This document shows, one piece after another, positions 1 to 64,000 of a DNA stretch of 64,000 nucleotides. Made by a program: the position numbers and the translations under genes. How positions within the stretch are numbered: position 1 is the first letter of the stretch; every line of letters begins with the position of its first letter. This DNA comes from an uncultured Desulfurococcales archaeon (lineage in GTDB: Archaea; Thermoproteota; Thermoprotei_A; EX4484-217-1), in assembly GCA_964564025.1 (NCBI GenBank), contig CAZLZO010000006.1, forward strand, positions 585 to 64,584. The letters are read 5' to 3'. Below the pieces are notes generated by a model that made no database searches, was not told the origin of the DNA, and was given only the letters and a program-made list of their open reading frames with translations.

Positions 1-144
1 CTTAGTTAAAATATTGACTGTGGTTAGTACGGTTTTTGTCATAATTCTCCTAGCTTCATCATGTAGAAATCCTTTAGGTGAAGTGTGTAGTGGAGAAACT
101 ATTCCCGGCAAACCCTCCATATCAACTGAAACATAGGCTTTCAA
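1..144 (-). CDS. dppA: D-aminopeptidase, M55/DppA family (N-terminal part, runs off the window edge)
   Basis: Manual minus-strand translation from TTG at 144 gives MKAYVSVDMEGLPGIVS...HDEARRIMT, the DMEG motif of M55; GGTGA SD upstream. Not in ORF track. Confidence 0.85.
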   Translation of the reverse strand, partial: MKAYVSVDMEGLPGIVSPLHTSPKGFLHDEARRIMTKTVLTTVNILTK

Positions 145-214
145 AAATTCTTCACCACAAAACAATACTCAGAATTACTAATATTGTTACCGTTTGTTTA
201 AAGAATATGGTATG

Positions 215-475
215 TTAAAGTTCTTCCTCATAATATTCTACGGGTTCGACATGTAGCTTCTTCCTTGCTATAACATCTATTTCGTCTCCCTTAGCTTCTC
301 TATAATGTTTATGTTCAAGTTCAACTATTTTCTCGTAAGCTTCCTTAATTTTCTCAGGTTCAACGTAAAGCACGTTTCCCATGTCGTCTTCTAAGAAAAC
401 AGCGTACCTTTTCCTTTTATGGTCTGGAACAACATGTATGCATGGTGGTTTTTCGCACTCATACTTTTCGGACAT
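215..475 (-). CDS. hypothetical protein (86 aa)
   Basis: ORF track; GGAGG SD just upstream. Confidence 0.8.
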   Translation of the reverse strand: MSEKYECEKPPCIHVVPDHKRKRYAVFLEDDMGNVLYVEPEKIKEAYEKIVELEHKHYREAKGDEIDVIARKKLHVEPVEYYEEEL

Positions 476-496
476 AACATTTTAGCCTCCTAAAAA

Positions 497-554
497 GGGT
501 CAGTTCGCGGTAATGACATCATCTTTGTCTCTGGGGGGCAAGTGTCATCATTCC
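497..554 (-). ncRNA. C/D box guide sRNA, predicted target 16S rRNA helix 18
   Basis: Minus strand: C AUGAUGA (551-545), guide CACUUGCCCCC, D' CAGA (533-530), C' AUGAUGU (522-516), guide CAUUACCGCGAA, D CUGA (503-500); TATA-like CTTAAATA about 25 nt upstream. Confidence 0.9.
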
Positions 555-646
555 GTGTTTTCCTCGGTAAAGTTAGTATTTAAGTTTGGTGGGTTAAGAT
601 TTATTTTCCTGAAACATAAACTAATGTACAATAGTGAATAATTGCT

Positions 647-2134
647 ATGTGTAAAGTCACTGTTTACACTAATGCTGAAATATACACTCTTGACCCTGAA
701 AACCCTAGGGTTGATAGTTTAGCTGTAGGATGCGGTGAAATAGTTGATGTTGGAGTATCTCTTGAAAACAAGTATTTAGGCGCTAAAGTTATTGATTTAA
801 AGGGAGCTACAGTAACACCGGGATTCATTGACACCCATTTACATTTGAAATGGCTAGCTCTCCATAAGCAATGGATTGACCTTTCAAATGTGAAGAGTTT
901 AGAAGAACTTAAAAATGCTTTGAAGAAATCAAGTGGAGAATGGGTTATTGGAAGAGGTTTTAATGAGAAAAAATTTCCAGAAGTCAAGTTACCTACACGG
1001 GCAGATCTCGACGAAGCTGTTCCCGATAAGCCCGTTTTGGCAATAAGGGTTTGCGGCCACGTAGGTGTCGCTAACACTATTTTACTTAAAAAGGTTGGTT
1101 TATGGGATAAACCGAAAACTGTTGATGGGGTTGAAGTTAATAGTGAAGGCAAGCCTACAGGGGTTCTTAAAGAGGGGGCTTTAGAATATGTTCTTTCCAA
1201 AATTCCTAAGCCTCCTTTAGAGTTGTATGTTAAGTTCATGGAGGAAACGTTGAAAGAACTTGTTGCGAAAGGTCTCACCACAGTTGCTTCAATGAATGTA
1301 GATCCTTTAGAATTCTATGTTCTTCAACATTCCAAAATTCCCTTAAGGGTCAGGGTGTTTTTTGACATAAAATATTTTGGCTTACTTTCTAAATTGAAAA
1401 TTAGAGGATGTTTTGGAAGTGAAGCATTAAGAATTTCCGGAGTGAAAATAATAGGTGATGGAAGTTTTGGCGGTAGAACAGCTGCTCTCAGGCGTAACTA
1501 TGTTGGAACAGAAAGTAAGGGTAAACTGCTAATATCGCATGAATTCTTGGAGAAAGTAGTTAGAGAAGCAAAACAGCTTAATATGCTCGTAGCTGTTCAC
1601 GCAATAGGTGATAGGGCTATTGAGGAAGTTTTGAAAATAGACTCTAAGCTTTTAGAGAATGTGCGTATAGAGCATTGCAGTTTAACACCACCGGACATAG
1701 TTGAAGAGTTAGCTGAGAGAAAAGTGTTTGCTATTTCCGTACAGCCTCGTTTCAGAATTTCTGATAAGTGGTTACCTAAGGTTATAGGTGAGGATAGTAA
1801 ATGGGCATATCTTTTCTACACATTATCTAAGAAGGGGATTTTGGTTTCATTTTCATCCGATGCTCCTGTTGAACCCTATGATCCTTTAATTAATATTGAA
1901 GCTGCGATAAGCGAGGAAGGTGTGGGTGAACGTGTACCGCTAAGTGAGGCACTTAAAATGTACACTAAAAACGGTTGTTTAGCCCTTAACGAAAAGAATA
2001 GGGGAGTTCTGAAGAAGGGTTATAGAGCAGATTTCGTAATTCTCGATAAGAATATTTTTAAGAAAAAACCTAGTGAGGCAAAAGTAGTTGCCACGGTTAT
2101 TGAAGGAGACATTGTTTACGGAAAAGCTCTATAA
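647..2134 (+). CDS. metal-dependent amidohydrolase (Amidohydro_3, YtcJ-like)
   Basis: PGFIDTHLH, VHAIGDRA, RIEHCS, SSDAP and G.LKKG..ADFVILD motifs. Confidence 0.9.
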   Translation: MCKVTVYTNAEIYTLDPENPRVDSLAVGCGEIVDVGVSLENKYLGAKVIDLKGATVTPGFIDTHLHLKWLALHKQWIDLSNVKSLEELKNALKKSSGEWVIGRGFNEKKFPEVKLPTRADLDEAVPDKPVLAIRVCGHVGVANTILLKKVGLWDKPKTVDGVEVNSEGKPTGVLKEGALEYVLSKIPKPPLELYVKFMEETLKELVAKGLTTVASMNVDPLEFYVLQHSKIPLRVRVFFDIKYFGLLSKLKIRGCFGSEALRISGVKIIGDGSFGGRTAALRRNYVGTESKGKLLISHEFLEKVVREAKQLNMLVAVHAIGDRAIEEVLKIDSKLLENVRIEHCSLTPPDIVEELAERKVFAISVQPRFRISDKWLPKVIGEDSKWAYLFYTLSKKGILVSFSSDAPVEPYDPLINIEAAISEEGVGERVPLSEALKMYTKNGCLALNEKNRGVLKKGYRADFVILDKNIFKKKPSEAKVVATVIEGDIVYGKAL

Positions 2135-3353
2135 GCTCATACCGTTAATTGTTTTAATAGTTTTAGCACTTTACCTCTTATACTCAGGCTTTATTACTGT
2201 AAATAAGAGTGAAACTTATGTTAGTGATGAAATATACTATGTTACAGCCGCTAAGAATATTGGAATAAGAATTTTCAACATAAACGTTACTAAAATACCT
2301 TATCCTGAATATAAGGGAATAGATTTTAGTGAGAATTTAAATTTAGAACACCCCCCTTTAGCTAAGTACTTAATGTTCTTTTCAATGCTCATATTTGGGG
2401 ATAACCCGTTTGCTTGGAGAATACCTGGAGTTATACTTCACATTTTAACTATGATTTCAATATACTATGCTGTAAAAAAGCTAGCTAATGAAGCTTCAGC
2501 TATTGTTGCAGTGTTTATAGTGGCTTTCGACCCTATACTAAAGAATTTAGGCTACATAGCTATGCTAGATATTTATGTGGCATTCTTTCTAGCAGCATCT
2601 TTTACAGCCTTAGTTTATCGAAAAAGCTTATTAGCTTACGCCATTTTCGGATTAGCTTTAGCTTCTAAATACACTGCTCTTTTCGCTTTACCTGCATTTT
2701 TGTTAATAACTTATTTTGAAGAAAGAAAGTTAAGAAGACTCCCTATGTACATTATAGTTACTGCATTAACCTACGTCGCTGTTTGGACACCGTTTATAAA
2801 ATATTTCTCTATGAAGGAAGGTAGTATTTACGGGGGTTTATTAAGGGTTTATGAAGAACACTTATCTGCTATGCGATGGCATCTTTCAAGTAAGGGAGGG
2901 CACTCCTACTCTTCACCGCCATGGGGTTGGCTATTTAACTACAAAGTATGGCCAATTTATGGTGGACTATCTGTTCACTCAAATATTTACATAAACACTG
3001 TTTTCATAATACTTCCCCTAATCTACGCTTTATTTGGAAGAGATGTTGAAACTAGAAGATATTATCCGTATTTCTGGTTTATTTCCTCCTTTATAGGCTT
3101 CATGACAATATATATGCTGGGTTCGACAACACAATTCATATTTTACTCTTCAACATATGAGCCAGCCATAGCAGCCGGCATAGGTGCTTTACTTATACCT
3201 TCACTTGACAGCTTAATAGAAAAAATAGAGGAAAGACTTCATCGTGGTAGGAGGGGACATTCTCAGATGAATGTAAATCACTATGTAATATTGGGTTTAA
3301 GCCAGCTATTTCTAATGAAACTATTGAAGCTTAAATCATCCATAGCATTTTAG
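2112..3353 (+). CDS. GT-C membrane glycosyltransferase (PMT/ArnT-like protein mannosyltransferase)
   Basis: SDE.YY, EHPPLAKY, AWRIP, LDIY, ASKY and HSYSSPPWGW motifs; many TM segments. The TTG at 2112 after GAAGGAG is a more likely start than 2088. Confidence 0.85.
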   Translation: MFTEKLYKLIPLIVLIVLALYLLYSGFITVNKSETYVSDEIYYVTAAKNIGIRIFNINVTKIPYPEYKGIDFSENLNLEHPPLAKYLMFFSMLIFGDNPFAWRIPGVILHILTMISIYYAVKKLANEASAIVAVFIVAFDPILKNLGYIAMLDIYVAFFLAASFTALVYRKSLLAYAIFGLALASKYTALFALPAFLLITYFEERKLRRLPMYIIVTALTYVAVWTPFIKYFSMKEGSIYGGLLRVYEEHLSAMRWHLSSKGGHSYSSPPWGWLFNYKVWPIYGGLSVHSNIYINTVFIILPLIYALFGRDVETRRYYPYFWFISSFIGFMTIYMLGSTTQFIFYSSTYEPAIAAGIGALLIPSLDSLIEKIEERLHRGRRGHSQMNVNHYVILGLSQLFLMKLLKLKSSIAF

Positions 3354-3629
3354 TCTAAACTATACCTACTTTATTAAGCTACCAGGGTTTTAATATCCTG
3401 TTTTTACTGAACCGAGATTAACATGATTTTAGTAATATGTCATTTTAAACCAGTAATATTGTAAATATATACAGTTTTTCACATCATTACGGTATATTAT
3501 AGTATTGTCCCTTCTCCTACCACTCTGCCATGTATATATTTCTCCCCCTATCTAATATTCTTTCCTACAATTGCCGAGAAACCATTATATTTTCTAGAAC
3601 ATACCTTACTTAAACAGGTATGAGATGTA

Positions 3630-4946
3630 ATGAAGCCAAATGTAGCAGAATACGGCATTTACTCGTTAAAAAACGCCGTAGCTAAATGCGAAGTTGAAAA
3701 CATAGATACATTAAGGTTTGAAGGCTTCCTTAAGGCTCTTTTAAGAGAATGCAAAATAGTTCATGCACCATTCTTGCATGGTTCATGTAAGATCATAGTT
3801 GATGGTGAAGAATTTTTCATAAATGATTTCTCCAACATAGAATACTATATTAAACCTTACGATAAACTTGTGTTTAAAGAAACAGCGTATGATAAGGAGC
3901 TTCAGCAAATAAGAAGGTCTCTAAAAAATAGTTTAGAAAAAAGCATTAAGAATGTTTTAAAGTACCATGGTGAAAACAGAGCATTCTATTTGACGTTAAC
4001 TCCTTGGGAGTTCAGCATTATTCATTTCAAACCTTTGCAAAACCTAATAGTTAAAACATCATTAAGACCTTTAGGAATTTATAGTAAAATATGTTCTAAG
4101 GAAATAAAGGTTAAAAGAAAATTTGAAGAAGAAAAAGTGAATGACATAGAAGTTTATGTTAAGAATAATAGTTTAAGGATGGAGAGAAAGGGATTAACAA
4201 TAAAAGTTCCCATAAACGATGCTTTAAAGGCTTTGGTAAGTGACGATAGAAATTTCTTCGGAATAAAAACTGTGCATGGAAGAAAAATATATGGTCTTAT
4301 GGAAGGATTCGTTGTCTTCGAAGGTTTTGAAAAATTAATTCTTAACTTAGACTTTAACGGTGGAACACTATGGACACATTCATTTCTAACAACCCTTCAA
4401 AGGGAGTTAGAGTTTGATGAAGAATTAATAACTCACATACCCCTATGGTTAACGTACTGTTCGAAAACTCATGGAATAAGCATTTATACTGAACCCCCAG
4501 GGATTGCTGTAATAAGAGGAAATGCTTTGGAAATAGAAGGTTCTCAAAAAATATTTGTGAAACTTCATAGGGGATGTTGGGAACGTAGCGGCATTGACTC
4601 ATTAAGTATTGCTGTTAATCTCCCAGTAGAGAAAGTACAAATGTCTCTAAGCGTTAATGAATTTAAGATAGTTGAAATTCAGCCGAAACATGTTATGGCT
4701 ACAGAGGTAGCTTTCAACAAGAATTCCTTCGAAATAGTGCTTCATAATTTCTTAAGAGAAAATATTATTGCTAGAATTAGGGTGCCTTGGAAAATAATTG
4801 ATGCTGAAAAAAGATCTCCCATTAGAAATGTTTTCTTAGGGAAGATAGATTATGACTACAATATAGCCTATGTTCCCTTAGCACCTAACGAATATGTTAA
4901 GGTGTTTTTCAAAATAACTCTAACTCCCTTTGCCTTTAAATTTTAG
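3630..4946 (+). CDS. hypothetical protein; C-terminus resembles the GH38 alpha-mannosidase C-terminal beta-domains
   Basis: Pattern FEIVLHNF...IIDAEK...VPLAPNEYVKV resembles GH38 C-termini; no catalytic domain recognised. Confidence 0.45.
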   Translation: MKPNVAEYGIYSLKNAVAKCEVENIDTLRFEGFLKALLRECKIVHAPFLHGSCKIIVDGEEFFINDFSNIEYYIKPYDKLVFKETAYDKELQQIRRSLKNSLEKSIKNVLKYHGENRAFYLTLTPWEFSIIHFKPLQNLIVKTSLRPLGIYSKICSKEIKVKRKFEEEKVNDIEVYVKNNSLRMERKGLTIKVPINDALKALVSDDRNFFGIKTVHGRKIYGLMEGFVVFEGFEKLILNLDFNGGTLWTHSFLTTLQRELEFDEELITHIPLWLTYCSKTHGISIYTEPPGIAVIRGNALEIEGSQKIFVKLHRGCWERSGIDSLSIAVNLPVEKVQMSLSVNEFKIVEIQPKHVMATEVAFNKNSFEIVLHNFLRENIIARIRVPWKIIDAEKRSPIRNVFLGKIDYDYNIAYVPLAPNEYVKVFFKITLTPFAFKF

Positions 4947-4957
4947 ATTCGGCAATT

Positions 4958-6139
4958 TTAAATAAACACTTTTCTCGTGTTCTTAACTAACTCATTAACT
5001 AGCTCGTCTATTTCCACTGTTTCTTCCAATTCCGAAATAACACTTATATCGGCATGAGCTGCTGCCTTATATCCTCTAAAAACAGGTGAAGCTTTGCACT
5101 CAACAGCTGCTTTTGATGATATATTGTATGTTCCTATTTTCCTAGCTATCTTTACTATTTCCTCTTTATCTAAGCCTATTAGCGGCCTTAGAATCGGGAA
5201 TTTTAAATCATAACCTATTGCAAACATGTTATCTAGTGTTTGTGAAGCAACTTGCCCTAAACTTTCACCTGTAATTACAGCTTTTGCTTCCTCCTTTATG
5301 GCAAGTTTTATTGCGGTCTTAAGCATTGTTCTCTTACAAGCTAAGCAAACTAATTGAGGCTTAACTTTTTTAACCATTTCGTTTAATGCTTTCTCATAAT
5401 TTACTTCGTAAAAGTAGAATTCTTTTTCAGGAACCCACTTTCTCAAAATTTCCATTACCTTATGTGCTTTTTCTACAGCTTCTTCTGAAGTAAATTTTCC
5501 ACTATTAAAATACACTGGTATGACCTTTACACCACGCTTCATAATTAACCATGTAGCTACTGGGGAATCTATGCCTCCTGAAACCAAAGAGATAGCTTTC
5601 CCTTCAACACCGTAAGGTAACCCTCCTACACCTTCAAGGACTTCGTGAAATATGTATGTTTTTCTTGACCTAACTTCAACGTAAATTGTTATGTTAGGTG
5701 ATGTTAAATTAACTCTAATGTTTCTTCCTTTAAGGGCTTCTAAAACGTCTGCTCCTAAAATTCTTTCTAAATCTTTGCTTTTAACTGGAAACTTCTTAAC
5801 TCTTCTAGCTCTAATAGCGAAAGTCATGTTATCCTTTAGTACTTTCCTAGAATATTCAATAACGGCTTCTCTAATACTGTCTAGTTTTGTTTGAACTTCT
5901 ACTGCAGGACTTGTTGAAACTACGCCGAAGATGTTAGAAACTATTTTCGCTATTTCGTAAGCGTTTTCAACATTTCGTACAAATATTCTTCCAGAAATAA
6001 GTTTTATTTCACCATATTTCACATTATTCCTGTCTAAGATGAACTTAATGTGTTCTAAAAGTCTTCTTTCCATAAAGCTTCTAACATAGGGTGTTTTTAA
6101 TGCTACTTCGCCATACCTTACTAGCACTACCTTATCCAC
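4958..6139 (-). CDS. thiI: tRNA 4-thiouridine synthase ThiI (THUMP + PP-loop, no rhodanese domain)
   Basis: VRYGEVALK, THUMP, GGLPYG, SGGIDS, TGESLGQVASQT, LRPLIG.DKEEI. Confidence 0.95.
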   Translation of the reverse strand: MDKVVLVRYGEVALKTPYVRSFMERRLLEHIKFILDRNNVKYGEIKLISGRIFVRNVENAYEIAKIVSNIFGVVSTSPAVEVQTKLDSIREAVIEYSRKVLKDNMTFAIRARRVKKFPVKSKDLERILGADVLEALKGRNIRVNLTSPNITIYVEVRSRKTYIFHEVLEGVGGLPYGVEGKAISLVSGGIDSPVATWLIMKRGVKVIPVYFNSGKFTSEEAVEKAHKVMEILRKWVPEKEFYFYEVNYEKALNEMVKKVKPQLVCLACKRTMLKTAIKLAIKEEAKAVITGESLGQVASQTLDNMFAIGYDLKFPILRPLIGLDKEEIVKIARKIGTYNISSKAAVECKASPVFRGYKAAAHADISVISELEETVEIDELVNELVKNTRKVFI

Positions 6140-6165
6140 TTCTATTTCCCATCAAAAAAAGCTTT

Positions 6166-6528
6166 CTACTTTAACTTAAAACTCCATACACTGCTGGATT
6201 TTTTAATAAGTGTTCTACATATAGTACATATTATTTCAGCACATTCAATGCTTGCGCATTTTTGGGAAGCTATTTTATCAGCTAAGAGCATTATTAAGTT
6301 ATAGGCTAGCTCATTTTCTCTCAATTCAGAAAAGGTATCTGTACCCCTTTTACCTAAGAGATAGTTTGAAACAGCAGCTGGCGTTATTCCCAGTATTTTT
6401 GCTGTTTCATATATTGTGAAACCATACTTCTTAACTAAAGCCTCAGCTATCATAGCCCTTATTGTAGGCATCAATTTTTTAGCTACTATTTCGCATGGCA
6501 TCTCTAATCTCTCAAGAACATTACTCAT
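6166..6528 (-). CDS. HTH transcriptional regulator (COG2522-like)
   Basis: PCE...K..MP.IRA..A..L, HTH with TPAAVSNYL, C-terminal C..C. Confidence 0.8.
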   Translation of the reverse strand: MSNVLERLEMPCEIVAKKLMPTIRAMIAEALVKKYGFTIYETAKILGITPAAVSNYLLGKRGTDTFSELRENELAYNLIMLLADKIASQKCASIECAEIICTICRTLIKKSSSVWSFKLK

Positions 6529-6575
6529 AACTATTCCCCTTTTGCTGATACATACTTAGAAAGCAAAAATAAATC

Positions 6576-6590
6576 TTTAACGCCGTTAAA
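6576..6590. promoter_or_regulatory. perfect palindrome TTTAACG-C-CGTTAAA, candidate operator
   Basis: 7-1-7 inverted repeat 48 bp upstream of the HTH regulator start. Confidence 0.45.
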
Positions 6591-6651
6591 TTTATGGTAT
6601 TCTCAAACCCTACAAAAACCTATATATCCGAGGTTCCACTTTAAAATAAAA

Positions 6652-6713
6652 TGTCCGATGAGGAATTACTCCCGGACCGAACAATAAATGGGGTTAACTT
6701 ACCCAACCGAGGT
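6652..6713 (+). ncRNA. C/D box guide sRNA, predicted target 23S rRNA H69/H71
   Basis: C CGAUGA (6656-6661), guide GGAAUUACUCCCGGA, D' CCGA (6677-6680), C'-like AUGGGG (6688-6693), guide UUAACUUACCCAA, D CCGA (6707-6710); TATA-like TATATA at about 6621. Confidence 0.75.
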
Positions 6714-6753
6714 TTATTTCTCAGCTTAAACTTAAATACTGGGGCGTACCGTA

Positions 6754-7629
6754 TTGATGATTATTGGTAATTTGACGTTAGATGAAATAGTTATGAAAAC
6801 AAAGAACAAGGTTTATAAGGGCGTTTTAGGGGGTCCTCCAGCCTATTCATCTAAACCTCTTTACAGCATTTTCAAGGTAAAACCTAAAATTTACACTACT
6901 GTTGGTAAAGATTTTCCTGAAAAATATGAGAATGAACTGAAAACTATAAGTAAACTCTTTATTTATAAAGTGGAGGAACCTACAACAAAGTTCAAGCTTG
7001 TTGAAGGGAATGGACGTAAACTCTTTATGCTAAGTTTCTCCGGTGAAATAAGAGACGTTGATTTTAATGTTGACAGCGTTTACATGTTTTCTCCAGTGTA
7101 TAGGGAGGTGCGGTTTGATTACTTAAAGAAAGCTCATACCTTAGGCTTGGTTTCTCTTGATCCTCAAGGATTTCTTAGAGAAGTTAATGAGGAAGGCGAA
7201 GTTACACTTAACTTTAATAGTGAATTACTTAAACACTTAAAATATATTGATATATTCAGAACTTCTTTAGATGAATTCTCAGTTTTAAGCAGAGGCGTCT
7301 CTATACGTAATTTCCTGGAGAAAACTATTAAATCAGGATGTGAGGTTTCAGTAGTAACGTCTTCAACTAAAATCTATGCTTTAAAGGAAAATACTTACTA
7401 TGAATATCCAGCATACACTAATGTTCGTGTAGAATCTACAACGGGAGCTGGCGATGTTTTTACATCTATTTTCACATACGTATACTCTAGAAGCAATGAT
7501 GTTGAAAAAGCATTAATTTACGCTATTGTAGCATCAAGCTTCACTGTTGAAACTGTAGGGCCTAGAGTTATTGATGAAGGAAAATTTTATGTAAGACTTA
7601 AAAACTACATGGAATTTTTAGGGTATTAG
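6754..7629 (+). CDS. PfkB/ribokinase-family carbohydrate kinase
   Basis: LGGPPAY, DPQGFLR, STTGAGDVF motifs. Confidence 0.9.
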   Translation: MMIIGNLTLDEIVMKTKNKVYKGVLGGPPAYSSKPLYSIFKVKPKIYTTVGKDFPEKYENELKTISKLFIYKVEEPTTKFKLVEGNGRKLFMLSFSGEIRDVDFNVDSVYMFSPVYREVRFDYLKKAHTLGLVSLDPQGFLREVNEEGEVTLNFNSELLKHLKYIDIFRTSLDEFSVLSRGVSIRNFLEKTIKSGCEVSVVTSSTKIYALKENTYYEYPAYTNVRVESTTGAGDVFTSIFTYVYSRSNDVEKALIYAIVASSFTVETVGPRVIDEGKFYVRLKNYMEFLGY

Positions 7630-8361
7630 CTAGTATTTCTCAAAATAGTGGAAGCGTTTTACACCCATTTTCTCTGGATGGAAGGGTAAGTTAATTTCAG
7701 GCTTTTGATGTTTAAGGATAGCTTTTAAAAGCATATCCTCCCTAGGTATACCAACAAATTCTACGTTCCCATTAATAGCTATGGTCGGTACTGCTGTAAC
7801 TCCGTAAAAATCGGCTATATCAGAGTTCTCTAATGCTTCAATAGTATCTGCTATTATTTTGCCTTTACTGGCAAAAGCAAACATGTTTGCTTCAAGAGCT
7901 GCATATGGGCAGTAAGGGCAAGTGGGTGTAACTATTACTTCAACATACGCTTTTCCTGTTAATTTAGTCTTCAACTCAGCTATTATTTGTGGGTTTAAGC
8001 CTGTGTCTTCTGTTGAAAGCCTTATTATTGTTTCAACAAGTCCTCTAACTTCCTCTCCTGCTGGTACTCCGGTGTATCTAATGTATCCGTTATAAAGTAG
8101 TACTGATGGAACCCTATTAACAAAGTATTTTTCGAAAGTTTTCTCATCTTTCTCTTTCCAAAATATTTTCACTATAACTTTTCCTTCCGATGTTTCCTTA
8201 AGAAGTTCGCAAAGATCAATTGCTGTTTCACAGTATTCGCACTCAGGGTCTTTAGAAACAAACACTAAACATTCAACATTATTCACCATATCCTTAAATG
8301 CTTCTCTTAGTGCCTCCCTAGTGTCTTCATCAACTTCTAGAACCATCACATTTCTCCTCAA
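7630..8361 (-). CDS. protein disulfide oxidoreductase (PDO, two thioredoxin folds)
   Basis: CEYC and CPYC motifs, RY.GVPAGEE, V.AVP.I. Confidence 0.92.
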   Translation of the reverse strand: MRRNVMVLEVDEDTREALREAFKDMVNNVECLVFVSKDPECEYCETAIDLCELLKETSEGKVIVKIFWKEKDEKTFEKYFVNRVPSVLLYNGYIRYTGVPAGEEVRGLVETIIRLSTEDTGLNPQIIAELKTKLTGKAYVEVIVTPTCPYCPYAALEANMFAFASKGKIIADTIEALENSDIADFYGVTAVPTIAINGNVEFVGIPREDMLLKAILKHQKPEINLPFHPEKMGVKRFHYFEKY

Positions 8362-8429
8362 ACTCTTAGTTTCTTTGCAAAAATTACTTAGTAGCTCTTT
8401 TAATCTCTTTCGCCATTAGAAATGTTAAA

Positions 8430-8951
8430 TTAGTATTCTATACCTTTTTTAGCTGCTACTCCTTTGTCAAAATAATGTTTAATCTTCTTCATTTCAGTAA
8501 CTAAGTCTGCTAGATTAACAATTTCTTTAGGGGCTTTTCTTCCAGTAAGTACTATTTCGGCTCCCACTTTTTCCGCTGCCTCTATAAGCTTAAACGCTTT
8601 CTCTAAGGGGACAATCTTATAAGCTAAAACAACATTTAATTCATCAAGTATTATTAGTTCAGGTTTGAAAATATTTATTACTTTTAAAACTTTATCTAAG
8701 CCTTTACTTATTATTTCAACAACATCTTTGGGAGGAGACTTTAGGTTTATGAGGCGTTTAGGCCCTATTTGAATATATTTTACGGGAAATCCTTGTGACT
8801 CCAAATATTCAAAAAGCGTACTTTCCCCGGTTTCCCGGCCTTTTAGCAATTGTACGATGAGTACTTTTTTTCTCCACCCTAGAGCTCTAATAGCTAATCC
8901 TAATGCAGCTGTAGTTTTGCCTTTTCCATTGCCTGTATATACGTGTAACAT
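8430..8951 (-). CDS. cobO: cob(I)alamin adenosyltransferase (CobO/BtuR type)
   Basis: VYTGNGKGKTTAALG, ILDEL, TGR.AP, ADLVTEM..IKHYF..G..A.KGIEY. Confidence 0.93.
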   Translation of the reverse strand: MLHVYTGNGKGKTTAALGLAIRALGWRKKVLIVQLLKGRETGESTLFEYLESQGFPVKYIQIGPKRLINLKSPPKDVVEIISKGLDKVLKVINIFKPELIILDELNVVLAYKIVPLEKAFKLIEAAEKVGAEIVLTGRKAPKEIVNLADLVTEMKKIKHYFDKGVAAKKGIEY

Positions 8952-8961
8952 TTAACTTTCC

Positions 8962-11565
8962 CTAAATATCGCAAGTTAGGCATCCACCTGCATATTCTTC
9001 TGAAGCACTTACGTATTCTTCATTCTTTATCCTAATTTTAGATGATGTAAGCTTAAGTGTTTTTAAACGTTGTTTTAAGCCTTCACCATTTTTAGAGTCG
9101 GTCTTATTTCTACCTTTAGATTTTTCTTCGGAATTTACGCCGAAGTATATTACTTGTTGAGACTTACTCTTATCCCTGTAAACAGTTATTCCTTTACATC
9201 CAAGCTTCCAAGCTAGCATGTAAGCTTTATATACTTCTTCTGGTGGAACTTCAGCTCTCATGTTTATTGTTTTGCTTACTCCTTGGTCAACCCATTGCTG
9301 AAACACTGCTTGGTGAAGAATATGCCATATGGGTTCAATATCATGCGCCGTTCTATATATTCTCTTCAAGCTTAAGGGAATGTTGCTCATGTGAGCTATG
9401 CTGCCTGTCTTAGCTATTTCTTTAAATATTTTCTTATCAACTATTCCATGCTCCATAATGTCCTTCTGAAATAGCCTATTAACTTCTATAAATGTACCTA
9501 CGCTTACATGCCTTACAAAGGCTATTGCGAAAAGCGGTTCAATACTAGAAGTTGTTCCAGCAATTATACTTATACTTCCAGTAGGAGCAATGGACGTTAC
9601 TGCGGCATTTCTTAAACCGATCTTCTTTCTTAATACCTCAACAGTTTCCCAATCGACAAGAGGTCTTTCGTCAACAATTCTCCTCACATAATCTGAAACT
9701 TCATATTTAATATTTGATTTCTCGAAAATTTCCTTGAGAGACATAGCTGTTTTCCATGTAGGCCTATACTTTTCCGGGTCATATCCTGGAAAACTGCCTC
9801 TTCTACCTGCAAGCATAATGGATTCTAAAATAGCGTTATATTCTATCCATTCCATAACGTGATAGGCTAGATATAGTGCGTCTGGTGTGTCGTATGGTAT
9901 TTTTAGTTTTATTAGCGTGTGTGCCCATCCCATTACTCCTAAGCCTATTTTCCTAGTTTTCTTAGTAGCTTCCTCAATCCTAAAATCAGGATACCTATTA
10001 GCATCAATAACATCATCAAGAAATCTAACTGCTAGCTTAACTGTTTCAGCAAGACCTTCCCAATCTATTTTCGTTTGGTTGTTTTCTGTTTTTACGAATT
10101 TTTCTAGGTTTATTGATCCTAAGTTACATGATTCCCAAGGTAAAGCAGGAACCTCACCACAAGGATTAGTAGCATTAATTTTCCCAAGATACCATACTGG
10201 GTGTCTCTTGTTAATAGTGTCTATGAATAGTAAGCCTGGATCTCCAGAGTCCCATGCTGAATAGGCTATTTCGTTAAAAAGCTTCCTAGCGTTAACTTTT
10301 TTAACGATAGCTTTTTCATGTTCTGCTATGGCTAATGCTTCATCGAACGTTAGGATTGTTGTTTCTGAAAGAAGTATTGAGCCTCCCTTTTCCTCAAGTT
10401 CCTCAAGTATTTCTTTTTGTACCCACTCCTCTTCTATACTGTGTCTAGCTTTGACTATTCCATAATACTTAGAATTGTGGCCTAGGTCCTTATCTAAAAG
10501 TGTTTTTCTAGGGTTAATAAGTGGCCATTCTTCATCTTTTTCGATAGCTTCAAAAAATCTATCATAAACCCCCACTGATATGTTGAAGTTTTGCAGATTG
10601 ATGTCCTTTAATTTCCCGGATTTTGCTTTAATGAATTTTTCAATGTCAGCATGCCAAATATGTAGAACTCCCATGTTAGCTCCACGTCTTCTACCTCCTT
10701 GCTTAATAACGTCTGTTGCTACATCAAACATTCTCATAAAGCTTAGTGGACCTGATGCTACACCAGCTGTTGAAGCTACGACGTCTCCTTCAGGCCTTAG
10801 CTCTGAAAAATCCCATCCTGTTCCACCACCAGACTTCTGAATGAGTGCCATTGCCCTTAGGGAATCCATTATGCCTTCTCCTTCAGGTGTAGTCATGGCG
10901 TCTCTTATTGGAAGAACAAAGCATGCTGAGAGAACGCCAACTTTTGTTCCGGCATTCATGAGTGTTGGTGAATTCGGAATAAACTTAAGATCGCTAAGTA
11001 TTCTATAGAATTCCTCTTCAACCTTAGCTATTTCTTCCTCGGAGGCTCCATAAAGTTTTTCAATAGAGGCTAAATGCTTAGCAACTCTTCTAAAAAGCAT
11101 TTGCGGAGTTTCGATAATCCTTAATGTTTCAGAATTCTTAAGTAAATAGCGTCTTTCTAAAAGCTTTATTGCATTAAATGTTAATTTAAGATCTTTCTTA
11201 TCTAAAAGCTTATTTACGAAGCCTGCCTCTTTATAAATACGTTTTAAAGTATATGCTTTAGCTAATTCTTCGTATAGAGGTTTCTCAATGCTTGACTCTA
11301 TAAGTGTTCTCTCAATGATGTCGGAAATTTCCTTCGAAAAAATTCTTCCACCGTTAGATTTTGCTCTCTCATAAACCTCCTTAGAAATTTTCCTTGCAAG
11401 AGAGTGTATATCTATAGGTATTGGTTGCCCTGTTACAACAGACAGTTCAACCAGAGTATTTTCTAGACTCCTCTCAATTTTCTCCATAAGGAATTTTTCA
11501 ACACTTCCATCAGATTTAATAACCTCTACTCTACTCTCCCCCGCCTCCGCAACCCTAACCTCCAT
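8962..11565 (-). CDS. nrdJ: class II (AdoCbl-dependent) ribonucleotide reductase with N-terminal ATP cone
   Basis: V.KSDG..E.F ATP cone, [50 protein letters not shown]-terminal CxxC. Confidence 0.95.
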
Positions 11566-11799
11566 GAACTACACCATAATCGTTATGAATTAAATGTAAG
11601 CTCACACCATGGGCAACATAATCTATCTCATGGTAGGATATTTAAAGTTTTGACACTTCAGCAAAACAGTATTACATGATGATCATTTCTCTTTAGACCT
11701 ATATAGATATATTTATTCAGAGAATTCTGTATAAAAATCCTCTGAAATGAGGTAGCGTAATACCTTAAGGAAGAGACCTACGAGAGGTAGCCAAGTTTT

Positions 11800-13029
11800 C
11801 TAAGGTATTTCGTTATAAAAGTGCTTAATGACCTTTACTATAGCCTCAGCTATAGCTTCAATATCGCTAAGAGGTGTTATAGGGTCTGTATATAGGCTTA
11901 AGCATTTTCTTGAAACTTCTTCAGCTATAGGTGTTTTTACTCCATCATAGCTTACATAGTTTCCTCCATAAAATGGGCATTTCCATGGGCATCCCTTGCC
12001 GTGGCCTATGAGGTTTTTCATAAAGGGGTGTTCGTATACTACCCTAGGGTACATTATCGATATTGGTGCTCCTTCGGCCCTAATGGCTTTGAATATTTCG
12101 TCTCTACGTTTAGCAAGCTTACTCTCCCTTAGTATTATTTCGAAAATGCTCCAGGAACTACTAACATACTTTCTCTCTCTTGGAAGTCTTAGCATATTTG
12201 AGTATTCGCTCAGTATTTCCATGTACTTTTTCGCTCTAATCCTACGTTCCATATTGAATTTTTCAAGCTTTCTTAACTGATTAAGGGCTAGTGCTGCTTG
12301 CATTTCGGTCATTCTAAAGTTGAAACCTAGAATTTCGCTAAAATATCTCGTCTTCTCTCCATGGCTTCTTATAAGACGTGCTTTCTCGGCAAGTTCATCA
12401 TTGTTTGTAGTAACTACTCCTCCTTCACCGGCTGTAATGTTTTTTGTAGCATATAGGCTGAAAGCCGCTATGTCCCCTAATGAACCAGTGTATTTGCCTT
12501 TATATTTTGCTCCAATGGCTTGCGCTGAATCCTCTATTAAGTAAATACCCTTTTTCTCAGCTATTTCTCTTAATTCATCTATTTCCGCTGGGTGTCCGAA
12601 AAGATGTACAGCAATTATTGCCTTAGTTCTATTGGTTACTTTTTTTCGGACATCTTCAGGATCTATGGTGAGTGTTTCGGGATCTATATCCGCAAAAACG
12701 GGTATTGCATTAGCGTAAACTATGCTTGTTACGGTCGATGTAAATGTAAATGATGGAACAATGACTTCGTCTCCTGGGCCTACATCACACGCCTTTAATG
12801 CAATGTAAAGTGCTACTGAGCCGTTAGCGACAGCTATGGCATGTTTTACACCTACTTTTGTAGCGAATTCCTTTTCAAAAGTCCTTCCATGCTCTCCAGC
12901 AAGCATTGAAAGTAAACGGGATTTAAGAACTTTAACGACGGCTTCTATATCGTCCTCCTCTATTGTTGGACCAACAGGTATTTTATGTTTAATAAGGGGT
13001 TCTCCACCATAAAGTGCAAGTTTTTCCAA
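11800..13029 (-). CDS. DegT/DnrJ/EryC1/StrS PLP-dependent aminotransferase
   Basis: NGSVAL, GDEVIVP.FTF, EDSAQA.G, SLYATKNIT.GEGG, GFNFRM. Confidence 0.93.
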   Translation of the reverse strand: MEKLALYGGEPLIKHKIPVGPTIEEDDIEAVVKVLKSRLLSMLAGEHGRTFEKEFATKVGVKHAIAVANGSVALYIALKACDVGPGDEVIVPSFTFTSTVTSIVYANAIPVFADIDPETLTIDPEDVRKKVTNRTKAIIAVHLFGHPAEIDELREIAEKKGIYLIEDSAQAIGAKYKGKYTGSLGDIAAFSLYATKNITAGEGGVVTTNNDELAEKARLIRSHGEKTRYFSEILGFNFRMTEMQAALALNQLRKLEKFNMERRIRAKKYMEILSEYSNMLRLPRERKYVSSSWSIFEIILRESKLAKRRDEIFKAIRAEGAPISIMYPRVVYEHPFMKNLIGHGKGCPWKCPFYGGNYVSYDGVKTPIAEEVSRKCLSLYTDPITPLSDIEAIAEAIVKVIKHFYNEIP

Positions 13030-13063
13030 AACTAAAACACCTTAAAGTTAATGTATACTCCGC

Positions 13064-13351
13064 TTATACATGTGTTTTTCTAAGAATAAAACCTAGAATC
13101 ATTATTGCCAGTGCCAATAGGAGAAGCACTATCATGACCATTTCGCTATGGGGGCCGAAAGCAAAACCTATGGGTATGAAGCCGAAAATTACTAAGACCC
13201 CTCCAGAAACGTTAACATTGCTAGGTGCTTGCTGCTGCGCTGTAAAAGCTAGGAAAATTGTTGAAGCAAAAACTATTATGAAGCCAATTATGATGAGCAG
13301 TATTCCTAAACCTATTAGCTTACCTATGGTATTGCTGTGGATTTCACCCAA
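13064..13351 (-). CDS. DUF131/TIGR00304-like small membrane protein
   Basis: TM helix, GGVLVIFGFIPIGFAFG hairpin, TM helix. Confidence 0.75.
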   Translation of the reverse strand: MGEIHSNTIGKLIGLGILLIIIGFIIVFASTIFLAFTAQQQAPSNVNVSGGVLVIFGFIPIGFAFGPHSEMVMIVLLLLALAIMILGFILRKTHV

Positions 13352-13358
13352 GATTTAT

Positions 13359-13700
13359 TCACCTATAGAGGTTTAAACTTATGTATGGTAGAAGGTAAAA
13401 TAGTATAACTATTAGAAATAGAATGATAGCTAAAATCATAACGACTTTTGCTGCTCGCTCACTACTACCTATAACTATGGGTATTGGACCTATAATTATG
13501 ACCCCGCCGCCTTCTGCTTTAGTTTCTCCTTTACCTATAGATTTTAAGATACCGTAGATTAATGCGAAGAATATTATGAAGAAACCTATGAATATTACCA
13601 CTATTCCTAAGGTAAGTAGTTCACCATACGTTAACGATGTAGTATACATTTTCTTGCTCACCTCAAATTGTCGGTGTTTACCGTTAGCTTTATCTCCCAA
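13359..13700 (-). CDS. DUF131/TIGR00304 family membrane protein
   Basis: GGGVIIIGPIPIVIGS signature. Confidence 0.85.
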   Translation of the reverse strand: MGDKANGKHRQFEVSKKMYTTSLTYGELLTLGIVVIFIGFFIIFFALIYGILKSIGKGETKAEGGGVIIIGPIPIVIGSSERAAKVVMILAIILFLIVILFYLLPYISLNLYR

Positions 13701-13741
13701 CAGTATCTATGTAACTATAGCTTTGGGGTGCCTCTTAAAAA

Positions 13742-14953
13742 GTGTCACCCGTAAAACTACCCACACATATTAAGTATAGGGCAATTCCTGTAAGAAAAAT
13801 TTTAACTGATATGAAGAACTTCTCGAGCTTAATAATAGACTTAGCGTACTATGCTTTGGTGTATAATGATAAGAAGCTTGCTAATGAAGTTTTGAGAATA
13901 GAGGAATATATTGATGAGCTATGGAATTTACTGGTTATGCAAGCTTCGCTTTCAGTAAGGGATGCTGAAGACGCTGAATCAATGGTTGGGGTTATGAAGC
14001 TTGCTTCAGCAACGAACAAAATATCTGATGCCGCTGGAGATTTAGCTGTGCTAACTCTGCTAAATATGCCTTTACATGACTCAGTAAGGGTTGCTATTAT
14101 TAGTGGCGAAGAAGTTGTTTCTAGAATAAAAATACGTGAAGGAAGTGTAATAGCAAATAAAACAATAGGAAATGTTTTTTCACAATTAAACATAGCGTTA
14201 GATATTATAGCTGCGAGAAAGGGGCACTCATGGACCTTTAGCCCTATGGAAAGCTATGTTCTAGAAACAGGTGACGTAATAATAGTTAGAGGACCTAGGG
14301 AAGCCGTAAATAAGTTAAGACATGAAGCTAAAGATAAAATTACACGTGAAGAAAAAGTAGAGCATGTTGAAACAGCTGAAAAAGAAATAGCTAGAGAACT
14401 CATAGCTTTAAAGGATCTAGGAGAATTCATGCTTGACTTAGCATACTTAGCTATAATAACAAACAATAAGGACTTAGCTCTTGAAGTTCTAGAGCTTGAA
14501 GAATACATTGATCAAACACACATAGATTTGGAAAGAAAGGTTATAACTAAGCTTAAAAACGCAAATCCCGAGGAAATAGTGACTATTCTAAGAACAATAA
14601 TTAGTTTTGAAAACATAGCTGACGCTGCAGCTGAAATAGCAGGCATAGTTGTTTCAGAAATACCCCCACATCCAATACTTAAAACGGTAATTGAAGAATC
14701 AGAGGAAAGAGTAGTAATAGTTCAAGTCCCAAAGGAACTTGAGAATAAAAGGATAAGTGATTTAAACCTTAGCTTACATGGTGCAGTAATAGTTGCTTTA
14801 AGGAGAAACCATGAATGGATACTTAACCCAAGTGACGATGTGGTTTTGAGAAGCGGAGATAGGCTTATAGTTAGGTTTTATAAGGAAAGTAGTAAGCAAG
14901 TTAGAGAAGCTTTAAAAGTAAGTGAAGACATTTGGGAGAAACGTTTTAAATAA
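13742..14953 (+). CDS. PhoU + TrkA-C domain protein, internally duplicated (COG3273-like)
   Basis: Two repeats of ..DLAY.A....K.LA.EVL..EEYID followed by TrkA-C (P.....L..GD.IIVR). Confidence 0.85.
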   Translation: MSPVKLPTHIKYRAIPVRKILTDMKNFSSLIIDLAYYALVYNDKKLANEVLRIEEYIDELWNLLVMQASLSVRDAEDAESMVGVMKLASATNKISDAAGDLAVLTLLNMPLHDSVRVAIISGEEVVSRIKIREGSVIANKTIGNVFSQLNIALDIIAARKGHSWTFSPMESYVLETGDVIIVRGPREAVNKLRHEAKDKITREEKVEHVETAEKEIARELIALKDLGEFMLDLAYLAIITNNKDLALEVLELEEYIDQTHIDLERKVITKLKNANPEEIVTILRTIISFENIADAAAEIAGIVVSEIPPHPILKTVIEESEERVVIVQVPKELENKRISDLNLSLHGAVIVALRRNHEWILNPSDDVVLRSGDRLIVRFYKESSKQVREALKVSEDIWEKRFK

Positions 14954-15089
14954 TAATTTCCTCTTAAAGAACCTCTAACTTAAGAGCTGGGGAATTGGGG
15001 AAATTTTTAAACTACAGCTTTAAAAGGTTTCGAAATATCTTTATAAAGTAATACTTAAGAGTAACACTAGTGTAGGGTGGTCTGTAGCT

Positions 15090-15383
15090 GTGCTTGACGA
15101 AGAAGAGTTCGAAATAATGAGTAAATACCTCAGCGATATGCTTGATGATATAGTTGAAAGGTACAGGTATAATGTCGATTTAGACGAAGAGTATGAGGAA
15201 TTACTTGAATTCATTTATAGAAATATTGTGAGAGTGTGGTTTAGAGGTAGAAGGCCTTCTCCCACAGAGTTAGAAGCTAAATTGAGAGAAATTAGGAGAA
15301 GGGAAAAGAGGAAATTATCTATTCTTCTAAGCTACTATATTAGCAAGTATATTAGGACAAAGAACGTACTTACTTTACGCTAG
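15090..15383 (+). CDS. hypothetical protein
   Basis: ORF track, GTG start. Confidence 0.75.
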   Translation: MLDEEEFEIMSKYLSDMLDDIVERYRYNVDLDEEYEELLEFIYRNIVRVWFRGRRPSPTELEAKLREIRRREKRKLSILLSYYISKYIRTKNVLTLR

Positions 15384-16030
15384 CTTAAAGTTCTTAATAA
15401 TTCTCTATTAGCTTTGAAAATTTTGTATAGCAAGTAAAAACTTAGTATTAAAGTCGCGTATGAAGTAAGCAATACATGTATCCCTAGATAAAGTGTATTA
15501 CTTGGAAAACTTAAACCAATACTTACCCTACGTAGGATAAGTGTACCATATTTCTCTAACACGTACACTCCATTCACTTTTCTATAGTAAAGTTTGTCAC
15601 CGTAATAATCGACTACTATAAAGGATGATTCATTAACGTGAATAACAGTACCGTAAAAGTCAAGTAATGGAACTTCTGAGCCCTTTTCAGGTTTCTCATT
15701 AAACCAGAGTATAGTATATATTCCTGAGAAACCAATGACTCCTTCATCTATGCTGTAATATATTTTTCTTGTAGGAATTTCAACAAAATATTCAAGTTCC
15801 CTGCCTCTAAAGATCTTTAAAACTTTAGCTAAAACTTTAGAGTCAGAAATAATTACTTCTGAAACTTTAAACTCTATTTTAGTTTCATTTTGCTTAAATA
15901 GAAGATATTTAGGAACTTGAACCTTACCATACATGGACTCATTAATGTTCAGTGCGTAATATATGTAAGGCAAAGTCATCATAGCTGCTAACGTTAAGCA
16001 TGCCACTATGAAAATGAGCTTAGCGTTCAA
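15380..16030 (-). CDS. membrane-anchored hypothetical protein
   Basis: N- and C-terminal hydrophobic helices. Confidence 0.75.
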   Translation of the reverse strand: MNAKLIFIVACLTLAAMMTLPYIYYALNINESMYGKVQVPKYLLFKQNETKIEFKVSEVIISDSKVLAKVLKIFRGRELEYFVEIPTRKIYYSIDEGVIGFSGIYTILWFNEKPEKGSEVPLLDFYGTVIHVNESSFIVVDYYGDKLYYRKVNGVYVLEKYGTLILRRVSIGLSFPSNTLYLGIHVLLTSYATLILSFYLLYKIFKANRELLRTLS

Positions 16031-17174
16031 TTACGTCACCTATTATTACGATAATTGACAAAGATAATGTAATGATAATAATTAATGGGAAAATCGAAAC
16101 CGATATTGCCAGGAAGTCTACGCTTGATTTCTCTAATATTTTAAATTGAGGTTTTGGTTTAACAGATATTTCAATTGTGAGTGTTAAATTACCTAAATTT
16201 ATTGCTGAAGAAGATCCTGGAACCCAGTTTTCTTTAGGATCATAGATAACGTCTTCATTAAGGTTTAAATTATTTATAGACTTTACTCCTGAGTCTACGA
16301 GTAAACAAATGTATTTTGGCGAAATATCTCCCGGAGCTCCTCTTAAATAACCTGGACCTACAGTTACTTCGTAAGGAACCCATCCTACATCCTCAATGTA
16401 TATTATAGGCCATGCATGTCCAACAACTTCATATTCTTTAAACTCACTATTCCATTCATGTGCAACATAGCCTACGCATCTAAGTGTAGGTATTCCTAAG
16501 TATCTTGAAAAAACTATGAACGCATCAGAATACTCACTACAATCTCCCATGCTTCTATTTAGTGCTTCAAAAATGTTCTGTCTACCGCCGGGTATAGGCC
16601 TATATTTGAGTTTTTCAGAAACATAACCTCTAATCATGCTAAGTACTTCTTTAAGCCTTAATTTTTTCAATTCATCAACTGAAGTTAAATTGTATTTCCT
16701 AACAAAGTCTTTTAGGAAAATGTTAAATCTAGGGTCAGAATAGTTCCACCAATAAGTTGGTTTTACCAAGTCCCCATAGTTTCTAAGGTTTTTACGAATA
16801 CTTCTCAAGTAATCTTCAAAGGTTACATTAAGTTTCTCTAAGATTATCTCATTATCATATGATCCTATGGTTAAAACGTAAGCTTTAGCTTCGGTTTTTA
16901 AGGAGTTAAAGCCCTTAATTCTTATATAGCCTCCGGTATTGTTAGGTTCTACTATTCCGTTGCCTTTCTTTGCTGTAACGTTAACGTTTAATGTTTCTTG
17001 CCAACTAAGCTTAGGTGGAAGAGGCACATTTATTGTGAAATTGTCTTCACCACTTATTTCCACATAGTAGCTTAGCTCGTAAACTACAGGCATTTTAAAT
17101 GCTGAAGTAATATAAGGGAGTGTGAGAAATAAGGCTAACACTATTAATGTTGCATAGGGAAGCTTCTTTCTCAT
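16020..17174 (-). CDS. transglutaminase-like domain protein, secreted with C-terminal anchor
   Basis: GDCSEYS (Cys), GHAW (His), GWVPYEVT (Asp/Glu position); signal-like N-terminus, C-terminal TM. Confidence 0.88.
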   Translation of the reverse strand: MRKKLPYATLIVLALFLTLPYITSAFKMPVVYELSYYVEISGEDNFTINVPLPPKLSWQETLNVNVTAKKGNGIVEPNNTGGYIRIKGFNSLKTEAKAYVLTIGSYDNEIILEKLNVTFEDYLRSIRKNLRNYGDLVKPTYWWNYSDPRFNIFLKDFVRKYNLTSVDELKKLRLKEVLSMIRGYVSEKLKYRPIPGGRQNIFEALNRSMGDCSEYSDAFIVFSRYLGIPTLRCVGYVAHEWNSEFKEYEVVGHAWPIIYIEDVGWVPYEVTVGPGYLRGAPGDISPKYICLLVDSGVKSINNLNLNEDVIYDPKENWVPGSSSAINLGNLTLTIEISVKPKPQFKILEKSSVDFLAISVSIFPLIIIITLSLSIIVIIGDVIER

Positions 17175-17243
17175 AGCTATCAGCTAGCATCTATAGCAAA
17201 TATATCTCGGGAAAATAAGTATTACTTAGGGGTTAAAAAAGAA

Positions 17244-18131
17244 GTGGCTAAAAGCAAGAATAATAGCAGTAAGCAAAGGAGGAAGACAAGAAAAAAGCGT
17301 ATTAAGGTTGATGCTCGCAGCTTAGTTGAACCCATAATTGACGATGTAATTAACGCGTTGGGCATAGATTACTTAGATCTTTCAGAAAAAGAAAAGAAGG
17401 AAATAGCATTCACTATCGTTGAAGAGTTAACGTCATCTATAAGCTATAGGCCTTCTAAAAGCGCGCTTCTCTCACGTATTTCAAGACTCAAAATTAGATT
17501 AGCTCCCCTAGTTGCAGAGAAACTTCTTGAAAAGAAAAAGACGCTTTCTGAAGAAATATTAGACTATGTAATAAATTATGGAGGACCGGTAGCAGCAGCT
17601 TATGTTAGAAGGCTTTATGCTAAAGCTAAAGAGTATGATAGAGATGATTTGATAAGTATTTTAAGAAGTATTTGGGAAACCTATGGTAGGCCACTACCTA
17701 TTAAGTGTCCCTACTGTGGTTTCGCATCAATACAGCCTAGTCTCACTTGTTTCGTATGCGGTAAGAAGATAGGTGTTTCAGAACTTAAGGAAGCAATAGA
17801 TTTTGAAGCTTTACTTGAAATGTTTGTAGATGTAGCAACACTTGATGACGTAAAAAGGATTGAAGAAAACCAAGCATTAATATATGATCCTAAGGAGGGT
17901 TTAAAAACAAAGAAGGGTTCTCTTGATAGAATACAGTATATTATTCCACTGAGTGAAAAGGAGGTTAAGGAAATTATTGAGAAAATAGAAGACAAGTTTA
18001 AACCAAAACCTAAAATAGAAGAGAAAATTGAAGAAGTAATTAAGGTATTTAAGGAAGAAGCTAAGAAAATTGAAGAGAAAAGAGAAGTAAAAACAACACT
18101 AGACATGTTTCTAAAGAAAGAGGAGAAATAA
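17244..18131 (+). CDS. hypothetical protein with basic N-terminus and Zn ribbon
   Basis: CPYCG...CFVC; Lys/Arg-rich N-terminus. Confidence 0.8.
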   Translation: MAKSKNNSSKQRRKTRKKRIKVDARSLVEPIIDDVINALGIDYLDLSEKEKKEIAFTIVEELTSSISYRPSKSALLSRISRLKIRLAPLVAEKLLEKKKTLSEEILDYVINYGGPVAAAYVRRLYAKAKEYDRDDLISILRSIWETYGRPLPIKCPYCGFASIQPSLTCFVCGKKIGVSELKEAIDFEALLEMFVDVATLDDVKRIEENQALIYDPKEGLKTKKGSLDRIQYIIPLSEKEVKEIIEKIEDKFKPKPKIEEKIEEVIKVFKEEAKKIEEKREVKTTLDMFLKKEEK

Positions 18132-18132
18132 G

Positions 18133-18492
18133 GTGTTAATTGAAGAAATAAGTCCAAGCCAATTAGAGAAAGTGGTTAGGGAAAACAAAATAGTTCTCAT
18201 AGAATACGTTAGCAAGGAGAAAAGGGAATCAAGATATTTTCACTCATTAATCAAGGATTTTTCATTTAAAGTACTTAATCAAATAAAGATAGTTTCGATA
18301 AATTTAGATAAGCATCCTGAAATTAAAGAAAGAGAAAACATTGTTTTCCTACCTCACTTAAAACTTTACTTTAACGGAGAAAACATTTGGGAGCAAGAAG
18401 GATGCTTCATGGATTATACTAAGGATATGTTTGTACTTAGGAGAGGCATAAGGGAAGCATTGAAAAGTAAAGGTCTTAAAATAAAAATTTAA
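18133..18492 (+). CDS. thioredoxin-fold protein lacking CxxC
   Basis: Trx-like pattern (INLDKHPEI...IVFLPHLKLYFNG), no redox motif. Confidence 0.65.
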   Translation: MLIEEISPSQLEKVVRENKIVLIEYVSKEKRESRYFHSLIKDFSFKVLNQIKIVSINLDKHPEIKERENIVFLPHLKLYFNGENIWEQEGCFMDYTKDMFVLRRGIREALKSKGLKIKI

Positions 18493-19331
18493 CATTCACA
18501 AGACTTATGAACGCTGCATAAATCGTTTTTTACAGGTGTTCCACAGAAGCTACAGTGCCCTGTAAAGCCGTATTCTTTCAGGAGTTTTTCAACTAAAATT
18601 TCACTCATTTTCAAAATTGAATCTACAAGCTCAAAATGCCCACAATATAATTCTTCAATGTATTGCATAGCTGCACAAAATATCTTATTAAAAAATACTT
18701 TATTCCTTAGTGAATATATGTTATTAAATAATCCCTTGTAGAAACCGTATATAATGAGTTCTTTGGTTTTAATTCTTCTAAAGGGCTTAATAAAGTAAAT
18801 GTTGTACTTTGAAACATAAAGTTTAGGCATAGTTTCGCCCATAACCTCTAAATTGAACTTTAAAAAACCATACATAAAATATGCTACTTCAAAATCCAAA
18901 GTTATTGGCAACACTATTTTCTCTACACCTACTCTAAGTGCCTCCATTAGGGCATATTCTCTTTTCACTCTAAAGTTCTTCAGAAAATCATTACTTCTTG
19001 GATAGTTAAATACGAGTTTTCCTTCAACTTTCTCTAAAAGCTCCTCTTTAAGCTTAAGAGTTAAGGGAATAAGTACGTATAGTTTTGAGGGATAATTTTT
19101 CTCTATTTTCTCCAAAAGCTTAAATGATGCAGTTGAAATTAGGGGGAATTCTTCAAAAAATAGAAAACCTATTTTATCTTTGGGATTGAGCATTTTCCAC
19201 TTACTTATCTCACGCTTAACCTGTTTTATTAGGCTCTTCTCTAAGCACTGCAGACATAATTTTTCTCCAGATTCTCTTCTAAAATATACTGCATTTCTTA
19301 ACTTACAAGAGCTGCATTTGGGAGATTGCAT
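18489..19331 (-). CDS. TtuA/Ncs6-like protein, PP-loop degenerate
   Basis: N-terminal C..C...AVYFR..SGEKLC..C, KP.R.I...E...Y, C-terminal C..CG....LC; SGGKDS absent. Confidence 0.7.
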   Translation of the reverse strand: MQSPKCSSCKLRNAVYFRRESGEKLCLQCLEKSLIKQVKREISKWKMLNPKDKIGFLFFEEFPLISTASFKLLEKIEKNYPSKLYVLIPLTLKLKEELLEKVEGKLVFNYPRSNDFLKNFRVKREYALMEALRVGVEKIVLPITLDFEVAYFMYGFLKFNLEVMGETMPKLYVSKYNIYFIKPFRRIKTKELIIYGFYKGLFNNIYSLRNKVFFNKIFCAAMQYIEELYCGHFELVDSILKMSEILVEKLLKEYGFTGHCSFCGTPVKNDLCSVHKSCEC

Positions 19332-19458
19332 TTCCCTATCGTATTTTAGATTTGTTCAATATGGAAATAAGTGTTTAGAGTAAAAGTTATATAGAAGTGC
19401 TCGCTACTTGAGAATGGATTATGGGTAATCAATGTTTTTAGATGAGGTGACGGCGTAA

Positions 19459-21090
19459 ATGGCGTATGGTATCCCTGTTCTTGTATTAAAAGAAGGTACC
19501 CAGAGGACAACAGGTAGGGATGCTTTAAGAGCAAACATTTTGGCAGCAAGGGTTTTAGCTGAAACATTAAGAACATCCCTAGGTCCACGTGGCTTAGATA
19601 AAATGTTGGTAGATAGCTTTGGAGATGTAACAATAACTAATGACGGAGCGACAATAGTTAAGGAAATGGAAGTACAGCATCCAGCAGCAAAACTATTAGT
19701 AGAAGTAGCTAAAGCACAGGATGCAGAAGTAGGTGATGGAACAACAACAGCCGTTGTTCTCGCCGGATTACTTCTTGAAAAAGCAGAGTCTCTTCTTGAC
19801 CAAGAAATACATCCAACAATAATCATTGAAGGGTTTAAGGAAGCACTAGCTAAGTCATTAGAGCATCTTGACCAAATAGGTATAAAAGTTAATCCCGTAG
19901 ATAGAGAGACTCTTAGGAAACTTGCAAGCACGGCATTAGCAAGCAAATATGTTGGAGCAGGCACAGTTAGAGAGAAGCTTGTTGACTTAATAATAGATGC
20001 TGCACTTACTGTTGCTGAGCCTAGACCTAATGGAACCTATAATTTAGACTTAAACAATGTTAAAGTAGAGAAGAAGAAGGGAGAAAGCCTACTTGATAGT
20101 CAACTTATAAGAGGCATTGTTTTGGATAAAGAAGTTGTACATCCAACAATGCCTAGAAGAATTGAGGGAGCAAAAATAGCACTACTAGATATGCCATTAG
20201 AAGTTGAGAAACCTGAAATAACGGCTAAAATAAACATAACAAGCCCCGAGCAAATTAAAGCGTTTCTTGAAGAAGAAACGAAGATACTCAGGGATATGGT
20301 TGAGAAAATAGCTAATGTAGGGGCTAATGTTGTAATATGCCAGAAAGGAATAGACGATGTCGCTCAATACTTCCTTGCTAAGAAGGGTATTTTGGCTGTT
20401 AGGAGGGTTAAGAGAAGCGACATGGAGAAACTAGAAAGAGCAACAGGAGGAAGAATAGTAAGCAGTATAAGAGATCTAACACCTGAGGACTTAGGGCAAG
20501 CAGAGCTTGTTGAAGAGAGAAGAGTTGGAACAGACAAGATGGTATTTATCGAAGGATGTAAGAACCCCAAGGCAGTAACTATTCTGCTACGTGGAGCAAA
20601 CGACATGGAACTTGATGAAGCGGAGAGAAGCATACATGATGCACTTAGCGTAATAAGGAATGTTATGAAGGAACCTAGGATTGTTGGTGGAGGAGGAGCG
20701 CCGGAAGTAGAATTAGCTTTAAGATTAAGAGAATACGCAAGATCAAGAGGAGGTAAGGAAGCATTAGCTATTAACGCATATGCTGATGCATTAGAGGAAA
20801 TAGCTTTAATACTAGCTGAGTCAGCAGGCCTAGATCCGCTAGATGCTAGAGGAGAGCTAAGGAAACTTCATGAAAAAGGAAACATTAATGCTGGTGTAGA
20901 TGTATTGAACTCTAAAATAATAGAGGACATGGTTAAAATAAACGTAATAGATCCTGTTCTAGTGAAGAAACAGGTACTTAAGAGCGCAACTGAAGCAGCA
21001 ACAGCAATTCTGAAGATAGATGACATAATAGCTGCCGCACCACCGAAGAAGAAGGAAAAGGAGAAAGAAGAGGAAACACCTAAGTTCTAA
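19459..21090 (+). CDS. ths: thermosome subunit (group II chaperonin)
   Basis: [27 protein letters not shown]. Confidence 0.98.
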
Positions 21091-21195
21091 ACAAGCTAAT
21101 GGTTTTTTCTAACATTATTAAACCGTAACATTTAATTGTCAAAACTAACCTACGATTTCTCCGAATTAAATTTTTCAAGTGAGGTACAGTAGAAC

Positions 21196-21504
21196 TTGTC
21201 TAAACGTAAGGAATCTTACATTAGTAAGATAAAGATTGGTCCACCTAAGCTAACGAAATATGAGAGAGCACGAATTATAGGGGCAAGAGCTTTGCAATTA
21301 ACTATGGGGGCATCACCTTTAATATCTATTGAGCTTGTAGGATCCACTGATCCGCTCGATATTGCTGAAAGGGAATTGGAAATGGGAATTTTACCCATAA
21401 CTATTAGGCGTAGATTACCTACAGGAGAACATCAAGACATACCTTTAAAATGGCTTCTTGAAGCTGAAAGGGAAGCTTTAGGTAGAAAAGCAGTATATGC
21501 CTAA
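21196..21504 (+). CDS. rpoK: RNA polymerase subunit Rpo6 (K)
   Basis: [29 protein letters not shown]. Confidence 0.96.
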
Positions 21505-21562
21505 TAATAAACAGTAAACTTTAAACATATTTTTAATTCAAAGCATTACTTCGGTAAAGTTA

Positions 21563-23599
21563 ATGATACCAAGAACTTATACACTCATAATAGCTGAGAA
21601 ACCTAAAGCCGCATCTAAAATAGCTTATGCTCTTTCAAACGGTAAAAGTAAAAAGTACAGCTTGTACAACGTCCCCTACTGGGTTTTTAAATCAAACGGG
21701 AAATGGTATGTTGTTGGTTCTGCTGCAGGACACCTTTTTACATTAACTACCAATAGTTACGGCTTTCCAGTATTTGATTATTATTGGGCACCATCATGGC
21801 TTGTTGATAAGAACGCTAAATATACTAGATCATTCTTCCTAGTTCTTAAAAAACTATGTACTAATGCTTCGGAATTCATTAATGCATGTGACTACGATAT
21901 AGAAGGTTCAGTTATAGGATATATGATCATTAAGGAGCTAGGGGATTTAAAGAAAGCTTATCGCATGAAGTTTTCAACATTGACACCTCAGGATTTAAGA
22001 GAGGCCTTTAAAAATGTAAATAAAGGTTTAGACATATCCATGGTTGAAGCCGGGCTTTGCAGGCATGAACTTGACTGGATATGGGGAATAAATGTTTCAA
22101 GAGCTCTCATGTTTTCTGTGAGACGGATCTCTAGGAGAAAAGTTATCTTAAGTGCTGGAAGAGTACAGTCACCAACACTTATTGAAGTAGTAAACACCGA
22201 ACATTCTAGAAATACTTTCGTACCAATACCTCTCTTCAACATTAACGTGCAAGTTAAAATAGGTAATAAATTATTCTCTCTCGAATCGCTTAATGGAAGC
22301 TTTAGAGAGAAAAGCGAAGCTGAAAAAGTAGCTGAAACCATTAAAAGCATTGGGAAGGCACTTATTGAAAAAGTAGAGTATCGAAGGGAAGAATACCATC
22401 CACCACCACCGTTTAATTTAGGTGATTTACAAGCTGAAGCAGCCAAGATTTACGGTTACTCACCTATGGAAACTCAGAAAATAGCTGAGCAACTATATCT
22501 TGACGCGCTAATAAGTTATCCAAGAACAAACAGTCAAAAATTACCGCCAACGATAAATTACAGAGGAATTTTAGTAAGCTTAAGTAGAATCCCCGAATAT
22601 GAGAACCTAGTTAAATTACTTCTAAATGATGTAGGAGATTATTTAGTACCTCATGAAGGCAGTAAAACGGATCCAGCACATCCTGCAATATATCCTACAG
22701 GTATTAGGCCTAGGATTCTTAAAGAAAAGGAGCAGAGAATCTATGATCTTATTGTAAGAAGGTTTTTAGCAACATTTGCTACAAACTTAAAACTTTACTC
22801 ACTAACATTGTATTTAAGCATAGGTAATTACAAGTTTAGACTGAAATTTAGGATCATAAAGGATAAGGGATGGCTAAAATATTATCCGTTCTTATCCGTG
22901 GAGGAAGCGGAGGAAATACCCCTTTTGAGGAAAGGGCAGATTCTCCCTATAGAGAAAGTTAGGGTGACAACAAATTACACTAAGTTTCAAAAATCTTACT
23001 CAAAAGCTTCTCTACTTAAGTGGATGGAAAGCGTCAACATAGGAACTGAAAGTACTAGGGCAAGAATTATAGAGAGTCTGTTTAGCAGAGGATACTTCAG
23101 AGCGTCAAAAGGGAAAATAGAAGTTACACCCTTAGGCTATGCTGTTGCGGAAATCTTAACGAAATACTTCAATGATTTAACAAATGTTGAATTAACTAGA
23201 AAATTCGAGGAAATGTTGAACGCTATAAGAGAAGGTAAAACTACTAGAGAGCATGTAGTAGAGGAGTCTAAGAGGTTCTTAAAAACCCTTCTTGAGAAAT
23301 TTAAAGCCGAAGAAGCTGATAAAGCAGGAGTTGACTTAGCCAAAAGCCTAGGCTTCATCAAGCCGGTAAATCCATGTATGATCTGCGGACTAGAATCCAT
23401 TGAGAACTTCGGTTTATGTAAAAATCATTATGAAGCATTACTTAATGTTAAAAGTAAATATCGAGAATGGGTTAAAGCTTATGGTAAACTTGGCTTTAGC
23501 GACTATTTGAAAAAAATAAGCAAACTTAGTATATCAGGTAAATGGGTTAGAGAAGTTGCAAAGGCTATATTGGAAGGTAAGCTTTCCATTAACTCTTAG
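21563..23599 (+). CDS. topA: DNA topoisomerase IA
   Basis: IAEKP, ACDYDIEG, SAGRVQSP, LISYPRT, HPAIYPT, GTESTR. Confidence 0.96.
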   Translation: MIPRTYTLIIAEKPKAASKIAYALSNGKSKKYSLYNVPYWVFKSNGKWYVVGSAAGHLFTLTTNSYGFPVFDYYWAPSWLVDKNAKYTRSFFLVLKKLCTNASEFINACDYDIEGSVIGYMIIKELGDLKKAYRMKFSTLTPQDLREAFKNVNKGLDISMVEAGLCRHELDWIWGINVSRALMFSVRRISRRKVILSAGRVQSPTLIEVVNTEHSRNTFVPIPLFNINVQVKIGNKLFSLESLNGSFREKSEAEKVAETIKSIGKALIEKVEYRREEYHPPPPFNLGDLQAEAAKIYGYSPMETQKIAEQLYLDALISYPRTNSQKLPPTINYRGILVSLSRIPEYENLVKLLLNDVGDYLVPHEGSKTDPAHPAIYPTGIRPRILKEKEQRIYDLIVRRFLATFATNLKLYSLTLYLSIGNYKFRLKFRIIKDKGWLKYYPFLSVEEAEEIPLLRKGQILPIEKVRVTTNYTKFQKSYSKASLLKWMESVNIGTESTRARIIESLFSRGYFRASKGKIEVTPLGYAVAEILTKYFNDLTNVELTRKFEEMLNAIREGKTTREHVVEESKRFLKTLLEKFKAEEADKAGVDLAKSLGFIKPVNPCMICGLESIENFGLCKNHYEALLNVKSKYREWVKAYGKLGFSDYLKKISKLSISGKWVREVAKAILEGKLSINS

Positions 23600-24080
23600 T
23601 GAGGGCATGGAAAAATAGGGAAAAATAGCCTACATAAGGTACTCTTAAAGGATAACCGTTTATCATTACTGCTTTCCCTAAGACTCCTTCCTCGGGAACA
23701 TACCATGAATCTCTAACTATATTTCCGTCACCTTTAGTTATGAAAAATATTTTTCCGTTTACATTAACCATGCCTACTACTCTATGTATGATAGGTGTAC
23801 GTAAGGGAATTATGGCTGATTCAGGAGAAGGCTTAAGAACTACTTTATTATAGACTATGATGTCATTTACTTTGATGTCTTCGGGGTTAACTCCAACTAT
23901 TATTACCACATCTCCTATGTTCAATGTGGGTATCATGCTAGAGCTTTCAACAGCCGCTAAAGGTATTGAAGTGTTAAGTACTACTTTTAAAAGGAAGGGA
24001 AGCATTAGTGCCAAGACTATTGCGACTATTAAAAATGTTACTTCAAAAAACCTCTTCATACTGAAAAGCATCTTACTCAT
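23589..24080 (-). CDS. signal peptidase I (archaeal S26B/Sec11 type)
   Basis: SSSMIPTLNIGD, IIHRV, TKGDGN. Confidence 0.92.
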   Translation of the reverse strand: MSKMLFSMKRFFEVTFLIVAIVLALMLPFLLKVVLNTSIPLAAVESSSMIPTLNIGDVVIIVGVNPEDIKVNDIIVYNKVVLKPSPESAIIPLRTPIIHRVVGMVNVNGKIFFITKGDGNIVRDSWYVPEEGVLGKAVMINGYPLRVPYVGYFSLFFHALTKS

Positions 24081-24102
24081 TGTAATGCCTCCCTAACTAC
24101 GG

Positions 24103-24840
24103 GTGGTACTCTCGAAGCTAAAGAAAGAAATATGTTTTTCTATAAAAACGTTTTACGGTGGAAGAAAAGTTATGGAAAAAACTTATAGTGAAAAACTAGC
24201 GGCAACAAGCATTATTGCTTCTACATTAGTTATTGCTTTAGTGTCTATAGGGTCAGGAGGAAAAGTTTACTATGGATTCTTCTATATACCTCCTTCCAAA
24301 GAATTCATAGTCGCCATTATACCTTACTTCTTCATATTTTTAAGTATTCACATAGTACTTAAGACTGTAGAGAGTAAGCTTAAACTTTTTAGTGAGAAGG
24401 TAGCTATAGCTTCATTACTTCTTGGGTACTATTTAGCTCTAATGTCGTCTATGCTTTACGCTGTATCAGGAAGTAGGGAGACTTTAGTAAGTTTTCTTGG
24501 AGATTCAGTAGTTTCACTGGGAAGTATTGTACACATAAATTTTAAATCAATACCCTATGTTGCGAGAAGGTTTCTTTCAAAAAGAGACGTTTTCGACAAA
24601 ATAATAGTTTCATTAGCCTTCCTTATTTTGGGATTATCTAGAGTTGTTAGTGAAGAAGTTCCTCTGAGTATCTCACTTGTTTTCTATGGTTTATCATGGT
24701 TCATTATTATCTTAATACTTCACGATTTCGCAAAAATATTCAAGATAAGGTTTAAAAATTTTGTTATTCAGCTAAATTTCTTGATATTGTTTGCTATTGT
24801 AAACCTATTTTACACTATTCTAATAATACTTTCATTTTAA
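24103..24840 (+). CDS. multi-pass membrane hypothetical protein
   Basis: Several hydrophobic helices; real start may be the ATG at 24172. Confidence 0.7.
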   Translation: MVLSKLKKEICFSIKTFYGGRKVMEKTYSEKLAATSIIASTLVIALVSIGSGGKVYYGFFYIPPSKEFIVAIIPYFFIFLSIHIVLKTVESKLKLFSEKVAIASLLLGYYLALMSSMLYAVSGSRETLVSFLGDSVVSLGSIVHINFKSIPYVARRFLSKRDVFDKIIVSLAFLILGLSRVVSEEVPLSISLVFYGLSWFIIILILHDFAKIFKIRFKNFVIQLNFLILFAIVNLFYTILIILSF

Positions 24841-25154
24841 AGTTCTTCTTCATCAAGTTCGCTTAAGTCTATTTCGAAAACCTCTCCCTCTCTTCTTTCT
24901 TCTCTTTTTCCACCACTTAGCACTTTTCTTCCCTTTGCACCTTCTACTTCTACTTCCCCTTCACCACCAACTTTTATTTTGCTTACTACAGCCCTCCATT
25001 TATGTCCGTTAGAACATTGGTACATTCCCATAATGGTTATTGTTATTCTACCTCTAGAATCCGGTAATGGGGAAACAAGCTGCCATGTTTTATATGGTTT
25101 TTCTACTTTCTCTCCGCAATAGGGACAAATGTTTGGAGGATGTTTTTTGGGCAT
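24837..25154 (-). CDS. Cren7-like Zn-ribbon protein with acidic C-terminal tail
   Basis: Aligns by eye with the Cren7 at 32347-32487 (CP.CG..VEKP.KTW.L ... G...C.NGH..RA.V). Confidence 0.75.
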   Translation of the reverse strand: MPKKHPPNICPYCGEKVEKPYKTWQLVSPLPDSRGRITITIMGMYQCSNGHKWRAVVSKIKVGGEGEVEVEGAKGRKVLSGGKREERREGEVFEIDLSELDEEEL

Positions 25155-25196
25155 GCCTTAGCACCTTTTCAAGAATTAATGGTTTCTGTAGTGTTT

Positions 25197-26006
25197 TTAA
25201 GAGTTTAGCCTAACTATTTCAACCTTATACTCTTCTAGTTCCCTAAGTAGTTCTTTAGCTATGTCTGAGAATACTTGCTCAACCTTTTCAGGGCTTGTAG
25301 TATACACTGTTACTTCGAATTCAGCTGCTGAACCGGCAAGTTTATGCACTCTTATATCTGGTGATATCTTCACTATTCCCTTATATGCTGAAATAGCCCT
25401 CATAATCTTATCTTCTATGTCTTCTATTGTAAATGGTGCTTCAACACGTACAAGGATTTTAACAGCAAAAAGTTCTGAATATATTTTCAAAAGTTTCTCT
25501 AGGAATAGTGAGTTAGGTATTTTCACTATGCTTCCATCTCTAGTTTTAATTTCAGTATATACTGCTCCAATATTCCTAACTTTTCCCATTACGTCACCTA
25601 TTTTTATCATATCACCTATGACTATAACTCTTCCCAAAAGAATAACGTAATATGATATTACATTCGTGTATAGGTTCCTAGCGGAGTAAGCAAGTATTAG
25701 TAGAAAACCTATTATTGCAAGCACTAAATACGTGTTTGCTGTGAAAAGCGAGATTATTATAAGAAGTATCAGAGAATATATGACAATGCTTATTACATTA
25801 TGTATTCTAATGTATGCTGATTGTGAAATTATGTTTCTTTGAACCATTCTCTTAAGCATATTGCTAACTGTTTTAAGGACAGCTACGCCAATAATGAATG
25901 CTAATGCTGAATATATTATTTGAGCCATTAGCGGGTTCATTAGAAGCAAGCGTAACTGCTCAATATAATATTCAATAAATTTCCATACAGCTTCGGTTTC
26001 TTGCAT
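25197..26006 (-). CDS. mscS: small-conductance mechanosensitive channel
   Basis: Three TM helices, IGDMIKIG...GKV..IG..YT.I.T.DG..V.IPNS. Confidence 0.88.
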   Translation of the reverse strand: MQETEAVWKFIEYYIEQLRLLLMNPLMAQIIYSALAFIIGVAVLKTVSNMLKRMVQRNIISQSAYIRIHNVISIVIYSLILLIIISLFTANTYLVLAIIGFLLILAYSARNLYTNVISYYVILLGRVIVIGDMIKIGDVMGKVRNIGAVYTEIKTRDGSIVKIPNSLFLEKLLKIYSELFAVKILVRVEAPFTIEDIEDKIMRAISAYKGIVKISPDIRVHKLAGSAAEFEVTVYTTSPEKVEQVFSDIAKELLRELEEYKVEIVRLNS

Positions 26007-26008
26007 AG

Positions 26009-26680
26009 CTAAATTCCTCTAAAAGCTTTTACGAACTCCTCTGCAATATCATTTCTCACAAGCCCTATTATTTCATACCCTGGTCTTAACTCTTTAACCT
26101 CATTTGGTTCTAAAAACTTTTCACCATCAAATATAGCTATAACCTTTGCTGCTAAAGGTATTTTTAGATCATTTAGAGGCTTACCTATGCAAGCATCATT
26201 CTCAGTTAGCGTTATTGAAACTAACCCGTAGGTGCCGCTGAAAATGGGTGCTATTTTAACTAATGAGTATTTGCCTTCAATAAATCCTTCAATAATATTG
26301 GCTGTAACGTAAGGTACGCATATTGCACTTTCTATACCTACTCTTTCAAGTAGTTTCGCGACTTTTTCGTTTTTAACCCTAACAATTATTCTGGGTACTC
26401 CATATTCTCTAGCTATAAGCGCTACGAAAAGATTTACTTCATCCTTATCTGTTGCTGCAACTAGAACATCAAGCTTACCTAAATCTACTTCATCATAAAG
26501 TGTTAAATCTGTAGCATCACGGTTTATCGCTAATACATCAGCTTCCTCGGTTACTATCCTACATTTTTCTTTCTCTTTATCAACAACTATTACTTCATTG
26601 CCCTTACCTGAAAGCATTTTAGCTAAGTGTCGTCCAGTATCACCCGCTCCAACAATCAATATTCTCATAGTACTTAACAC
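26009..26680 (-). CDS. trkA: TrkA/RCK potassium-transport regulatory protein
   Basis: IVGAGDTG Rossmann fold, TDKDEVN, TrkA-C domain. Confidence 0.9.
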   Translation of the reverse strand: MLSTMRILIVGAGDTGRHLAKMLSGKGNEVIVVDKEKEKCRIVTEEADVLAINRDATDLTLYDEVDLGKLDVLVAATDKDEVNLFVALIAREYGVPRIIVRVKNEKVAKLLERVGIESAICVPYVTANIIEGFIEGKYSLVKIAPIFSGTYGLVSITLTENDACIGKPLNDLKIPLAAKVIAIFDGEKFLEPNEVKELRPGYEIIGLVRNDIAEEFVKAFRGI

Positions 26681-26732
26681 CTAAGTTCTTCCTAACTCTT
26701 TACACCTATCTGATTTGAAAGTTTCGGATATT

Positions 26733-27047
26733 TCATATAAACCCTATCTTTTTAACAATAATAAGTAGCAGGTATGACATAAAAAATGCTAATAAAACTT
26801 TTTCTTTTTTGCCTTCCGTAACTACTATTATTAAAACATGCACAGAGTATATTATGAGGGATAAGAGAAGTAGGTTTAGAAAATTATGGATTATTGAGTA
26901 TGAAAGTACAGGTAGGAAATAGGTTGTTGCGAGAAGCCACATGTAAGTTTTCTTATAACTCACTATTTCAGCAAATTCCATCATTAAAACCGGAGTAATA
27001 AAGTTTAGTAACAGAATAACCGTTATAAGGTCCATGTTTATGCCCAA
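26733..27047 (-). CDS. small membrane hypothetical protein
   Basis: Hydrophobic ORF. Confidence 0.65.
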   Translation of the reverse strand: MGINMDLITVILLLNFITPVLMMEFAEIVSYKKTYMWLLATTYFLPVLSYSIIHNFLNLLLLSLIIYSVHVLIIVVTEGKKEKVLLAFFMSYLLLIIVKKIGFI

Positions 27048-27148
27048 GCATTAAACCCTCCGCTAAACAATAATATTTATTGTAGGAGAATATTTACTAA
27101 CTTTACTAGAGACAATATTTTTGACAACAATAGTATGGGGTACGTGAA

Positions 27149-28471
27149 ATGAAGGATATCGTTTACTATTCAATTGAAGAAGCATTTAAAATACACCATG
27201 TTAAAGGGAGAGAAATTATTGACTCTAGAGGTAGACCTACTGTTGAAGCTGAAGTTTCGACTGTAGGTGGTGGTGTGGGTGTAGCTGCAGTTCCCGCAGG
27301 TGCATCTAAGGGTAAATATGAAGCTTGGGAATTACGTGATGGTGATTCAAGATTTTTCGGATTAGGTGTTAGAAAAGCTGTTGAAAACATAAACAACGTT
27401 ATCTCCAAGGAAATAGTGGGTCTCGACTCAAGATACCAGAGGGAAATAGACAATAAAATGATTATTCTCGACGGAACACCTAATAAGTCAAGATTAGGGG
27501 CAAACGCTATATTAGCTGTTTCAATAGCTACAGCTAAAGCTGCAGCAGACACTTACGGATTACCCTTATTTAAATATCTTGGAGGGTATCTAGCTAGAAC
27601 ATTACCTACACCGTTTCTAAACATAATTAATGGAGGTAAGCACGCTGGGAATAAACTTAGTATACAAGAGTTCATGATTGTTCCGGGAGAAGCGGATAGT
27701 TTTTCAGAAGCTCTAAGAGTGGCTTGCGAAGTCTACTATAAACTTAGGGATTATCTTAAGGAGAAACATGGTTTACAAGCAATTAACGTAGGTGATGAAG
27801 GAGGTTTTGCTCCGCCAATGTCCGAAACTAGAGAGGCCCTTGATGCTTTAATTAGAGCAATAAAAATAGCTGGTTACACCGAGGGTTCAGAGGTTGCTAT
27901 AGCACTTGATGCTGCTGCTTCAAGCTTCTATGATGAATTAAAAAGGAAATACTACATTGACGGTAAATATGTTGAACCAGATAAGCTATTAGAATATTAC
28001 TTAGAATTAGTTGAAGAATACCCCATAGTAAGCATTGAAGATCCTTTTCATGAAGACGATTTTAAGAGGTTCGCTGAGTTAACAAGGAAGATTAGTTCTA
28101 AAATACTTATAGTTGGTGATGACCTATTCGTAACGAACATTAATAGATTCAAGGAAGGAGTTTCTATGGGTGCAGCAAACTCCATACTTGTGAAGATGAA
28201 TCAAATAGGTACGTTAAGTGAAACATTAGATGTAATACACTACGCTATGCAAGCAGGCTATCAGCCCATAATAAGCCATAGAAGTGGTGAAACAGAAGAC
28301 ACGACAATATCGGACTTAGCTGTAGCTACAAATGCCGGAGCCATAAAAACTGGTGCACCTGCACGTGGTGAAAGAACAGCAAAGTACAATAGACTAATTA
28401 GGATAGAGGAGATACTAGGTAGTGAAGCAAAGTACGCTGGTTTCACAATATTTCCGAGAAAACCTAAATAA
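27149..28471 (+). CDS. eno: enolase
   Basis: IIDSRG.PTVE, GASKG, GDEGGFAP, SIEDPF, VGDDLF, SHRSGETED, IKTGAPARGER. Confidence 0.98.
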   Translation: MKDIVYYSIEEAFKIHHVKGREIIDSRGRPTVEAEVSTVGGGVGVAAVPAGASKGKYEAWELRDGDSRFFGLGVRKAVENINNVISKEIVGLDSRYQREIDNKMIILDGTPNKSRLGANAILAVSIATAKAAADTYGLPLFKYLGGYLARTLPTPFLNIINGGKHAGNKLSIQEFMIVPGEADSFSEALRVACEVYYKLRDYLKEKHGLQAINVGDEGGFAPPMSETREALDALIRAIKIAGYTEGSEVAIALDAAASSFYDELKRKYYIDGKYVEPDKLLEYYLELVEEYPIVSIEDPFHEDDFKRFAELTRKISSKILIVGDDLFVTNINRFKEGVSMGAANSILVKMNQIGTLSETLDVIHYAMQAGYQPIISHRSGETEDTTISDLAVATNAGAIKTGAPARGERTAKYNRLIRIEEILGSEAKYAGFTIFPRKPK

Positions 28472-28481
28472 TGAAGTTTAA

Positions 28482-28539
28482 TGCGATGATGAAGGTTAAA
28501 AGCGAGGAAAATCAGTGTCTGGAACCAGGCTTCTGAGCA
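28482..28539 (+). ncRNA. C/D box guide sRNA, predicted target tRNA-Lys(UUU)
   Basis: C AUGAUGA (28486-28492), guide AGGUUAAAAGC, degenerate D'/C', guide CUGGAACCAGGCUU, D CUGA (28533-28536), terminal UGC/GCA stem. Confidence 0.8.
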
Positions 28540-28616
28540 AAACATAATTTAAATTAAGTAAAAAACGCAATTAACTCTTTAGCTTTAAGCCTAAAACTCT
28601 CTATTTTTATCTTAGT

Positions 28617-29297
28617 TTACTTCGGCGGTGTTGGTAAGCTAGCGCTTTCACCAGAAGGTACTCCTGTCAATGGTAGTTCAGGGAATCTCTCTTTCATTCT
28701 TTGCTCAGCTATTATTGATGCTTCTTCAAGTATTTTCTTAGCTTCACCACTAACTACCGTAGTGTCTATGGCTGTTCCAGTAAATTCTCCTGCTTCTAGA
28801 ACTATTGAGTGAAGCATTGTATCGACTTCGTCGAGCTCGAAAGCGATTTCGGGAACTATTCCTTTTAGATGCTGCTTAATATCTTTAATTACTTCAACTA
28901 TAGGTGCCATAGTTACAAGAACATCTCCTAGTTCTCTAACAGTCTCTAACCTAAGTGCTACTTGTTCAAGAGCTAGCTGTGCTCTAAGAACAGTTTTAGC
29001 TATTTTTCTAACTTCAGCTACTTCATTAGCGTATATTGCTGCTCTAGCACTATCCTTCATCATGTGAGCTGAAACAACTTTTTCAAACAGCATCTTATCT
29101 CTTTCCTGAAGCTTATTGAATAAGTGTTCTAAGCGATTTACCTGTATTTTTACTTTATAAAGTGCCATAGCTAACTTGTATCTCATTGGCGGTGGTGGAT
29201 GAATTATTCTCGCTAACCTCTCCTTAACCGATGGCTTAGAGCTGTCATCCCAGTCCTTCACAAACTTTTCAAGTCTAGATGGCATGCTGTTTACCAC
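28617..29297 (-). CDS. ESCRT-III (Snf7) protein, CdvB1/B2-like paralog without winged helix
   Basis: ARAAIYANEVAEVRK.AK, LEQVALRLETV, C-terminal MIM2-like FPELP. Confidence 0.9.
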   Translation of the reverse strand: MVNSMPSRLEKFVKDWDDSSKPSVKERLARIIHPPPPMRYKLAMALYKVKIQVNRLEHLFNKLQERDKMLFEKVVSAHMMKDSARAAIYANEVAEVRKIAKTVLRAQLALEQVALRLETVRELGDVLVTMAPIVEVIKDIKQHLKGIVPEIAFELDEVDTMLHSIVLEAGEFTGTAIDTTVVSGEAKKILEEASIIAEQRMKERFPELPLTGVPSGESASLPTPPK

Positions 29298-29324
29298 CGA
29301 AAAATGATGTTGCCCATTATTTTA

Positions 29325-29383
29325 TATTTAAAACTTAGGGGCTATACGAAAACTCCTAAAGCAAAGCCCCTAACTCTTAAATA
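29325..29383. promoter_or_regulatory. divergent promoter: two TATA-like boxes enclosing a 9-bp inverted repeat TTAGGGGCT-N21-AGCCCCTAA
   Basis: TTTAAATA on minus (29332-29325), CTTAAATA on plus (29376-29383), repeat arms at 29335-29343 and 29365-29373. Confidence 0.6.
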
Positions 29384-29441
29384 GCCTCAAGGTGAATAAA
29401 GGATTTTTTCGAAAGCAAAAACTGGAAAGAGTGGTTTAGAA

Positions 29442-30152
29442 ATGATCTTAACTGTTGAAACATTTGAAAAATACGTAGGACAATCGGTAAAGGACCCTTA
29501 TGGACGTTACGTCGGCGTAATAGCAGGATTCTTCAGCGAAATAGACGGTACAGTAAATTACGTAAGCTTAGAGTATGCTAATGGAGAATTCGCGAAACTA
29601 CCGGTAAGTAGGTTTGAATTTAAACCAGATGCAGTAATTCTTGTTCCAGGATGGAAAGCTGAAGCCAATGAAGTTAAGATGAAGCTAGAAACTGTAAGGA
29701 AAAGAGTTAAGGCATTAGATGACCTCTTTGCTAAAGGTGAAATAGCTAGGCATGCTTATGAGGAGTTTAAGAAGAAGCTGGAAACGGATTTAGGAAAGCT
29801 TAGGATAGAGGCTAAGGAAGTTAAGAGAAACCTACAGCATAGGTTAAGGGAGCTTGAGAAACAGAAGGAAAGCTTGGAAACAGCACTTGCCGCGATGAAA
29901 ATGATGTTCTTCTCCGGTGAAATAAGTGAGCCAATATTTAAGAGGGCTTCAGAAATAATTAAGAGGAACATTGAAAAATGTGATGCGGAAAAGAAGGATA
30001 TTAGATCAGCTATGGATGAGCTTGAAAAAATAGAGTCAGCACCTATTTCACTAGCAACACCACATAAGGAGGAGAAACCTGAAGAATCAGCTATTACAGC
30101 ACCCTCAGAAGAAGCACCATTAGTGGTTCATGTTGTTGAAAGTGAGCAGTAA
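29442..30152 (+). CDS. cdvA: cell division protein CdvA
   Basis: N-terminal PRC-barrel-like (VKDPYGR.VG), long coiled coil, C-terminal E3B-like strand PLVVHVV; first gene of the cdvB-cdvC run. Confidence 0.9.
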   Translation: MILTVETFEKYVGQSVKDPYGRYVGVIAGFFSEIDGTVNYVSLEYANGEFAKLPVSRFEFKPDAVILVPGWKAEANEVKMKLETVRKRVKALDDLFAKGEIARHAYEEFKKKLETDLGKLRIEAKEVKRNLQHRLRELEKQKESLETALAAMKMMFFSGEISEPIFKRASEIIKRNIEKCDAEKKDIRSAMDELEKIESAPISLATPHKEEKPEESAITAPSEEAPLVVHVVESEQ

Positions 30153-30190
30153 ATATTTTTCTAACCCTATAATATTTTGAGGGACGCCGA

Positions 30191-31069
30191 GTGAGTAGAA
30201 TTGTCAAGGAGTGGGGCGGTGAGGAATATAGTAGGCCGTTCTTTCTTAGAATACTTAGCAAGCTAAAGCCCCGTAGAACCTCTTTGAAAAGGCAAATTTC
30301 AGAAGTAATTTATAGATTAGAGATACAAATGGAGAAACTTGATGAAACACTTACCAGACTTAGAAGTAGAGATAATGAGTTATTGGAGAAAACGGTTAAA
30401 GCATATATAGCTAAGGATTTTGCACGTGCCTCAATTTATGCAAGTGAAATAGCTGAGTTAAGAAAAATGGCCAAAATAGTTCTAGCCAGCAGGCTTGCTT
30501 TAGAAAGAGTGAAGGTAAGGTTAGAAACTATAGTTGAATTAGGAGACATAGCAACTGTGATTGCACCTTTGGTTCCTGTTCTTAAGAGCTTAAAAACTCA
30601 GCTTTCAGGAATTATTCCTGAAATTTCAATAGAGCTTGAGGAAATAACTAATAGCATGAACACTATGCTGTTAGAAGTAGGTCAAGTGGCTGCAGCAACA
30701 GCTTCAACACCCATGTTAACTGAGGAAGCTAAAAAAGTGCTTCTCGAAGCTCAAGCTCTTGCCGAAGAGAAAATCAAAGAAAACTTCCCGAAAATACCTC
30801 CTCAAATAAAAATCCCTAAGCTAGAAGAGGCAACTACTAGAATACCTATAGCTTTAGATATAGCTGCAGCTCAAACAGCACCTACGAAGCCCACTAAGAT
30901 AAAAATGTCAATAAAAGAATTAGAAAACAAAGTTTTAGAATACATAAAGTCACATAGAGGTTTCATAGATGTTAATGAGTGTGCAGAAGTTTTTGGAGTG
31001 CATAGGGAGGACATATTAAAAGCTCTTCGTTCTCTTGAGAAGAAAGGTAAGATAAAGTTGAGAAGATAA
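30191..31069 (+). CDS. cdvB: cell division ESCRT-III protein CdvB
   Basis: ARASIYASEIAELRK, LERVKVRLET, MIM2-like FPKIPP, C-terminal winged helix (VLEYIK..RGFIDV..CA..FG). Confidence 0.92.
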   Translation: MSRIVKEWGGEEYSRPFFLRILSKLKPRRTSLKRQISEVIYRLEIQMEKLDETLTRLRSRDNELLEKTVKAYIAKDFARASIYASEIAELRKMAKIVLASRLALERVKVRLETIVELGDIATVIAPLVPVLKSLKTQLSGIIPEISIELEEITNSMNTMLLEVGQVAAATASTPMLTEEAKKVLLEAQALAEEKIKENFPKIPPQIKIPKLEEATTRIPIALDIAAAQTAPTKPTKIKMSIKELENKVLEYIKSHRGFIDVNECAEVFGVHREDILKALRSLEKKGKIKLRR

Positions 31070-31154
31070 AGGTAACGCTAACTTAAACACTATAAATGAA
31101 CTTTTAAACACACCGTCTAGTTTAGAGACTAACAAACATTCATGGTGGTTTCCG

Positions 31155-32279
31155 GTGGCGCTTAACGTGCTTGAAGATATGGCTCGAAGATATGCTCAAC
31201 AGGCGGTTAATGCTGATAGGAAAGGTAATAGAGAAGTCGCAATAGCTTACTATAATAAGGCAGTTGAAACATTAACAAAAATCGTTAGACTTTATCCTGA
31301 CAATCCTCTTACAAAAGTTTACCTTACAATGATTAAAGAGTACAGAGAAAGAGCTGAGCAATTGAAAAGATTAAGTGTAAGCGTGCCTGTAGAAGGTGAA
31401 GAGCAAGGGGGAATTTCAATAGAGGATCTAATAGTTTCTGAAAAACCAAGTGTGACATGGGATGATATTGCTGATTTAGAGCATGCTAAAAAGGCAATAA
31501 AGAAAGCAATAATTTATCCAGCACGTAATCCTGAGTTCTTCCCCTTAGGATGGCCTAGGGGAATACTTCTCTATGGACCTCCAGGCTGTGGTAAAACACT
31601 TTTAGCTTCAGCAGTAGCTAATGAAATAGATGCTGTATTTATAAGTGTTGACGCTGCGACAATAATGTCTAAGTGGCTTGGAGAAGCTGAGAAGAATGTT
31701 GCAAAACTCTTCAGAAAAGGTAGGGAAATAGCTAAGAAAGGAACGCCAGTGATAATATTTATTGATGAAATAGATTCTTTATTAGGTGTTTTTAGCGGGG
31801 AGGTTGGAGGAGAGGTGAGGGTAAGAAATCAGTTTCTTAAGGAAATGGATGGATTACAGGACAAGAAAAGTAAGTTACTACTTTTCGTAATAGGCGCTAC
31901 AAATAAGCCTTGGAAACTCGACGACGCTTTCATAAGAAGGTTTCAAAGGAGAATATATATTCCACCTCCATCTTATGAGGCAAGAATAGAGTTATTTAGG
32001 CTTTATACTAAAGAGTTAAAACTTGACCCATCAGTTAACATAAGGGAGTTAGCTAAGCTAACTGAGGGTTATTCAAGTAGTGATATTAGAGATATATGCC
32101 AAGAGGTTCAGGAAAAAGTTGTTGAAGAATACTTTGAGGAGACAGGAGGGGCATATGGTGAACCAAGAGCTATAACAATGGATGACTTCATAGAGGTTAT
32201 TAAGAGGAGAAGGCCTAGCATAAGCTTAGAACTTATTAGAAGATATGAAATATGGGCAGCAGAGTACGGAGCATTATAG
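31155..32279 (+). CDS. cdvC: Vps4-like AAA+ ATPase CdvC
   Basis: N-terminal MIT, GPPGCGKT, FIDEID, GATNKPWKLDDAFIRRF. Confidence 0.95.
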   Translation: MALNVLEDMARRYAQQAVNADRKGNREVAIAYYNKAVETLTKIVRLYPDNPLTKVYLTMIKEYRERAEQLKRLSVSVPVEGEEQGGISIEDLIVSEKPSVTWDDIADLEHAKKAIKKAIIYPARNPEFFPLGWPRGILLYGPPGCGKTLLASAVANEIDAVFISVDAATIMSKWLGEAEKNVAKLFRKGREIAKKGTPVIIFIDEIDSLLGVFSGEVGGEVRVRNQFLKEMDGLQDKKSKLLLFVIGATNKPWKLDDAFIRRFQRRIYIPPPSYEARIELFRLYTKELKLDPSVNIRELAKLTEGYSSSDIRDICQEVQEKVVEEYFEETGGAYGEPRAITMDDFIEVIKRRRPSISLELIRRYEIWAAEYGAL

Positions 32280-32346
32280 TAAAAGTTTGAAAAAGAAAAA
32301 ATCAAAAATTTTGTGTTTGTTTTTATTAGCTCTAATTTGCTGCTGT

Positions 32347-32487
32347 TTACTCTACCTTAGCTCTGAAGTAGTGGCCGTTGGGGCACTTAAAGAGACCGAT
32401 CTTAACGCCCTTCCTGCCCTTTGGTGCTAGTACCCATGTCTTTATTGGCTTTTCTACCTCAGCTCCACACTTTGGACACTTGGGCAT
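32347..32487 (-). CDS. creN7: chromatin protein Cren7 (46 aa, Cys/His-containing)
   Basis: Manual translation [46 protein letters not shown]; contains the Cren7 signature [14 protein letters not shown]; GGTGA SD; below the ORF-track cutoff. Confidence 0.93.
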
Positions 32488-32767
32488 ATTCTATCACCAT
32501 ACTAATGTATAATCATATTGGAATTTAAACTTAACTTCAGATCTTCACTATAAAACTATGGTAGGAAGGAGTAGTGTTTCTAAATGTGATTTAAAGGATT
32601 CCTTTAACATGATAGACATCTCTCATTACAACATAGTATTGAGTGGTCATTTTCCCTTGAATCAACTATTTAAAAGTAATTGTACTGAATGGTATTTTAC
32701 GATTTTCTCTTAAATAATTAACATGTGAAATTTTATAGATAACTTAATAAAACATGTATCTTAGGGT

Positions 32768-33553
32768 GTGTATTCAACCATGTACTATATGGAGGAATAT
32801 AATGGCTTTACACTTTATGAAACTAAGGAGTTTAAGCTGGAGCAGCCATCCTATATGCTTTTAGGGCTTCCGGATACAGGATTAGTTGCATCTATTTCTT
32901 CAAGCTATCTTGTTGATTCGCTAAAAATGGATGAAGTTGGCGGAATAGATTCCTATAGATATTTTCCGCCAATAGCCGTTATCCATAATGGCGAAAGTAA
33001 ATTGCCTATTAGAATGTTCTATAAAAGGAATATATTGGTTATAATATCTGAACTACCTATTTCGCCTAGTGCAACATATCCTTTAGCCTTTATGCTAGTT
33101 GATTATGCTCAGAAAAAGGGAATAACACACATTGTTTCACCAGTGGGGTTAGGTGTTCCTCATAGAATGGAGGTAGAAAAACCAGCAACATATGGTTTAG
33201 CAACATCTAAGGAAGGAGAGCAGATTCTATCAAAGGTTGGTATTAAAGGATTTCAAGAAGGATTCATAGTAGGTCCTTACGCGGTTATTTTAAAGGAAGC
33301 TAAGAGAAGGAAAATAAGCAATATAGTGATTTTCGCAGAAGCCTTCATAGATTTCCCTGATCCAGCAGCCGCTGTTGAGGTACTAACAATTTTAACTAAA
33401 ATATTCAGCGTAGAAATAGATCTTAAACCGTTAATAGAGAAAGCCGAGGAAATAAGATTAAAAACCAGAGAGCTTATGATGAACACTAAAAGAGTTCTCG
33501 AAAGAATGAAGAAAGGCTATGAACAACAACTTCCGCTTATGTATGTGTTCTAA
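32768..33553 (+). CDS. proteasome assembly chaperone PAC2 family
   Basis: GLPDTGLVASI, P.R.FY, G.IVGP.AVIL, PDPAAA. Confidence 0.9.
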   Translation: MYSTMYYMEEYNGFTLYETKEFKLEQPSYMLLGLPDTGLVASISSSYLVDSLKMDEVGGIDSYRYFPPIAVIHNGESKLPIRMFYKRNILVIISELPISPSATYPLAFMLVDYAQKKGITHIVSPVGLGVPHRMEVEKPATYGLATSKEGEQILSKVGIKGFQEGFIVGPYAVILKEAKRRKISNIVIFAEAFIDFPDPAAAVEVLTILTKIFSVEIDLKPLIEKAEEIRLKTRELMMNTKRVLERMKKGYEQQLPLMYVF

Positions 33554-33565
33554 GAAGCCTCTAAG

Positions 33566-34003
33566 ATGGAGGTGAAATATCAAATGTCAAGTAGAAGAAT
33601 ACGTGACATGATTAGGGAATTTGAAAGGGAAATAGAGGAGACAATAGAGGAGATAATAGATAGTATCGTAGGAACCTATGAAGCAAGACCTTTATGGAGT
33701 AAGGATGGCTCGCTTGAACCCCTAATTAGCGTTGTGGAGAAAGAAGATAAATACGTAATAACAATAGATTTACCCTTAGCTAATCTTAAAACGCTCTCCA
33801 TTACTGGAAAGTATAATTATATCGAATTACGTTGCAAGTTAAAGCATAGAGTGAAACTTAGTGAGTGGCCAATGTCTCGAACAGAGTTTACTGAGTATAG
33901 AAAGATCATTAAGTTACCTGAAAACGCCGATGTTGCTAACTTTGAAGTTAAAAAGTACGTAGAGTACTCAATAATTGAAATAATTGTTCCTAAAAAGGGC
34001 TAA
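33566..34003 (+). CDS. small heat-shock protein Hsp20
   Basis: EPL..V.E.ED.Y.I.IDLP, Y.K.IKLP alpha-crystallin pattern. Confidence 0.85.
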   Translation: MEVKYQMSSRRIRDMIREFEREIEETIEEIIDSIVGTYEARPLWSKDGSLEPLISVVEKEDKYVITIDLPLANLKTLSITGKYNYIELRCKLKHRVKLSEWPMSRTEFTEYRKIIKLPENADVANFEVKKYVEYSIIEIIVPKKG

Positions 34004-35181
34004 GCCTTAGTATGTATTTCGACAATGTCGCCATCCATTAGTACGTGGTTTTTTCCAACACGTTCGCCAGGATACTTAGCTGAGGGACCCCAAATTTTAG
34101 CGTATTTGAAATTTTTGTAAAGTCTGGAGTGAACTCTTTCTGCGACATCTAATACTGTAGCTCCTTTTTTCAATATTAAAGGCTGGGGTGAAGGTTTATC
34201 TTCGCCTGGTTGTTTAGTGTAAACTCTTATTATGTTTGTTATATTAAAGAATACCTTGCCTAATCCGCTTAAGCCTCTACCTGATTTAGCGGAAATAGCT
34301 ATCACTGGTACTTCGTAGTTAATGGATTTTTCTATGTCACTAAGTATTTTCCTCAATTGTGTTTCATTTAACAAATCGGCTTTATTAAGTAATATAACTG
34401 CTGGCTTATAAGTTGAGCTTTCAAAAATAGCTGATTCAACATCATCTAATGTTACCTCTCCAAAAATTCTAACTAGTGCATGGTATATTTTGTAGTCTTT
34501 TAGTAGTTTTTCAACATCCTTTGCCGTAGCGTTTAAGAGTCTGCCGGAAATTATTACTTGAATTCCTCCACTACTTTTCCTTTGAATAACAACTTTTCCT
34601 TTAGGCTTTTTTATGAAAATTTTTGCTTCATTAAGCTCGTTTAAAATTGTTTTTAACTGCTCTATAGGGTTATTTGTTGCATCAAGAACTATAGCTATGG
34701 CATCAGCATTTCTAGCTAAACCTAGTGTTTTAAGACCCCAGCTTCCTCCCTGTGCAGCTCCCTTGAAAAGTGCAGGTGCTTCAACAAGTTGAAACTTTAT
34801 ATCTTCAAAAGGCATCATGCCTACTGAAGGTTTACGGGTGAAGTAAGGTATGGGTGATGTTTGAACTTTAGCATTAGTTAGCTTAGATAGTATAGCACTT
34901 TTTCCGGAATTCGTGAGACCTATTAAAACTATTTGGGCAGCACCTTCTTTCTCTACAAAAAACCTCGGCCCTCTTCCTCCCTTTCTCCTCTTCTGCTCCT
35001 CTATTTCTCTTCTAAGAATGGCCATTTGCCTTCTAATTTGGCGTACAAGATTTTCTGTCCCCTTATGCTTAGGGACTGCTGAAAGAAACTCCTCTAGAGC
35101 CTTAAGTTTTTCCTGCGGAGATTTAGCCTCCATAACCTTAATCCATTTAGCTTTGGCTTCAGCTGGTAAATTAGTAACCAC
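34000..35181 (-). CDS. DRG/Obg-family GTPase with TGS domain
   Basis: PKHKGTE, GLTNSGKS, NKAD, IRVYTK, WGPSAKYPGERVG..HVL.DGD. Confidence 0.93.
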   Translation of the reverse strand: MVTNLPAEAKAKWIKVMEAKSPQEKLKALEEFLSAVPKHKGTENLVRQIRRQMAILRREIEEQKRRKGGRGPRFFVEKEGAAQIVLIGLTNSGKSAILSKLTNAKVQTSPIPYFTRKPSVGMMPFEDIKFQLVEAPALFKGAAQGGSWGLKTLGLARNADAIAIVLDATNNPIEQLKTILNELNEAKIFIKKPKGKVVIQRKSSGGIQVIISGRLLNATAKDVEKLLKDYKIYHALVRIFGEVTLDDVESAIFESSTYKPAVILLNKADLLNETQLRKILSDIEKSINYEVPVIAISAKSGRGLSGLGKVFFNITNIIRVYTKQPGEDKPSPQPLILKKGATVLDVAERVHSRLYKNFKYAKIWGPSAKYPGERVGKNHVLMDGDIVEIHTKA

Positions 35182-35203
35182 AGGTTATGGCACCTCCACT
35201 TAA

Positions 35204-35854
35204 CTATCTCTTCTTATTAATGTACTCTTTAGGGGCAATTCCCTTAACTGTTCTCCAACTTTTTCTAACTATGTCTGGTAAAAATCTGTTCTTTAAATAG
35301 AATTCTTTCAGCCAAGAAATAGTTTTTTCATCTGAAGGATAACCGCTTCCGAAATCGCCGAAAACTCTTTTTAACTGGCTAATATGTTTTTCTCTATGAA
35401 CCTTGGCTACTATTGAAGCTGCTGAAACAACAATATACTTTTTATCAGCAAAATGCTCAGCAATTAATTTTCCCTTAAAGTTAAGGGATTTAATGCGATT
35501 TCTAAGTTTTTCAGGAGACATTGAAGGTAAGTCAATGATTATCTCCTCTAATTCCCCGTTAAAATCCTTAATAGCCTCCTTAACTATCTCAACGTATTTA
35601 TCAGCTAAAATGCGGTTTATATTTCTTCGATCTATTTCTGAAACACTAACTTCTTTAACATAGATTTTCCTAGCAACTTTTCTAATTACACTATAGTATG
35701 CTTCTCTCATATAATGACTCAAAAGCTTACTATCCTTAACGCCTAAGCGCTTAAGCTTAGTAATTTCAGATTTATCAATAATAACTCCAGCTACAAACAT
35801 GTCTCCTATTACAGGACCTTTTCCGGCTTCATCTATCCCTAGTATTAAGCCCAA
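35204..35854 (-). CDS. rnhB: ribonuclease HII
   Basis: GIDEAGKGPVIG, VKDSK, AASIVAKV.R, GSGYPSD. Confidence 0.96.
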   Translation of the reverse strand: MGLILGIDEAGKGPVIGDMFVAGVIIDKSEITKLKRLGVKDSKLLSHYMREAYYSVIRKVARKIYVKEVSVSEIDRRNINRILADKYVEIVKEAIKDFNGELEEIIIDLPSMSPEKLRNRIKSLNFKGKLIAEHFADKKYIVVSAASIVAKVHREKHISQLKRVFGDFGSGYPSDEKTISWLKEFYLKNRFLPDIVRKSWRTVKGIAPKEYINKKR

Positions 35855-36713
35855 TTTCGCCTATACTCCTCCTTAATATGCAATTTTTCCTAATTATTTC
35901 TATTACTTCGTTCTCTTTAAGAACTTTAAACTGATGATTCCTATCTTTTCTAAAGGTTTCGAGAAGAATGTATTTTGCATTAGTCTTGCTGCAAATAAGC
36001 TTTGAAATCTCATGTAGATTTAGAAAGCCTAAACCAAAATAGTAATGGTTAGCGTATGTATCATTTTTCTTCACAACATCATGTATGTGAATAACGTATA
36101 TTTTCTCCTTACCTAAAGCATTTATCCAATCATTTATTACTCCAAGCGGAGTATATGATGTTTCTCCAGCATTATAATATGCTACAATCGCATGAGCCAC
36201 ATCTAAGCAAAACTTTATGCTATTTAAACCCGCTTGAGTAAAGTAGGTCGGGTAAGAGAAATGGCCATGGGGATTATTTTCGATAGTTATAATTATGGAG
36301 TATTTTTCAGCTAATTCCTCCAAGAACTCTATGACTTCCTTAGCTCTATTTACAATTTTATCACGAACCTTACTATCAAACGTTATTTCCTCAGATATTA
36401 AATGAATGTTAAAGTATTTCGGCTCAAACTTGCTTACATTATCTACTATTTTCTCTATAACTTTTCTTGAAGAATAAGCTATTTCATCTATGGGACTAGC
36501 TAATCTTATGTCTCTCCATGGAGCATGAAAGCTTGTTTCCAATCCTATGGTTTTTGCGAGTTTTATGATGTTTGAAAATTCATATTCATCATAAGGCCAA
36601 GGATAATCAAGTGATATTTCAACGTAATTAAACCCTAAAGAGTGCATTTGCTCGATAAGTTCCTTTTTATTTTTATTTCCATACCATAAGCTAAAACCTA
36701 TTTTCCTAAACAA
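35829..36713 (-). CDS. sugar phosphate isomerase/epimerase (AP endonuclease 2 TIM barrel)
   Basis: FHAP..D..LAS, IENNP, CLDVAH, HIHD, H...G.G. Confidence 0.85.
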   Translation of the reverse strand: MFRKIGFSLWYGNKNKKELIEQMHSLGFNYVEISLDYPWPYDEYEFSNIIKLAKTIGLETSFHAPWRDIRLASPIDEIAYSSRKVIEKIVDNVSKFEPKYFNIHLISEEITFDSKVRDKIVNRAKEVIEFLEELAEKYSIIITIENNPHGHFSYPTYFTQAGLNSIKFCLDVAHAIVAYYNAGETSYTPLGVINDWINALGKEKIYVIHIHDVVKKNDTYANHYYFGLGFLNLHEISKLICSKTNAKYILLETFRKDRNHQFKVLKENEVIEIIRKNCILRRSIGEIGLNTRDR

Positions 36714-36725
36714 TTCCTCATTACC

Positions 36726-37412
36726 TCATTTGCTGAGTAATGTAAGCAATGTCTTTAGATAATTTGCCTCCTTATTTACCATAGCTTGTTTATAAGCATT
36801 AATACTTTTGATAAAGAGTTTTTTAATATCCATATTCCCATATAGAGTCTTCAACATGACATAGAAGACTACGTCAGGTAGAGGGTGTTTAATGCATTCT
36901 CCTTCGGCGGAACACATCTCACTCTCCAAGATAGAAACCGTGGTTACAGCATTTTTAAGAATTGTTTTGAGCATGTAAAGCGGGGTATTAACTTGGTCTT
37001 CGGAACCTAAATATATTGTTTTATTTACACCGTATTTCACAAGGAGTTTAAGTAAGTCTTTTTCAGCATTTCTAAGATTATATACTACAGCCCTTAAATG
37101 CACTCCATTTAGTGATGGCTCATTTAGTATCTGTGTGTTTAAGCCTTTAAAAATGCTTACAAATGAAGCAGCAAGCTTAGGATAAGTTATCACTATTGGT
37201 TTTAAATTATTTTCCTGAAGAACTGCTGCGAAAACCGATAATCCTACAATGCCTTTTATGCTATGAGCCCTATCAGCAATGAGATAGATTACTTCATGGT
37301 TTATAAGTTTCTTAAATATTTTCCTGAATAACTCATAGGCTACCATAAGCTCGCTTGGGCAAGGAAAGCCTATGAGCTCCCTTCGGTTAATGCCTTGTTC
37401 TACTTCATTCAT
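36726..37412 (-). CDS. hypothetical protein
   Basis: ORF track, co-oriented with neighbours. Confidence 0.75.
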   Translation of the reverse strand: MNEVEQGINRRELIGFPCPSELMVAYELFRKIFKKLINHEVIYLIADRAHSIKGIVGLSVFAAVLQENNLKPIVITYPKLAASFVSIFKGLNTQILNEPSLNGVHLRAVVYNLRNAEKDLLKLLVKYGVNKTIYLGSEDQVNTPLYMLKTILKNAVTTVSILESEMCSAEGECIKHPLPDVVFYVMLKTLYGNMDIKKLFIKSINAYKQAMVNKEANYLKTLLTLLSK

Positions 37413-38482
37413 TTTGTTTCCTCAAGAATTTTAAACACGGCATCGCTCGGTTTCTGTAGTTTCCTTAAAATATTTTTGGGAAGTTTTTTAGTAATTTTAC
37501 CTCCTATAACATCCCTAATAAATCCTAAAATATCTGTTAAGCTGCGAGCTTGGTGTAGTGGGAAACCCCACTTTTTAACACATTCACTTACATGAAGTTT
37601 CTTAGGAAAATAAGATAAGCTTGGAATACCGTAGAGTGATGCTTCTCTAGCAAGTGATGCTCCTCCAGAAATAACTGTGAGAGTTTGTTTAAAGAGAACC
37701 CTAATGTTTATTGCTTTTTCAGGCACTATTACGTTAGAGTATTTTAGTGCGTATTGTTTTTGAGATGTATATCTAGGTAGAAAGACGACAACTATGTTCT
37801 CCTTGCTTAAACTTTCAAGAACGCTTTTGTAAACAGGTTTAAATCTATAATAAGCTGCTTTTTCCTCTTCGGGTCTAAATATTATTATTTTGTCTTTCTT
37901 CGAAATTCCCAGATCTTTTAGGGTTTCTTTTTCACCTAGACTATTAATGAAGCTGTCATCTATCCATTCTAGCTCATCTACACCATTGTATGTTACTTCT
38001 TTAACGTATTTTTTAAGGATAAATCTTCCTATAGCGTTTTGAGGTATGCATTTAGAGTAAATTACGTAATCTGCTAAGGGTAATGTTAGTCTGCTTACTT
38101 CCTCGGCGTGCGGCGTATCTGTCATTATGATTACCGGTATTTTGAGTCCGAAAGCTACTCTTACAGCACTTGGACTTGGATAAGATATCAGTATTGATGG
38201 TTTTTCCTCTTTAACGTACTTCACTAATTTATTCATACGCTTAATATCTTCCCTTAATTTTCCTACAAGACTTCTTCCACCATATTTACCCAAACACACA
38301 TGTTTTTCCATAAATAGTTTAAGAAGAGATTCTGTGTATTCGTATTTTCTACAAGTAATAATAGTTTCGTATCCCTTTTTCCTAAGTTTCCTAGCTAAGC
38401 TAAGCATAAGTAATGCTTGTTTTGAAGTTAATGCATCAAGCCATATTTTCAACACTATGACACCTAAGTTTTTCACTGTCAA
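37409..38482 (-). CDS. DUF354 family GT-B-like protein
   Basis: IWLD..T.KQ, G.YG...L..KL, D.PHA, RPEE..A.Y, GG.SLAREA...G.P. Confidence 0.85.
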   Translation of the reverse strand: MTVKNLGVIVLKIWLDALTSKQALLMLSLARKLRKKGYETIITCRKYEYTESLLKLFMEKHVCLGKYGGRSLVGKLREDIKRMNKLVKYVKEEKPSILISYPSPSAVRVAFGLKIPVIIMTDTPHAEEVSRLTLPLADYVIYSKCIPQNAIGRFILKKYVKEVTYNGVDELEWIDDSFINSLGEKETLKDLGISKKDKIIIFRPEEEKAAYYRFKPVYKSVLESLSKENIVVVFLPRYTSQKQYALKYSNVIVPEKAINIRVLFKQTLTVISGGASLAREASLYGIPSLSYFPKKLHVSECVKKWGFPLHQARSLTDILGFIRDVIGGKITKKLPKNILRKLQKPSDAVFKILEETK

Positions 38483-38518
38483 TATTTTTTGATTTTTAGA
38501 AGAACTTAATAATGTTAA

Positions 38519-38710
38519 TTACCTTATGATGGTGGAGAATATTACTGAAAATATTTTGTAGGAAATATATGTGAAAAGCAAAATTAGAAGAGTGTAAGTT
38601 GTTAACCTTAAATATTCAATATTTTTAGCTTTCTTTAAAGACCATAATGTTAACATGAAGGTTACAAGGAATCCTAACATAAGTATGAGTTTAAAGTATT
38701 CTTCAAACAT
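38519..38710 (-). CDS. small membrane protein
   Basis: Two TM helices, GAGGT SD upstream. Confidence 0.6.
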   Translation of the reverse strand: MFEEYFKLILMLGFLVTFMLTLWSLKKAKNIEYLRLTTYTLLILLFTYISYKIFSVIFSTIIR

Positions 38711-38831
38711 TCATAAATACCTCAATTACACCTCTAATGGCTTATAAGTTATTAATTACACTAGTTATAAAGGTTTTATCTCCGAAACTTCTATTATTTG
38801 TGCTAAATATATGATTATAAAGGTGATTTTC

Positions 38832-40202
38832 ATGGAGAAGCTTTTCGGAACTGATGGTGTTCGAGGAATAGTTAATGAAAAATTAACTCCTGAGCTGGCG
38901 CTTCGACTTGGCTTATCTATAGGAGCTTTTTTCGGTGAAGGCTCAAAAATTCTCATAGGTCGCGATGTTAGACGCGGTGGAGAAATGCTATTTAGAGCAG
39001 TTGTTTCTGGACTGTTAAGTTCAGGAATTAAGGTTTACGATGCAGGATTACTTCCTACACCAACACTTCAATATGCAATTAAACACTTTAGCTATGATGG
39101 TGGAGTTATGATTACTGCAAGCCATAATCCTCCAAAGTATAATGGAATAAAGGTAATGGGACCTAATGGTGTTGAAGTAAGTAGAGAGCAGGAAAGAGAG
39201 ATTGAGGAAATATTTTTTTCGGAAAAATGGAGAAGAGCTAGCATCTACAATGTTGTTGAAGAAGTGCCTAAGCAATTCGGTATAATAGATGTCTACGTGA
39301 ATGCTGTATTAAGACATGTTGATGTTGTAAAAATAAGGTCTAAGAGATTTAGGGTTCTCATAGATCCAGCAAATAGCGTAGGTGCTTTAACAAGCCCCAA
39401 AATAGCTAAGAAACTTGGATGTAAAGTGTATACAATAAACGGACATTTAGATGAAGACTTTCCCGGTAGAGAACCTGAACCAACAACAGAAACTCTAAGG
39501 GAAACGGCAGAAGTAGCTAAATCATTGAATGTAGATGTAGCCGTAGGGCATGACGGAGATGCTGATAGAGCAATATTCATAGACGAAAAGGGAAGAGTTC
39601 ATTGGGGAGACCGTAGCGCGGCAATTATTTGCAAGTATTTTGCTGAAAAAGGCTTTAAAGGAAAGGTTGTTACCGCAGTTTCTTCATCGATTCTTATAGA
39701 AGAGGTCTTAAAACCTTATGGCCTTGAAGTAGTGTGGACAAAGGTAGGCAGCGTTGATATTTCCCACTTAATGCTTAAAATGGGAAGCGAAGTTCTATGC
39801 GGCTTTGAGGAAAACGGTGGCTTCATGTATCCGCCTCACATACCAGTAAGAGATGGTGGCATGACATTAGCATTAATGCTTCAAGTATTAGCTGATAGTG
39901 GAAGAAAGCTTTCAGAACTGTTTAATGAATTACCACATTATTTCACTTTGAAAACTAAAATACCTATGCTTAAAAGTGAAGCATTAAAAGTTGTTGAAAA
40001 AGTTGCTGAATACTTTAAAAAAGAGAGGCTCATAAAAATAGATGGTGTAAAGGTTCTAATGAAAGATGCATGGGTTCTCGTGAGGCCCTCTGGAACAGAA
40101 CCCATATTAAGAATTATGGCCGAAGCTAGAGATGAGGAAAAATTGAAAGAAATAGTTGAAACAGTTAAGAAAATAGCTGAAGAAACGGTGGGTAAGAAAT
40201 GA
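38832..40202 (+). CDS. glmM: phosphohexomutase (phosphoglucosamine mutase / PMM-PGM)
   Basis: LFGTDGVRG, ITASHNP, DGDADR, GFEENGG, RPSGTEP; start moved to MEKLFG. Confidence 0.9.
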   Translation: MEKLFGTDGVRGIVNEKLTPELALRLGLSIGAFFGEGSKILIGRDVRRGGEMLFRAVVSGLLSSGIKVYDAGLLPTPTLQYAIKHFSYDGGVMITASHNPPKYNGIKVMGPNGVEVSREQEREIEEIFFSEKWRRASIYNVVEEVPKQFGIIDVYVNAVLRHVDVVKIRSKRFRVLIDPANSVGALTSPKIAKKLGCKVYTINGHLDEDFPGREPEPTTETLRETAEVAKSLNVDVAVGHDGDADRAIFIDEKGRVHWGDRSAAIICKYFAEKGFKGKVVTAVSSSILIEEVLKPYGLEVVWTKVGSVDISHLMLKMGSEVLCGFEENGGFMYPPHIPVRDGGMTLALMLQVLADSGRKLSELFNELPHYFTLKTKIPMLKSEALKVVEKVAEYFKKERLIKIDGVKVLMKDAWVLVRPSGTEPILRIMAEARDEEKLKEIVETVKKIAEETVGKK

Positions 40203-40591
40203 AGTACAGACTTATGGATATTCTGGCTTGTCCTATGTGTAAACATTTTCCCCTAGAACTTTACGTTTTAAATGAAAACATCTATGAAAATAGGTCACTT
40301 GGTAGTAGAGAGAAGCCATTATGCGAACTATATTGCGGGTTTTTAGGGAAAAATGTTAATGATGTGAAAGGGCCTCCTTGTGAGGAATGTATTAGAAAAG
40401 AGGTGGATATAGGTGTTCTTTACTGTCCATCATGTGGCAGATGGTACCCCATAATAGAGGAAATTCCAAGAATGCTTCCTGACGAATTAAGAAATAAGAG
40501 GGAAGAAATTGAATTTCTAAGAAAATATAAGGACAAAATTCCAGAGAAAATAGTTTATGAGGGGAAACCATTTAGCCTCAAGACTTCATGA
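40199..40591 (+). CDS. Trm112-family methyltransferase activator with Cys-rich insertion
   Basis: LMDILACP.CK, L.CP.CGRWYPI..EIP.MLP; extra CELYC...CEEC. Confidence 0.9.
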   Translation: MKYRLMDILACPMCKHFPLELYVLNENIYENRSLGSREKPLCELYCGFLGKNVNDVKGPPCEECIRKEVDIGVLYCPSCGRWYPIIEEIPRMLPDELRNKREEIEFLRKYKDKIPEKIVYEGKPFSLKTS

Positions 40592-40651
40592 TAAATTTTA
40601 AACTATTACTCACTTAAATTAGGTAAGGAAAGTTTGGAGAGATGATATATA

Positions 40652-41068
40652 GTGTATCCTTCCCCTGAAGAATCCTTTGCGGCCCATTTAACAGAATGGG
40701 TTAAGATGCAGAAAAACCTACTTGAAACAGCGAGGAAACTTAATGAGAGTATAAGGAAAGGTGATAGATTAACGTTAATTATAGCTACTAGAACAGCTTT
40801 TCAACATATGATGAGAACTCTTAAAGCATTTGACCAGTGGTTGCAAGATCCCTTCATAATAGAACATATGCCCAGAGAAATGCTTGAAGAAGTTTGGAAT
40901 AATGTTTTTCAAATATTTACTAAGCTATTAGAATTAGATATTAAACACACAAGTTCCTTTAGAGACCACATATTGAAGCTTGCTAAGGAGGAAAAGCTTA
41001 ATCCACTACTTTGGCCTAAGGAGAAGAGAAGACCCGAGAAAAAGCCTTCACTACATACAACGATTTAA
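40652..41068 (+). CDS. DUF2153-like crenarchaeal helical protein
   Basis: WVKMQK...DRL.LI...[19 protein letters not shown]. Confidence 0.7.
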
Positions 41069-41119
41069 GTAAAATGCTTAAAACCTTTTTTCTAAGGTAA
41101 AATCGGGGATCATTGCAGA

Positions 41120-42046
41120 ATGCACATTAGCATCTTAGAAGAGTACCTAAAACTTCAAGAAAAATCGTTTAAAATAAGTTTTGAAGAAGCATATAAGATC
41201 TTAAACTCATTTCTTGAAGTTTTAATTAATGATAGAGGTAAGGTTTCAAATAATTTTCGCAGATCTAAAGGACTAATATATCTAAATGAAAATATCGAAA
41301 CACTTTATGTAATAGGGGATTTACATGGCGATATTGAAAGCTTAAATTTAATTTTAACCAAGATAAAGAATATCGGGAAAGATGATGTTATAGTTTTCCT
41401 TGGAGACTATGTGGATAGGGGTTACTTATCTTTCGAAACAGTATTTTCAATAATATTGTTAAAAATAAGGTTCCCGGAAAACATAATTATGCTTAGGGGG
41501 AATCATGAACCTCCTATAAATTTAAAACCGTATCCGCATGATTTTCCTTACTTTTTAAGATTAAAGTTTCATGATAAATGGAAGGACATTTACGAAATAT
41601 TCATGAGTATTTTTCAAGAATTACCTCATGCAGCATATATGAGGTCAAAACTTTTCCTTGTACATGGCGGAATACCAGTTAAAGAACATAGCTTAGAAAT
41701 TATAGACAAAGCATCGTTAGAAAACTACTTTTCAATACTAGAGGAACTATTATGGAATGATCCAAGCGACTACGTTGATTACTGGGTTCCTTCACCTAGA
41801 GGTGCTGGTATGCTTTTTGGCATAAGAGTTTCCAGAGAGTTTACGAGAAAAAATAAAGTCATAGCCGTTATTAGAAGTCACGAACCATGTAATGGGTATA
41901 AGCTGAATCATGGAGGACTTGTTATAACAATTTTTTCTAGAAAAGGACCCCCATATTTCAATGAAAAACTAGGTTACGGTAAATTCAAAATAGACAAGCT
42001 AAATACTATCGCCGATGTCGTAAGAGGTTTAGAGCTTTTGGAATAA
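41120..42046 (+). CDS. PPP-family Ser/Thr protein phosphatase
   Basis: GDLHGD, GDYVDRG, LRGNHE, VHGG, LLWNDP, SPRGAG, IRSHE. Confidence 0.93.
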   Translation: MHISILEEYLKLQEKSFKISFEEAYKILNSFLEVLINDRGKVSNNFRRSKGLIYLNENIETLYVIGDLHGDIESLNLILTKIKNIGKDDVIVFLGDYVDRGYLSFETVFSIILLKIRFPENIIMLRGNHEPPINLKPYPHDFPYFLRLKFHDKWKDIYEIFMSIFQELPHAAYMRSKLFLVHGGIPVKEHSLEIIDKASLENYFSILEELLWNDPSDYVDYWVPSPRGAGMLFGIRVSREFTRKNKVIAVIRSHEPCNGYKLNHGGLVITIFSRKGPPYFNEKLGYGKFKIDKLNTIADVVRGLELLE

Positions 42047-42056
42047 AGTTTGTGAG

Positions 42057-42548
42057 CTAGTATGCTCTCCTCCTTCTCCTTCTACCAGATCTCATGAGTT
42101 TAAAAGTTAATTCCTGTTCTGCATCTATCGGTATAATTTTCGGTTTAAGATTCTCTATAGCTTCAGCTATTTTTTCTACGTTTTCACCGAGCTTTTGAAG
42201 GTTTTGATCTAAGAAATCTAGGCCATCAGCTGTTACCCTTAGTTTCTTATTTCTCGGATTTGTTTCTAAAAGTCCTAGATAAAGTAGTGCTATTAAGTCT
42301 TCTTTAAGTTCTTTAGAGGATAAAATACCAGCTATTTCGAAGAATCTATATCCTAAATCTATTTTTTCCTCTTCTTGCACATCCCTTACAAGATAGTATA
42401 ATGCTTTTTCTGTGATTTCACCAAAACTCTTTACTATGTGAAGTAAGGCAATTTTTCTAGAATCATTTACAATATCATTTATTGTGAGTGCTGGTCTAGT
42501 AATGATTTTTAGCTCTTTAGACTTACTTGGAGTTGACATTAGTTTCAC
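42057..42548 (-). CDS. winged-helix hypothetical protein with Arg-rich tail
   Basis: wHTH-like pattern (L..L.Y.GLLE....NKKLRVT..G..FL), C-terminal RRRRRR. Confidence 0.7.
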   Translation of the reverse strand: MKLMSTPSKSKELKIITRPALTINDIVNDSRKIALLHIVKSFGEITEKALYYLVRDVQEEEKIDLGYRFFEIAGILSSKELKEDLIALLYLGLLETNPRNKKLRVTADGLDFLDQNLQKLGENVEKIAEAIENLKPKIIPIDAEQELTFKLMRSGRRRRRRAY

Positions 42549-43554
42549 CTGAAGCCTCAGTAGTCTTAGTTTCTTCGTGAATATTTAATCTATCTGCTAT
42601 TTTTCTAACTGCTTTATCAAAGCTTAAGCCTGAAAGTATTAATGAGTCTATCTCGTACTTAAGCATCTCGCTACCATAAGACCCAAACATTTCATTGTAT
42701 TTCTTAACGAGTTTTTCATAGATTTCCTTGGCTTTACCTTCAAGCTTAAACATTTTAGTCACTTCTACTCTACCTACTTCCTTAATACTTAACTCAGCTT
42801 GTATTTTAGGTAATGTCGTATTAATTAAAATGCCTATAGATAGGAGAAACGTAAAAACACCTATAGCTAAAGAAACAACTCCTAACACTTGTAGAGTTGT
42901 TAAGTAAAATCCTAATCCCTTATCCGCACTTGCCATGAAGGTATATACTAGCAGTGATGAATATGGAGCTAAAACCATCACTGCAAATGATGTGACAGGA
43001 GAGTATTTTGGTTTTAAATGTAATATGTTTAATGCTAAAACAATGGATGTGAAAGCTACTATCGTAATTAACGTGTAAATAGCTGCAATTAGTCCGTGAC
43101 TGCTAAAGAATTTTTCAAAATCTATGAGAGAAGCTTCAGTAATCACTATTAGTGCTAATACAATGTAGGATATGATACTTAGCTTCTTATAGGTCTTTAT
43201 GACTTTTCTTGTTCTCTCCAAATTACTTTTAAGACCGCCTATTTCATCTTTTAATTTCTTAACTTTTTCACTAAAGTCTTTCATGTTTTCTTCGGATAGT
43301 AGAAAACTTATTGAATTTGCTACTTCAGTCAATCTCATTGTTAATGTTAAAAGTGATTTGTATATTCTAAAACCCCCTACGTCTTTAATTTTAGAAATGC
43401 AGGTTTTTATTTCTGAAATTGCCTCTTTTAACTCGTTAGCTACATTTTTTGCTTCATCCTTAATCTCTAATGTATTAAGCGTGTTTTCAATGTGTTGAGC
43501 TAACGAAAGAACTACATCAATAGAGTCTGTTTTTCTCATATGCTTTTCTACCAT
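42523..43554 (-). CDS. coiled-coil plus 4-TM membrane protein
   Basis: N-terminal heptad-rich region, four hydrophobic helices. Confidence 0.75.
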   Translation of the reverse strand: MVEKHMRKTDSIDVVLSLAQHIENTLNTLEIKDEAKNVANELKEAISEIKTCISKIKDVGGFRIYKSLLTLTMRLTEVANSISFLLSEENMKDFSEKVKKLKDEIGGLKSNLERTRKVIKTYKKLSIISYIVLALIVITEASLIDFEKFFSSHGLIAAIYTLITIVAFTSIVLALNILHLKPKYSPVTSFAVMVLAPYSSLLVYTFMASADKGLGFYLTTLQVLGVVSLAIGVFTFLLSIGILINTTLPKIQAELSIKEVGRVEVTKMFKLEGKAKEIYEKLVKKYNEMFGSYGSEMLKYEIDSLILSGLSFDKAVRKIADRLNIHEETKTTEASGETNVNSK

Positions 43555-43587
43555 TTCCTAAAAGCACCAGTAACATATTCTGATTAT

Positions 43588-43661
43588 AAGGTCAGTGCCG
43601 CTGAAGGCTCATCAAGCCCCCAACCCCTAAGGGCATCAGGGTGAAGGGGTTCATCATTCCC
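43588..43661 (-). ncRNA. C/D box guide sRNA with internal hairpin insertion
   Basis: C AUGAUGA (43657-43651), guide ACCCCUUCACC, D' CUGA (43639-43636), 21-nt GC-rich spacer, C' UGAUGA (43614-43609), guide GCCUUCAGCGGCA, D CUGA (43595-43592); TATA-like CTTTAAG about 30 nt upstream. Confidence 0.92.
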
Positions 43662-43770
43662 ATAGTGTAGTCGTGCTCTACTTCGTTCTTAAAGTTTACT
43701 CATAAGTTAAATTTTAACTCTCCCCTAATCTTAAGTTATTTTTGCTGGGAGTTGAAAAATAAAGGGTGAT

Positions 43771-45141
43771 TTGAACATGAGCCCCAGTATTGCTGAAGCT
43801 TCTGTTGAATCACGTTTTGAAAGAATAGGAGCACATAGCCACATTAAAGGGCTAGGTCTTACCCCTGAAGGTAAAGCCCTCAAAAAAGCCGATGGCATGG
43901 TAGGTCAGATTGAAGCTAGAGAAGCAGCAGGATTAGTTGTTGAAATGATTAAAGAGGGACGTATGGCTGGAAGAGGAATTCTCTTAGTAGGTCCTCCAGG
44001 CACAGGAAAAACAGCAATAGCTATTGCAATAGCTAAGGAGTTAGGTGAGGACACTCCCTTCGTGAGTCTTTCAGCATCTGAAGTTTATTCTGCTGAAATA
44101 AAGAAAACCGAGGTTCTAATGCAAGCTATGAGAAAAGCTATAGGTGTTAAAATTAAAGAAGTAAGAAAAGTGTATGAGGGTGTTGTTAAGAATCTCAAAA
44201 TAGCCTTTAAAAGACACCCATATAACCCATACTATAAGGTTCCAAGTAGTGCTAAAATAACCTTAGCTACAAGAGACGAAGAAAAAACATTTACCGTCGA
44301 TAGAGACATAACAATGGAGCTACTAAATAAGGGTGTTTCAGTAGGCGACGTAATATGGATTGATAGTGAAACAGGAAGAGTAACTAAAATAGGTAAAGTT
44401 AGAGGATTTGAAAAAGCAAAGTACTACGATATTGAAACGGAAGTTCTCGTTGAAATGCCTAAGGGGAGAATACTTAAGGAAAAAGAATTTGTCCATACTG
44501 TAACACTGCATGATTTAGACATGAGCGTAGCTGCTAGAAGAGGAATAGTTTCCTTACTCTTCGGAATGCCTACTGAAAGAGAAATTTCACCTGAAGTAAG
44601 AAAAACAGTAGATGAGGAAGTAAGGAAGCTTGTAGATGAGGAGAGAGCGGAAATCATTCCCGGTGTACTTTTCATAGATGACGCACACATGCTAGATATT
44701 GAAAGCTTTGCTTTCTTAAGCAAGGCTATGGAAAGCGAATTAGCTCCAATAATAATATTAGCAACGAACAGGGGAATTACAAGAATTAGGGGAACAGACA
44801 TAGAATCACCCCATGGTATGCCTTTAGACTTACTTGACAGATTACTCATTATATTAACGAGACCCTATACTAAAGATGAAATAAGAGAAATAATAAGGAT
44901 CAGAAGTAAGGTTTTAAAGATAAAGCTTTCAGATGAAGCAATCGAGAAATTAACGGAAATAGGTGCTGAAACATCTCTGAGATATGCAGTACAATTAATG
45001 GAGCCTGCTTGGGAAAGAGCTAGGAAACTGGGTAAAAACACTGTGGATTTAGAGGACATAGAAAATGTGAGAAAACTCTTCGTAGATCTTAAGGAGTCAG
45101 CCAAGTATGCTAAGGAGTTTGAAGAAAAAATGCTAAAGTAG
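43771..45141 (+). CDS. TIP49/RuvBL-like AAA+ ATPase
   Basis: RIGAHSHIKGLGL, GQ.EAREAAG, GPPGTGKT, PGVLFIDDAHMLD, ATNRG, PHGMPLDLLDR. Confidence 0.95.
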   Translation: MNMSPSIAEASVESRFERIGAHSHIKGLGLTPEGKALKKADGMVGQIEAREAAGLVVEMIKEGRMAGRGILLVGPPGTGKTAIAIAIAKELGEDTPFVSLSASEVYSAEIKKTEVLMQAMRKAIGVKIKEVRKVYEGVVKNLKIAFKRHPYNPYYKVPSSAKITLATRDEEKTFTVDRDITMELLNKGVSVGDVIWIDSETGRVTKIGKVRGFEKAKYYDIETEVLVEMPKGRILKEKEFVHTVTLHDLDMSVAARRGIVSLLFGMPTEREISPEVRKTVDEEVRKLVDEERAEIIPGVLFIDDAHMLDIESFAFLSKAMESELAPIIILATNRGITRIRGTDIESPHGMPLDLLDRLLIILTRPYTKDEIREIIRIRSKVLKIKLSDEAIEKLTEIGAETSLRYAVQLMEPAWERARKLGKNTVDLEDIENVRKLFVDLKESAKYAKEFEEKMLK

Positions 45142-46383
45142 CTAAAGTCCTGCTAAAGCAACTATTCCGGCAACATTCACTGCAATTAACCCCCCAACGA
45201 TAAGTGTTGAAACTATTTTAACAAAGGATGATGTTGTTTCACTCATTCTCCAATAAAGAATAACTATCATTAGCGCTGGAACCCATGATGTAAAGCTTAT
45301 TAAAATTGAGGAATCCTTTACCATATCTATGAATCCGTATTCATTACATTCTCTTAGAAGAACGTGAAATAATGCTGTTACAGATGAGAAAATTATGGTT
45401 AAGAAAGCTGAGAAACCATAAACTTTGCTTTTAACAACGTCACTTAAACTGAGTGTTAAGTATTTATACTCATACGTTATGTAGGCATTACATAGTATTA
45501 TTGCTTCAATAGCTAAAACTGAGGATGCAAAAACACCTACTGAGAAAAGTATTATTGCATAGGGTCCGAGCGCTCTAAGCGCCAGAATAACTTCGTAAAT
45601 GGATGAAGTATTTGGAGGAGCATAAGTTGCAGCTACAACTGCAATTGAAATACTTGCAAACGTTGCAAAGATAAGTCCAGTAAATATGTCTAAAAACTCT
45701 TCAGGAACATCCTCAAACTTCATACCTTTCATAATGACGCTTGATGATTGAAATATTAACGCATAAGGTGCTGCTGCAGCACCAAATATCGCTAAGATAT
45801 CTATGAATAACTCTTTAAGGGGGGTCTTTGGTGGTATAGTTATGCTTAAAGCTATTTTTACTATTTCACCAGGATTTTCTATAATGTAAAGAATCATTAC
45901 AAAGATGTAAGCTGAAAGAACAAGACTCATAATGGTTAAAACTCTCTCAAGATACTTATACTCTTTCTGTAGCGAAATCGCTAATACTATGAGCGATGTT
46001 GAAACTAACCCTAAGGGCCAAGGTATTTTAAGTATCAATTGAAGTGTAAAAGCTACACCTATAAGGTTTATTTCTGCAGTAACTATGTTGGCTAATATGA
46101 GAAGAATAAGTAAAGCTAATGTAATCTTTTTTCCAACAATCCTTTTTATTTCAGAAACAATGCCTTCCCTAGTGTAAACACTAACATGAACAGCTAATTG
46201 CTGTAAAAGAGCCATAATTGATGATGCAAAAACTATGATCCAAAGTAGTTTATAACCATAGGTTGCTCCAATATATGAGAAGGCGCCAATATTTGTTATT
46301 TCAAGTCCAGATACGGCAGAAATGAGTCCTGGACCAAGAATTCCGAAGAACTTCCTAATTTTACTTACATGCACATTGCACAT
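45142..46383 (-). CDS. NRAMP-like divalent cation transporter
   Basis: GPGL, GATYGYKLLW, IFGAAAAPY.L.FQSS; about 11 TM helices. Confidence 0.8.
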   Translation of the reverse strand: MCNVHVSKIRKFFGILGPGLISAVSGLEITNIGAFSYIGATYGYKLLWIIVFASSIMALLQQLAVHVSVYTREGIVSEIKRIVGKKITLALLILLILANIVTAEINLIGVAFTLQLILKIPWPLGLVSTSLIVLAISLQKEYKYLERVLTIMSLVLSAYIFVMILYIIENPGEIVKIALSITIPPKTPLKELFIDILAIFGAAAAPYALIFQSSSVIMKGMKFEDVPEEFLDIFTGLIFATFASISIAVVAATYAPPNTSSIYEVILALRALGPYAIILFSVGVFASSVLAIEAIILCNAYITYEYKYLTLSLSDVVKSKVYGFSAFLTIIFSSVTALFHVLLRECNEYGFIDMVKDSSILISFTSWVPALMIVILYWRMSETTSSFVKIVSTLIVGGLIAVNVAGIVALAGL

Positions 46384-46402
46384 TCCTCACGCTTTAGTAT
46401 GG

Positions 46403-46798
46403 CTATTTTTTGTTCTCAAAGGACCCCATTATTTTAGGTACATCAGATATAACCTTATTTAAAGCTTCAGGGTTATTCATAGTGTTCTGATCTATTACCA
46501 ATAGTACATAAAGAGGTGTTGCAGTGTTTCTTGTAATTCGCTCGTCTCCAAGATAATGTAAGCTCAGCGTATTTGATAACGTAATAGGCTCTATGGTTCT
46601 CTTTTCTTCCTCTCCAGTAACCTTGTTTGATCTTAGCTTATCATGACCACTAAGGGTCTTATCACTCTCCTTCGTTATTTTCTCTGTGCTTTCTTTATCA
46701 ACTCTCTTCTTAACGAAGTAGTAATTGTAAAGGAACGGTATAAATCCGCCGACGATATAGATAAATACCTTGAGAACAAGACCAACATCTATGAACAT
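46403..46798 (-). CDS. membrane-anchored hypothetical protein
   Basis: N-terminal TM; GGGGGTGA SD. Confidence 0.65.
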   Translation of the reverse strand: MFIDVGLVLKVFIYIVGGFIPFLYNYYFVKKRVDKESTEKITKESDKTLSGHDKLRSNKVTGEEEKRTIEPITLSNTLSLHYLGDERITRNTATPLYVLLVIDQNTMNNPEALNKVISDVPKIMGSFENKK

Positions 46799-47001
46799 CG
46801 CTGCATCACCCCCTCCTATCCCTAATTAACATTATTTATCGTAATTTATTTTTAAGCTAAACCACTTAGTTTCGGAGAAGACATATGATAGCCAATTATA
46901 CTTTGTTCTATTGTGGAGTAACACTTAAGTATTAGCGTAATCTACAACACGTAAATACCTTTACTAAGTGTTTTTAACTTTCAATAAATTTAAAAGATTG
47001 T

Positions 47002-47685
47002 TTAAACACTTCTTAACTCTCTCATTATTTCTTTAACAACTTCTCCGGGATTGTCTGACTTAGTTATGGCTGAACCCACAATTACTATGTTAGCGCCCGC
47101 ATTGATTAGTGGAGCTATTTTCCCTGGCCGTAAGCCTCCGGCAACAGCTATGGGTTTTTTGGAAAGTTTTTTAACATGCTTGACTATTTCTACTGTGGCC
47201 TCCGATGCTGCCGTTATTCCGAGTTTTCTTTGAACATCTATACCCAAATGTATTCCTAAAATGTCTACGTCCATTTTACTTAATTCTAATATTCTAGACT
47301 CTATATTTGGGTGAGAAATTAGGTCAACCATAATGAGTACTCCGTATTTTTTACCATAGTTTAAAGCTTCAATAATTGTTGCATCGCTAGCTACAGCTAA
47401 AACCGTGACTATGTCTGCTCCTGCTTCATGCGCTATTTTTGCTTCTAATTCCCCAGTATCCATAGTTTTCATGTCGGCTACGATTATTGCTTCTGGAAAT
47501 TTTTCTCTAAGAAGCCTTATGGCTTTAGTGCCTTCCTTCTTAATTAAAGGTGTTCCGGCTTCAAGTATTTCTGCACCATTATCCCATGCTTCCTTAGCTA
47601 TCCTTAAAGCGTCCTCAACAGATAATAAATCTAGTGCAACTTGAAGTCTAGGTTTACGAAGAAGCTCCTCCACTGAAATACGCAT
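47002..47685 (-). CDS. hps: 3-hexulose-6-phosphate synthase (OMPDC/HPS family)
   Basis: LQVALD, EAGTPLIK..G, ADMKTMDTG..EA, HLGID.Q, AVAGG. Confidence 0.88.
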   Translation of the reverse strand: MRISVEELLRKPRLQVALDLLSVEDALRIAKEAWDNGAEILEAGTPLIKKEGTKAIRLLREKFPEAIIVADMKTMDTGELEAKIAHEAGADIVTVLAVASDATIIEALNYGKKYGVLIMVDLISHPNIESRILELSKMDVDILGIHLGIDVQRKLGITAASEATVEIVKHVKKLSKKPIAVAGGLRPGKIAPLINAGANIVIVGSAITKSDNPGEVVKEIMRELRSV

Positions 47686-47804
47686 TCTTAATACGCCTAC
47701 ACAAATTTTTCTGCATTCTGAGTTTTTAGTGTCTGCTAATTAAACATTTAGGGATGAATATTTAAAGCGAACTCACACTATATCATTTATTGTTGTGATA
47801 CAGT

Positions 47805-49412
47805 ATGACAAAGTATGTTTTCGTCACTGGAGGCGTACTTTCCAGTGTAGGTAAAGGAATAGTTGCTGCATCTATAGGTAAGCTTCTCAAAGCTAGAGGA
47901 TATAGCGTTACAGCAGTGAAAATAGACCCTTATCTTAATGTTGATGCTGGTACAATGAATCCTTTCATGCATGGTGAAGTTTTTGTAACAGAAGACGGAG
48001 GAGAAACCGATCTAGACCTAGGACATTACGAGAGATTCTTAGATGTTAATCTTTCAAAAATAAACAATATAACAACAGGGCAAATATATTCAACAGTTAT
48101 TGAAAGGGAAAGAAAAGGAGAATATTTGGGCCAATGCGTTCAAATAATACCACACATTACTGATGAAATCAAAAGGAGAATACGTTTAGTAGCTAAGGAA
48201 ACGCAAGTAGATATTGTTGTAGTTGAAATCGGAGGAACAGTTGGAGATATTGAGGGACTACCTTTTCTAGAAGCTATAAGGCAAATGAGGATTGAGGAGG
48301 GTTTTGAAAACACATTATTTGTTCATGTAGCTCTTGTCCCGATACTTGAAGCTACCGGTGAGCAGAAAACTAAGCCTGTACAACATAGTGTCCAGGAACT
48401 TAGAAGAATAGGTATACAACCAGACATTATAGTTGCTAGATGCAGGGTTCCATTGGAAAAGGAAGCTAAGCATAAAATAGCATTATATGGGAATGTTCCG
48501 GAAGATTCGGTGTTTACATCGTACACTGTAGAAACAATATATGAGGTCCCATTAGTACTTGAGGAGCAAGGGTTAGGCCGCAAAATTACATTAAAACTTA
48601 AGCTCGAAAATAGAGAGCCTAATCTTTCGGATTTTGAATGGTTTGTTTCCAAACTGAAAAAACTTAGTAAAAAGGTAGTAATAGGCATGGTTGGAAAATA
48701 TACTAAGCTTAAAGACAGCTATCTTAGTATAAATGAGGCCCTTGTTCATGCAGGGGCTTTTGCAAATACAAAACCTGTGCTCAAATGGATTGAAGCCACA
48801 GATGTTGAAAGAGGTAAAATAGCTTCTGAGGAAGCGTTAGAAGGCGTTAATGGAATAATTGTTTTACCCGGTTTCGGACGTAGAGGAGCTGAAGGAAAAA
48901 TAAGTATAATAAAGTATGCTAGAGAAAACAATATTCCAACTCTTGGAATATGTTTTGGCATGCAACTTATGGTTGTAGAGTTTGCCAGAAATGTTGTCGG
49001 CTTAAACGGAGCAAATACTACAGAAATTGATCCAAAAACTCCATGTCCGGTTGTAGATTTAATGGAGGAACAATTGAAGATTGAGAAATTAGGTGGTACT
49101 ATGAGGTTAGGAGCTTATAGGATAGATATAGAAGAAAACACTTTAGCTTATTCACTTTATAGAACAAAAAGTATTTACGAAAGACATAGGCATAGATACG
49201 AAGTCAACCCTAAATACATAGATAGACTTGTCGACGAAGGCTTAATAATTTCAGGTGTAAGTTTTGATGGAAGAGTAGAATTTATTGAGTTACCGATAAA
49301 GAATCATCCCTTCTATTTAGGTACGCAAGCGCATCCAGAGTTTAAGTCTAGACCTTTAAGACCTTCACCACCTTATTTAGGGTTTTTAAAGGCTTTAAGT
49401 AAAAGAAAATGA
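47805..49412 (+). CDS. pyrG: CTP synthase
   Basis: [56 protein letters not shown]. Confidence 0.98.
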
Positions 49413-49435
49413 GTAAAGGTAACCTTTAAAACCGG

Positions 49436-49783
49436 CTAATCTATGAGAATCACTATTTTCTTCACATTAGTTTTAGATATCTTCTTCACTCCTCTTCTTC
49501 CAGGCTCATACACTGATTTCACAAGTCCTGCTGCTTCTAGAATACGTATTTGAGCACTAGCGTTTGCTTTGCTTTGAGATATTAACTCTGCTGCCTCCCC
49601 CACATTTGCTCCTTTATTACGTAAGAAGCGTAGTATTTTTAATCTCGTAGGTGATGATAAAGCGGAAGCTATCCTCCTAATATATTCATCGCCTCTAACA
49701 ACAACAAAGTCTGCAAATTCGTAAACACCAGGTGTTTTAGGTACTTCTACTTTTATTTCAATACTTTCTTTTTCCTGCATCAA
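49436..49783 (-). CDS. ArsR-family HTH regulator
   Basis: ALSSPTRLKIL..L, S...AS.....LE.AGLV. Confidence 0.85.
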   Translation of the reverse strand: MMQEKESIEIKVEVPKTPGVYEFADFVVVRGDEYIRRIASALSSPTRLKILRFLRNKGANVGEAAELISQSKANASAQIRILEAAGLVKSVYEPGRRGVKKISKTNVKKIVILID

Positions 49784-49942
49784 TACTCACCATGTATTCT
49801 ATGTTTTTCAACTTATTAAAAGTTTAGATCAGTAAGATTACAGTTTAATCATTGTCATCAGAATGAATACATGTTTTAAGCGGAGATACTTTAATAGTAC
49901 ATGCTAACTAAACTATGTTTAGAAGGGTGTAGTTAAGGGAAA

Positions 49943-50839
49943 ATGTTCAGAAACCCTGGAGAAGCATATAGAGTGCTTAGTAAGAGAGACCTACTAGTTC
50001 TTAGAATTATAGAGAGGTTCATGAAACAATATGAGTATGTTCCATTAGAACTAATAGTGTCTAAAGCTAAACTTCCCGATAAGGAAGTTTCACTATCGCT
50101 AATTAAACTAAATAAGTTAAAACTAGTTAGACGTTACAGAGGAGAGTATACAGGCTACTTACTAACATACTTAGGTTATGATTGCTTAGCAATAGATGAT
50201 CTTGTGAAGAGAAACATTGTTTATGCATTAGGACCAAAGCTTGGCGTAGGTAAGGAAGCAGATCTTTTTAAGGCGCTTTCACCGGTGAATGAGAGAATAG
50301 TTGTAAAGTTCCATAGAATAGGCAGGTCAAGTTTTAAACAAACCCGTAAATTTAGACCTTACGTTGAGAATAAGCCTCATATATCATGGCTTCTTCAATC
50401 AACAATCTCAGCCGAAAGAGAGTTTAGAGCGCTTATAGAGTGTGAGAAAGCAGGTGTTAATGTTCCTAAAGCTTTAGGTAGAAGCAGACATGTTGTAGTA
50501 ATGAAGCATATTGAAGGAGTTCTTCTATATAAATACCGTAGTCCTCAAAACCCTGAATCAACACTCTTAGAAATAATTGAAAGCATTAGGAAAGCATTCT
50601 TGGAAGTAGGTATAGTGCATGGTGATTTAAGCGAGTTTAACGTAATGATAGAGTTTAACACTGAAAAACCCATAATAATAGATTGGCCCCAATATGTTGA
50701 GAAAGATCATCCAAGCGCTCAAATGCTTCTTGAAAGAGACGTTAAATACATTACATGGTTTTTCAAGAAAAAATTTAAGGTAGAGTTAGAGTTAGAAAAA
50801 GCTCTTAGATATGTGAGGGGGGAAAGTGAGTCACTCTAG
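49943..50839 (+). CDS. rio2: RIO2 atypical protein kinase
   Basis: N-terminal wH, GVGKEAD, VKFHRIGR.SF, VHGDLSEFN, IIDWPQ. Confidence 0.95.
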   Translation: MFRNPGEAYRVLSKRDLLVLRIIERFMKQYEYVPLELIVSKAKLPDKEVSLSLIKLNKLKLVRRYRGEYTGYLLTYLGYDCLAIDDLVKRNIVYALGPKLGVGKEADLFKALSPVNERIVVKFHRIGRSSFKQTRKFRPYVENKPHISWLLQSTISAEREFRALIECEKAGVNVPKALGRSRHVVVMKHIEGVLLYKYRSPQNPESTLLEIIESIRKAFLEVGIVHGDLSEFNVMIEFNTEKPIIIDWPQYVEKDHPSAQMLLERDVKYITWFFKKKFKVELELEKALRYVRGESESL

Positions 50840-52859
50840 AGAAAAAGTAGTGTTTGGAATAGACATACTTCCTTCAAGCTCTCCTGCATCTTCAAAGGAA
50901 CCTCATTACGCCTTGGTTATCCTTAGGAATGGGGAAGTTTTTGATAAAAACCCTAATGTGGCTTTGCGCCGAATCATTAGGTTAGCTTGGGAATATAGGC
51001 CTTCAATAATAGGTGTAGATAACATATATGAGCTTGGAGAAAACGAAAGAAGCGTAGTTAAGATTATTAGTCTTCTTCCTCCTGAAACCTCTGTTGTTCA
51101 AGTTAATGTTGACGAGGATAAAGTAAGTAAGCTCTGGGAAAAGGCTAAGGAAGCAAATCTAATATCAGAATACAGTAAGTTTCCGCCTTTAAAAACAGCG
51201 TATTTAGTAGCTAAACTAGCTGACATGGGTTATGGATTGAAGATAAGGGTTTTTGAAGAGAAAACGAAAATCATAATCTCTAAAGGAAGAAGCTTAGGTT
51301 CAGGAGGCATGAGTCAAGGTAGATACCAGAGGCATATTAGAGGGCTCATACTTCAAGCCGTAAGAAAAATTAAAGAAGCTCTTGACGAACATGGATTAGA
51401 CTATGACATGGTTGTTAGAAAAAGCGAGAGCGGATATGATGGTGCTGTATTCATAGTTTACGCTCCTAGAGAGAAGCTTTATGGAATAGTTTCTTCAATG
51501 AAAGGACATGACATAAGGGTAATAATAAAGCCTGTTTATAAGGAGAAAATAGAGTTTGAAACTGTAAAGAAGCATGTAAGAAGAAAACCCCTCATAGTAG
51601 GCATAGATCCTGGAATATTCACCGGAGTAGCAATACTTGATTTGGATGGGAATGTACTAGATGTTTTTAGCGGGAAAAACATTGATAGATACGATATTAT
51701 AAGGAGAATTGAAGAGTACGGTAAACCATTAATCATAGCATCAGATGTTTCACCTCCTCCGGATACTCTAGAAAAACTTTCAACAACGTTTAATGCTAAA
51801 TTATATGTTCCACCTGAAAGTCTCTCTCAAAGCGAGAAAGAGGATCTTGTCAAAACTTATTTGCAAAAAATAGGTAGTGCTATTTCCGTAACAGATAGTC
51901 ATCAGAGAGACGCTTTAGCTGCAGCACTATATGCACTAAGGTTCTTTAAGCAGAAGTTTGAACAAATAGATAATTATCTCAAAAAACTGGACCTTGACCT
52001 AGATGTAGACAAGATACGTGCCGATGTAGTTAAGGGAGCCACAATAGCTTCAGCAATAGAGAAGGAAATATATAGAAAACTTTCTCATGAACTTAGACAG
52101 AAAACTATTGAAGAGAAAAAGTATAGACAGAAGCAACATAAAGAAACTAATATAGAATCATTATTAGGGGAAGTTGAAAAGCTTGAAAAAGAGAAGGCGT
52201 TACTTAAAGAGAAATTAAAACAAGCTAAAGATGAAATATATGAGCTTAAAAGGCAACTAGATAGTTATCATAGACAAACAAATATTCAGTTAAAAGCCAT
52301 AAGAGAAATACAGTCGCTTTCTGAAGAGGTTAGAAGACTCAGCGAGGAATTGAAGAAAGCTGAGAGGGAAAATGCTGAGTTAAGGGAGAAACTAAGAAAG
52401 TTTGAAAATGTTTTAAGAGAAGTTTCGAAAGGCAACTATAAGATAGCTAAAACGATCACTACATTAACGCTGACATCACTATCTAAAATGGAAAGGGATT
52501 ATGGAGAATTGAAAGATGATGACTTAATTTATGTTTTAAACCCAACGTTCATTCAAGAAGAAGCTGTAGAGAGAGTAGTTAAAGAAAATGTGTTGGCAAT
52601 ACTTGCCGAAAAACCAACTGAAGAATTCAAGAACACCTTAGAGTCAAAAGCCGTGCCTGTAATAGAACTTAGCGAAGTAAGAGATTTCATTACTAAACTA
52701 GGGGATATGTTAATGTTTAAAAACGAGCTCGTTGAAGAAGCAAAGGCGAGGAAGAAAGCTCTCAGAGAACTAATGCTTAAAAGAACAACTATTGATTTAG
52801 AAAAAATCGTTAAGGAATATAGAAGCGAGCGATGGGGGTTCCCTTCTAAAACACTTTAA
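50826..52859 (+). CDS. DUF460 domain protein (RNase H-like folds plus coiled coil)
   Basis: [34 protein letters not shown], long coiled coil. Confidence 0.88.
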
Positions 52860-54060
52860 CCTTACCCTCTAAAACCTCTTTTGAAATCTTGACTACATTA
52901 TCTATTTCCTCTATAGCTATAGATTCTACCTCATTTTTAATATTCTGTGGAAGTTCTTCGACATCACCTATAACTTTAATGTTCGCCATCCATGGATCAT
53001 TTATTGGTCTGCCTATTTGGCTTAAAAGTTCAACATAAACTTCTTTTATTTTGGGTATTTCCTTAACAATTTTATTAGCTATTTTCTGTGCTAAAATATT
53101 ATAAATCTTGCCTACATGGCTTACTGGGTTTTTTCCTGCAGCTGCTTCTAAAGACATAGGTCTATTGGGTGTAATAAGTCCATTAACTCTATTTCCTCTG
53201 CCTGTTGAGCCGTCATCTCCGTGTTCAGCTGATGTTCCAGTTACTGTAATGTAAACTATTCCTTTCTCAGGTTTATCGCCAGTATTTAAGTGAACAGTAA
53301 CCTCATAATCGGGAATATATCTTTCAGCAAGTTTCTTAATCTCCTCAATAACCTGTTCTTTCACAGAAATGTAATGGTCGAGATCAGGTATTAGTCTGGA
53401 AATCATTGCTGCAGCAACAGTTAACTCTACTTTATCTCCTTTTCGCAAACCCATTACCTTAATATCTTCACCGACTTCAGGAAGTTTTCTTTTAAACTCT
53501 TTCGAATTAAGGTATCTTTCAACATTTAATACAAGGTTTTCTAGGGGAGTTAGAGGAGCAAAAGCTACACCAACAGAGGTATCATTTGCTAAGGGGACCT
53601 TCTTACCTAGTTCAAAAATTCTAACAAGATCTGCAGAGCCTTTACCTATTTTGTAGTCAACAATTACATGTTTTTCAGGATCTAAAAATCTAAAGTTACT
53701 CTTAATCCATTCTTTAACAGATTCAACAACTATTCTACCTACAGGAACGGGCTCTATCTTCCCTTCACGAATAACCTCTGTTGTTGCTCTACCTGAAACA
53801 ATAATGTATATGGGATGAAGAACTTCACCACCACCAAATACGGGATTAGCTTGACCTCCAACTAAAAGTGTTTTATCAAGATTATGGTGAAGTATTATAC
53901 CAAAGTTCTCTAAATAGTATTTTGAAAGACTCCTACTAGCTTCTTCGGAAACAGCGTCAGCAATGTAATCGGGATGGCCTAAACCCTTTCTTTCAACAAA
54001 CTCAACATAAAATTCAGCCGTTGATTTTCTTTTCTCGTACTCAACAATAATGTTTTTCAT
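52846..54060 (-). CDS. mat: archaeal S-adenosylmethionine synthetase
   Basis: [51 protein letters not shown]. Confidence 0.97.
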
Positions 54061-54199
54061 AGCATACCCCGCTTAACATTAAAAATAATGCTGTTTAAAA
54101 ATTTATCTAAGAAACACTGTGCAGAATATTATTCTCAGTAATAAATATTTTTATTACTCATTTTAACTATTTCGGAAATACTAACTAGCTTATTTTAGT

Positions 54200-54442
54200 T
54201 TATGGCTGATAATCTGTGTTAATAAATAAAATGTTACTGCCTCGAACAAGTACTCTACCATATTTAGCTATAGGTTCTGATGAGCCCTCTTTAACCTCTA
54301 CACAATCACTTAATAAGAGGTTCATAGTGTTATCACATTGTTCAAGTCTTCCAATATATTCTGAACCATCTTTTAACCTTACTAGAACGGTGTTGTTTAT
54401 TGCGCTTCTTAAGTATTTTAGCGGTGAATCCATAGGCTTCAT
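54200..54442 (-). CDS. Sm-like archaeal protein (SmAP/LSm)
   Basis: V.V.LKDG..Y.G.L...[12 protein letters not shown]. Confidence 0.93.
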
Positions 54443-54564
54443 AGTTATCTCCTAAAAAACATTTACTGTGTTGTTTCAACTAATGTGTGTAACTATATCT
54501 ACTTCAGAATCCTTTTGATAAGAGGTATTTAAAAGTTTAGGTACAAGAGAATGAGGTTAAAATG

Positions 54565-55080
54565 TCAGATAACGTATATTATGTCATATTTTTCCTCAAA
54601 AACTTCTTTTCCTTTAACGTTAATGTTTATATTTACTTTTTTAGGAACAGATATAACCGCTATAGAGGACTTACTTCTTAAAGTTCTCTTCACTTCTAAT
54701 ATCGCAAGCTCTACATCAGGTACATTTTGAAACGTTGTAAACGATAAAATGAAGTCGAAGCACTTATTTCTAAACGGTAAAAACTCCGCATCACCCTGTA
54801 ATAAATCAGACAAAATAACAGTGTTTCTCTTGATTTTTCTTTTTGCTATTTTAAGCATGTTTATGCTTAAATCTAAACCTACATAGTATGTTAAGCAGTT
54901 TTCATCCAACATTTTTAAGGCAAATTCGTATAGTAAGCTTGTTCCGCAACCTAAATCTAAAACAGTAGTTTTCCCCTTAAAGGCCATTTTAACAATGCTC
55001 AGTACAGTCATGTATTTTCCGTACTGTTCCTCTCTATGAAGCTTATCATATGATGAAAACGTAGTATCGTACTTTCTCAT
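54565..55080 (-). CDS. class I SAM-dependent methyltransferase
   Basis: VLDLGCGT, GLDLS..ML, GDAEFLPF....FD; start moved to the ATG at 55080 to avoid a 62-bp overlap with nucS. Confidence 0.88.
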   Translation of the reverse strand: MRKYDTTFSSYDKLHREEQYGKYMTVLSIVKMAFKGKTTVLDLGCGTSLLYEFALKMLDENCLTYYVGLDLSINMLKIAKRKIKRNTVILSDLLQGDAEFLPFRNKCFDFILSFTTFQNVPDVELAILEVKRTLRSKSSIAVISVPKKVNININVKGKEVFEEKYDIIYVI

Positions 55081-55090
55081 CACATCTAGT

Positions 55091-55885
55091 TTATGTTTTA
55101 CCTTTTCCGAGAAACTCAAGTATTCCTCTACGTTCTGCTTTCTTCTTAGCATATTCCAGAATCACCTTCAAATTTATTTGTTTGAATTCTAATTTCTCTT
55201 TTAAAAGGAGCTCATAGGCTTTAGATGTTATTGAAGGTGCAGTAATTATTCCTCTAATTCTCTTAGAACCCATATGCTTTCTTAATGCCTCAATGTACTT
55301 CTTAAGCTGTCTTACTGCATCAACTCTAGCTGTTGACCTCTTAATTTCAACTACAACAACGTTTCCACGCTTATCTCTTAAGTATAAATCAATAAATCCC
55401 GGTTCAACTTTTTTCTCAATATCTATCGTAACGAAGTCTTCACCTAACAGTGAAGGGTTGGATGCTAAAACATCTCTTATTTCCCTTTCTGAAACATGCA
55501 TATAGAATGCTCCATAATCGTGGAGAATAGAAGTTACTATTAAAGATATTTCGGAAGCTCTAACAATAACTGCCTCTCTAGGCTTAGCTCTAATAGCTCT
55601 AATTATAACCTTCTCTTCTTCTTCATCGAAGGAAACATCAATATACGATGTTTCTGGTTGCCAATTCACTGGAGAATGTCCGGTGGGTCTATGAATTAAG
55701 AATGCTCCATCGGACTTAATTATTATTTGTCTTTCTCCTTCCTCAAGCTTAGAAGACGATCTACCGAAATATTCTACATCACATTTAGCTATAATGTAAA
55801 TATTCTTTTTGCTCTTAATACCTTTCCTTAAAATTTCCGCAGCCTCTCTTAGATCTAGGTCCTTGTAAACATCTACTTTAGCCAT
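55091..55885 (-). CDS. nucS: mismatch endonuclease NucS/EndoMS
   Basis: C.V.Y.GR..S.L..G.R, KSDGAFLIH, PVNWQP, G.IDL, VVEIKR, QL..Y. Confidence 0.95.
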   Translation of the reverse strand: MAKVDVYKDLDLREAAEILRKGIKSKKNIYIIAKCDVEYFGRSSSKLEEGERQIIIKSDGAFLIHRPTGHSPVNWQPETSYIDVSFDEEEEKVIIRAIRAKPREAVIVRASEISLIVTSILHDYGAFYMHVSEREIRDVLASNPSLLGEDFVTIDIEKKVEPGFIDLYLRDKRGNVVVVEIKRSTARVDAVRQLKKYIEALRKHMGSKRIRGIITAPSITSKAYELLLKEKLEFKQINLKVILEYAKKKAERRGILEFLGKGKT

Positions 55886-55982
55886 AACTTACCTTCTCCA
55901 AGTGTTTACTCATTAGAAACATCTATTTAAGCGAAGTTGTACAATCTCCCTTACTAGGAATAGGTGGGAAAGGGAAATTATT

Positions 55983-56624
55983 TTGAAAAAAGCTATTTTC
56001 ATAATAGAGCATTTAGAGGAAAAATTAGGACAGTGGATACTTTTAGAATATGAAAATGTAGCTAAAATAGTCGGTAAAGAGAATCTCATAGTAACAAACA
56101 TTAAAGACAACAAGGAAATACTAACTAAAATAGCTAATACTATTGTTTCGGAAAGCGCTGTAGAGTTTTTGAACAAATTTAAATCGGGGAACATCATAGT
56201 TTTAGACCCTCAAGCAGAAAGAGTCTTGGAACCTGAAGACTTCGTCGGAAACAGGTTAAACACTGTAATAGTAGGGGGGATATTAGGGGATCACCCACCT
56301 AAAGGTAGAACACGTGAACTACTTACCAAAAAGTTTCTGAAGAAAAATTATGAAGTTAAAGTAAGGCATTTAGGTAAAGAACAATTAACCATAGATGGAG
56401 CAGTTTACGTAGCTTACCAAATACTTAAGGGTAAAAGAATTTCAGAAATACCTTTCACTATTGGACTAACTATTATACGTAAAGTAGGTTATGTGGAACA
56501 TGAAATCATACTGCCTTACAAATACCCTTTAGTTAACGGTAAACCTTTAGTTAACCCTAAGCTCATAAATTACCTAACTAAAGGAATAGTTGTTGATGAA
56601 ATAAAGCAGCTGGGTAAGCCATGA
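55983..56624 (+). CDS. SPOUT methyltransferase, Sfm1-like
   Basis: IEHLE....W..LEY, LDPQAE..L.PED, VGGILGDHPP..RT, RHLG..QLTIDGAV. Confidence 0.88.
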   Translation: MKKAIFIIEHLEEKLGQWILLEYENVAKIVGKENLIVTNIKDNKEILTKIANTIVSESAVEFLNKFKSGNIIVLDPQAERVLEPEDFVGNRLNTVIVGGILGDHPPKGRTRELLTKKFLKKNYEVKVRHLGKEQLTIDGAVYVAYQILKGKRISEIPFTIGLTIIRKVGYVEHEIILPYKYPLVNGKPLVNPKLINYLTKGIVVDEIKQLGKP

Positions 56625-58606
56625 AGAACTCTATGAGTACACTGGATATTTATGTGTGGATAGAGAAATGGGGTAAAAGTATTGAGAAATGCTTTGTAGA
56701 TAACATTTATAGTTTAGAAAATAACATCCTAGTTTTCAAACTTAATTGTAAAGGTAAGGCAGAAAACCCCATGATTCTCATTGAAGCATCTAAAAGAATT
56801 CACTTAACAAAACATGTCATAGTAGGGAAGTCTAAACATACCCCTTTAATTCAAGCTATGAGGAAAAGACTTAGAAACGCAATATTGGAAAGCATTGAGC
56901 AACTAGGTTGGGAGAGAATTGTTAAATTAGTGTTTAAAAAACATAGTGAAACATACTTTGTTTATTTAGAAATTATACCCCGTGGGGTAATAGTCCTAAC
57001 AGATTCTGAAAACACAATAATCTATGCTTCAAAATTCGTTAAAATGAAGGACCGTTCAATAGTGCCTAAGGGAAAATACTCCTTACCTCCAGCTAAAGGC
57101 ATGAACCCATTAGCTGAACCTATCGAAAAATTATACAACGTCTTTTCAGGAGAAAAGAATGTTTCAAAAGGCTTTATCAAGTGCTTTGGAGTACCTAGTG
57201 AGATTATTAACGAAATACTCTTTCGATTAAATATGGGTAAGGACAAAGATAAATGGTCTTTTAAAGATTTTCTAAAGGCATATAGTGTTTTTAAAGAAAT
57301 AATTGATGAATCTATGGAGGGTAAAGGGTACATTGTTAAGACAGACAAAGGAAACTATGTAACTGTAACACCATTTAAACCTAAGCATATAGAGAAGCAT
57401 GTTGTTGAGGAATATTCTGATTTTAATGAAGCTCTTGACGAATACTTTACTGAAGTACTCAAGCAAGCTAGAATGATGGAGATGATAAAAGCTAAGCATG
57501 ATGAAGTAACGAGGCTTGAAAAGTCCATAGAGGAAGCACTTAAAGTAAAGGAGAAGTATGCTGAAGAAGCTGAGATTTGTAGAAGAATGGGAGATTTAAT
57601 AATGCATTACATGAATGATGTAGCATTAATTATTAATTGCTTAAGAAGTAAAAATATTAGAAAACTTGAACCCAATGATGCTGTTAAAGCGTGTAATAAG
57701 GTTTCAAGGAAGCTAAGGATTCTTGAATATCTTAAAGATAAAGGGAAAGTCGTTGTTGAAGCGGATAATGTGAAAATCCCTATTGACATAAGGTTGTCAC
57801 CTTATGAGAATGCCGCAAAATACTATGAGAAAGCTAAGGAGAGGAAGCGAAAAGCAAGTAAGGTTGATGAAAAAGTATTTGAACTTAAGATGAAACTTAA
57901 AAGGCTTCTTGAAGAAGAAGCGTTTACTGTAGAAGAAGAGAAAGCTAGAATTAAAAGGAGAGAGTGGTTTGAAAAATATCACTGGACTATATCTAAGGAT
58001 GGATACTTAATTTTAGGAGGGAGAGATGCTAGTCAAAATGAAAGTTTAGTAAGGAAGCTCTTAGAACCTAATGACATATTTATGCATGCAGATATTCATG
58101 GAGCCTCTGCAGTCATAATTAAGTCTAAGGGCAAAGCTTCGGAGGAAGCATTAAAGGAAGCTGCAGTAATTGCCGCTTCATATTCTAAAGCGTGGAAGGA
58201 GGGATTGGCATCAATAGACGTATATTGGGTTTGGGGAGATCAGGTTTCTAAGAAGCCTCCAGCCGGAGAATACTTAACTAAAGGGGCATTCATGATTTAT
58301 GGTAAGAAGAATTATATTAGAAATGTTCCACTAGAATTAGCTTTAGGATTGCAGGTAATAAATGATTCTTTAAGAGTAATTGTGGGTTCTGAACAGAATG
58401 TTAAGGAAAAAGCCATAGCTTACGTAATATTGTCTCCAGGTAGTGAAGAGCCCTATAAGCTTGCTAAGAGAATTAAGAAAATTTTCTACGAAAAGCTTCC
58501 AGAAAGCTTCAGGGCAAAAGTTAAAGTGGTTTCTGAAGAGGAAATAGCAAGGGAGATTCCAGGTTTATCTACCATTAGAAAAGTTGTTATTCTATTGTCT
58601 TCTTAG
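56621..58606 (+). CDS. rqcH: ribosome quality-control factor Rqc2/NEMF (NFACT domains)
   Basis: MS.LD, LRKRL.N, QLGWERIV, WFEKYHW, GGRDASQNE, MHADIHGAS, YL.KGAFMIYGKKNY. Confidence 0.95.
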   Translation: MKNSMSTLDIYVWIEKWGKSIEKCFVDNIYSLENNILVFKLNCKGKAENPMILIEASKRIHLTKHVIVGKSKHTPLIQAMRKRLRNAILESIEQLGWERIVKLVFKKHSETYFVYLEIIPRGVIVLTDSENTIIYASKFVKMKDRSIVPKGKYSLPPAKGMNPLAEPIEKLYNVFSGEKNVSKGFIKCFGVPSEIINEILFRLNMGKDKDKWSFKDFLKAYSVFKEIIDESMEGKGYIVKTDKGNYVTVTPFKPKHIEKHVVEEYSDFNEALDEYFTEVLKQARMMEMIKAKHDEVTRLEKSIEEALKVKEKYAEEAEICRRMGDLIMHYMNDVALIINCLRSKNIRKLEPNDAVKACNKVSRKLRILEYLKDKGKVVVEADNVKIPIDIRLSPYENAAKYYEKAKERKRKASKVDEKVFELKMKLKRLLEEEAFTVEEEKARIKRREWFEKYHWTISKDGYLILGGRDASQNESLVRKLLEPNDIFMHADIHGASAVIIKSKGKASEEALKEAAVIAASYSKAWKEGLASIDVYWVWGDQVSKKPPAGEYLTKGAFMIYGKKNYIRNVPLELALGLQVINDSLRVIVGSEQNVKEKAIAYVILSPGSEEPYKLAKRIKKIFYEKLPESFRAKVKVVSEEEIAREIPGLSTIRKVVILLSS

Positions 58607-58629
58607 CCTTATCTTGTGGTGGAAATTTC

Positions 58630-59058
58630 TTGTCAGAAACAGGAGAAGAAATTCTTGTAGAAGAAATTATGAGTACCCCACCAATAGCAATATCTCCTAA
58701 TGCCTCAGCATCGGAAGTAGCTAAAATTATGACTGAGAAGAAAATAGGTTGTTTAATTGTTGTAGAAAACAAGAGAGTTGTAGGAATAGTTACGAGAAGG
58801 GATCTTGTTGAAAAGGTTTTAGCTAAGGAAAAGAACCCTGTGAAAACGAGAGTTAGAGAAATTATGTCTACTCCTGTAATATATGTTAAACCTGGAACAC
58901 CAATTTTAGAGGTTGCTAAAATTATGTCGCGACATGATATAAGGCATGTCCCCGTTATAAATAATAGAGGCCTTGTAGGTGTAATTACTGATAAGGACAT
59001 TTTATCAGTAGCACCGGATCTCATAGAGGTACTTACTATTAGAAGGTATACTTCGTGA
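58630..59058 (+). CDS. CBS-domain protein (one CBS pair)
   Basis: V.EIMS.PP, GIVT.RD, IRHVPV, GVITDKD. Confidence 0.93.
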   Translation: MSETGEEILVEEIMSTPPIAISPNASASEVAKIMTEKKIGCLIVVENKRVVGIVTRRDLVEKVLAKEKNPVKTRVREIMSTPVIYVKPGTPILEVAKIMSRHDIRHVPVINNRGLVGVITDKDILSVAPDLIEVLTIRRYTS

Positions 59059-59118
59059 AAGTTTCAAGAAAAATATATTTCGTGCAAAAAGAAACTATAA
59101 TATTTGAGGTAGCTTAGT

Positions 59119-59904
59119 GTGGAACTTCTAAAATATGTTAACGTAAACTATCCTCAATTATCCCCTAATGATTTAGCAACAAAAGCACGTGCCTTAATGA
59201 GAGATTTTGGGTTAAGGATAATACCGATAGTTGAAAATAATAAGTTAGTAGGTATTGTTTATAGAATAAATGTACTTAGCATGACTTCTTCTAAATCTAA
59301 TCTCTTAATAAGAAACATAGTTGATGAATCTAAAATTATTTTGAATCCAAACTTTAGCGTTAGAGTAGCTGTGGAAAACATGCTTAAAGTTGATGAATGG
59401 TATGCTCCAGTAGTTGATGAAAAAGGTAACTTCATTGGAATATTTGAAATAGATAGTGTCATAAGAGAATTTTGTTCAAGAAACATTTTAATAAATAATA
59501 AACCTATTAAGGAGATTATGACAGAAAATGTAATATATGTTAATGAAGATGAGGAGCTTTCTACAGTTTTCTATAAAATGCTTAAGCATCAATATGCGGG
59601 AATGCCTGTAGTTAATAAGAGGAAAAGGGTGGTTGGAATCATAACCCAACATGATCTTTTAAAATCAGGGTTTACGCGTTTACAATTGGAATCTGAAAGA
59701 TCAGGTGGGTATAGATCTATTAAAGCCAGAGACATTATGAGCACAAATATTGTTAAAGTGTCTCCTACGGCTACACTAGGTGAGGTAGCTAAACTTATTG
59801 TAGATAGGGATATAGGTAGGGTAATTGTTGTTAATAAGGAAAACAAGTTACTAGGCATAGTTGATAGAGAGGATATTGTTAAAGCGTATCTTCCCTATAT
59901 TTAA
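59119..59904 (+). CDS. CBS-domain protein (four CBS)
   Basis: Repeated P.V...L.GI motifs, GIITQHDL, GIVDRED. Confidence 0.92.
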   Translation: MELLKYVNVNYPQLSPNDLATKARALMRDFGLRIIPIVENNKLVGIVYRINVLSMTSSKSNLLIRNIVDESKIILNPNFSVRVAVENMLKVDEWYAPVVDEKGNFIGIFEIDSVIREFCSRNILINNKPIKEIMTENVIYVNEDEELSTVFYKMLKHQYAGMPVVNKRKRVVGIITQHDLLKSGFTRLQLESERSGGYRSIKARDIMSTNIVKVSPTATLGEVAKLIVDRDIGRVIVVNKENKLLGIVDREDIVKAYLPYI

Positions 59905-59933
59905 AACTTGGTTAATTAGGAGGTTTCTTTAAA

Positions 59934-60887
59934 TTGTCAAGACCTACGAGATTTGTGAGCCCAAAGAAAAGGAGGTTTCCTGAAGGCCAAAGGTTTTTAA
60001 GAAGTAATGGTAAACCTAGTTTTTCAACTAGGGTTTATGAAAAGCCTGGAGAGCTTTATTTAATAGCTAAGAGGCCAGTAGTTACAATAACGCATGTTGA
60101 ACCTATAGGTAAAGCAGTAAGAACAATGACTAAAAAAGGTTTTCGTAGGCTTCCTGTAACTAAAGCAACAGGTGAGCTTCAAGGCATAATTACAGCAACA
60201 GATATTGTAAACTATTTTGGCGGTGGAGAATACTTTAACATAATAGTTAATAGACATAGTAAAAACATATATAAGGCGTTTGATGAGCCCGTTTCATCAA
60301 TAATGAATAGGAACCCTATCTATGCAACAACAGAAGACACCTTAACCTACGTCATAGAACTCATGGTAAAATACAATGTGGGAGGAATACCCGTTGTTAC
60401 ACCTGATGAAGGAAAAATTTACGGAATAATAACAGAACGTGATGTAATAAATTATCTTGGGGGTAAAGTGTTAGGTATGAAAGTAGCGGAAGTTATGACT
60501 AAGAGTGTAATAACTTTACCTTATGATGCTTCAATCAAGGAAGCAGCTAAAACAATGATAAAAATGGGGTTTAGGAGAATACCATTAGTTGATAGAAACG
60601 GATATGTTAGAGGCTTAATAACTGCAAGAAGTATTGTAAGATTTTTCGGAACAAACAAAGTTTTCGACTATATAGTCACTGGAAACATTGATGAAGTACT
60701 AAGTGTGCCTGCTTATGAAGCAGCTATTCATGAAATAATAACGTTGTCTCCTGATGCTGATGTCGGCGAAGCAGCATCAAAAATGGCTGAAACAGGAATG
60801 GGCTCTGTTCTTGTAGCTAAAGGATCTAGACTTGTAGGAATACTTACTGAAAGAGACATTATGTTACTTCTCGTAATTAAGAGGTGA
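59934..60887 (+). CDS. CBS-domain protein (four CBS, basic N-terminal extension)
   Basis: FRRLPV, GIITATDIVNYFGGG, GIITERD, FRRIP, GILTERD. Confidence 0.93.
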   Translation: MSRPTRFVSPKKRRFPEGQRFLRSNGKPSFSTRVYEKPGELYLIAKRPVVTITHVEPIGKAVRTMTKKGFRRLPVTKATGELQGIITATDIVNYFGGGEYFNIIVNRHSKNIYKAFDEPVSSIMNRNPIYATTEDTLTYVIELMVKYNVGGIPVVTPDEGKIYGIITERDVINYLGGKVLGMKVAEVMTKSVITLPYDASIKEAAKTMIKMGFRRIPLVDRNGYVRGLITARSIVRFFGTNKVFDYIVTGNIDEVLSVPAYEAAIHEIITLSPDADVGEAASKMAETGMGSVLVAKGSRLVGILTERDIMLLLVIKR

Positions 60888-60891
60888 AATA

Positions 60892-61734
60892 TTGCCTCCA
60901 AGAATACAGAATTATATGTCCTCACCAGTAACTGTTGCTTCCCCACTCGACAGCTTAGCACATATAAGGAATTTAATGTTACGCCATGATATAAGTACAG
61001 TCGTGATAGTTGATGAAAATGAGAAACCTATGGGCTTAGTTTCGAGAAAGGATATTTTAAAAGCAACAATGACTAAGGATTGGATATCTAGACCTATTGA
61101 TAGAATTTATGCTTCAGAAGTTATGACAAAACCTTACAGTGTTAAGCCAAGTTTAAGCATAAAGAGGGCAGCTAATTTAATGTTGAAAAAGGATTTATGG
61201 TCTCTAGTGGTTACGGTTGAAGAAAAGCTTGTTGGAATACTCACTAGAACAGACCTTGCAAGAGCGTATGCAGAAAAATACTATGGTAAAGCTAGGGTAG
61301 AAGAATTCATGGAAAAAACTGTCCCTACGGTTTCACCAACACATACAATATATTACGTAGCAGATCTTCTATCAAGAACCAATCTAAGAAGAGTTGTAGT
61401 TGTAGATAATGAGAAACCTATAGGAATTATTACCGAATTCGATCTAGCATTCGTCGAAACAGCACTAACGCGACATAGAGGTGAGTCTTTTAGGAAAAGA
61501 CTAGGTAGGTCCCCGAGAGGGAAGTATTGTGTAATACGTTACTACCTTGTCCCATTAGCTATAGACGTTATGACCTCTGACCTTATTACAATAGAGCCAG
61601 AAGCGGACTTAGCAGAAGCTGCACATGCAATGATAGTAAACGGTATAAGTAGCTTACCTGTAGTTAGCAATGGTAAGCTTTTAGGGATAGTAACTAAGGC
61701 AAATATTTTAAAGGCTATAACTGAGGTTTCATAG
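60892..61734 (+). CDS. CBS-domain protein (four CBS, basic insertion)
   Basis: YMSSPV, GILTRTD, GIITEFD, GIVTKAN. Confidence 0.92.
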   Translation: MPPRIQNYMSSPVTVASPLDSLAHIRNLMLRHDISTVVIVDENEKPMGLVSRKDILKATMTKDWISRPIDRIYASEVMTKPYSVKPSLSIKRAANLMLKKDLWSLVVTVEEKLVGILTRTDLARAYAEKYYGKARVEEFMEKTVPTVSPTHTIYYVADLLSRTNLRRVVVVDNEKPIGIITEFDLAFVETALTRHRGESFRKRLGRSPRGKYCVIRYYLVPLAIDVMTSDLITIEPEADLAEAAHAMIVNGISSLPVVSNGKLLGIVTKANILKAITEVS

Positions 61735-61736
61735 TT

Positions 61737-62546
61737 ATGAGCGTTAATTTGAATTTGAAAGTTAGCGAAGTAATGCTAAAAGAATTCCCTGTTCTTGATA
61801 AAGATGACACATTGCACCATGCTTTAAAGCTTATGGGAAAATACGGCATGGACAGGGTTGTTGCAATAGAAAAAGGAAAGATTGTCGGTATAGCTACAAA
61901 GAAGGATATTATGGAGAGACTTGGAACTTTAAGGACAAGAAACATAACCCCTTCAAGACTTTATGTTTCAAGTGTTATGACCTCTAATCCCATAACACTT
62001 AAGCCTGAAGCTAGGGTTAAATCGGCCGTAAATCTTATGGTGGAGAATGATGTAAGTAGCATACCTATAGTTGATGATGAAAATAGACCTTTAGGATTAA
62101 TAACTAAGGTTGAAATAGCTAAGCTTTGTGTTAAAGAAAAAGTAAAAGTAGCTGAAATAATGAGTTGGAACCCCATTTATGTTAAGCCTACAGATAGGGT
62201 TTTACATGCAAGACAACTATTAATACGAAATAGTATAACAACATTACCTGTTGTTGAAGAAGATAAGGTTGTAGGATTAGTTACTATAGATGACGTAGCT
62301 GACGTATTAGCTGCATTTCACGATATAGTTCCTGAAAAATACAGGAAAGAAAGAATAATGAACCTATTAGTAGCTGACATTATGAGGATAAGATTTCCTA
62401 AACTCTATATTGACACAACACTTGGTGATGCTGCTAAAGAAATTGTAATGAGAAGGTTAAAGGGAGCACCAGTTTTAGGTAGAAATAACATGTTAATAGG
62501 AATTTTAACTTTAACTGATATTACAAGATATGTTGCTGGAAAATAA
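61737..62546 (+). CDS. CBS-domain protein (four CBS)
   Basis: GIATKKDI..RLG, GLITKVE, GLVTIDD, GILTLTD. Confidence 0.92.
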   Translation: MSVNLNLKVSEVMLKEFPVLDKDDTLHHALKLMGKYGMDRVVAIEKGKIVGIATKKDIMERLGTLRTRNITPSRLYVSSVMTSNPITLKPEARVKSAVNLMVENDVSSIPIVDDENRPLGLITKVEIAKLCVKEKVKVAEIMSWNPIYVKPTDRVLHARQLLIRNSITTLPVVEEDKVVGLVTIDDVADVLAAFHDIVPEKYRKERIMNLLVADIMRIRFPKLYIDTTLGDAAKEIVMRRLKGAPVLGRNNMLIGILTLTDITRYVAGK

Positions 62547-62589
62547 TTTAAAACACTTTAGAACAACAATTTTCTTAAGGAATTTTAAA

Positions 62590-63075
62590 ATGTTTAAGCT
62601 AAAATTTGTAGCCGACGCAATGTTAGGTAGTTTAGCTAGGTGGCTAAGAATTTTAGGCTATGATACAGTGTATTCGAAAAACATTAGTGATAAGGATATT
62701 TTAGAGCATGCGTCTAAGGATAAAAGGATAATTTTGACACGGGATTACAGTCTTTACAGGAGGGCTAAAAAATACGGATTAAACGTTGTGTATTTTGAAA
62801 CGAATGAAATAGAAAAAATGCTAACTGTACTCGCTAAAAGGTATGGCATAAACTTAGCAATAGACCCTGATAGAACTAGATGCCCAATATGTAATGGTGA
62901 TTTAGTAAGAGCTTCTTCAGAAAAGGTTAAAGGTAGAGTACCCGAAGTCGTAATAAAGGAACATAAGGATTTTTGGATATGCACTAAATGTGGCAAAATA
63001 TATTGGAAAGGCACTCACTGGATAACAATGGAGAAAATACTGGCTGAAGTTAGAAAAGAGGTTTCCAAGGTGTAA
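62590..63075 (+). CDS. Mut7-C RNase (PIN fold plus Zn ribbon) domain protein
   Basis: FVADAMLG.LARWLR.LGYD, LTRD, RCP.CNG, C..CGKIYW.G.H; start moved to the ATG at 62590. Confidence 0.93.
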   Translation: MFKLKFVADAMLGSLARWLRILGYDTVYSKNISDKDILEHASKDKRIILTRDYSLYRRAKKYGLNVVYFETNEIEKMLTVLAKRYGINLAIDPDRTRCPICNGDLVRASSEKVKGRVPEVVIKEHKDFWICTKCGKIYWKGTHWITMEKILAEVRKEVSKV

Positions 63076-63079
63076 TAAG

Positions 63080-63751
63080 ATGGTTACATTAAAAGACTTT
63101 ACACTTGACGACGGCGTATTCTTAGTTAAACTTTCAAGAAAAGCTGTTGAAACATTTTTAAAAGCTGGAGTTAAAATTTCACCTCCTAAAAATATTCCTG
63201 AAAAGTTTAAAGAAAAATTCGGTGTTTTTGTAACCATAGAAAGACTTAGCCATATAGGGCCCAAGGTTTATAAGGAATTAAGAGGATGCATAGGTTTCCC
63301 ATATCCAATAAAGTCCCTCATAGAAGCAACCATTGACTCTGCAATATCTGCTGCTGTTGAAGATCCTAGGTTCCCCCCTATGAAGCTTAACGAGCTAAGT
63401 AATGTTATATTTGAGGTCTCCATTCTTTCTCCTCCAGAGGAAGTAGTGGTAAGAAACAGGAAGGATTTACCTAAAGAAATAGTTATTGGCCGCGATGGCC
63501 TCATAGTAGAGTATGGCTGGTATAGAGGCTTACTTTTACCCCAAGTACCAGTAGAGTATAAATGGGACACTGAAACCTTTCTTGCAGAAACATGTATGAA
63601 AGCTGGTCTACCTCCAGATTCATGGCTCATTGACGATGTTAAAATTTACAGGTTCGAGGCAAGGATTTTTACTGAAATAGAACCTAATGGTAAAGTAGTT
63701 ATGAGAGACTTATTTAAGGAACTTAAGGTAATGAAGGAGAGTGAGAATTGA
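63080..63751 (+). CDS. AMMECR1/TIGR00296 family protein
   Basis: GVFVT, LRGCIG, DPRFPP, EVSILS, IG.DGLI, GLLLPQV. Confidence 0.95.
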   Translation: MVTLKDFTLDDGVFLVKLSRKAVETFLKAGVKISPPKNIPEKFKEKFGVFVTIERLSHIGPKVYKELRGCIGFPYPIKSLIEATIDSAISAAVEDPRFPPMKLNELSNVIFEVSILSPPEEVVVRNRKDLPKEIVIGRDGLIVEYGWYRGLLLPQVPVEYKWDTETFLAETCMKAGLPPDSWLIDDVKIYRFEARIFTEIEPNGKVVMRDLFKELKVMKESEN

Positions 63752-64000
63752 AAACAGTTTTTGTCCCATTACTTATGCCATTTTTTAATTTCAACGGCAA
63801 CATCGTAGGTGCTGCAAGAATATACTACGGCGTTATAGTTTCTAACTCTTTTGCTCTAATTAATTGTCCATCTGATGAGGCTTCTACAAAGTTTTTAGAA
63901 AGCCTCGGCATTGAAGCATTAAGTTACTGTGAAGTAAAAAATAACCCGACACTAAATTACGCTTTAGAATACGCTATTGAAGTATTTACTGGTAAGAAGC
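63748..64000 (+). CDS. hypothetical protein (5' part, runs off the window edge)
   Basis: Manual translation from a TTG overlapping the AMMECR1 stop: MKTVFVPLLMPFFNFNGNIVGAARIYYG..., open to the window end. Confidence 0.6.
   Translation, partial: MKTVFVPLLMPFFNFNGNIVGAARIYYGVIVSNSFALINCPSDEASTKFLESLGIEALSYCEVKNNPTLNYALEYAIEVFTGKK

Follow-up and report, generated by a model that had tools for sequence, protein, structure and literature searches.

The window analysed here, a 64,000-nucleotide stretch of contig CAZLZO010000006.1, comes from an uncultured archaeon of hydrothermal sediment whose genome is assembled in 147 contigs (1.96 Mb, 36% G+C) and which shares its class with Sulfolobus acidocaldarius and Ignicoccus hospitalis. 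Within this window the enolase gene (eno), recognized by the Pfam domains Enolase_N and Enolase_C, converges on an open reading frame (ORF) of the ESCRT-III type, which matches PDB entry 9s97 ('Cell division protein B2') with an E value of 3e-64 and the NCBIfam model CdvB1/B2 with an E value of 6.5e-81, the latter under the equivalog cut-off of that model. These profile and structure matches bear out the initial annotation, which had placed a small RNA between convergent eno and ESCRT-III genes (Table 1). A gap of 10 nt separates the eno stop codon from this RNA. A 94-aa ORF that runs antisense to the 3' end of eno and overlaps the RNA has no Pfam match and is probably spurious, and ARAGORN found no tRNA gene within the window.

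Judged by its sequence, the segment between the two genes encodes a box C/D methylation-guide sRNA, which we infer to be expressed in the host. In full it reads UGC-G-AUGAUGA-AGGUUAAAAGCG-AGGA-AAAUCA-GUGUCUG-GAACCAGGCUU-CUGA-GCA, which is the standard archaeal layout of a C box, a D'-like tetramer, a short loop, a C'-like heptamer and a D box. The C and D boxes lie near the ends, next to a short terminal stem of 3 bp (UGC/GCA) that is separated from the C box by the unpaired G28485, and homologs have a stem of 3-4 bp at the same place in other letters. Two guides of about 12 nt (spacers of 12 nt for the D' guide and 11-12 nt for the D guide) and an overall length within the range of 50-70 nt likewise agree with archaeal C/D sRNAs, and each guide can form at least nine contiguous Watson-Crick pairs with a stable RNA, the N+5 position included (10 bp at U34 and 9 bp at C17 of tRNAs). 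The sequence of the segment is as first described. No significant competing fold was detected for the segment (z -0.43), as expected for a guide RNA. The host encodes fibrillarin, Nop5 and L7Ae-family proteins, and the fibrillarin and Nop5 genes are adjacent on contig C7. Taken alone, the sRNA of the window is an ordinary, well-behaved gene of a sort missed by annotation pipelines.

Table 1. Coordinates of the features at the eno-sRNA locus (positions in the window) and of tRNA genes paired by the guides
Feature	Position	Strand	Remarks
Enolase gene (eno)	27149-28471	+	ORF end includes the stop codon
94-aa ORF	28261-28545	-	antisense to the eno 3' end, overlaps the sRNA
Box C/D sRNA	28482-28539	+	58 nt overall
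Terminal stem, 5' half, UGC	28482-28484	+	pairs with GCA at 28537-28539
C box, AUGAUGA	28486-28492	+	consensus RUGAUGA
D' guide, AGGUUAAAAGCG	28493-28504	+	12-nt spacer; GGUUAAAAGC is 28494-28503
D' box, AGGA	28505-28508	+	degenerate; consensus CUGA
D'-C' spacer, AAAUCA	28509-28514	+	varies in length and sequence among homologs
C' box, GUGUCUG	28515-28521	+	degenerate; alignment A1
D guide, GAACCAGGCUU	28522-28532	+	AACCAGGCU at 28523-28531 pairs with D loop AGCCUGGUU
D box, CUGA	28533-28536	+	invariant in alignment A1
Terminal stem, 3' half, GCA	28537-28539	+	pairs with 28482-28484
CdvB1/B2-type ESCRT-III ORF	28617-29297	-	convergent with eno
Host tRNA-Lys(UUU) gene	G000:C16:12436-12512		
CAU-anticodon tRNA paired 9 bp by the D guide	contig C91		

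A DNA search anchored on the 3' end of eno covered the fetched eno loci of 30 relatives, 24 of which contained the sRNA; in Ignicoccus-type genomes it lies away from eno. The conserved synteny and the 10-nt gap suggest that the sRNA is released from the eno transcript; eno, its conserved syntenic neighbour, is probably also its co-transcription partner, and processing of the common transcript probably frees the sRNA from its 3' end.

Conservation and distribution of the sRNA family

Sequences of the sRNA and its homologs, 23 in all, were collected in an alignment (A1), from which a covariance model (R1) was built. R1 finds exactly one copy in 131 of the 151 genomes of the class (127 of 133 when genomes of good quality are counted), with no copy in families f3 and f9, and nothing in 105 genomes of the phylum outside the class. 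In the host genome it gives one match (57.6 bits, E 1.4e-15), which shows the arrangement that marks the family, namely a C box, then a single nucleotide and the invariant GGUUAAAAGC, present once per genome. The weakest R1 matches that were fetched all carry the exact ten-letter guide right after the C box (20 of 20), and GGUUAAAAGC is unchanged in all 51 copies read. Invariant columns of A1 are UGAUGA, GGUUAAAAGC and CUGA plus five isolated columns; the nucleotide before GGUUAAAAGC, the D' and C' boxes, the spacer between them and the D guide vary.

This variation bears on the register of the D' guide, since the D' and C' boxes of the window are both degenerate and the homologous columns are canonical in other families. 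An exact CUGA after the guide plus 1 nt occurs in 18 of the 151 class genomes, with 0 control matches, and the D' column elsewhere reads CUGA, AUGA, GUGA, AAGA or CUUA in other families; the AGGA of the window retains the terminal GA. The proposal that AGGA is the D' box is therefore strengthened by its homologs, and the canonical CUGA in these sequences puts the N+5 nucleotide opposite U34 throughout the sRNA family, in keeping with the Um34 that the initial annotation had derived from the D+5 rule. On this comparison, the question of the degenerate D' register is largely settled. The C' box GUGUCUG aligns with AUGACUG in the sister genus and with GAUGAUGA in S. acidocaldarius, and throughout the genus a U stands in place of the A of its first GA, so that formation of the internal K-loop is uncertain here; this K-loop would be needed for D'-guide activity and may be weak in the genus. 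The D'-C' spacer has gained 8 extra nt in two genomes of the same genus and hairpin insertions in other families. GC-rich perfect hairpins of 6-11 bp stand between D' and C' in two genomes (G051 and G021) and in family f7 (loci L011, L012, L074 and L080-L082), and these resemble the structured D'-C' spacer noted by the initial annotation for another sRNA of the window, at 43588-43661.

Beyond the class, a pattern search located the same guide in a Thermoproteus-like genus belonging to another class, where it stands next to the D box (loci L157-L159; genomes G237, G195 and G244). There the order is C box, GCCAGGCUG-type guide, D', C', GGUUAAAAGCG and CUGA, with an CCAGGCUG-type guide in the D' position, and Tte-sR106 of T. 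tenax has the same layout. The two guides have swapped places yet stayed together, which could reflect permutation of a circularised sRNA or recombination between the guides. The occurrence of the guide in the D position in another class indicates that it is conserved independently of its context, and the family offers a clean example of a guide whose letters are all retained across a class while around it the boxes, the spacer and the partner guide change, as does even its own place in the sRNA.

Members of this family have already been catalogued. Additional file 1 of Dennis et al. 2015 (BMC Genomics 16:632, PMC4644070) lists Sac-sR26, IHOsR154 (Iho-sR154) and TtesR106 (Tte-sR106), with 5170, 1360 and 169892 RNA-seq reads, respectively; that study compiled rRNA targets only, noted tRNA complementarities as 'not compiled' and gives no target for these three homologs. 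Sac-sR26 is letter-identical to the homolog in G035, its listed coordinate (1175549, minus strand) being one base beyond the R1 match, by which G035 is identified as S. acidocaldarius, and IHOsR154 matches G048. All three share the C box and the GGUUAAAAGCG guide with the window, and Sac-sR26 is likewise located downstream of eno. Differences are found in the remaining parts: the CCAGGCUU of the window's D guide is replaced by CCUCUACCU in Sulfolobaceae, Sulfolobus has a canonical C' with CUUA as D' whereas both boxes are degenerate in the window, and the guides of the T. tenax sRNA are in swapped positions. The window sRNA is the ortholog of S. acidocaldarius Sac-sR26 and I. hospitalis sR154, and it is a further member of an already catalogued family. 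In Rfam, the window has no match at gathering thresholds. At a relaxed threshold RF01152 (sR1) scores 21 bits with the window and 31-48.7 bits with Sulfolobaceae homologs; membership of the window was rejected, its score being below the gathering score of 45 bits and the model consensus having different guides, and the likeness is one of box layout and spacing only, that is, of generic C/D architecture. The literature on 'sR26' that we found concerns only like-named Pyrococcus and Pyrobaculum RNAs, and a full-text search for the guide and target strings returned unrelated primers only. In the literature searched, neither a published target for Sac-sR26 nor an assignment of tRNA-Lys U34 as a guide target was found, and nothing relevant turned up on archaeal RiboMeth-seq of tRNA, although an earlier target assignment is possible in older sources, such as the older subscription papers and snoRNAdb.

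Pairing of the two guides with tRNAs

The anticodon arm of the host tRNA-Lys(UUU) is GCGGG-CUUUUAA-CCCGU, and its segment G31-C40, GCUUUUAACC, is a perfect 10-bp Watson-Crick complement of GGUUAAAAGC. The complementarity to positions 31-40 that had been noticed for guide 1 is therefore exact in the host gene itself, and the ten invariant nucleotides of the family are exactly those that pair with G31-C40. A28500, the N+5 nucleotide, which is the fifth upstream of AGGA, faces U34. Among the host tRNAs this is the sole pairing of at least 9 bp, and no pairing of at least 8 bp across the N+5 site was found with the 16S and 23S rRNA of four relatives (G004, G007, G051 and G035), which were used because rRNA models run on the metagenome-assembled genome (MAG) of the host found no assembled rRNA. 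When the D' guide was shuffled 5000 times and compared with a target set of ~10 kb of tRNA and rRNA, 0.7% of the shuffles reached 10 bp across N+5 (P = 0.007). The anticodon arm was invariant in 30 of 30 tRNA-Lys(UUU) genes from the loci of relatives. With neither guide nor target varying, compensatory changes that could prove the pairing do not occur; their being frozen together is nevertheless, at the level of sequence, strong evidence of constraint. The comparative evidence for this half of the interpretation is good and the reading well supported, the methylation itself being predicted: the D' guide probably directs methylation to U34 of tRNA-Lys(UUU), with Um34 as the predicted product.

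The second guide presents a different picture. The 12-nt stretch that precedes the D box reads GGAACCAGGCUU, with G28528 as the N+5 nucleotide, opposite C17, and the stretch 28523-28531 complements AGCCUGGUU, the D-loop segment A14-U20a. The initial annotation had assigned this guide, too, to tRNA-Lys(UUU), as complementary to a typical archaeal D loop with methylation of a C at about position 17. The part concerning C17 of a typical D loop stands; the assignment to tRNA-Lys(UUU) does not, for the D loop of the host tRNA-Lys(UUU) is AGCCAGGUA and AGCCUGGUU is absent from this tRNA. The A at 17a leaves 4 + 3 bp around an A-A mismatch beside the target nucleotide (N+6), so the two guides do not both fit it. 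Other host tRNAs pair better with the D guide: 9 bp with C17 as the site are formed with tRNA-Lys(CUU), tRNA-Ile(GAU) and a tRNA with a CAU anticodon, 8 bp with tRNA-Ser(GCU) and 7 bp with many others. A 9-bp match was reached by 7% of the shuffles of this guide (P ~0.07), which is not significant alone; the match is short and falls on a motif common to many tRNAs.

Comparison among relatives gives further indications. The D-guide core CCAGGCUU is kept in families f1, f2, f4 and f5 and in part of f6, and the variants found among homologs are CCAGGCUU, CCUGGCUU, CUAGGC, CCAAGC and CCUCUACCU. The D loop AGCCAGGUA of tRNA-Lys(UUU) recurs in all six other genomes of the host family, and the D guide has no match to the tRNA-Lys(UUU) D loop in f1, f5 and most of f4. 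The G051 guide pairs 10 bp, including one G-U, with tRNA-Lys(UUU), and with tRNA-Lys(CUU) the D guide forms 9 bp in G042 and 8 bp in G041. In S. acidocaldarius, Sac-sR26 forms 8 bp through its D guide with two D arms, those of tRNA-Lys(UUU) and tRNA-Trp, at U20. A D guide ACCUGGCUU, noted together with the same Lys guide in another genome, would fit AGCCAGGU loops, so that in some lineages this guide may change along with the D loop. Because it does not track the tRNA-Lys(UUU) loop across relatives, we read it as a D-loop guide with several tRNA targets and candidate Cm17 activity, a reading supported by the conservation of CCAGGCUU and by its staying with the Lys guide when the two are swapped; we hold this assignment tentatively.

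Sites in rRNA were considered for the D guide and set aside. In the 23S rRNA of G004, a 9-bp match is confined to an AT-rich insertion that other 23S rRNAs lack; only N+5 to N+12, the 5' part of the guide, take part in the 8-bp match to CUGGUUCC, a conserved 23S sequence; and an 11-bp match (10 Watson-Crick pairs) between the variant D guide of G051 and its own 23S rRNA falls at a site that is not complementary in G004 and is possibly due to chance.

Proposed action of the sRNA and alternative readings

Taking these observations together, we propose that the RNA acts as an sRNP whose D' guide directs methylation of U34 in tRNA-Lys(UUU) and whose D guide is directed at C17 of other tRNAs; we consider this overall explanation likely. 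Once released from the eno transcript, the sRNA would bind L7Ae at its C/D k-turn and, with less certainty, at its C'/D' K-loop, after which Nop5 and fibrillarin would be recruited. The D' guide would invade the anticodon stem-loop of tRNA-Lys(UUU) and pair with G31-C40, placing the ribose of U34, five nucleotides from D', at the fibrillarin site for methylation of its 2'-OH; the product would be Um34, whose base may in addition be thiolated or modified at C5 (s2Um or xm5Um type). The D guide would pair through CCAGGCUU with the common D-loop sequence AGCCUGGU(U) and methylate C17, the targets in the host being tRNA-Lys(CUU), tRNA-Ile(GAU) and a CAU tRNA and not tRNA-Lys(UUU). A 2'-O-methyl group on U34 favours the C3'-endo sugar, and general tRNA chemistry suggests that such a methyl would stiffen the weakly stacking UUU anticodon at high temperature. 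The anticodon stack of tRNA-Lys(UUU) is, to our knowledge, weaker than that of any other tRNA, and this tRNA relies on wobble modification in every domain.

Related systems lend this proposal a context. For S. acidocaldarius tRNAs, Wolff et al. 2020 (PMC7668247) report wobble Um34 and s2Um34 that C/D guides make or are predicted to make; they observed methylation of U34 and G18 in tRNA-Gln, for which Lowe's snoRNAdb predicted C/D guidance, and tRNA-Lys was outside their analysis. Lui et al. 2018 (PMC6009581) describe Pyrobaculum wobble guides for Trp, Gln, Val and Thr, with Lys not listed; sR27 is directed at U34 of Gln and sR46 at U34 of Thr. Like the predicted S. acidocaldarius sRNA for tRNA-Gln(UUG) (Um34 and Gm18), sR27 and sR46, the window sRNA would direct ribose methylation of a wobble U through a C/D guide laid across the anticodon loop. 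The second guide of the tRNA-Gln(UUG) sRNA, however, is aimed at the D loop of the same tRNA, whereas that of the window misfits tRNA-Lys(UUU). Position 34 is also methylated by a fibrillarin sRNP in the case of the tRNA-Trp intron C/D guide (Cm34 and Um39) and of Haloferax sR-tMet, as cited in PMC7994747; these guides are intron-encoded or euryarchaeal and have C34 as the target, whereas the window sRNA is a stand-alone gene downstream of eno. In the literature searched, no report was found of the U34 modification state of tRNA-Lys(UUU) in this class.

Other explanations may be weighed against this proposal. If the eno-cdvB intergenic spacer contained no RNA gene and the motif had arisen there by chance, the missing Rfam match at the gathering score would be understood, as would the outcome of a search for RNA runs with this locus, which listed none, but conservation as a single copy in 131 of 151 genomes effectively refutes this view, and the published expression of homologs and the R1 score of the window leave it a negligible probability. 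A second possibility is that both guides serve one tRNA-Lys(UUU), yielding Um34 and Cm17 on the same molecule. The D guides of Sac-sR26 and G051, with their 8 and 10 bp to tRNA-Lys(UUU), point in this direction; the loop AGCCAGGUA in the host and six further family genomes, where the N+6 A-A mismatch leaves no helix of at least 6 bp, and the missing match in most other lineages make the dual-site arrangement very improbable. The D guide might instead have no tRNA target, being an orphan or directed at rRNA or another RNA, so that only the D' guide methylates. This would agree with the 9-bp D-loop match, which is not significant alone, with the 8-bp match to CUGGUUCC in conserved 23S rRNA and with the finding that ~80% of tRNA-targeting Pyrobaculum sRNAs have one target-less guide (PMC6009581). 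It is hard to reconcile with the conservation of CCAGGCUU over at least five families and its accompanying the Lys guide even after the swap, and neither 23S match helps it, one relying on letters that vary between families and the other confined to the insertion in G004; we regard this alternative as somewhat unlikely.

The last alternative concerns the D' guide. In vitro, the D'-guide activity of archaeal sRNPs depends on the C'/D' motif, and in all genomes of the genus the C' box is without the GA of the sheared pairs. The degenerate C'/D' pair might therefore no longer bind L7Ae, so that only the D guide would be active and the D' guide would be a conserved relic or a pairing chaperone only. 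Two features oppose such a half-active guide: the D' box retains its terminal GA, and no letter of the D' guide differs within the genus (100% conservation), although the adjacent spacer has gained 8 nt and the eno flank has fallen to 82-85% identity. This reading thus seems to us distinctly unlikely, and we infer that the C'/D' pair of the window retains activity.

If the proposed guidance of Um34 is correct, the guide would be the source of part of the s2Um and xm5Um that have long been found in bulk thermophile tRNA, Um34 of tRNA-Lys would be a class-wide RNA-guided decoding adaptation, and a set of tRNAs for codons starting with A would gain Nm17 in the D loop through the partner guide. 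The broader suggestion, that the ten-nucleotide guide has been fixed in hyperthermophilic Thermoproteota since ancient times, on a single-copy sRNA in nearly all genomes of one class and in the D position in a second class, and that its role is to methylate the wobble ribose of tRNA-Lys(UUU), appears to us evenly balanced. Should Um34 be guided in nearly all archaea of the Sulfolobales/Desulfurococcales type, the catalogued Sac-sR26 would be assigned a function, and a specific, testable modification would be predicted in S. acidocaldarius, a genetically tractable model.

Minor observations on Sulfolobus guides and on tRNA and rRNA genes

In S. acidocaldarius tRNAs, position 17 (C or A) carries a methyl, most probably 2'-O (PMC7668247). 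The D' guide GCUUCCAGGCU of another catalogued sRNA of this species, Sac-sR102 (PMC4644070), has a 10-nt complement in the tRNA-Ala D arm AGCCUGGAAG, and Sac-sR102 is, by this complementarity, a candidate guide for the position-17 methyl of Wolff et al. 2020; the Sulfolobus D-loop guide may perhaps have moved to it. The D guide of Sac-sR26 also forms 9 bp with the intron of the S. acidocaldarius pre-tRNA-Lys(CUU) (G035:C1:607121-607222), which may be chance or a hint of a role on the precursor.

Among the tRNA genes of the host, the locus G000:C4:8732-9029 (L032, outside the window) is a tRNA-Lys(CUU) gene with two introns, of 31 nt at 30/31 and 189 nt at 37/38, and folds as a canonical tRNA-Lys(CUU) once spliced; the ARAGORN call of tRNA-Phe(aaa) with a 222-nt intron at this locus is a miscall, as two-intron splicing gives tRNA-Lys(CUU). 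The segment G000:C24:20397-20571 is probably a tRNA-Ile(GAU) gene with a long intron at 30/31, cut by the contig end and missed by ARAGORN. In the same family, the 23S gene of G004 (G004:C8:25189-28900, ~3.7 kb) contains AT-rich insertions absent from two other 23S genes, which are presumably introns.

Follow-up and report, generated by a model that had tools for sequence, protein, structure and literature searches.

A candidate archaeal ortholog of the uS3 arginine methyltransferase Sfm1, encoded at the head of a gene cluster with RqcH

In a window of 64,000 nucleotides from an uncultured Desulfurococcales archaeon, a nine-gene cluster of ribosome rescue and hibernation genes opens with the gene of an Sfm1-like SPOUT methyltransferase, which overlaps the following rqcH gene. 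On balance, we favor the reading that this protein is the archaeal ortholog of yeast Sfm1 and that it acts on R141 of the ribosomal protein uS3. As such, it would be a monomeric SPOUT-fold enzyme—a SAM-dependent protein arginine methyltransferase—whose substrate arginine would lie beside the A site of the small subunit and the incoming codon. A functional link between the Sfm1-like protein and RqcH is a hypothesis that the gene context suggests. Table 1 lists the features of the window.

Table 1. Features of the Sfm1-like/rqcH region, in window coordinates
Feature	Position	Strand	Description	Basis
Upstream minus-strand block	52846..55885	-	Conserved in Desulfurococcales	Pfam
SAM synthetase	52846-54060	-	Archaeal type	Pfam
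Lsm	54200-54442	-		Pfam
Class I methyltransferase	54565-55152	-		Pfam
NucS	55091-55885	-		Pfam
Divergent intergenic region	55886..55982	.	97 bp, nucS (-) to Sfm1-like gene (+); presumed promoter of the + cluster	ORF map
Sfm1-like SPOUT methyltransferase	55983..56624	+	213 aa, TTG start	PF04252, yeast Sfm1 structures, AF2/Foldseek, conserved residues
GGILGDHPP	56274..56300	+	Residues 98-106; SAM-binding knot loop, equivalent of yeast G105-P113	Alignment to 5c74/5h5d
ATGA	56621..56624	+	rqcH start overlapping the Sfm1-like TGA stop	Sequence
RqcH (NFACT/Rqc2/NEMF family)	56621..58606	+	Archaeal RqcH, 661 aa	NF041120; NFACT_N + NFACT-R_1 domains
Small dual-CBS protein	58630..59058	+	142 aa	PF00571, 2 stretches
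Four 4xCBS proteins	59119..62546	+	261, 317, 280, 269 aa; Sri-like ribosome hibernation factors	PF00571 x4 each
Mut7-C RNase	62530..63075	+	181 aa	PF01927, E 4e-51
AMMECR1	63080..63751	+	223 aa	PF01871, E 3e-54

The Sfm1-like protein

The protein belongs over its full length to the Sfm1 family (COG2428, PF04252). The PF04252 profile (SFM1-like) matches it with an E value of 8.9e-49 and 166.2 bits against a cut-off of 27, covering profile positions 2–197 of 201, and the TTG is the sole in-frame start upstream of the conserved N-terminal residues. The reference for this family is Sfm1 of Saccharomyces cerevisiae (YOR021C; PDB 5C74, 5C77, 5H5D-F), a SPOUT protein arginine methyltransferase. Its structures 5c74 and 5h5d match the window protein including the C-terminal domain (E 4e-21), at about 30% identity. 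An AF2 model (pLDDT 86.6, pTM 0.85) retrieves Sfm1 on top in Foldseek (5h5e and 5h5f; TM 0.76–0.78 over 208–214 columns), with Trm10 following at about 0.5. According to this model, the protein is composed of a SPOUT core and a small C-terminal β-rich domain, as is yeast Sfm1.

A preliminary description of this DNA, made from the sequence alone, had recognized a SPOUT protein with the loop GGILGDHPP as in yeast Sfm1, and this holds: the loop aligns with FGGILGDHPP of the yeast enzyme, and its residues G98, G99, I100, and G102 are invariant in the alignment of archaeal homologs (A1). In yeast, G105 and I107 of this loop contact SAH (PMC4860837). The yeast SAM-binding positions L83/P85, G105/I107, L133, Q137, and M138 correspond to L74/P76, G98/I100, L130, Q134, and L135.

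The residues on which catalysis depends are likewise retained. Mutating E9, W15, E19, F180, Q137, or P85 of yeast Sfm1 abolishes its activity, whereby Glu9, Trp15, Glu19, and Phe180 form the arginine-binding pocket (PMC4860837). In the window protein, these six residues become E12, W18, E22, Y179, Q134, and P76, and the pocket is retained. Archaeal homologs keep them almost without exception: W18, E22, and Q134 in 120/120 sequences, Y179 as Tyr or Phe in 120/120, E12 as Glu or Asp in 119/120, and P76 in 116/120.

In charge, the two enzymes differ. The window protein (P0001) is basic, with a pI of 9.4 and a net charge of +8, and the median pI of 121 archaeal homologs is 8.9, whereas yeast Sfm1 is acidic and, on account of its acidic surface, is said to be ill-suited to binding RNA. 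Four acidic C-terminal residues of yeast Sfm1 (E167, E174, E177, and D203) aid the binding of uS3; this patch is only partly kept, as E174 is conserved and E167 and E177 align with isoleucines. Both the basic character and the absence of these two glutamates count against the favored reading. Further differences lie in the context: the archaeal enzyme has no nucleolar import context, and its gene stands among rescue and hibernation genes in a prokaryotic cluster. Homologs are annotated by JGI as "ribosome biogenesis SPOUT family RNA methylase".

The target arginine in uS3

Yeast Sfm1 methylates R146 of uS3 (PMC4860837), which is placed beside the A site and the incoming codon (PMC7866298); the preliminary description, which had named an arginine of uS3 at the mRNA entry channel as the target of the yeast enzyme, was thus essentially right. 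The uS3 protein encoded in the same genome as the window keeps this arginine as R141 within GKLTSERA, aligned with human R146, and the yeast methylation target is hereby found conserved in archaeal uS3. The most likely substrate of the archaeal enzyme would be this conserved arginine (R141 here, R146 in yeast and human). It is also present in archaea that do not carry the enzyme (Sulfolobus acidocaldarius). Hence, its presence does not discriminate between the two groups and is unusable as a correlate.

The gene cluster

The nine plus-strand genes are tightly packed, with gaps from −17 to +60 bp, and follow the order Sfm1-like gene, rqcH, dual-CBS gene, four Sri-like CBS genes, Mut7-C, and AMMECR1. 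An A/T-rich TATTTAA lies at approximately 55924–55930, within the intergenic region that separates the cluster from the minus-strand block. The order of this upstream block is repeated in the loci L002, L003, L009, L061, L063, L081, and others. A 145-aa minus-strand ORF (58587–59024) without a family match overlaps the dual-CBS gene and was treated as an antisense artifact.

The identity of the second gene is well defined. The RqcH_arch profile NF041120 matches with 599 bits against a cut-off of 400, both PF05833 and PF05670 are present, and among solved structures human NEMF comes closest (E 3e-53). In the alignment, its D9 is matched by D9 in NEMF and yeast Rqc2, and E98-R99 by the Asp-Arg of these proteins—a conservative exchange of Asp to Glu. 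Yeast Rqc2 requires its N-terminal Asp and the Asp-Arg motif to bind tRNA and to form tails.

The 4-bp overlap between the Sfm1-like gene and rqcH that the preliminary description reported is present as the ATGA of Table 1. From this layout, both genes are probably co-transcribed, and rqcH is probably translated by termination–reinitiation at the ATGA. The proposal that they are translationally coupled would hold for this locus and for the nearest relatives L002 and L003, whose junctions show the same −4 overlap. Such coupling would, however, be confined to some Desulfurococcales. In other relatives, the junction is −1 (L004), +9 (L009), or +17 (L063). The tight overlap is a derived, lineage-specific state.

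The cluster is a variant of the known archaeal NFACT (RqcH) neighborhood with Mut7-C RNase and AMMECR1 described by Burroughs and Aravind in 2014 (PMC4075521); the window has RqcH, Mut7-C, and AMMECR1 on a single strand and in this sequence. Different from the published neighborhood, the Sfm1-like gene comes first in the window, and five CBS genes separate rqcH from Mut7-C; the main text of PMC4075521 makes no mention of a SPOUT/Sfm1-like or an EMC6-like gene. The CBS genes themselves resemble the sriABCD ribosome hibernation operon of Methanosarcina acetivorans (PMC13004131), where four consecutive 4xCBS genes stand behind a dual-CBS gene, yet in the window the Sfm1-like gene and rqcH immediately precede this array. 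RqcH and uS3 methylation are not mentioned in the Sri paper (PMC13004131). Two of the four 4xCBS proteins find their best solved matches (E 5e-55 and 2e-41) in distinct CBS chains of 9znf, 9zng, and 9zni, ribosome entries that also contain a uS3 chain.

Conservation of the neighborhood

The proximity of both genes extends far beyond the Desulfurococcales. Among genomes having the Sfm1-like gene, rqcH lies within 2 kb (in fact within 1.3 kb) in 12/30 Thermoproteota and within 2 kb in at least six of ten Asgard archaea; in a set of 80 loci, it lies within 4.5 kb in 28. The two genes are neighbors in Desulfurococcales, Methanomethylicia/Culexarchaeia, Baldrarchaeia, and Asgard archaea, so that the comparison of synteny across archaea which the preliminary description had proposed turned out positive, with the linkage conserved in several deep lineages. 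On the tree of the Sfm1-like proteins, linked states occur over most of its extent. The unlinked loci fall mainly into two clades, one of Bathyarchaeia and one of DPANN archaea, and direct adjacency has arisen at least two to three times.

The linkage is conserved, yet usually it is not an operon. The Sfm1-like gene may run co-directionally with rqcH, diverge from it, or converge on it, and the commonest arrangement places a small EMC6-like membrane gene on the opposite strand between them. In 10/20 further Thermoproteota genomes—most of them without an Sfm1-like gene—an EMC6-like gene and rqcH are arranged divergently. For the genome of the window, the EMC6-like search (Desulfurococcales member, PF19094) gave only hits with E values of 0.03–0.08, from which little follows for so short and divergent a membrane protein. 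Neither NFACT nor EMC6 is mentioned in the study of archaeal membrane proteins PMC5898192. An old synteny block of Sfm1-like, EMC6-like, RqcH, CBS, Mut7-C, and AMMECR1 genes is common to Thermoproteota and Asgard archaea, and the ATGA overlap is a derived tightening of this block.

Where rqcH is not the neighbor, other rescue and release factors may take its place. The Sfm1-like gene is found beside pelota in Bathyarchaeia and one other family and beside aRF1 in two Desulfurococcales-type genomes; in total, 16/30 Thermoproteota genes lie within ~1.3 kb of rqcH (12), pelota (3), or aRF1 (1). In the set of 80 loci, pelota is the neighbor in nine from one Bathyarchaeia clade, and in L080 aRF1 is 9 bp away. 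Other neighbors are LeuRS, MetRS, GatDE, a TtuA-like protein, an RsmB-like methyltransferase, G6PD, and PPDK. A neighbor of ~640 aa in Bathyarchaeia that was considered as a divergent NFACT protein was rejected, as it is GatE.

RqcH itself is near-universal (196/201 genomes), whereas the Sfm1-like gene is patchy (~30/201), and approximately 85% of genomes have RqcH without it. Cultivated archaea that carry the gene include Thermogladius, Ignicoccus, Pyrodictium, and Sulfolobus tengchongensis. RqcH does not need the Sfm1-like gene, and any link is not obligatory. To the connection between methylation and ribosome quality control that the preliminary description suggested, the gene identities and the synteny lend partial support, and it stays a hypothesis drawn from the genomic context.

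Substrate and meaning of the linkage

The assignment to uS3 has to be weighed against other substrates. The enzyme might methylate tRNA or rRNA in the manner of Trm10, as a partner of the Mut7-C RNase and AMMECR1 or as a modifier of the tRNA of RqcH. Its basic pI and the JGI name would fit such a role, as would the prediction that the NFACT neighborhood is RNA-directed (PMC4075521). Trm10—a monomeric SPOUT methyltransferase for tRNA m1G9/m1A9 (COG2419, a paralog of COG2428)—is moreover the next relative by structure and sequence. However, Trm10 bears neither the Glu-Trp-Glu arginine pocket nor the Sfm1-type C-terminal domain, its NCBIfam profile scores the window protein with 25 bits against a cut-off of 550, and the N-terminal pocket residues fall outside the Trm10-aligned region. 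The Glu-Trp-Glu-aromatic pocket, which is specific to Sfm1 and on which protein methylation depends, does not vary among archaea, and yeast Sfm1 is inactive on total RNA (PMC4860837). An RNA substrate appears improbable. Methylation of an arginine in another protein instead of uS3—RqcH, a Sri-like CBS protein, or another ribosomal protein—appears more improbable still. Yeast Sfm1 has been reported to have one further substrate (PMC7866298), and its substrate-binding acidic patch is not fully conserved; yet uS3 is the sole validated substrate of the family, and RqcH, Pelota, and aRF1 lack a shared fold by which they could serve as substrates in its place.

The neighborhood allows for different readings as well. 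It might be historical synteny only, the Sfm1-like gene sitting at the edge of an EMC6-like/RqcH/CBS/Mut7-C/AMMECR1 core and the overlap having formed by deletion of an intervening gene without selective meaning. The persistence of the EMC6-like/rqcH pair in genomes mostly lacking the Sfm1-like gene, the variable orientation, and the independence of RqcH in most genomes are consistent with this. Against this, the genes have stayed close in both phyla although rearrangements occurred, tight adjacency evolved independently at least two to three times, and pelota or aRF1 replaces rqcH elsewhere. Pure history we regard as somewhat unlikely. At the other extreme, methylation of R141, at the surface formed by A site and incoming codon, could directly tune how factors that sense a stalled or empty A site (Pelota, aRF1, SriD-like factors, and—after splitting—RqcH) engage the ribosome, and co-expression would have been selected; this we consider rather unlikely. 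The frequent adjacency to rqcH, pelota, or aRF1, including the Bathyarchaeia loci and L080, speaks for it, and so do arrangements that differ by lineage (co-directional, convergent, with or without SfsA) and therefore argue for repeated retention or re-formation. Placements on the ribosome also count for it: the Dom34 β-loop takes up mRNA positions +5 to +9 (PMC5187420), R146 is modeled to touch the A-site-adjacent codon (PMC7866298), and SriD occupies the A site and mRNA channel of the small subunit (PMC13004131). However, the pattern of neighbors was noticed post hoc, and further neighbors are genes of general translation or metabolism. RqcH, Pelota, and aRF1 occur in nearly all genomes, in contrast to the patchy enzyme; RqcH acts at the large subunit, and uS3 is part of the small one; and deletion of sfm1 in yeast has no strong phenotype (PMC7866298). 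For the favored Sfm1 ortholog acting on uS3, the clustering might rather reflect co-regulation of ribosome-directed functions than a direct enzyme–substrate relation with RqcH.

Implications

Ribosome quality control has hardly been studied in archaea, and literature searches gave only the comparative NFACT analysis of 2014. As a speculation to which we give little weight, methylation of the uS3 arginine near the A site might be an archaeal mark that sets how stalled or idle ribosomes are engaged by factors of rescue, termination, and hibernation (Pelota, aRF1, and SriD-like proteins) and by the RqcH pathway downstream, the neighborhood being its genomic trace and the mark having passed to eukaryotes via Asgard archaea. 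The association with RqcH, Pelota, aRF1, and hibernation factors provides a concrete and testable hypothesis for a modification whose role is unclear even in yeast. The published archaeal NFACT neighborhood hereby gains two conserved members: the Sfm1-like gene and the EMC6-like gene.

The Sfm1-like enzyme and its probable target arginine

The preliminary description had noted that a SPOUT methyltransferase carries GGILGDHPP as in yeast Sfm1 and that its gene overlaps rqcH, and both observations are borne out. Pfam SFM1-like (PF04252) matches the 213-codon ORF at E 8.9e-49 over almost the entire profile, residues 98–106 read GGILGDHPP—identical to the aligned yeast motif—and crystal structures of yeast Sfm1 are the closest solved relatives (E 4e-21). 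TTG is the sole in-frame start ahead of the conserved N-terminus. The AlphaFold2 model, calculated with 20 diverse homologues as input (mean pLDDT 86.6), is structurally closest to the Sfm1 entries 5h5e and 5h5f (TM 0.76–0.78 along the entire protein, C-terminal beta domain included), followed by Trm10 at TM ~0.5. Within its family, the window's enzyme is unremarkable. The NCBIfam equivalog NF041120 gives the window's RqcH 599 bits (cut-off 400), and the TGA of the Sfm1-like gene and the ATG of rqcH share ATGA.

Yeast Sfm1 has a PRMT-like arginine pocket made up of Glu9, Trp15, and Glu19, and E9A, W15A, E19A, F180A, Q137A, P85A, and M138A each abolish activity (Lv et al., PMC4860837). In the HMMER alignment, these positions map to E12, W18, E22, Y179, Q134, P76, and L135 of the window's protein. 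Across an alignment of 120 archaeal homologues, W18, E22, and Q134 are retained in 120/120, position 179 is Y or F in 120/120, position 12 is E or D in 119, and P76 is kept in 116. Since these residues are so widely kept and the pocket falls outside the Trm10-aligning region of the window's protein, the predicted catalytic apparatus for arginine methylation is conserved in the archaeal proteins.

R146 of human and yeast uS3 aligns with R141 in the window's genome, and its equivalent is also present in uS3 chains from the PDB of Saccharolobus, Sulfolobus, Thermococcus, and Pyrococcus; R146 has been called conserved in eukaryotes, not in prokaryotes (PMC7866298). This arginine is just as conserved in archaea without an Sfm1-like enzyme and, hence, is no discriminator. 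In yeast Sfm1, an acidic surface partly underlies substrate choice. The archaeal proteins, by contrast, are basic (pI 9.4 for the window's, median 8.9), and E174 is the one acidic C-terminal residue that the window's protein clearly retains. Hence, the archaeal enzyme's view of uS3 may differ in context, e.g., on rRNA. An RNA substrate, which the basic pI would also fit, is a rather unlikely alternative. We hold it somewhat probable that the window's protein is an Sfm1 orthologue acting on uS3 and that its gene is expressed together with a cluster for ribosome rescue and hibernation.

An extended NFACT neighborhood

All genes of this cluster (55983–63751) are plus-strand and spaced by −17 to +60 bp, in the order Sfm1-like, RqcH, dual-CBS, four 4xCBS, Mut7-C RNase, and AMMECR1. 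RqcH, Mut7-C, and AMMECR1 together make up the NFACT neighborhood conserved in archaea (Burroughs and Aravind, PMC4075521). In the sriABCD ribosome hibernation operon, a dual-CBS gene stands ahead of four 4xCBS genes (PMC13004131). For two of the window's CBS proteins, the best matches are different CBS chains in the ribosome structures 9znf, 9zng, and 9zni (E 5e-55 and 2e-41), and the 4xCBS proteins are putative Sri-like hibernation factors. As the CBS array, Mut7-C, and AMMECR1 follow rqcH on one strand with tiny gaps, a single cluster unites the published NFACT neighborhood with the sri operon.

Synteny across archaea, the check proposed in the preliminary description, shows that the linkage recurs. 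Among 201 Thermoproteota genomes, RqcH is present in 196 and a full-length Sfm1-like gene in ~30, and the two genes lie at most 1.3 kb apart in 12 of these 30, spanning four GTDB family codes, one from another class. In the Asgard phylum (here including Baldrarchaeia; 121 genomes), 10 genomes carry the Sfm1-like gene; rqcH is no more than 2 kb away in six of them and on another contig in four, three of which have the Sfm1-like gene close to the end of its contig. Of 80 named loci retrieved with the pattern GGILGD[HY]PP, 28 have rqcH within 4.5 kb: those of Desulfurococcales, Pyrodictiaceae, Methanomethylicia/Culexarchaeia, Baldrarchaeota, Hodarchaeota, and an Asgard LC30 genome. None of the ~35 Bathyarchaeia loci nor the Nezhaarchaeales, DPANN, and Sulfolobales loci does so; in a tree of 79 Sfm1-like proteins, unlinked loci fall chiefly into one Bathyarchaeia and one DPANN clade. 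Tight adjacency is confined to some Desulfurococcales (gaps −4, −4, −1, +9, and +17 bp) and Thermogladius, and has arisen at least two to three times in this tree.

The most frequent layout is not an operon: a ~95-aa three-helix membrane gene on the minus strand sits between the plus-strand Sfm1-like gene and rqcH. Its product matches EMC6 and EMC6_arch, the family of an archaeal YidC partner (Lewis and Hegde, PMC8675477). This EMC6-like gene lies directly upstream of rqcH and divergent from it in many Thermoproteota, Baldrarchaeota, and Hodarchaeota, including 10 of 20 further genomes selected solely by RqcH position; the two are the more constant pair. It is not beside the window's rqcH, and no convincing match is found elsewhere in the window's genome. 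The simplest reading would be an old block common to Thermoproteota and Asgard archaea, subsequently lost in some lineages and tightened in the window's lineage when the intervening gene was lost.

Coordinates of the described features (L, named loci from other archaeal genomes; L082, locus in the window's genome)
Feature	Position	Strand	Remark
Rio2/DUF460	window 49943-52859		
SAM synthetase/Lsm/class I methyltransferase/NucS	window 52846-55885	-	
Sfm1-like ORF	window 55983-56624	+	213 codons, TTG start
RqcH ORF	window 56621-58606	+	NF041120; NFACT_N and NFACT-R_1 domains
dual-CBS, four 4xCBS, Mut7-C, AMMECR1	window 58630-63751	+	
uS3	L082:1204-1839		R141 in GKLTSERA
Pelota	L031:6767-7846	+	
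Pelota	L045:7426-8508	+	
Pelota	L108:1062-2141	-	
Pelota	L107:1746-2891	+	
aRF1	L080:6637-7722	-	
aRF1	L106:1739-2812	+	
EMC6-like	L027:6608-6877	-	
EMC6-like	L038:6627-6911	-	
EMC6-like	L044:6629-6922	-	
EMC6-like	L047:609-887	-	
EMC6-like	L052:6599-6910	-	
EMC6-like	L066:6621-6914	-	
EMC6-like	L081:6616-6918	-	
EMC6-like beside rqcH	also L086, L089-L093, L099, L100, L104, L105		
~295-aa protein	L081:5117-6013	+	
~295-aa protein	L009:5156-6019	+	

Rescue and termination factors as alternative neighbors

At loci without adjacent rqcH, the gene of an A-site factor, pelota or aRF1, adjoins the Sfm1-like gene instead, in varying arrangements. A nine-locus Bathyarchaeia clade shows Sfm1-like, (SfsA), pelota (TIGR00111 ~250 bits, cut-off 178), with both genes co-directional and directly adjacent at locus L031 and likewise arranged in genomes G045 and G197; the pelota-like gene of G007, a genome of another family, converges on the Sfm1-like gene, and their ends overlap. 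In two Desulfurococcales-type genomes, aRF1 is the neighbor, either convergent across a 9-bp gap (L080; 456 bits, cut-off 235) or directly upstream on the same strand (G094).

The preliminary description had proposed a link between methylation and ribosome quality control, of which the conserved neighborhood stands. A direct partnership with RqcH, however, fits poorly: RqcH occurs without the Sfm1-like gene in ~85% of sampled genomes, their relative orientation differs among lineages, rqcH pairs more constantly with the EMC6-like gene, and uS3 belongs to the small subunit, but RqcH works on the split large subunit. A specific coupling of methylation with rescue or termination factors is in our view unlikely. 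It would account for the 16 of 30 Thermoproteota Sfm1-like genes with rqcH, pelota, or aRF1 within ~1.3 kb—against a roughly estimated ~1% expected by chance per ~1.5 Mb genome for three specific genes—and the A-site/mRNA channel region offers a suggestive mechanistic fit: modelling places R146 in contact with the codon adjoining the A site (PMC7866298), the Dom34/Pelota sensing loop fills mRNA positions +5 to +9 (PMC5187420), and SriD occupies the A site and mRNA channel of the small subunit (PMC13004131). Yet, the pattern was spotted post hoc among non-independent relatives, and further neighbors are generic (LeuRS, MetRS, GatDE, TtuA-like, an RsmB-like methyltransferase, and ordinary genes of metabolism); it is hence a lead, not a result.

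To our knowledge, no archaeal COG2428 member has been characterized. JGI already has names for these proteins, which bioinformatics had recognized by 2007 (PMC1829167). What is new is the extended NFACT neighborhood and the way it recurs alongside rescue and termination factors: in the literature that our search covered, neither an Sfm1-like nor an EMC6-like gene is reported within the archaeal NFACT neighborhood, neither the EMC6-like/rqcH pairing nor an association of Sfm1 with pelota or aRF1 is described, and experimental studies of archaeal RqcH are likewise absent.

Flanking genes

Upstream of the cluster, the minus-strand genes of NucS, Lsm, an archaeal SAM synthetase, and a class I methyltransferase form a block that is conserved beside the Sfm1-like gene throughout Desulfurococcales; within it, nucS and the methyltransferase ORF share 62 bp (55091–55152). 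The SAM synthetase near two methyltransferases may be more than chance. In most Desulfurococcales (L081, L009, and 12 other loci), a gene for a ~295-aa protein with only a weak metallo-beta-lactamase-like match immediately precedes the Sfm1-like gene in the same orientation; it is absent in the window's clade. In a larger Bathyarchaeia clade (L006, L008, L014, L017, and ~17 others), three ~160–170-aa paralogues without Pfam match follow the Sfm1-like gene, then a zinc-ribbon protein and GatE/GatD. Further upstream in the window, a few kb from the cluster, the gene of the Rio2 kinase (small-subunit maturation) overlaps a 677-aa DUF460 gene, another ribosome-related pair in this region.

What the first reader, a model, noticed from the sequence alone, without database searches (positions are those of the whole stretch)
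58630..63751. Array of five stand-alone CBS proteins (about 18 CBS domains) followed by Mut7-C RNase and AMMECR1, downstream of Rqc2
Five consecutive CBS-only genes (142, 261, 317, 280 and 269 aa) are diverged paralogs, four with the four-CBS layout of AMPK-gamma. None has an enzyme domain. Two carry basic extensions (RPTRFVSPKKRR; RHRGESFRKRLGRSPRG) that could bind nucleic acid. Gaps are 2-60 bp, and the run continues into a PIN-fold RNase and an AMMECR1 protein, preceded by the SPOUT and Rqc2. CBS modules bind AMP/ADP/ATP/SAM. Hypothesis: a hetero-oligomeric adenylate or energy-charge sensor that gates RNA decay or ribosome rescue. Similar CBS clusters occur in other archaea, but I know of no function assigned to them.
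Basis: partly seen in the sequence, partly recalled or inferred. Interest (0 to 1): 0.7.

Follow-up and report, generated by a model that had tools for sequence, protein, structure and literature searches.

The report
Archaeal ribosome hibernation operon sriABCD
The five neighbouring CBS-only genes are real, but four of them are the recently described sriABCD operon, whose proteins plug idle archaeal ribosomes when energy is low, so the array is a known system; only its placement inside a ribosome-rescue gene neighbourhood, and the small fifth gene, remain open.

Summary
Five adjacent CBS-only genes (142, 261, 317, 280 and 269 aa; 18 CBS domains) lie between RqcH and Mut7-C/AMMECR1 in an uncultured Desulfurococcales genome.

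The four tetrads match, one to one and in gene order, SriA, SriB, SriC and SriD of Methanosarcina acetivorans (PDB 9ZNF, 9ZNG, 9ZNI; Nissley et al. 2026). These are ribosome hibernation factors that bind in pairs to the large and small subunits. The two "basic extensions" correspond to SriB's N-terminal tail, which enters the peptidyl transferase centre and exit tunnel, and to SriC's loop, which binds the small subunit.

The RqcH (NFACT), Mut7-C and AMMECR1 neighbourhood was published in 2014. The Mut7-C–AMMECR1 pair also exists without sri: adjacent in 32 of 33 SriB-less genomes.

The first gene is a CBS pair from a phylum-wide family found between RqcH and Mut7-C. That family normally ends in a Zn ribbon, which this class has lost.

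I did not find reported that sri genes are nested in the RqcH–Mut7-C–AMMECR1 neighbourhood across Thermoproteota.

Verdict: already known system, ordinary instance, modest residual interest. No transcript data exist, and function is inferred by homology.

The parts
55983..56624 (+). SFM1-like SPOUT methyltransferase; overlaps the RqcH start by 4 bp
   Evidence: PF04252, E 9e-49. The same SPOUT-RqcH pairing occurs in families f1, f2, f5 and f38. The spacer between NucS and SPOUT holds a conserved AGAAACA.CTATTTAAGCG box, which resembles an archaeal BRE/TATA promoter element (inference only).
56621..58606 (+). RqcH / NFACT ribosome-rescue protein
   Evidence: NF041120 RqcH_arch, 599 bits (cut-off 400); PF05833 and PF05670.
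58630..59058 (+). CBS pair ('CBS1', 142 aa): a member, without the Zn ribbon, of a phylum-wide CBS-pair/Zn-ribbon family found between RqcH and Mut7-C. Not one of the four Sri proteins.
   Evidence: Two CBS stretches. Best solved relative is ST2348, E 6e-23. CBS1-like proteins sit next to Mut7-C in 26 of 40 loci from 20 of 27 other families. All 27 from other classes have a C-terminal CxxC...CxxC ribbon; all 7 from this class lack it. Both groups share the linker DIL.VAP.LIEVL. Both CBS motifs keep the T..D ribose-binding pair.
59059..59118 (.). 60-bp spacer with two AT-rich boxes and a GAGGT motif: a possible internal promoter ahead of sriA
   Evidence: Conserved within the genus. In M. acetivorans the upstream dual-CBS gene is not co-transcribed with sriABCD. 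Inference only; no transcript data.
59119..59904 (+). [quoted passage not shown]
   Evidence: Best PDB match is 9znf_4 (SriA, 270 aa), 116.6 bits, E 1e-32, against 47-57 bits for SriB, SriC and SriD. Second best is the N-terminal lobe of Dri (9e6q_3, residues 38-291), 81.5 bits.
59934..60887 (+). SriB ortholog (CBS tetrad with an N-terminal extension)
   Evidence: Best PDB match is 9znf_5 (SriB, 339 aa), 190.2 bits, E 5e-55, against 48-56 bits for the other Sri proteins. It is the most widely kept gene of the array: an ortholog occurs in 117 of 201 genomes of the class.
59934..60059 (+). SriB N-terminal basic extension (residues 1-42, includes RPTRFVSPKKRR)
   Evidence: Conserved motif (R/P)EGxRWLRSDGKPNFSxRIY; 8-16 Lys+Arg against 3-8 Asp+Glu in 14 orthologs. 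In M. acetivorans this extension is ordered on the ribosome and runs into the peptidyl transferase centre and exit tunnel.
60892..61734 (+). SriC ortholog (CBS tetrad; in the homolog binds the small subunit at the P and E sites)
   Evidence: Best PDB match is 9zni_6 (SriC, 281 aa), 111 bits, E 7e-31, against 52-70 bits for the other Sri proteins. It also matches the C-terminal lobe of Dri.
61459..61545 (+). SriC basic loop (residues about 190-218, includes RHRGESFRKRLGRSPRG)
   Evidence: Aligns with the loop of M. acetivorans SriC. Basic in all 10 orthologs examined, with 7-11 Lys+Arg. In the homolog it forms a beta-hairpin that contacts uS11 and holds the 3' end of 16S rRNA.
61737..62546 (+). 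SriD ortholog (CBS tetrad; in the homolog occupies the small-subunit A site, mRNA channel and decoding centre)
   Evidence: Best PDB match is 9zni_7/9zng_7 (SriD), 145 bits, E 2e-41, against 56-70 bits for the other Sri proteins.
62590..63075 (+). Mut7-C domain protein with a C-terminal Zn ribbon (the ORF is open from 62530)
   Evidence: PF01927, E 4e-51. Invariant D34, D52, C98, C101, C131, C134, R20, Y28 and H143 in 54 orthologs. Single copy in 184 of 201 genomes of the class.
63080..63751 (+). AMMECR1 family protein
   Evidence: PF01871, E 3e-54; TIGR00296, 232 bits. The LRGCIG cysteine is conserved in 34 of 35 orthologs. Adjacent to Mut7-C in 87 of 115 genomes.
63748..64000 (+). Start of a 235-aa ORF with no Pfam match; overlaps the AMMECR1 stop by 4 bp and ends about 455 bp beyond the window. 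It is the last gene of the + strand run; a convergent GPN-loop GTPase follows.
   Evidence: Found after AMMECR1 only in the window's own family.

Best explanation
The array consists of a small CBS-pair gene followed by the four-gene ribosome hibernation operon sriA-sriB-sriC-sriD.

Mechanism, inferred from the characterised M. acetivorans and Methanolobus proteins: when energy runs low, the SriA- and SriB-like proteins bind the large subunit. [quoted passage not shown] On other ribosomes, the SriC- and SriD-like proteins bind the small subunit. SriD blocks the A site, mRNA channel and decoding centre. SriC sits in the P and E sites, and its basic hairpin holds the 3' end of 16S rRNA. This silences idle ribosomes and shields them from degradation. 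The CBS pockets bind adenine nucleotides: AMP keeps the factors on the ribosome and ATP releases them.

The operon sits inside the older archaeal NFACT(RqcH)-Mut7-C-AMMECR1 neighbourhood. The first gene belongs to a CBS-pair family that occupies the RqcH/Mut7-C junction across Thermoproteota and has lost its Zn ribbon in this class.

Shown here: orthology, gene order, conservation of the two ribosome-inserting elements, and neighbourhood statistics. Inferred: ribosome binding, nucleotide control, and any functional tie to the neighbouring genes.
For: The best matches between the four tetrads and SriA-D are reciprocal in a 4x4 comparison and follow gene order, with margins of 41-134 bits. The identity of the PDB entries was confirmed from the paper. 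The syntenic order sriA-D is the commonest arrangement reported, in 529 species, and a dual-CBS gene lies upstream in M. acetivorans too. The SriB extension and SriC loop are present, basic and conserved. Canonical T/S..D ribose-binding pairs are kept in 1, 3, 3 and 3 of the 4 motifs of the SriA-, SriB-, SriC- and SriD-like proteins, the same kind of pairs that bind AMP in ARC. The genome has no HPF/RaiA domain and no other CBS tetrad, which fits the reported anticorrelation between sri and hibA. The array is conserved across many families, with varying subsets of sri genes, as the paper describes.
Against: No experiment or transcript data exist for this organism; only DNA metagenomes hold the sequence. 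Function is carried over from Halobacteriota proteins to a hyperthermophilic member of the Thermoproteota. The SriA-like protein keeps only one of four canonical nucleotide-binding pairs. SriD's decoding-centre loops and the Sri-Sri interface residues were not examined. I could not build a tree with the reference Sri sequences, so clade membership rests on pairwise profile scores.
Confidence: 0.87

Rival explanations
1. Extended-module reading. RqcH, the CBS-pair protein, the Sri proteins, Mut7-C and AMMECR1 form one functional unit that links energy-sensed hibernation to ribosome rescue or RNA processing. The CBS-pair protein would act as a fifth, regulatory or adaptor, component.
For: The string RqcH - CBS pair - Sri(n) - Mut7-C - AMMECR1 recurs with short gaps in several classes of Thermoproteota, even where all flanking genes differ. 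Mut7-C lies within 4 kb downstream of SriB in 57 of 112 genomes, and in family f4 the link survives loss of the intervening sri genes. The Sri authors note that unidentified endonucleases degrade 23S rRNA when Sri is absent.
Against: Each joint breaks in some lineage. f6 has sri alone. f13 has RqcH-sri with Mut7-C 6-16 kb away. f7 has sri-Mut7-C without AMMECR1 or RqcH. f8 and f12 have Mut7-C-AMMECR1 without sri. Unrelated genes nearby (NucS, Sm, SAM synthetase) are also syntenic over several families, so inherited gene order explains part of the signal. M. acetivorans has sri but no Mut7-C (control list).
Confidence: 0.25
2. First reader's reading. The five CBS proteins assemble into a soluble hetero-oligomeric energy-charge sensor, like an AMPK-gamma without a kinase, that directly gates the Mut7-C nuclease or RqcH.
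For: The CBS tetrads resemble AMPK-gamma (PDB matches with E about 1e-6). The genes are adjacent to Mut7-C and RqcH.
Against: In the characterised orthologs the tetrads bind ribosomes directly and pair only on the ribosome. Mut7-C and AMMECR1 persist as a pair in 32 of 33 genomes without SriB. It is not established that prokaryotic Mut7-C is a nuclease.
Confidence: 0.05
3. The tetrads are non-ribosomal CBS regulators, for example HhpR-like transcription activators or metabolic-enzyme regulators, that merely resemble Sri.
For: HhpR is a four-CBS protein in the same superfamily cluster. NCBIfam lists HhpR among the weak hits.
Against: HhpR scores are 55-79 bits against a cut-off of 520. Each protein matches one specific Sri far better than any other solved CBS protein. 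The ribosome-inserting elements are conserved.
Confidence: 0.03

Closest known systems
SriA-SriD, single ribosomal subunit inhibitors of Methanosarcina acetivorans (Nissley et al., Nat Commun 2026, PMC13454478; PDB 9ZNF, 9ZNG, 9ZNI)
   Same: Four tandem genes, each a bare CBS tetrad, in the same A-B-C-D order. One-to-one best matches. SriB-type N-terminal extension and SriC-type basic loop present. A dual-CBS gene lies immediately upstream in both.
   Different: Different phylum (hyperthermophilic Thermoproteota). Here the cluster lies between RqcH and Mut7-C/AMMECR1, and M. acetivorans lacks Mut7-C. The SriB-like protein is shorter (317 aa against 339). No experimental data for this lineage.
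ARC-P / ARC-A of Methanolobus (Zhu et al., bioRxiv 10.64898/2026.01.19.700304)
   Same: These are the SriC/SriD orthologs: two unfused CBS tetrads on the small subunit, with AMP bound through Thr/Asp pairs and release triggered by ATP. The window's SriC- and SriD-like proteins keep 3 of 4 such pairs each.
   Different: The arginine pocket proposed there to sense ATP was not examined here.
Dri, dual ribosomal subunit inhibitor of Pyrobaculum calidifontis (PDB 9E6Q)
   Same: Same phylum and same CBS-tetrad building blocks. Its N-terminal lobe matches the SriA-like protein and its C-terminal lobe the SriC-like protein.
   Different: Dri is one 655-aa chain with two tetrads. This genome has no such protein.
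AHA / HibA (CBS tetrad fused to an HPF/RaiA domain)
   Same: An SriA-like CBS tetrad that binds the large subunit; AMP is bound.
   Different: Needs an HPF/RaiA domain, which is absent from this genome.
Archaeal NFACT + Mut7-C + AMMECR1 gene neighbourhood (Burroughs & Aravind, RNA Biol 2014, PMC4075521; arCOG01336-arCOG04290 link in Makarova et al. 2019, PMC6393860)
   Same: All three genes are present, co-directional and conserved. The Mut7-C Zn ribbon and the AMMECR1 cysteine are kept.
   Different: Five CBS genes are wedged between NFACT and Mut7-C. The 2014 paper does not mention CBS at all.
CBS-pair proteins fused to a Zn-ribbon-like domain (Ta0289, PDB 1PVM; PDB 3GHD)
   Same: CBS1 matches them (E 2e-9 and 8e-12). 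Its orthologs in other classes carry the ribbon.
   Different: The window's copy and all 7 examined in its class lack the ribbon. The function of the family is unknown.

Membership tests
Sri (SriA-D) ribosome hibernation factors | Each protein is a bare tetrad of CBS domains with no other domain | tested here: met
   Pfam finds four CBS stretches each and nothing else.
Sri (SriA-D) ribosome hibernation factors | Each protein is closest to one specific Sri subfamily (A, B, C or D) | tested here: met
   phmmer against PDB gives 116.6, 190.2, 111 and 145.2 bits to SriA, SriB, SriC and SriD. The next-best Sri scores 57-70 bits, and the matches are reciprocal in the 4x4 table (chain identities). 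A formal tree with the reference sequences was not built.
Sri (SriA-D) ribosome hibernation factors | Genes clustered in the order sriA-sriB-sriC-sriD | tested here: met
   Order and gaps of 29, 4 and 2 bp. This is the commonest arrangement in the paper.
Sri (SriA-D) ribosome hibernation factors | SriB N-terminal extension that reaches the peptidyl transferase centre and exit tunnel (absent in 'SriB-short') | tested here: met
   A 42-residue basic extension with a conserved motif in 14 orthologs. The alignment to SriB starts at residue 27 of the query and 46 of SriB. Its path on the ribosome cannot be tested here.
Sri (SriA-D) ribosome hibernation factors | SriC positively charged loop that binds the small subunit (short and less charged in 'SriC-short') | tested here: met
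   The loop aligns with that of SriC. It has 9 Lys+Arg here and 7-11 in 10 orthologs.
Sri (SriA-D) ribosome hibernation factors | SriD loops that engage the decoding centre; conserved SriA-SriB and SriC-SriD interface residues | not tested
Sri (SriA-D) ribosome hibernation factors | Binds ribosomes, inhibits translation and protects subunits in stationary phase | not testable with these tools
   Uncultured organism; no RNA runs.
AHA / HibA | CBS tetrad fused to an HPF/RaiA domain | tested here: not met
   No PF02482 match anywhere in the genome, while the control genomes do match. No tetrad has an extra domain.
Dri | Two CBS tetrads in one chain of about 650 aa | tested here: not met
   The longest CBS ORF in the genome is 317 aa.
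HhpR transcription activator | Score above the NCBIfam cut-off for NF053603 (520 bits) | tested here: not met
   55-79 bits.
NFACT-Mut7-C-AMMECR1 neighbourhood (Burroughs & Aravind 2014) | An NFACT gene near a Mut7-C gene (with Zn ribbon) and an AMMECR1 gene (with conserved Cys) | tested here: met
   The published description was verified. In this class RqcH lies within 10 kb of Mut7-C in 50 of 135 genomes.
CBS-pair / Zn-ribbon family (Ta0289-like) | A CBS pair followed by a C-terminal CxxC...CxxC ribbon | tested here: not met
   CBS1 has the CBS pair and the family's linker motif but no ribbon. 27 of 27 relatives from other classes have one; 0 of 7 in this class do. It is best described as a derivative that has lost the ribbon.

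The most novel reading that the evidence does not exclude
The sri genes and the CBS-pair (Zn-ribbon) gene are not just lodged in the archaeal RqcH-Mut7-C-AMMECR1 neighbourhood but work with it. Under this reading, a Thermoproteota-wide module couples energy-sensed ribosome hibernation to ribosome rescue and to RNA processing by Mut7-C and AMMECR1. The CBS1-family protein would be a so far unrecognised fifth ribosome-associated sensor or adaptor.
Probability: 0.22. Interest if true: 0.65.

Novelty: already known. Interest (0 to 1): 0.25.

Why it matters
As an instance of sriABCD it adds little. The family was surveyed across 6,968 archaeal species and reported in 15 phyla. The useful leftover is context. 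Two separately published items turn out to be physically interleaved across many families of Thermoproteota: the 2014 NFACT-Mut7-C-AMMECR1 neighbourhood and the 2026 Sri hibernation genes. A CBS-pair protein sits at the junction. AMMECR1 and Mut7-C are among the most widespread archaeal proteins of unknown function, and how archaeal ribosomes are degraded is an acknowledged gap. This linkage therefore gives a concrete, testable lead: do Mut7-C, AMMECR1 and the CBS-pair protein act on idle or stalled ribosomes?

Tried and rejected
- The sigma-70 promoter and terminator scan gave counts equal to the shuffled controls and does not apply to archaea, so I ignored it.
- NCBIfam gave no family above its cut-off for any CBS protein. 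PrdR, HhpR, CbpB, the DS-11 anti-phage protein, IMPDH and others were all shared-domain hits only.
- RNA evidence: no RNA runs hold the sequence. Only five vent or sediment DNA metagenomes do, so operon structure could not be tested.
- CBS1 as an ortholog of MA4647 could not be tested, because that sequence was not at hand. The word-based protein search for CBS1 found close relatives only in the window's own family and otherwise generic CBS pairs. One distant hit, P0014, sits next to V-ATPase genes with no sri context.
- I searched the literature for a function of the CBS-pair/Zn-ribbon family in this context and found nothing.
- I skipped structure prediction and fold search. Sequence E-values of 1e-31 to 1e-55 to the solved Sri chains already settle the fold, and the fold library may predate those entries.
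- The 235-aa ORF after AMMECR1 has no Pfam match and is restricted to the window's own family, so I do not count it as part of the conserved module.

Full report
**Observation**

The window carries a co-directional run on the + strand (Pfam and NCBIfam):
- an SFM1-like SPOUT methyltransferase (55983-56624)
- RqcH/NFACT (56621-58606)
- five CBS-only genes (58630-59058, 59119-59904, 59934-60887, 60892-61734, 61737-62546)
- Mut7-C (ORF from 62530; likely start at 62590)
- AMMECR1 (63080-63751)
- a 235-aa ORF that runs off the window

A convergent GPN-loop GTPase closes the run. The five proteins contain 2+4+4+4+4 = 18 CBS domains and nothing else. They are old paralogs, 23-35% identical to each other. 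The gaps are 23, 60, 29, 4 and 2 bp. The genome has only nine CBS-containing ORFs, and all four tetrads are in this array.

**Identity of the tetrads**

A literature search turned up a group of 2025-2026 papers on archaeal ribosome hibernation factors built from CBS tetrads: Dri, AHA/HibA, ARC and Sri.

The Sri paper (PMC13454478) describes four tandem genes in Methanosarcina acetivorans, sriABCD. Each is a bare CBS tetrad, and a dual-CBS gene lies just upstream but is not co-transcribed. SriA and SriB bind the large subunit. SriB's disordered N-terminal extension enters the peptidyl transferase centre and the exit tunnel. SriC and SriD bind the small subunit. SriC's positively charged beta-hairpin contacts uS11 and the 3' end of 16S rRNA, and SriD blocks the A site, the mRNA channel and the decoding centre.

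Searching each window protein against PDB sequences gave a distinct best hit for each, in gene order:

| Window gene | Best PDB chain | Bits | Other three Sri proteins (bits) |
|---|---|---|---|
| Gene 2 | 9znf_4 (SriA) | 116.6 | 47-57 |
| Gene 3 | 9znf_5 (SriB) | 190.2 | 48-56 |
| Gene 4 | 9zni_6 (SriC) | 111 | 52-70 |
| Gene 5 | 9zni_7 (SriD) | 145.2 | 56-70 |

The identity of the entries was confirmed from the paper's data statement. The secondary hits fit as well. The SriA-like protein matches the N-terminal lobe of Dri and the SriC-like protein matches its C-terminal lobe, as the paper says they should.

**The two 'basic extensions'**

The first lies in the SriB N-terminal extension. That extension is conserved in 14 orthologs with the motif (R/P)EGxRWLRSDGKPNFSxRIY and is net basic. 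The second lies in the loop that aligns with the small-subunit-binding loop of SriC and is basic in all 10 orthologs examined. In the characterised homologs both elements contact ribosomal RNA.

**Nucleotide sensing**

In ARC, the SriC/SriD orthologs of Methanolobus, AMP is bound through Thr/Asp pairs. AMP keeps the complex on the ribosome and ATP releases it. Here, canonical T/S..D pairs are kept in 1, 3, 3 and 3 of the four CBS motifs of the SriA-, SriB-, SriC- and SriD-like proteins, and in both motifs of the CBS pair. Nucleotide control is therefore plausible but inferred.

The genome has no HPF/RaiA domain and no Dri-like double tetrad. That matches the reported anticorrelation between sri and hibA.

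**The neighbours**

The organism is an uncultured member of the Desulfurococcales. In 201 genomes of its class:
- SriB orthologs occur in 117.
- Mut7-C is a near-universal single-copy gene, present in 184.
- AMMECR1 is in 194.
- RqcH is in 198.

Mut7-C lies within 4 kb downstream of SriB, on the same strand, in 57 of 112 genomes where both positions are listed. That covers nearly all members of nine families and none in three. In family f4 the link persists even where only SriB is left, with gaps of 63-170 bp.

However, Mut7-C and AMMECR1 are adjacent in 87 of 115 genomes, including 32 of 33 without SriB. RqcH lies within 3 kb of SriB in 32 of 109 genomes. In the sri-less family f8 it lies within 3 kb of AMMECR1 in 13 of 13.

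Both linkages are already in the literature. Makarova et al. 2019 list AMMECR1 (arCOG01336) as linked to a PIN-plus-Zn-ribbon protein. Burroughs & Aravind 2014 describe a conserved archaeal NFACT + Mut7-C + AMMECR1 neighbourhood. That paper never mentions CBS. The Sri, ARC and AHA papers never mention RqcH, Mut7-C or AMMECR1.

**The first gene and the wider pattern**

A distant CBS1 relative in a Candidatus Methanomethylicus-like contig sits in the string RqcH - CBS pair - SriC - SriD - Mut7-C - AMMECR1, with unrelated flanking genes.

I sampled 40 loci around Mut7-C from 27 further families of the phylum:
- A CBS1-like gene lies beside Mut7-C in 26 loci (20 families).
- Sri tetrads lie between it and Mut7-C in 9 loci (7 families), in varying subsets: B-C-D, B alone, C-D or A-B.
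- Four families have RqcH followed directly by Mut7-C with no CBS gene between them; AMMECR1 follows Mut7-C in three of the four.

All 27 CBS1-like proteins from other classes end in a Zn ribbon, G(Y/F)C(D/E)xCGxWS...LCExC. All 7 from the window's class, including the window's copy, lack it but keep the same linker motif. So the first gene is not an Sri protein. It is a derivative, without the ribbon, of a CBS-pair/Zn-ribbon family whose usual position is the RqcH/Mut7-C junction. This agrees with two earlier notes of this scan. I tested their claims here rather than relying on them.

**What Mut7-C and AMMECR1 are**

Burroughs & Aravind call Mut7-C an active PIN-fold RNase. A 2023 structural study found a TOPRIM-like fold that is only distantly PIN-like, proposed RNA binding, and states that no prokaryotic function is known. 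Across 54 orthologs here, two Asp residues, the four ribbon Cys, and Arg, Tyr and His residues are invariant. AMMECR1 keeps its predicted catalytic Cys in 34 of 35 orthologs. Neither protein has a demonstrated activity.

**Transcription**

No RNA runs exist for this organism. Gaps of 2-4 bp, with GGTG or GAGGT motifs ahead of the start codons, suggest translational coupling within sriB-C-D and between Mut7-C and AMMECR1. The 60-bp spacer before sriA holds AT-rich boxes conserved within the genus. That would fit a separate promoter, as in M. acetivorans. This is inference only.

**Verdict**

The array is a CBS-pair gene plus sriABCD, a known system. Its mechanism here is inferred by homology with high confidence.

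But the target is the ribosome itself, and the function has been published. Mut7-C and AMMECR1 form an independent, previously described pair.

The residual point of interest is that hibernation genes and a CBS-pair gene are nested in the ribosome-rescue neighbourhood across Thermoproteota. I did not find this in the papers read. Whether it reflects function or inherited gene order is open, because each joint of the string is broken in some lineage.

Noticed in passing
L042:8015-9883 (-), next to L042:6805-7728 (+): In a Thermofilaceae MAG, a 622-aa CBS protein lies beside an SriB ortholog on the opposite strand. Its best hits are the SriA- and SriC-like genes, so it looks like Dri. A Dri plus stand-alone SriB combination may be worth a look.
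   Followed up: no
window 63748-64000, continuing to about 64455 on the contig (L013:9333-10040): A 235-aa ORF overlaps the AMMECR1 stop by 4 bp. It has no Pfam match and is found after AMMECR1 only in the window's own family (genomes G001, G003, G004, G005).
   Followed up: partly
G055, G089, G099, G115 and other genomes of family f8 (coordinates): In the sri-less family f8 (its single-contig genomes of 1.8-3 Mb suggest Sulfolobaceae), RqcH is transcribed divergently from the adjacent Mut7-C-AMMECR1 pair in 13 of 13 genomes. The S. acidocaldarius control genome has an HPF/RaiA domain.
   Followed up: partly
G312:C1:1666923-1667315 and G293:C13:321-713 (family f26); L068:8976 onwards: The Mut7-C match lies in unusually long open frames (585 and 495 aa; a 372-aa ORF in L068). 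This may be a fusion of Mut7-C to another domain.
   Followed up: no
window 55886-55982 (NucS-SPOUT spacer): The sequence AGAAACA.CTATTTAAGCG is invariant in three genomes of the genus. It resembles an archaeal BRE/TATA element and is a candidate promoter for the SPOUT-RqcH run.
   Followed up: partly
window 55983-58606: The SFM1-like SPOUT gene overlaps the RqcH start by 4 bp. The same SPOUT-RqcH pairing recurs in families f1, f2 and f5 and in f38 of another class (L083).
   Followed up: partly
L064, L065, L073, L080 (families f24, f29, f35): In these lineages Mut7-C is inverted relative to RqcH and the CBS pair, and AMMECR1 sits 2 kb away. This variant shows that the neighbourhood persists through local rearrangement.
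   Followed up: no
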